From: Folioceros fuciformis
Taxonomy: Eukaryota
NCBI GenBank assembly: GCA_049999805.1
Contig: JBNGIO010006185.1
Location: forward strand, 149,775-169,774
Length of the DNA stretch: 20,000 bases
Direction of reading: 5' to 3'
The notes beneath the pieces are model-generated. The model did no database searches. It was not told the DNA's origin and saw only the letters and a program-made list of their open reading frames with translations. The first letter of the stretch is position 1. Each line of letters starts with the position of its first letter. The position numbers were made by a program, and so were the translations under genes. This document shows, one piece after another, positions 1-20,000 of the stretch.

Positions 1-224
1 GGGGCCAGGTTGTTGAAACGAATCCAGCGGAAGTCATGAAGACAGTGGAGGACATTCTCAAGTAAATCAACCACACCTGTTTCTGCTTCATATTCAGATT
101 CAACTCTGAATCTTCTGTTTGTGGTGTGTTTAGCGACGCATAATGGACGTCACTTTGTATTTGTAGGTTGGAACGGGCATCAGATCCTGCGCCAGTTGTT
201 GTGAAGGCTCAAGGGAAGCGATAG
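1..224 (+). CDS. 3' end of an unidentified spliced gene (partial; exons <1..61, 167..224)
   Basis: The frame from nt 3 reads GQVVETNPAEVMKTVEDIL. A GTAAAT donor at 62 and a pyrimidine-rich TTTGTAG acceptor at 166 give a 105-nt intron. Splicing continues in frame as KLERASDPAPVVVKAQGKR* (TAG 222-224). Family not recognised. Confidence 0.45.
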
Positions 225-380
225 TCCCAAGATTGCATTAGCATTTACTGTTGTCACTTTATGTGACAACAAATCCAGCTGCTCTGTGGACTTCGTTGTA
301 CATCCAGCATCCATTCTTGACGCAACAGTTTTTTTTCTTTCTACGAGAGTAGAGCTTTACATCGGACCGGTCTTGATCCC

Positions 381-1286
381 TCAAGTACGATGGGTCATGG
401 ATGACACCAGGGAGACCCTTTTTGTCACAGTTGGTCGGTCTCTAAGTCTCCCTGCAATGTCACTTTTCACGTCCTCAACAATTTTCCTCGGTGTCTGATT
501 TGCATCAACAACAAATATGCCTTCTTCCTTTTCTTCCATCTCAAGTGCCTCGATCTGAGATTGCAGCAGTGAGGGCGGCATGTAATGGTTGCCTTCCTTG
601 TGTCTAGCGACTACTCGTGTCATGAACAGATCATACGATCCCTGCAAATAGACAAAGAGTACACTGCCAGAGAAGGCTCCCCCACCTCTCCCACCCGAGT
701 TTACGAGAGCTGGATCCGCAGTCCGCAGGCTGTCTCTATACCGCTTCTTTAGAGCAGAACAAGCTAACACTACCATCTCACCCCGCACAATCTTGCTGTG
801 CAGAAGGTGCTTCAGTTCTTCTAACCATGGCCGGCGATCATCGTCCGTGAGAGGAATTCCAGCTGCCATTTTCTCTGCAAACGGCATGCAGGTCTCAAAA
901 ACTGAGCGTACAAAGCCGACTCCTCTCCTTCCACCCCCAGAACTATATACCTTTGTTTTGCTGCGAGTGAAAATCATCAGCATCAAAGAAAGAACACTCC
1001 AACTCCCTTGCCAGCTGCTCACCGATGGTCCTACAACAGCAACAAGTCTAAATTGATATGAGACTGCAGAAACGAAGAAGAGAGTCGTGAGAATCTCGAG
1101 TGCAGATAAATGGAGCTCACGTCTTCCCGGCTCCAGAGACGCCCATCATAATCACAGCTAGTTCTGAGAGAAAAAAACACTTGTGGTGACCTCGGTGGTT
1201 GCCCTCAAACGAAAGACGGCAAGGGAAGCTGGTGATCATGTCGTACCTGGCCGGTGAAAGCCATCAGTTCGAAATTCATGATCCAT
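381..1286 (-). CDS. GNTK: Gluconokinase (GntK/IdnK family), 4 exons: 1286..1247, 1163..1121, 1030..951, 874..381; ~218 aa
   Basis: GT-AG introns of 83, 90 and 76 nt join in frame. The product reads MDHEFRTDGFHRPELAVIMMGVSGAGKT (Walker A), TIGEQLARELECSFFDADDFHSQQNKEKMAAGIPLTDDDRRPWL, VVLACSALKKRYRD, HYMPPSLLQSQ, all hallmark gluconokinase motifs. Confidence 0.93.
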
Positions 1287-1711
1287 TGCCTCTTCGAACA
1301 GCAGAGCAGGGGTACTCTTACCCTAGGCGAGAGGCTGGAGGCAATGACGCAGCAGGACAGAACTTGTCACCAAACAGGACATGACGAGATTCTGGAACGT
1401 GTTGCACCCTGCTGCACAAGTGCAGGAATGAATGTACTTCGATTCCATCTGACCTGATGCCATACCATGCACACAAGTATTGCCACGCTTTTCTCTTCCA
1501 GGAAAGAGCAGCAGGCGTGGTGTGTATGTTGTTCCAAAAGTCCCGAAAAGAAGGAAGATGGAGAAGTAAGGGGACTTTCACTTTACGGAAACGTCATCTT
1601 TCATCTCGGGTTCGAGTGTGTGCAAAAATGCATGCTGAGGACGTCGATGTGTAGGAATGCAAGATTCTGGATCGCACTCGCTGATGCTGCTCTCTCAGGA
1701 TTCCCAAATTG

Positions 1712-2525
1712 CTAGACCTCCCAGTGCTGACCAGGAATCGAAAGAACCAGGTAGCGTTCCCGACCAGCCTGCAAACCTTCCGCCTTCTCCTGTGCTGCAA
1801 TCTGGAAACCAAATACATCGGCAAAACACTGAATGAGCTGTTCCGTCACATAATCCTGGGCCGGCTGTTCTGCAACTTCTCTTTCCAGCGACGTCACCTC
1901 CATATCAATCCCGCAAGGCACAATGTGGGAGAAGAAGTTCAAATCCGGCCGGATGTTAAAGGCCAGGCCATGGGAAGAGAACCCCCCACCAGAAATTCTC
2001 ACTCCGATGGCGCCGATCTTCCTGTCTCCCACCCACACCCCAGTCCGCTTCTCCATCCTCCCCTGTGCCAGCACGCCGTGCAGCCCGGCTGCCCGGATCA
2101 TCACGTCCTCCAGGCCTTCCACGTATCTGAGATTACACCACAATCTCCCATTAGACCTCGGATTCCTTGCTCCCTTCCAACTCTGCCTGTATTGCATCCT
2201 ACCTCCGGGCTCCTAGACGCAAGTCTCTGAGAGAGAGAATTGGATACAGCACGGCCTGCCCGGGGCCGTGGAACGTGATGTCTCCCCCGCGATCGGTGAA
2301 ATGCAGCTCCGCTCCCAGAGCAGCCAGCTCCTTGGGATCCTTCTTCAGGCTGCCCAAAGCTCCCCGCTTTCCAACCGTGTAAGTGGGGGGGTGCTGCAGT
2401 GAGAGCAGCGTGTCGGAGATGACCCCCTCTCGCCTCTGCGCCACCAGCTCGTTCTGCAGTGCCACGGCGTCCATGTATTTGACCAGGCCCAGCCGCCTCA
2501 CCACCAGCTTCCTCGCAGCTGCCAT
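1712..2525 (-). CDS. LIP2: Octanoyltransferase / lipoate-protein ligase B (LipB/LIP2), 2 exons: 2525..2203, 2126..1712; ~245 aa
   Basis: Motifs LSLQHPPTYTVGKR, TDRGGDITFHGPGQAVLYPI, GVWVGDRKIGAIGV, SHGLAFN and IVPCGI. A 76-nt GT-AG intron (2202..2127) joins the two listed ORFs in frame (AG|A = Arg). Confidence 0.93.
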
Positions 2526-3217
2526 TTGAGGATGCCAAAGGTGGAAAGGCTCTTGAACTGCGAGCGACCACCATTAATGCTCGATTTGGGCTCACCGCCT
2601 GGCGCGGTGATGCTGGTTGCGGCTGGAGTTGGGATAGGAAAGCTGGACGACGAGAATTGTGTAGATGGTGGCACCTTGTGGGTCTGTGAAGCCATGGTGG
2701 AGTGACGATGAAATGTCGGGGTGTTGAGGGCCGCTTGGTTGCGTCCAGCCTTAGGAAGGCGAGCAAGCAGGAATGGTGTAGACAGCTGTCTTCTCTGCAG
2801 GGTGGGTCTTTCTTGTCCGTTGCAATTCAGCTGCCTTGCTGGAGAAGGAGGTCTCTGATGTTGCGTTCACCTGGCTTTGCAGTTGAGAAATCTGGTCGGG
2901 AGGTGGTGCCGGGCAGGTTTCTTGGTGGTGCTTCGAAAGGGTGGAAGAGCAGCTTGAGTCAGGTGGTTTGATTGGGTAGCGTTCGTTTCACCGCCTGTAG
3001 GGAGCAGAATGACAATACGTGCTGTGCAGGACGCGGAAAGGGACTTCGTTGGGGAGTACCAGAGAGTACATCCGGGTCTTAGTCTGGACGGGTTCTTGAC
3101 AGCAGCTGACCACCATGGGGTTGAGCTGAGAGCTCAACTTCAGGACTTTGGGAGGTCCAAGTTTCTTCCGCCAGCGTTATTCTGCCAAATTTTTCTTCTT
3201 CTTGAGGTCTTGTAGGG

Positions 3218-6200
3218 ATGTGGAAATTCTTCATGAAGGAATGGAATGCTTTCTGTCTTGTTTTCACAATCCCCTCTTGCAGGACAGCGAGGTGTGAACG
3301 GGCTCTGCAGTCATGGACTGGAAGGAAGCAGTCCAGGGAGGGACAGCTGAATGCTGCCGTTGAAGTGCTGAACGATCTGGTGAGGGAAGGATTTTATGCT
3401 CCAGCATTGCTCTGGTATCATGTCCTCAGCATGTGCGTTGTCGAGAAGGATGTACATGTTGCCGAGCATGTCCATGCTCTTATTCTGGAAGGTGGGCAGG
3501 AGTCAAACACATTCGTGGCCAACCATGTTATCCGCATGTATGCTTCTCATGGAAGGTTGCAGCAGGCACTGCAGGTGTTTTCTAGTCTGGCTACTCCAGA
3601 CTCCTCAATGTGGGCTTCTATTATTCTGGCACATACTGGGCAGGGGCGGCCTGCAGAGGCCATCAGAATGTATCAGCAGATGCGACAGTCAGTGGTGAAG
3701 CCCAATAACTATGCTTTCATGGCAGCCCTGAAAGCATGCTCTTGCGCACTGGATTTTGCTGCAGGGAAGCAGGTCCATGCTGATGTTCTAGAAAGCATAG
3801 TCGAGCCCAATCTTTTTGTTGGCAACTGCCTCGTGGACATGTATGCGAAATGTGGGGGCTTAGAGTATGCCCGCCGAGTGTTTGACACGTTGCCCATTAG
3901 GAATGTGGTTACGTGGAACGCTATGATTGCCGGATATGTTCAACAGGGATTTGCTCAAGAGGCCCTTGCTCTATATGCCACTATGCCAAAGGATGGCAGC
4001 ATCTCAGCCGATCGTGTAACGTATGTGTGCCTACTGAAAGCATGCGCTAGTGTTAGAGCCTTAAGTGAGGGGAAGACGCTTCATTACCAGATTCAAGGCA
4101 CAGAATGGGAATCTGACGTGGTTGTTGGCAGCAGCTTGGTGGACATGTATGCCAAATGCGGGACATTAGAGCATGCTCGCGGAGTTTTTGACAGGATGCC
4201 TGCTAGAGATGTCGTAACTTGGACAGCCTTGATCGCTGGATATTCTCAACAAGGGCGTGCTCAAGAAGCCCTGAGCCTGTATTCATGTATGAGAAACGAG
4301 GGTGTCAGTACAGCTAATCATATCACATTTGCGTGTGTCTTGAAAGCATGCGCCAGTTTGGGAGCTCTCCGTGAAGGAAAGGAGCTTCACATTGAGATCC
4401 AGGATAAGGGCATGGAATTTGATGAGGTTGTTAGCAGTAGCCTTGTTGATATGTACACACAATGTGGCAGCCTCCAAGATGCTCGGGGATTGTTTGATAG
4501 GTTACCTGTGAAAGGTGTGGTGGCCTGGAATGCCCTAGCTAGAGGATATGCTCAGCAAGGGCTCCCTCAAGAAGCCCTTACTTTGTATGCAAGGATGCGC
4601 CGGGAGGATGTGCTTGCCAGTCACGGTACCTCTGTGTGCCTCTTAAAGGCATGTGCCAGCATTTGTGCCTTACACGAAGGACGACAGCTACATTTGCAGC
4701 TTGAGAGAAGAGGACTTGCAGCGGATCTCGTTATTGGGAGCAGCCTAATAGATATGTACGCAAAGTGTGGGAGCTTAGAGGATGCTCGCAGAGTGTTTGA
4801 TAGCTTGCCTGTTAAAAATGTGGTGACATGGACTGCCATAATTTCAGGGTATGCACAGCAAGGGGTTGCTCAGGAAGCTCTTGCCCTCTACACAAGAATG
4901 CAACAGGAAGGTATCACATCAGTTGACCGTGTCTTGTTCATGTGCCTCCTGAAAGCGTGTGCTGGCATCGGCGCTTTGCAGGGGGGAAAGGAACTGCACA
5001 CCCAGATTCAAGAACATGGGCTAGAGACCGATTTGGATGTCGCAAATAGCCTGATCGACATGTATGCAAAGTGTGGGAGCTTGGAGGATGCCTGCAGGGT
5101 GTTTGAAGGATTATCAACAAAAGATGTTGTGACTTGGACTGCCCTCATTTCAGGACTTTCCCACCACGGGCTTGGTGAAGAGGCTCTTGGTGTTTATGCA
5201 AGTATGCGGGCTGAGGGCATGACGCCAGCAAACAATGTAACTCTTGTATGCCTTTTAAAAGCATGCGGCAGCGTTGGAGCTCTAGATCAGGGTAAATGGA
5301 TTCACTCCCTGATTCAGGACAGAGGCTTAGACGCTGAAATGGTTCTTGGCAACTGTTTGGTGGATATGTATGCAAAATGTGAGAGCCTGGAAGATGCGCG
5401 TGGAGTGTTTGACAGATTACCTGTAAGAGATGTCACGATATGGACGGCCATGATAGCAGGATATGCTCGGCACGGGCCTGCTGAGGAGGCCCTTGTCCTT
5501 TATGCTAGTATGCAAGAGGAAGGTCTTGTTCCAGCGGACCATGTGACATTTGTATGCCTTCTTAAAGCATGTGCTGCTGTTGGGGCTCTACATCAAGGGA
5601 AGCAGCTTCATATTCAGATCCAGGAAAGAGGATTTGAGAGTGAAGTGGTTGTGGGCAACAGCCTGGTGGATATGTATGCGAAATGTGGAAGCTTAGAGGA
5701 TGCCTTCATCACGTTCGATAGATTACCAACAAGAAATGTGGTGACATGGAATACTTTGCTGGCTGGTTACAGCCAACATAATGATGGGAGAAAGGCAATC
5801 CAGTGTTTCCAAGAGATGCTGCAGCATGGGGTCGTGCCTGATGGCTCTACCTTCCTTTGTCTTTTCGTGGCATGCAGTCGCACGGGTCTAGTTGACGAGG
5901 GGCTTCAGTTCTTCAACAAAATGGTGCATGAGTATGGCATAAACCCTACAGTTTCTCACCATAATGCATTGGTTGACCTTCTTGGGCGGTCAGGCCGTTT
6001 ACATGATGCAGAAAGTATCTTGCAAACCATGCCAAGCACCAACAACATCGTCGGCTGGGTATCTTTGCTTAGCTCCTGCAAAGTCCACAGTGATCTGGAT
6101 CGAGGAGCCCGCTGTTTTGACCATATAGTTGGAGTTGAGCCCCAACATTCTGCGGCATATGTGTTGCTGGGAAACATCTATGCAAATGCTGGTAGGTGGC

Positions 6201-6637
6201 GGGATGTAGAGAGGATAGAAGCTCTGAGAAAGGCCGCAGGTGCTTGCAAGAAGCCTGCAAGGGCCTGGATTGAGGTGAACAACAAGGTTCAGGCATTTAC
6301 TGTGGGGCAAGACAGTGATGACGTCTTGTCCAAGCTAAGGAGTGTGAATCATCACTTAAATGGTGGAGGACCAAAACTGGTTTCTGAGGCAGACAGGGAA
6401 GATGCTTTGTGTGGACATGCTGAGAAACTGGCATTGGCTTATGGTCTACTGAACACTGCAGATGGCACAACTTTACTTGTCACCAAGAACCTCCGCATGT
6501 GTAATGACTGCCACATTGGCACCAAGGTCATGTCAAGAGTCGAAAAGAGAGAGATCGTAGTCAGGGACGCACATTGTGTTCACCGTTTTGTGAATGGATT
6601 TTGTTCTTGTGGCGATGGTCAATCATCAGTTTGCTGA
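3218..6637 (+). CDS. PLS-class pentatricopeptide repeat protein with E1-E2-DYW (KP subtype) deaminase domain; organellar RNA editing factor. True N-terminus may lie in upstream exons.
   Basis: A 1139-aa ORF with P-L-S triplets at ~306-nt period (LxDMYAKCG-type S motifs near 3836, 4142, 4448, 4751, 5057, 5363, 5669). These are followed by P2-L2-S2, E1 (IVGWVSLLSSCKVH), E2 (SAAYVLLGNIYANAGRW), KKPARAWIEV, HAEKLALAYGL, KNLRMCNDCH and HRFVNGFCSC. Confidence 0.96.
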   Translation: MWKFFMKEWNAFCLVFTIPSCRTARCERALQSWTGRKQSREGQLNAAVEVLNDLVREGFYAPALLWYHVLSMCVVEKDVHVAEHVHALILEGGQESNTFVANHVIRMYASHGRLQQALQVFSSLATPDSSMWASIILAHTGQGRPAEAIRMYQQMRQSVVKPNNYAFMAALKACSCALDFAAGKQVHADVLESIVEPNLFVGNCLVDMYAKCGGLEYARRVFDTLPIRNVVTWNAMIAGYVQQGFAQEALALYATMPKDGSISADRVTYVCLLKACASVRALSEGKTLHYQIQGTEWESDVVVGSSLVDMYAKCGTLEHARGVFDRMPARDVVTWTALIAGYSQQGRAQEALSLYSCMRNEGVSTANHITFACVLKACASLGALREGKELHIEIQDKGMEFDEVVSSSLVDMYTQCGSLQDARGLFDRLPVKGVVAWNALARGYAQQGLPQEALTLYARMRREDVLASHGTSVCLLKACASICALHEGRQLHLQLERRGLAADLVIGSSLIDMYAKCGSLEDARRVFDSLPVKNVVTWTAIISGYAQQGVAQEALALYTRMQQEGITSVDRVLFMCLLKACAGIGALQGGKELHTQIQEHGLETDLDVANSLIDMYAKCGSLEDACRVFEGLSTKDVVTWTALISGLSHHGLGEEALGVYASMRAEGMTPANNVTLVCLLKACGSVGALDQGKWIHSLIQDRGLDAEMVLGNCLVDMYAKCESLEDARGVFDRLPVRDVTIWTAMIAGYARHGPAEEALVLYASMQEEGLVPADHVTFVCLLKACAAVGALHQGKQLHIQIQERGFESEVVVGNSLVDMYAKCGSLEDAFITFDRLPTRNVVTWNTLLAGYSQHNDGRKAIQCFQEMLQHGVVPDGSTFLCLFVACSRTGLVDEGLQFFNKMVHEYGINPTVSHHNALVDLLGRSGRLHDAESILQTMPSTNNIVGWVSLLSSCKVHSDLDRGARCFDHIVGVEPQHSAAYVLLGNIYANAGRWRDVERIEALRKAAGACKKPARAWIEVNNKVQAFTVGQDSDDVLSKLRSVNHHLNGGGPKLVSEADREDALCGHAEKLALAYGLLNTADGTTLLVTKNLRMCNDCHIGTKVMSRVEKREIVVRDAHCVHRFVNGFCSCGDGQSSVC

Positions 6638-6825
6638 CACCCATTGCACCATTCTGGCAAAGGCTACACGACAGATGGCTTGATCATCACGCTTGAGTGA
6701 TGTGTACCAGAGAGGAGGAGTCTTTCATCTGGGCAGTCGTTTGGGGAGTCATCTTGTAAAGGAACTCCTTACTTCCTGCCTACGGGCTTTGCTCTGGTCC
6801 TGGCCTCACAGCCTGGGCGCCGGGG

Positions 6826-7258
6826 CCCTGGTGGCATCTTCCAGCTTCCCGCACCTTTGATTCTTCCTGCAACCAAAAGCCTTCAGCGGAGGAGCAGCAG
6901 TAGGTACCTTGTTGGAGTGTCGTGCTTAAGTATCTGCGAAGTGGTGCAGCTTGAGTGACAGCAGGAGAATGTGGTGACCACCGTCGTTTTGATAGCTGTC
7001 GTCTCTCCCACACAACTGGGTTTGTTGCAGATGCGTTGAACAAGCAGAACTCTCGAGCTTTCCACAAGTAGGAGTCCTTGGAGTGAGTAAGCACTTCGTT
7101 CACCTCACGCAGACTACGGATGCTAGCACACGCTTTCAGGAGGCAAATGAATAAGACACGATCAGATGGTACGATGCCTTTCCGTTGCATACTTTTGAGA
7201 GAGGACAAGGGCTGCCTAAGCAACCCCCCTGTTGTACGTACTCTGAAATCATAGCAGT
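6826..7258 (-). pseudogene. Decayed inverted PPR fragment derived from the neighbouring PPR gene or a close paralog
   Basis: The reverse complement of ~7075-7258 aligns with PPR 4832-5015 (SMQRKGIVPSDRVLFICLLKACASI vs RMQQEGITSVDRVLFMCLLKACAGI). After an ~200-nt unrelated insert, 6858..6826 reads CGKLEDATR, like CGSLEDACR at ~5070-5100. Frameshifted. Confidence 0.8.
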
Positions 7259-7632
7259 GGTGTCCTGGAAAGAAAAACCTCATCCCAGAAGCCTGATCAA
7301 GATGCGCGTCGTCGCCATGGGCATCATACCAGGTCATGGTGACTCCCATGCTTCCATCTTTCACTCCACGTTTTCTAGCTCTGTGATGAGCGATTCATGA
7401 AGTCAGGCGCTAACTTGGTACTCGTGCAGAAATGATGACGAGGATCAATCAGACATGCCGGCATCAGTGGAGGAGTAAGTAACATCAGCTTACAAATAGA
7501 GGACACCACATAAACATTCTTGCAGTCTGCACACGGCAAAACGGCTCAGCCTTCAAGGATTCTGCAGTCCGAGGCGAGGCTGGAAGCTGTGCAGGGAGGA
7601 AAGAGGAATCCGACGCTTCCCAAGATGTTCTG
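7215..7632. repeat. Left arm of diverged inverted repeat (partner ~10535-10935; third homolog ~13006-13277)
   Basis: 7603-7632 vs reverse complement of 10535-10564 is 29/30 identical. 7441-7475 is 28/35 identical to rc 10684-10718 and 31/35 to rc 13141-13175. 7251-7305 vs rc 13223-13277 is 44/55. Confidence 0.85.
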
Positions 7633-7830
7633 CGCTAAAGACATTCGACACAGTTCATCCTTTTCTCACTTTAATAAGATTAACATGACTTTTAGTTGGT
7701 CAAAGAATAAATCTACAACCATAAAAGCCGAAGTATGGTCCGAACTGCTAGAAACATTAGCAAGGTTGCTTACACAACAACCAACATCGAAATCCCACAG
7801 CACCCAACAAGGAAACTTTCCATGACCCAA

Positions 7831-8080
7831 GTGAGAAAACTTTGAGGAAACTTAAAAGTGAAGGGAGTTGCAGGACAATGGTGGGAGTTGAAGGATTGAG
7901 GAAACTTTGAAGGGAGTTGCAAGGCAGTGGGAGTCACAACACGAGAAAGACGAAGGATTGAGAAAACTTAAAATTGAAGGAGTTGGATAGTGGTGGGAGT
8001 AATAGAACCAGAAAGTTGAAGGATTGAGAAAACTAAAAAGTGAAAGTTGGAGATGTGAGAAAACTAAAAGGTGAAGGTGG
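7831..8080 (+). repeat. Degenerate purine-rich tandem repeat, ~5 copies of a variable ~30-65 bp unit
   Basis: Recurring GAAGGATTGAG(G/A)AAACT(T)AAAAGTGAAGG(G)AGTTG...GTGGGAGT modules. Confidence 0.7.
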
Positions 8081-8240
8081 TGTCCAAGGATAATGAATCT
8101 AAGAACAAGGAAACTTCGAAGCTCCTTATCATTGTAGTTTCACAAAAGAACACAAACTATCTAAGCTTTCTACATCTATGAGCTTTGGTTTGTAACATAT
8201 TAGAAGCTAGGTTCCTATAAATCCTCATTCTATTACAACC

Positions 8241-8828
8241 ATGACACACGTATATGTGAGATTGATCTTGTTATTACTCCTTTGGTTCCATCCCTGTTGC
8301 ACTTATACTGTTGTGGACATTCAATGCGCACCAACACCAACTCAAGGAATACTTTACACACTTCGCAATGTTGCAACAAGTATAGTGATAAGTGGGTCAA
8401 GGCTTGAATCTGCATTGTTCTCACTTGAGCATGGGCGATGGGTGAAGACTTGGACTTCATTCAACTTTCAACCGGTTATGACATTTGTAGCAGGAAAGGG
8501 TCAAAGATTGTTTCCAAGTGACTTAGACATTGTGGTTCCACAGCTCATGGAATTAGAACTACAACTATGTCTTGACACGGCCCGACGGTTTCTAGATGAA
8601 CAGTGCCCCATGAATCGACATCAAGGACAAGTCACAGTGAGAATTGAAGAGCAAGATCAAAATGATGAAGTGCCCACAAGGTGCCCAGTTTCACAAGCCA
8701 ATGCAACTTGCACTTTGGGTTTCTCTCCATACGAATCATTTCTTTATAGATTTTTTGACTGTACTGTTGACAATTGTTATAATTACTTTCCGCATAGTAA
8801 TATTTTCATAGCTGGTGTTCGTTACTAG
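8241..8828 (+). CDS. Uncharacterised secreted Cys-containing protein, paralog 1 (195 aa)
   Basis: Intact intronless ORF with an N-terminal hydrophobic signal (RLILLLLLWF). By hand alignment it is 95/147 identical to paralog 2 over the ungapped core and shares 7 Cys. ACAACCATG start context; TATAAA at 8216. Confidence 0.85.
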   Translation: MTHVYVRLILLLLLWFHPCCTYTVVDIQCAPTPTQGILYTLRNVATSIVISGSRLESALFSLEHGRWVKTWTSFNFQPVMTFVAGKGQRLFPSDLDIVVPQLMELELQLCLDTARRFLDEQCPMNRHQGQVTVRIEEQDQNDEVPTRCPVSQANATCTLGFSPYESFLYRFFDCTVDNCYNYFPHSNIFIAGVRY

Positions 8829-9110
8829 TTGAACAATCGCTAAGGTAGCCACATGATGAAGGAGGAGAGAAGAAAGCAAAGTCTCTCTCTGTATTGCAAG
8901 GGAGCTCAAGAGGGTATTTATACCCTCTAGAAGAAAATAACTATCAAGGAAGTTGCGCAAAAAACTAAAAATTAACTTAAGCCAATCTAAATAAATGATA
9001 CTTAACTAGACACTAATCTTAGACTAAACACATTAGTCTAAACTAGGCTTTAATAACCCTACATTAGTACTTAAAGAAATAAGAAAGTTCAAATATTTCT
9101 TCTTCAAACT
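8829..9110 (-). mobile_element. Possible degraded solo-LTR-like remnant
   Basis: The minus strand carries TATAAATA inside a 9-bp inverted repeat (AGAGGGTATAAATACCCTCT, 8909-8928), followed by a CT-rich tract, as in copia-type LTRs. There is a second hairpin at 9019-9041. No clean TG...CA termini or target-site duplication found. Confidence 0.3.
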
Positions 9111-9838
9111 TTAAAAGATTTCTACTTCTCTTTCTCTTCAGAAATGGTTGTTTTTGTGCATAAGTTTTTAGCATGGAAAAACCTCTATGTACAAAAATGG
9201 TTTTAGAAAAAACAACACCTTTCTCCTTAGACATTGTTTAAGATTATAAACTAAGAAATGCCATGCATGAAAATTTACTTCATATAATTGCACACTTTGG
9301 CATTGTAGTTTAGGGTTTGACAATATCTACTGCTTGCATATCATAAAATTGATATTTTTATGGTAGAAAACTAATGTAAGGTGTATTAAATACACATATT
9401 TGTTTTATTGAAAGAAAAGATAAAAAGCCTCGTTTACCTTGAAAATAAAAATGAGAAGGAATTATCCAAAGAGGATCCATTGAAGGCCAAAAAAGAGACT
9501 AATCTTTGTGTTGTAAGTGCAAACTCTAGGTGATATATATTATTGAAAAAGAGATAAAATTCTATCTACCCAAAGATAAGGAGGAATAACTTGAAGAGAG
9601 TTGAAGGCCAAAAAGGGAATAAGCCCTCAAATACCATTCCTAAAATTACATATTGTTCCAAAAATGTCGTCATGAAAAATAACAAAAGGCCTATCTATAC
9701 AACTAGTGTTAAAGAGACTACTCGATCTACACTTGTTGTTCTAAAGACCGCATTGGCCTCACAGTTCTTATAGTCTTTTTCTTTTTTAACACTACTTGAT
9801 CATATATGTTTAAATTTATTTTTATATAACTACATTAA

Positions 9839-17400: not shown

Positions 17401-19870
17401 CAATGACGGAAGTGTCCAGGCAGAGGTTGTCCAAGAAGGCGAAGCGAGATCGGCTGCTTGGGTGCCCGCTACCTTCCAGAAGGCACCCTTTGGGTCAGCT
17501 CCTGTGGAAACTGTCGTGGATTATCAGGTAGAGAATCCAGCAGATGTGCTAACGGCGGGTCCTGAGGAGTTGGGCAGGCAGGCTGAATGTTGTCTGGGTG
17601 ATTCAACAGCAAAGGGCTAGGCTGCTCAGGCAAGAGGCGGTAGGGTGTCATCGGATGTGGGGAACAGGTCGGGACTTTTGTCTCAGGAGAAATTCCTGGC
17701 CTAGGTCGTGAAGACTCAACATACCGGTCCCTTGGTTGCGGGTTCTGGTTTCCCATCCTTGCAGGCTGGTGGGGAGGATGAAGAAATGTCAGTGGTGCCG
17801 CCTGGGTAGGATCCTATCACTGAGGAAGGGAGGTGCAGCTTGGTGAGCGCTCCAAGTGTGCGGCAGCAGCTCTTTTCTCCCGGGGCATCTAACAGCGGCA
17901 ATCCTCGAGAATGAGACAGTAGGAATTCTCTGGAGGCGGGGGATTCGAGGTGTGGGGAGGTGCACCATGAGCCTCCCACTGCGCTGAAGTGGAGGGACGA
18001 GGTGTCTGTGGAGGGTGGTGCCGTCGTGGTGGGGATCCAGCATGCCAACGGATCCCGAGGACAGGAGGCGGCTCTGGATCCCCCTAAGGAGAGCGTGCAG
18101 GACGGATCTTCCACACCCTTGGACGAGAATCGAGCTCGGGAGGCTTTTTGCCTGTTGCCTTGCAACTCGCATCACGAGAGAGTTCTAGCAAGCCTTGAGG
18201 TAGGTGCCGATGCTAGGGAGGATGGTGAGAGGTGGGCGGATTGCGCTGCAGAGTGTGGTTGGGTAGGTCAGGGGGAGATGGGTGAGCATGTGGTCTCCAT
18301 CGATGGAGTTTGCCAGGCAGGGGACACACAGGGCGGGAAGGTGAGCTTGGTAGTTTACCCCCTGCCGTTGGCAAGAAGACGCTGTCTTCCCTTGGGCTGG
18401 GGCACCCAGTGTGGGTCGTTCGGTGGAAGATTTAGCCTATGAGCAATTGGCAGTCTCTATGGCGGTGACCGGACAGTTCGAGATCCTTCGGGTCGCTGAG
18501 TCGGCAACGACGCCTCTAGATACAGGGTCTGAGGGAATGCTAAGCGCACTCTCGAGGACTAATCTAGGATCCAGCTTAGTCCCTGATGAGGTGACGGTAT
18601 CGCCTCCTCAAATGTTCTGTGATGGGTTGGCTCCTGCGGGCTCGGACCAGGGGACAAGATCCGTCACTTCCTCTCAAGCTGTCGGTGAGGAAGTGGGAAG
18701 GGAGTCTTCCACGGTGCTTCATGGGCTTCAATCTCTTGTCTCTACGCGGGGGGGCCCAGCACTTCACAACTTGTGAGCTCCGGGTCATCTGTCTCCCGGG
18801 CCTGGGGGGACCCCAGTCCTGCTGGAACCGTAGAGCCAGGCGCAGAACCGGCTTACAATCCCACTACCTGGAAAACGATGGCAAGCTTTGTCTTGATCAC
18901 AGGCAAGAAGAGGAGCATGAGGTGGCAGTAGGGAAGAGGACTCGTGTCTCGGACGATTTGTCATCAGGACATAAACGTCAGGATCAGATTGCTGTGGCCA
19001 AGGCAAGGAAGGCGATCAGATTGCTGTGGCCAAGGCTAGGAAGGCGATCAGATTGCTGTGGCCAAGGCAAGGAAGGCGATCAGATTGCTGTGGCCAAGGC
19101 TAGGAAGGCGATCAGATTGTTGTGGCCAAGGCAAGGAAGGCGTTGAACGAAGTAGGCCAACGCATGGCCTTGGATATCACCTCCCCGGAAGGGGAAAAGA
19201 TTAAGGTGCTGGAAGGGACAAGGGGAGGCAATAGGTCTCTTGGGAAGACTTCTGCTGGCGTGGGGAACGACCCTTTGGTAATACGCAGTCACCACAGATA
19301 TGGAGCAAGACTGGGGTCTACAATGGATGGAAATGGTTTTGCGTGTCTCGGAAAAACCGTGGAGGACTGTGCCAGCCCCACAAAATGTGCCAGCCCCAAC
19401 ATGAGAGATAACGCGGTGTACGCATCCAAGGAGGACTTATTCTCCATTCCTTGTGTCCTTGGACTTATTCTCCACTCCTTGTGCTGAGGATAATGAGGAT
19501 ATTTGTGCTGAGGATAATGAGGATACTAATACTGTTTGGCATGAAGTGCAAGCCGTTGTCTCCGGGGATGAAGGAAGCACCTCTCCATTAAATTCCTTGG
19601 AAAAGGACTTGGTGCGGGTTAAGGTGACGCAGGTGACGCAGAATGAGTATCCTCCTTAAGAGTTCCATCCAGCGCAGGAGGTATCCTGCTTGCTGAATGG
19701 CCAGGAGCTCAAGAAGGCAGAAGGTACAACCAGGAGGAAAGGGCAGACAGTTTGCGATCAACCTAACGGTTATGAAAAAGGTTCACGACTTTTATTCTTT
19801 TTTGGTTATGATAGGAGGGGGGGAGCAACTACCCCTTATCATCACATTGCACCAATTGCATGCAGGGCAG
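14420..19870 (+). mobile_element. Decayed non-LTR retrotransposon (L1-clade LINE-like): ORF1 with DUF4283-like region and zinc knuckle, long low-complexity extension, possible ORF2 start near 19700. Boundaries approximate.
   Basis: TWAAVV motif (~14503), VVGWLLSGGPPSVEKLEKWA, PLLVEAW, LWVGLPALP..ILGTIGRVVEV, then FDYPDMPVRCGVCGLKSHLKQICP (CX2CX4HX4C, 15269-15310). This is the typical plant LINE ORF1 layout. Many in-frame stops. Confidence 0.8.
18982..19141 (+). repeat. Tandem repeat, 5 x 32 bp
   Basis: Unit GATCAGATTGCTGTGGCCAAGGC(A/T)AGGAAGGC starting at 18982, 19014, 19046, 19078 and 19110. Confidence 0.97.
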
Positions 19871-20000
19871 GAAAGAGTCTTTGACTTCTTGTCAGCCGGA
19901 GGGGTTCTTATAGGAAAGAGTCTTTGACTTCTTGTCAGCCGGAGGGGTTCTTATAGGAAAGAGTCTTTGACTTCTTGTCAGCCGGAGGGGTTCTTATAGG
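19869..20000 (+). repeat. Tandem repeat, >=3 x 43 bp, truncated by window end
   Basis: Unit AGGAAAGAGTCTTTGACTTCTTGTCAGCCGGAGGGGTTCTTAT at 19869, 19912 and 19955, with a fourth starting at 19998. Copies identical, no spacers. Confidence 0.97.

Follow-up and report, generated by a model that had tools for sequence, protein, structure and literature searches.

Does a gene whose deaminase domain carries the marks of the reverse-editing DYW:KP class, but whose gating region and C-terminal end depart from those of its known counterparts, encode a working U-to-C RNA editor? U-to-C editing is chemically puzzling and, in the literature searched, has been demonstrated only with consensus-designed KP domains, so that any intact native KP gene becomes a possible test object. 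DYW:KP proteins have been described since 2020 and are numerous in the lineages concerned. In the literature searched, no report on the activity of a native DYW:KP protein was found, and papers outside the scope of that search may exist. The locus considered here lies in a window of 20,000 nucleotides (the whole stretch of DNA analyzed), for which a preliminary description had proposed a native U-to-C factor with an atypical C-terminus. The window is nuclear DNA of a land plant, and the gene it carries here is intact. Its product is a putative organelle RNA-editing protein of the known DYW:KP class, an ordinary representative of a large family of which each genome has very many copies.

The gene comprises a single uninterrupted, intronless open reading frame (ORF) of 1139 codons plus TGA at positions 3218-6637 of the window, on the plus strand like all of its features given below, as seen in the ORF list and the translation; its first ATG is preceded, five codons upstream, by a stop in the same frame. 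Pfam searches returned strong matches to pentatricopeptide repeats (PF01535, E = 9e-121; PF13041, E = 5.8e-115), the E motif (PF20431, E = 2.4e-16, aa 957-1019), and the DYW deaminase (PF14432, E = 1.2e-28, 99.2 bits against a cutoff of 24, aa 1055-1133). The strength of the PF14432 match, together with those to the E motif and the PPR models, places the domain assignment well beyond chance. A search of the ESM Atlas retrieved only generic DYW/PPR clusters of Streptophyta, and a scan of positions 6600-7400 for prokaryote-type promoters and terminators, a procedure unsuited to a eukaryotic gene, yielded 0 sites.

Upstream of the deaminase domain, the PPR array (aa 98-943; 3509-6046) contains 25 motifs, delimited by a regular-expression parse except for L2 and S2, which, like E1 and E2, were delimited by hand from the translation. 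One S motif is followed by seven P1-L1-S1 triplets, with motif lengths of 35-36, 35, and 31 aa throughout the seven repeats, and then by P2-L2-S2; one or two degenerate PPR motifs may lie upstream of the array. The E1 and E2 motifs (6047-6247), bounded with reference to their consensus, match PF20431. The protein thus shows tandem P1-L1-S1 motifs, P2-L2-S2, E1, E2, and a C-terminal DYW domain, the arrangement typical of PLS-class PPR editing factors. One S motif carries the unusual specificity pair S/G, which was counted against the reading of the protein as a working editor. In the PPR code, the fifth and last residues of a motif together specify a nucleotide (T/S with N for A, T/S with D for G, N with D for U, N with S for C, and N with N for Y), and S2 stands opposite position -4. 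When the P and S motifs were read in this way, with L motifs and the odd pairs A/N and S/G scored as n, the predicted target was 5'-UnnYUnGAnnCnAGnUAnUGnYUnY-nnn-[U]-3', in which the bracketed U would be the edited nucleotide.

The deaminase-fold domain itself spans 129 aa (aa 1011-1139; 6248-6634) and was assigned to DYW:KP from the PF14432 match, PDB matches, AlphaFold 2 (AF2) modeling with Foldseek, a tree, and hidden Markov models (HMMs). The box KKPARAWIEV (aa 1011-1020; 6248-6277), a KPAxA box that the preliminary description had placed where a PG box would be expected, is found there in both DNA and translation. The same holds for HAEK in the place of HSEK (aa 1067-1070; 6416-6427), which provides a His ligand of the first zinc site (Zn1), an Ala that is specific to DYW:KP (PMC9478123), the catalytic Glu, and a Lys that corresponds to K693 of the designer protein KP6. 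The CxxC motif and the second zinc site (Zn2) are likewise intact, as had been claimed: CNDCH (aa 1095-1099; 6500-6514) holds the CxxC ligands of Zn1 and a His ligand of Zn2, and HRFVNGFCSC (6581-6610) holds the remaining Zn2 ligands, with HRF at aa 1122-1124 (6581-6589) and CSC at aa 1129-1131 (6602-6610). Accordingly, the Zn1 ligands H1067, C1095, and C1098 are kept together with the catalytic Glu1069, and the Zn2 ligands H1099, H1122, C1129, and C1131 correspond to H924, H947, C954, and C956, the Zn2 ligands of OTP86 (PMC7611903). In an alignment of the protein with 26 relatives (alignment A1; structures were mapped through a separate phmmer alignment), the columns H57, E59, K80, C85, C88, and H89 are invariant. 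None of the four canonical DYW:PG features, namely the PG box, HSE, a WIE-HxE gating region of about 60 residues, and a DYW end, occurs in this domain. The small deletion of 3-4 residues at xHP that distinguishes DYW:KP from DYW:PG (PMC11713852, PMC9478123) is present as a gap opposite KSHP of OTP86 and SHPQ of 9kfx, and the same gap is seen in the KP relatives.

With regard to structure, the domain matches the PDB sequences 9kfx, 7o4e, and 7w86 with E-values of 1e-23 to 3e-29. The AF2 model of the domain (mean pLDDT 86.2, pTM 0.78) aligned in Foldseek with 9kfx_A at a TM score of 0.83, with 7o4e/7o4f at 0.76-0.78, and with DYW1 (7W86) at 0.63. Cys1120 occupies the position of R595 of a synthetic PPR-DYW protein, an interface residue whose alanine mutant keeps ~30% activity (PMC13324415). 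This counts against a working editor, although several KP relatives also have Cys at this position.

Relatives were collected by two word-index searches and one exhaustive HMMER search with the 129-aa domain, the latter giving 2198 matches at E<=1e-3 and 12 at E<=1e-30. The best 26 full-length matches, all Logan proteins, are 47-66% identical to the present protein over the last 200 residues and share the pattern KKPAKA.IEV, HAEK, TKNLRMC, VHRF or VHHF, and CSCG, with ends such as DRH or GRP; the protein searches found no relative above 80% identity. From 211 proteins, 149 DYW domains entered the tree set, and the other 62 were excluded for want of a recognizable HxE..CxxC, a box 50-72 residues upstream, or HxF..CxC. 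In the resulting maximum-likelihood tree (a quick IQ-TREE run on 137 columns, with many inner forks unresolved), the rows split into a KP-like side of 64 and a PG side of 85, each with an SH-aLRT support of 99. The KP-like side consists of 38 HAE, 15 HCE, 10 HSE, and 1 other row, and the PG side of 84 HSE and 1 HCE row. At the box positions, 'PA' is found in 26 of the 38 HAE-type rows and 'PG' in 61 of the 94 HSE rows; 'TKNLRM' also occurs in 26 of the 38 HAE rows.

The present domain falls inside a clade of 36 rows (35 HAE and one HVE; support 89), and within it in a subclade of 18 rows that includes DRH-ending rows and all four GRP-ending rows. The rows nearest to it end in DRH, DNH, or DHH, and the most similar one (P0059) shares 75% identity over 118 columns. 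The preliminary description had proposed a comparison of KP with PG profiles, which was carried out with clade HMMs built here from the search matches without the present domain. The HAE-clade HMM scored 197.2 bits against 131.7 bits for the PG-side HMM, still gave 185.5 bits after removal of the 19 nearest rows, and compares with 151.6 bits for the other KP-like rows. Motifs, tree, and clade scores therefore agree with the earlier assignment to DYW:KP and not to PG/WW, and on these sequence comparisons membership in the DYW:KP class can be regarded as close to certain. DRH and GRP denote two hornwort subgroups of this class, the tracheophyte KP domains lying in separate subclades (PMC9478123). 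The position of the present domain among rows with these two ends makes a hornwort host likely. In the tree, the bulk of the domain resembles the hornwort DRH subgroup; its last three residues are not DRH, the protein ending in GDGQSSVC with the Asp alone kept.

Given class membership and intact catalytic residues, a nuclear-encoded, organelle-directed, site-specific U-to-C editor of the DYW:KP class that actually works is the reading considered most likely here, and it is held to be probable, though well short of assured. According to this reading, the approximately 25 PLS-type PPR motifs would each bind one RNA nucleotide, and the array would position the nucleotide about 4 downstream of S2 in the zinc-dependent active site of the deaminase fold. 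There, the KP-type domain, with HAE and the lysine of KNLRMC, would run the reaction from U to C, the lysine serving as nucleophile or nitrogen donor. Organelle targeting and the direction of editing would follow from this class assignment, and the loss of 8-9 residues from the β-finger and the four-residue extension of the tail would have to be tolerated.

The alternative that survives best, although it is rated as rather unlikely, takes these two deviations as signs of decay. The protein would be a catalytically impaired or decaying paralogue, a recent member of the family in which the β-finger deletion and the lost DRH end and stop have weakened or abolished editing, and would persist only as an RNA binder or as a future pseudogene. 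Part of its support comes from the gating region. The preliminary description had given a distance of 54 aa from the box to HxE, which corresponds to P1013-H1067 (56 aa when counted from the first K of the box). A few tree rows had mis-assigned box starts (e.g., P0077), and the spacing was therefore recounted on the alignment, starting at the E of WIE and ending at the H of HxE. By this measure, the present protein has 48 residues, in comparison with 60-61 in 74 of the 84 usable PG-clade rows, so that the reported shortening relative to canonical DYW domains holds. The 36 rows of the HAE clade span 48-60 residues, with 25 rows at 56-57 and six at or below 52, and the present protein marks the minimum of these 36. 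It lacks 8-9 residues beyond the normal xHP loss of KP domains. The relatives have HVPxTxLV between GGG/P and KL, where about 8 residues are absent here. By way of the OTP86 alignment, this gap maps to the first strand of the gating β-finger (OTP86 870-891), of which a remnant is left (NGGGPKLVSEADREDALCG; 6362-6415).

Studies of canonical proteins bear on the consequence of such a loss in both directions. When GGG took the place of residues 875-890 in OTP86, C-to-U editing dropped markedly (PMC7611903), and on this ground the loss of 8-9 residues could impair the enzyme instead of marking anything special. Against this, editing was little affected when residues of the gating region were changed to alanine (PMC13324415), and in the view of those who solved OTP86, reverse editing may do without strong autoinhibition (PMC7611903). 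Variation among the relatives also speaks against impairment. In five other rows of the HAE clade the gating region is likewise no longer than 52 residues, and an extended tail is seen in four others, which indicates that the family tolerates such changes. In the nearest relative, P0059, the finger has lost a stretch of comparable length, though not the same one, and the β-finger region is evidently loosely constrained in this clade. In the AF2 model of the present domain, the finger remnant is of low confidence (the block of residues 41-50 averages 60) and forms no hairpin. In that of a control with a full-length gating region (P0058), residues 43-54 have pLDDT values below 50, again with no hairpin. 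Since both are modeled equally poorly at the finger, such models cannot tell whether the deletion matters.

The second deviation concerns the C-terminus, where the tail GDGQSSVC (aa 1132-1139; 6611-6634) is followed by TGA (6635-6637), the tail and stop together occupying 6611-6637. The earlier reading of the end as CSCGDGQSSVC, instead of DYW, GRP, or DRH, agrees with the DNA. Its description as an unusual extended tail is apt as far as rarity is concerned, and it is not unique to this protein. Eight residues follow CSC here, compared with four in 30 of the 38 HAE-type rows; including the present one, five of the 38 have longer tails (6, 6, 8, 14, and 16 residues), and three rows are shorter. 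Six of these 38 rows end in DRH and four in GRP. The tail keeps Asp1133, so that what is left of the family end (GD..) is DRH-like; this Asp is highly conserved outside the GRP group and absent from GRP proteins (PMC9478123). At the usual stop position of the family, the codon is TCA (6623-6625), one substitution away from TGA or TAA, which makes loss of the stop a simple explanation; the tail may thus have been extended by stop-codon loss and read-through to the next TGA. The tail codons GGT and CAA are each one substitution from an Arg and a His codon, respectively. A frameshift was considered as the cause of the odd tail and rejected, as the other two frames give no DRH-like end.

That the tail has been both changed and lengthened counts in favor of impairment. 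In the RNA complex of a PG-type protein, the last three residues and the terminal carboxylate make contact with the L2-S2 motifs of the PPR domain, placing the C-terminal residues in the PPR-DYW interface (PMC13324415). The four extra residues could disturb this interface, or they could simply stay disordered; in the AF2 model, tail residues 125-129 have pLDDT values below 50. Both the short gating region and the longer tail fall inside the variation of the relatives.

Neither deviation can be put down to an error of one assembly, since contigs from a second sample of the same organism (run X3) show 0 differences across both features. One of them, a contig of 917 nt, covers 6252-7168 and so spans the short gating region, the tail, and the stop. 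The X3 contigs leave 3000-3452 uncovered, a gap that carries no weight. Contigs of two other organisms (B and C) match parts of the gene at ~91-93% identity, including 6409-6828, and pieces with ~92-93% identity indicate that an orthologous locus exists there. Among the B and C pieces listed, none bridges 6265-6408. Retention of the locus at ~92-93% identity in two further organisms argues against decay, as do the still open 3.4-kb ORF and the preservation of every catalytic and zinc-binding residue. On the other side, the differences to the related contigs within 3222-3456, at least 16 in number, comprise 8 at second, 4 at first, and 4 at third codon positions; this lack of a third-position excess among the 16 listed differences, which cover the first 80 codons alone, gives the impaired-paralogue interpretation slight encouragement.

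The surroundings of the gene show some turnover of PPR sequence, which would also suit a decaying paralogue. On the minus strand, 3' of the gene, lies a short inverted PPR fragment (7084-7197), consisting of the end of a P motif and the start of an L motif. It is an inverted repeat of 4891-5004, extends over 114 nt with 75% complementarity, and shows 43% identity over 54 aa in BLASTP (E = 4e-10). The fragment is a remnant and not part of the gene. An ORF at 6780-7364 has no Pfam match. The end of the X3 contig at 7168, inside this fragment, is probably a break in the assembly graph rather than the end of a transcript. A neighboring exon of a lipoyl(octanoyl)transferase (PF21948) has matches among the proteins of ferns, liverworts, and lycophytes, at 65-71% identity.

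The same deletion and tail also admit a bolder proposal, that of a naturally "un-gated" U-to-C editor that has lost the first β-finger strand and the DRH end and is nevertheless fully active on its native target. This is thought doubtful, being given a little less credence than impairment.

Still less probable, and regarded as a slim prospect, is an active protein that edits C-to-U, or both C-to-U and U-to-C as the designer KP6 does. The direction of editing cannot be read from the class alone, since single substitutions switch KP6 between U-to-C and C-to-U (PMC11845758). Single and triple substitutions shift its direction, including F133H at the last residue (PMC11845758), and the last residues of the present protein are unlike those of every characterized design. 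The catalytic residues point the other way, as HAE and the lysine of KNLRMC are both present. Lys1090 of TKNLRMC (6485-6487), equivalent to "Lys88" of the 133-aa KP domain, to K713 of KP6, and to K915 of OTP86, follows the Lys of HAEK at a distance of 20 residues, the spacing that also separates K693 and K713 of KP6, the roles of which have been described (PMC11713852). Lys88/K713 is essential for U-to-C editing (PMC11845758, PMC11713852), and its replacement abolishes this activity and unmasks C-to-U editing (PMC11845758), the mutation thereby converting KP proteins to C-to-U editors (PMC11845758). Changing HAE to HSE abolished or strongly reduced the U-to-C activity of designer proteins (PMC9478123). 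Furthermore, the GRP-type designs, which cluster near the present domain, showed U-to-C activity and no other when assayed in bacteria (PMC9478123). As for a divergent canonical DYW:PG/WW domain misread as KP, for which only the common fold and a PG-profile score of 132 bits could be cited, this has next to no chance of being correct and is effectively refuted by the tree position on the KP side (SH-aLRT 99), by HAE-clade KP scores that exceed the PG score by 54-65 bits, and by the absence of a PG box, HSE, the xHP segment, and a DYW end.

Comparison with characterized systems places the protein closest to the hornwort DRH-subgroup DYW:KP proteins (Gerke et al. 2020 and Gutmann et al. 2020, as cited in PMC9478123), which formed the basis of the designer protein KP1. 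It shares with them the KPAxA box, HAEK, TKNLRMC, VHRF, CSCGD, and the PLS-E1-E2-DYW architecture, and differs in a gating region that is 8-9 residues shorter and in the end DGQSSVC instead of DRH. In the literature drawn on, no report was found of activity in a DRH-subgroup member, natural or designed. Synthetic KP domains perform U-to-C editing (PMC9478123), the active designs being the GRP-type KP2 and KP3 and the fern-type KP6; the three designs that the text of that study describes as active do not include KP1, which was based on the DRH type (PMC9478123). With KP2 and KP3 (hornwort GRP type) and KP6 (fern type), the present domain has in common HAE, CxxC, and the Lys88 equivalent; these are consensus designs of ~133 aa, with gating regions of normal length and GRP or fern-type ends. 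In contrast to GRP-type proteins, it retains the Asp that they lack (PMC9478123). The deaminase fold and the two zinc sites are common to the present domain and to OTP86 (7O4E/7O4F), DYW1 (7W86), and the synthetic PPR-DYW protein with RNA (9KFX), and a lysine paired with the catalytic Glu is likewise shared with canonical DYW:PG structures. Unlike it, OTP86, DYW1, and 9KFX have a PG box, HSE, the xHP segment, a full 22-residue β-finger, and a DYW end, and they catalyze C-to-U editing.

Whether native KP proteins are active is a real question, but this gene offers no privileged route to its answer; with the shortest gating region sampled and an extended tail, it is a less safe first choice as a model. 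Its use lies rather in being a natural deletion variant, with which it may be asked whether the β-finger and the C-terminal triplet matter for reverse editing. If the doubtful proposal of an un-gated editor were true, reverse editing would need no gated zinc-shutter control of the kind known from C-to-U DYW domains, and compact U-to-C base editors could be built on the domain, which at 129 aa would be the shortest KP scaffold found in nature.

In the gating region and the tail of the DYW:KP protein (P0001), deviations from the usual arrangement have counterparts in its nearest relative, the transcriptome protein P0059. In this relative, a separate 7-residue deletion affects the second half of the gating finger that is shortened in P0001, and the tail bears its own 10-residue extension after GDTN. 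Finger deletions and read-through tails seem to recur in the subclade that holds both proteins. At the other end of the gene, at least 16 differences separate the window from the contigs of related organisms within the first 80 codons (3222-3456). Among the 16 differences listed, 8 fall at second, 4 at first and 4 at third codon positions (counted by hand), with no third-position excess. This lack of excess weakly suggests either a freely evolving N-terminal presequence or a true start further downstream.

On the upstream side, a lipoyl(octanoyl)transferase exon is located at 1712-2197 on the reverse strand (PF21948, E=6.6e-17), with fern, liverwort and lycophyte proteins as its best named relatives (65-68%). 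Still further upstream, an ORF at 381-1022 (reverse strand), which resembles a gluconokinase exon, returned no match in a Pfam search. Gene spacing around these two features is tight.

Approximately 450 nt 3' of the DYW:KP gene's stop codon, an inverted copy (7084-7197, reverse strand; 114 nt) of a junction between PPR P and L motifs is embedded in an ORF at 6780-7364 (reverse strand). The copy shows 75% complementarity to the gene's segment 4891-5004 and shares 43% identity over 54 aa with the gene's protein; it is apparently what remains of another PPR gene.

Beyond this fragment, three paralogous ORFs of 195-225 aa are arranged in tandem at 8241-8828 (forward strand), 9839-10516 (reverse) and 12187-12789 (reverse). 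They exhibit 55-59% identity to one another; eight cysteines and long stretches of sequence are invariant in all three, and each begins with a hydrophobic N-terminus resembling a signal peptide. A Pfam search (E<=0.01) assigned them to no family, and an ESM Atlas search yielded no usable match. These paralogues may represent a lineage-specific family of secreted proteins.
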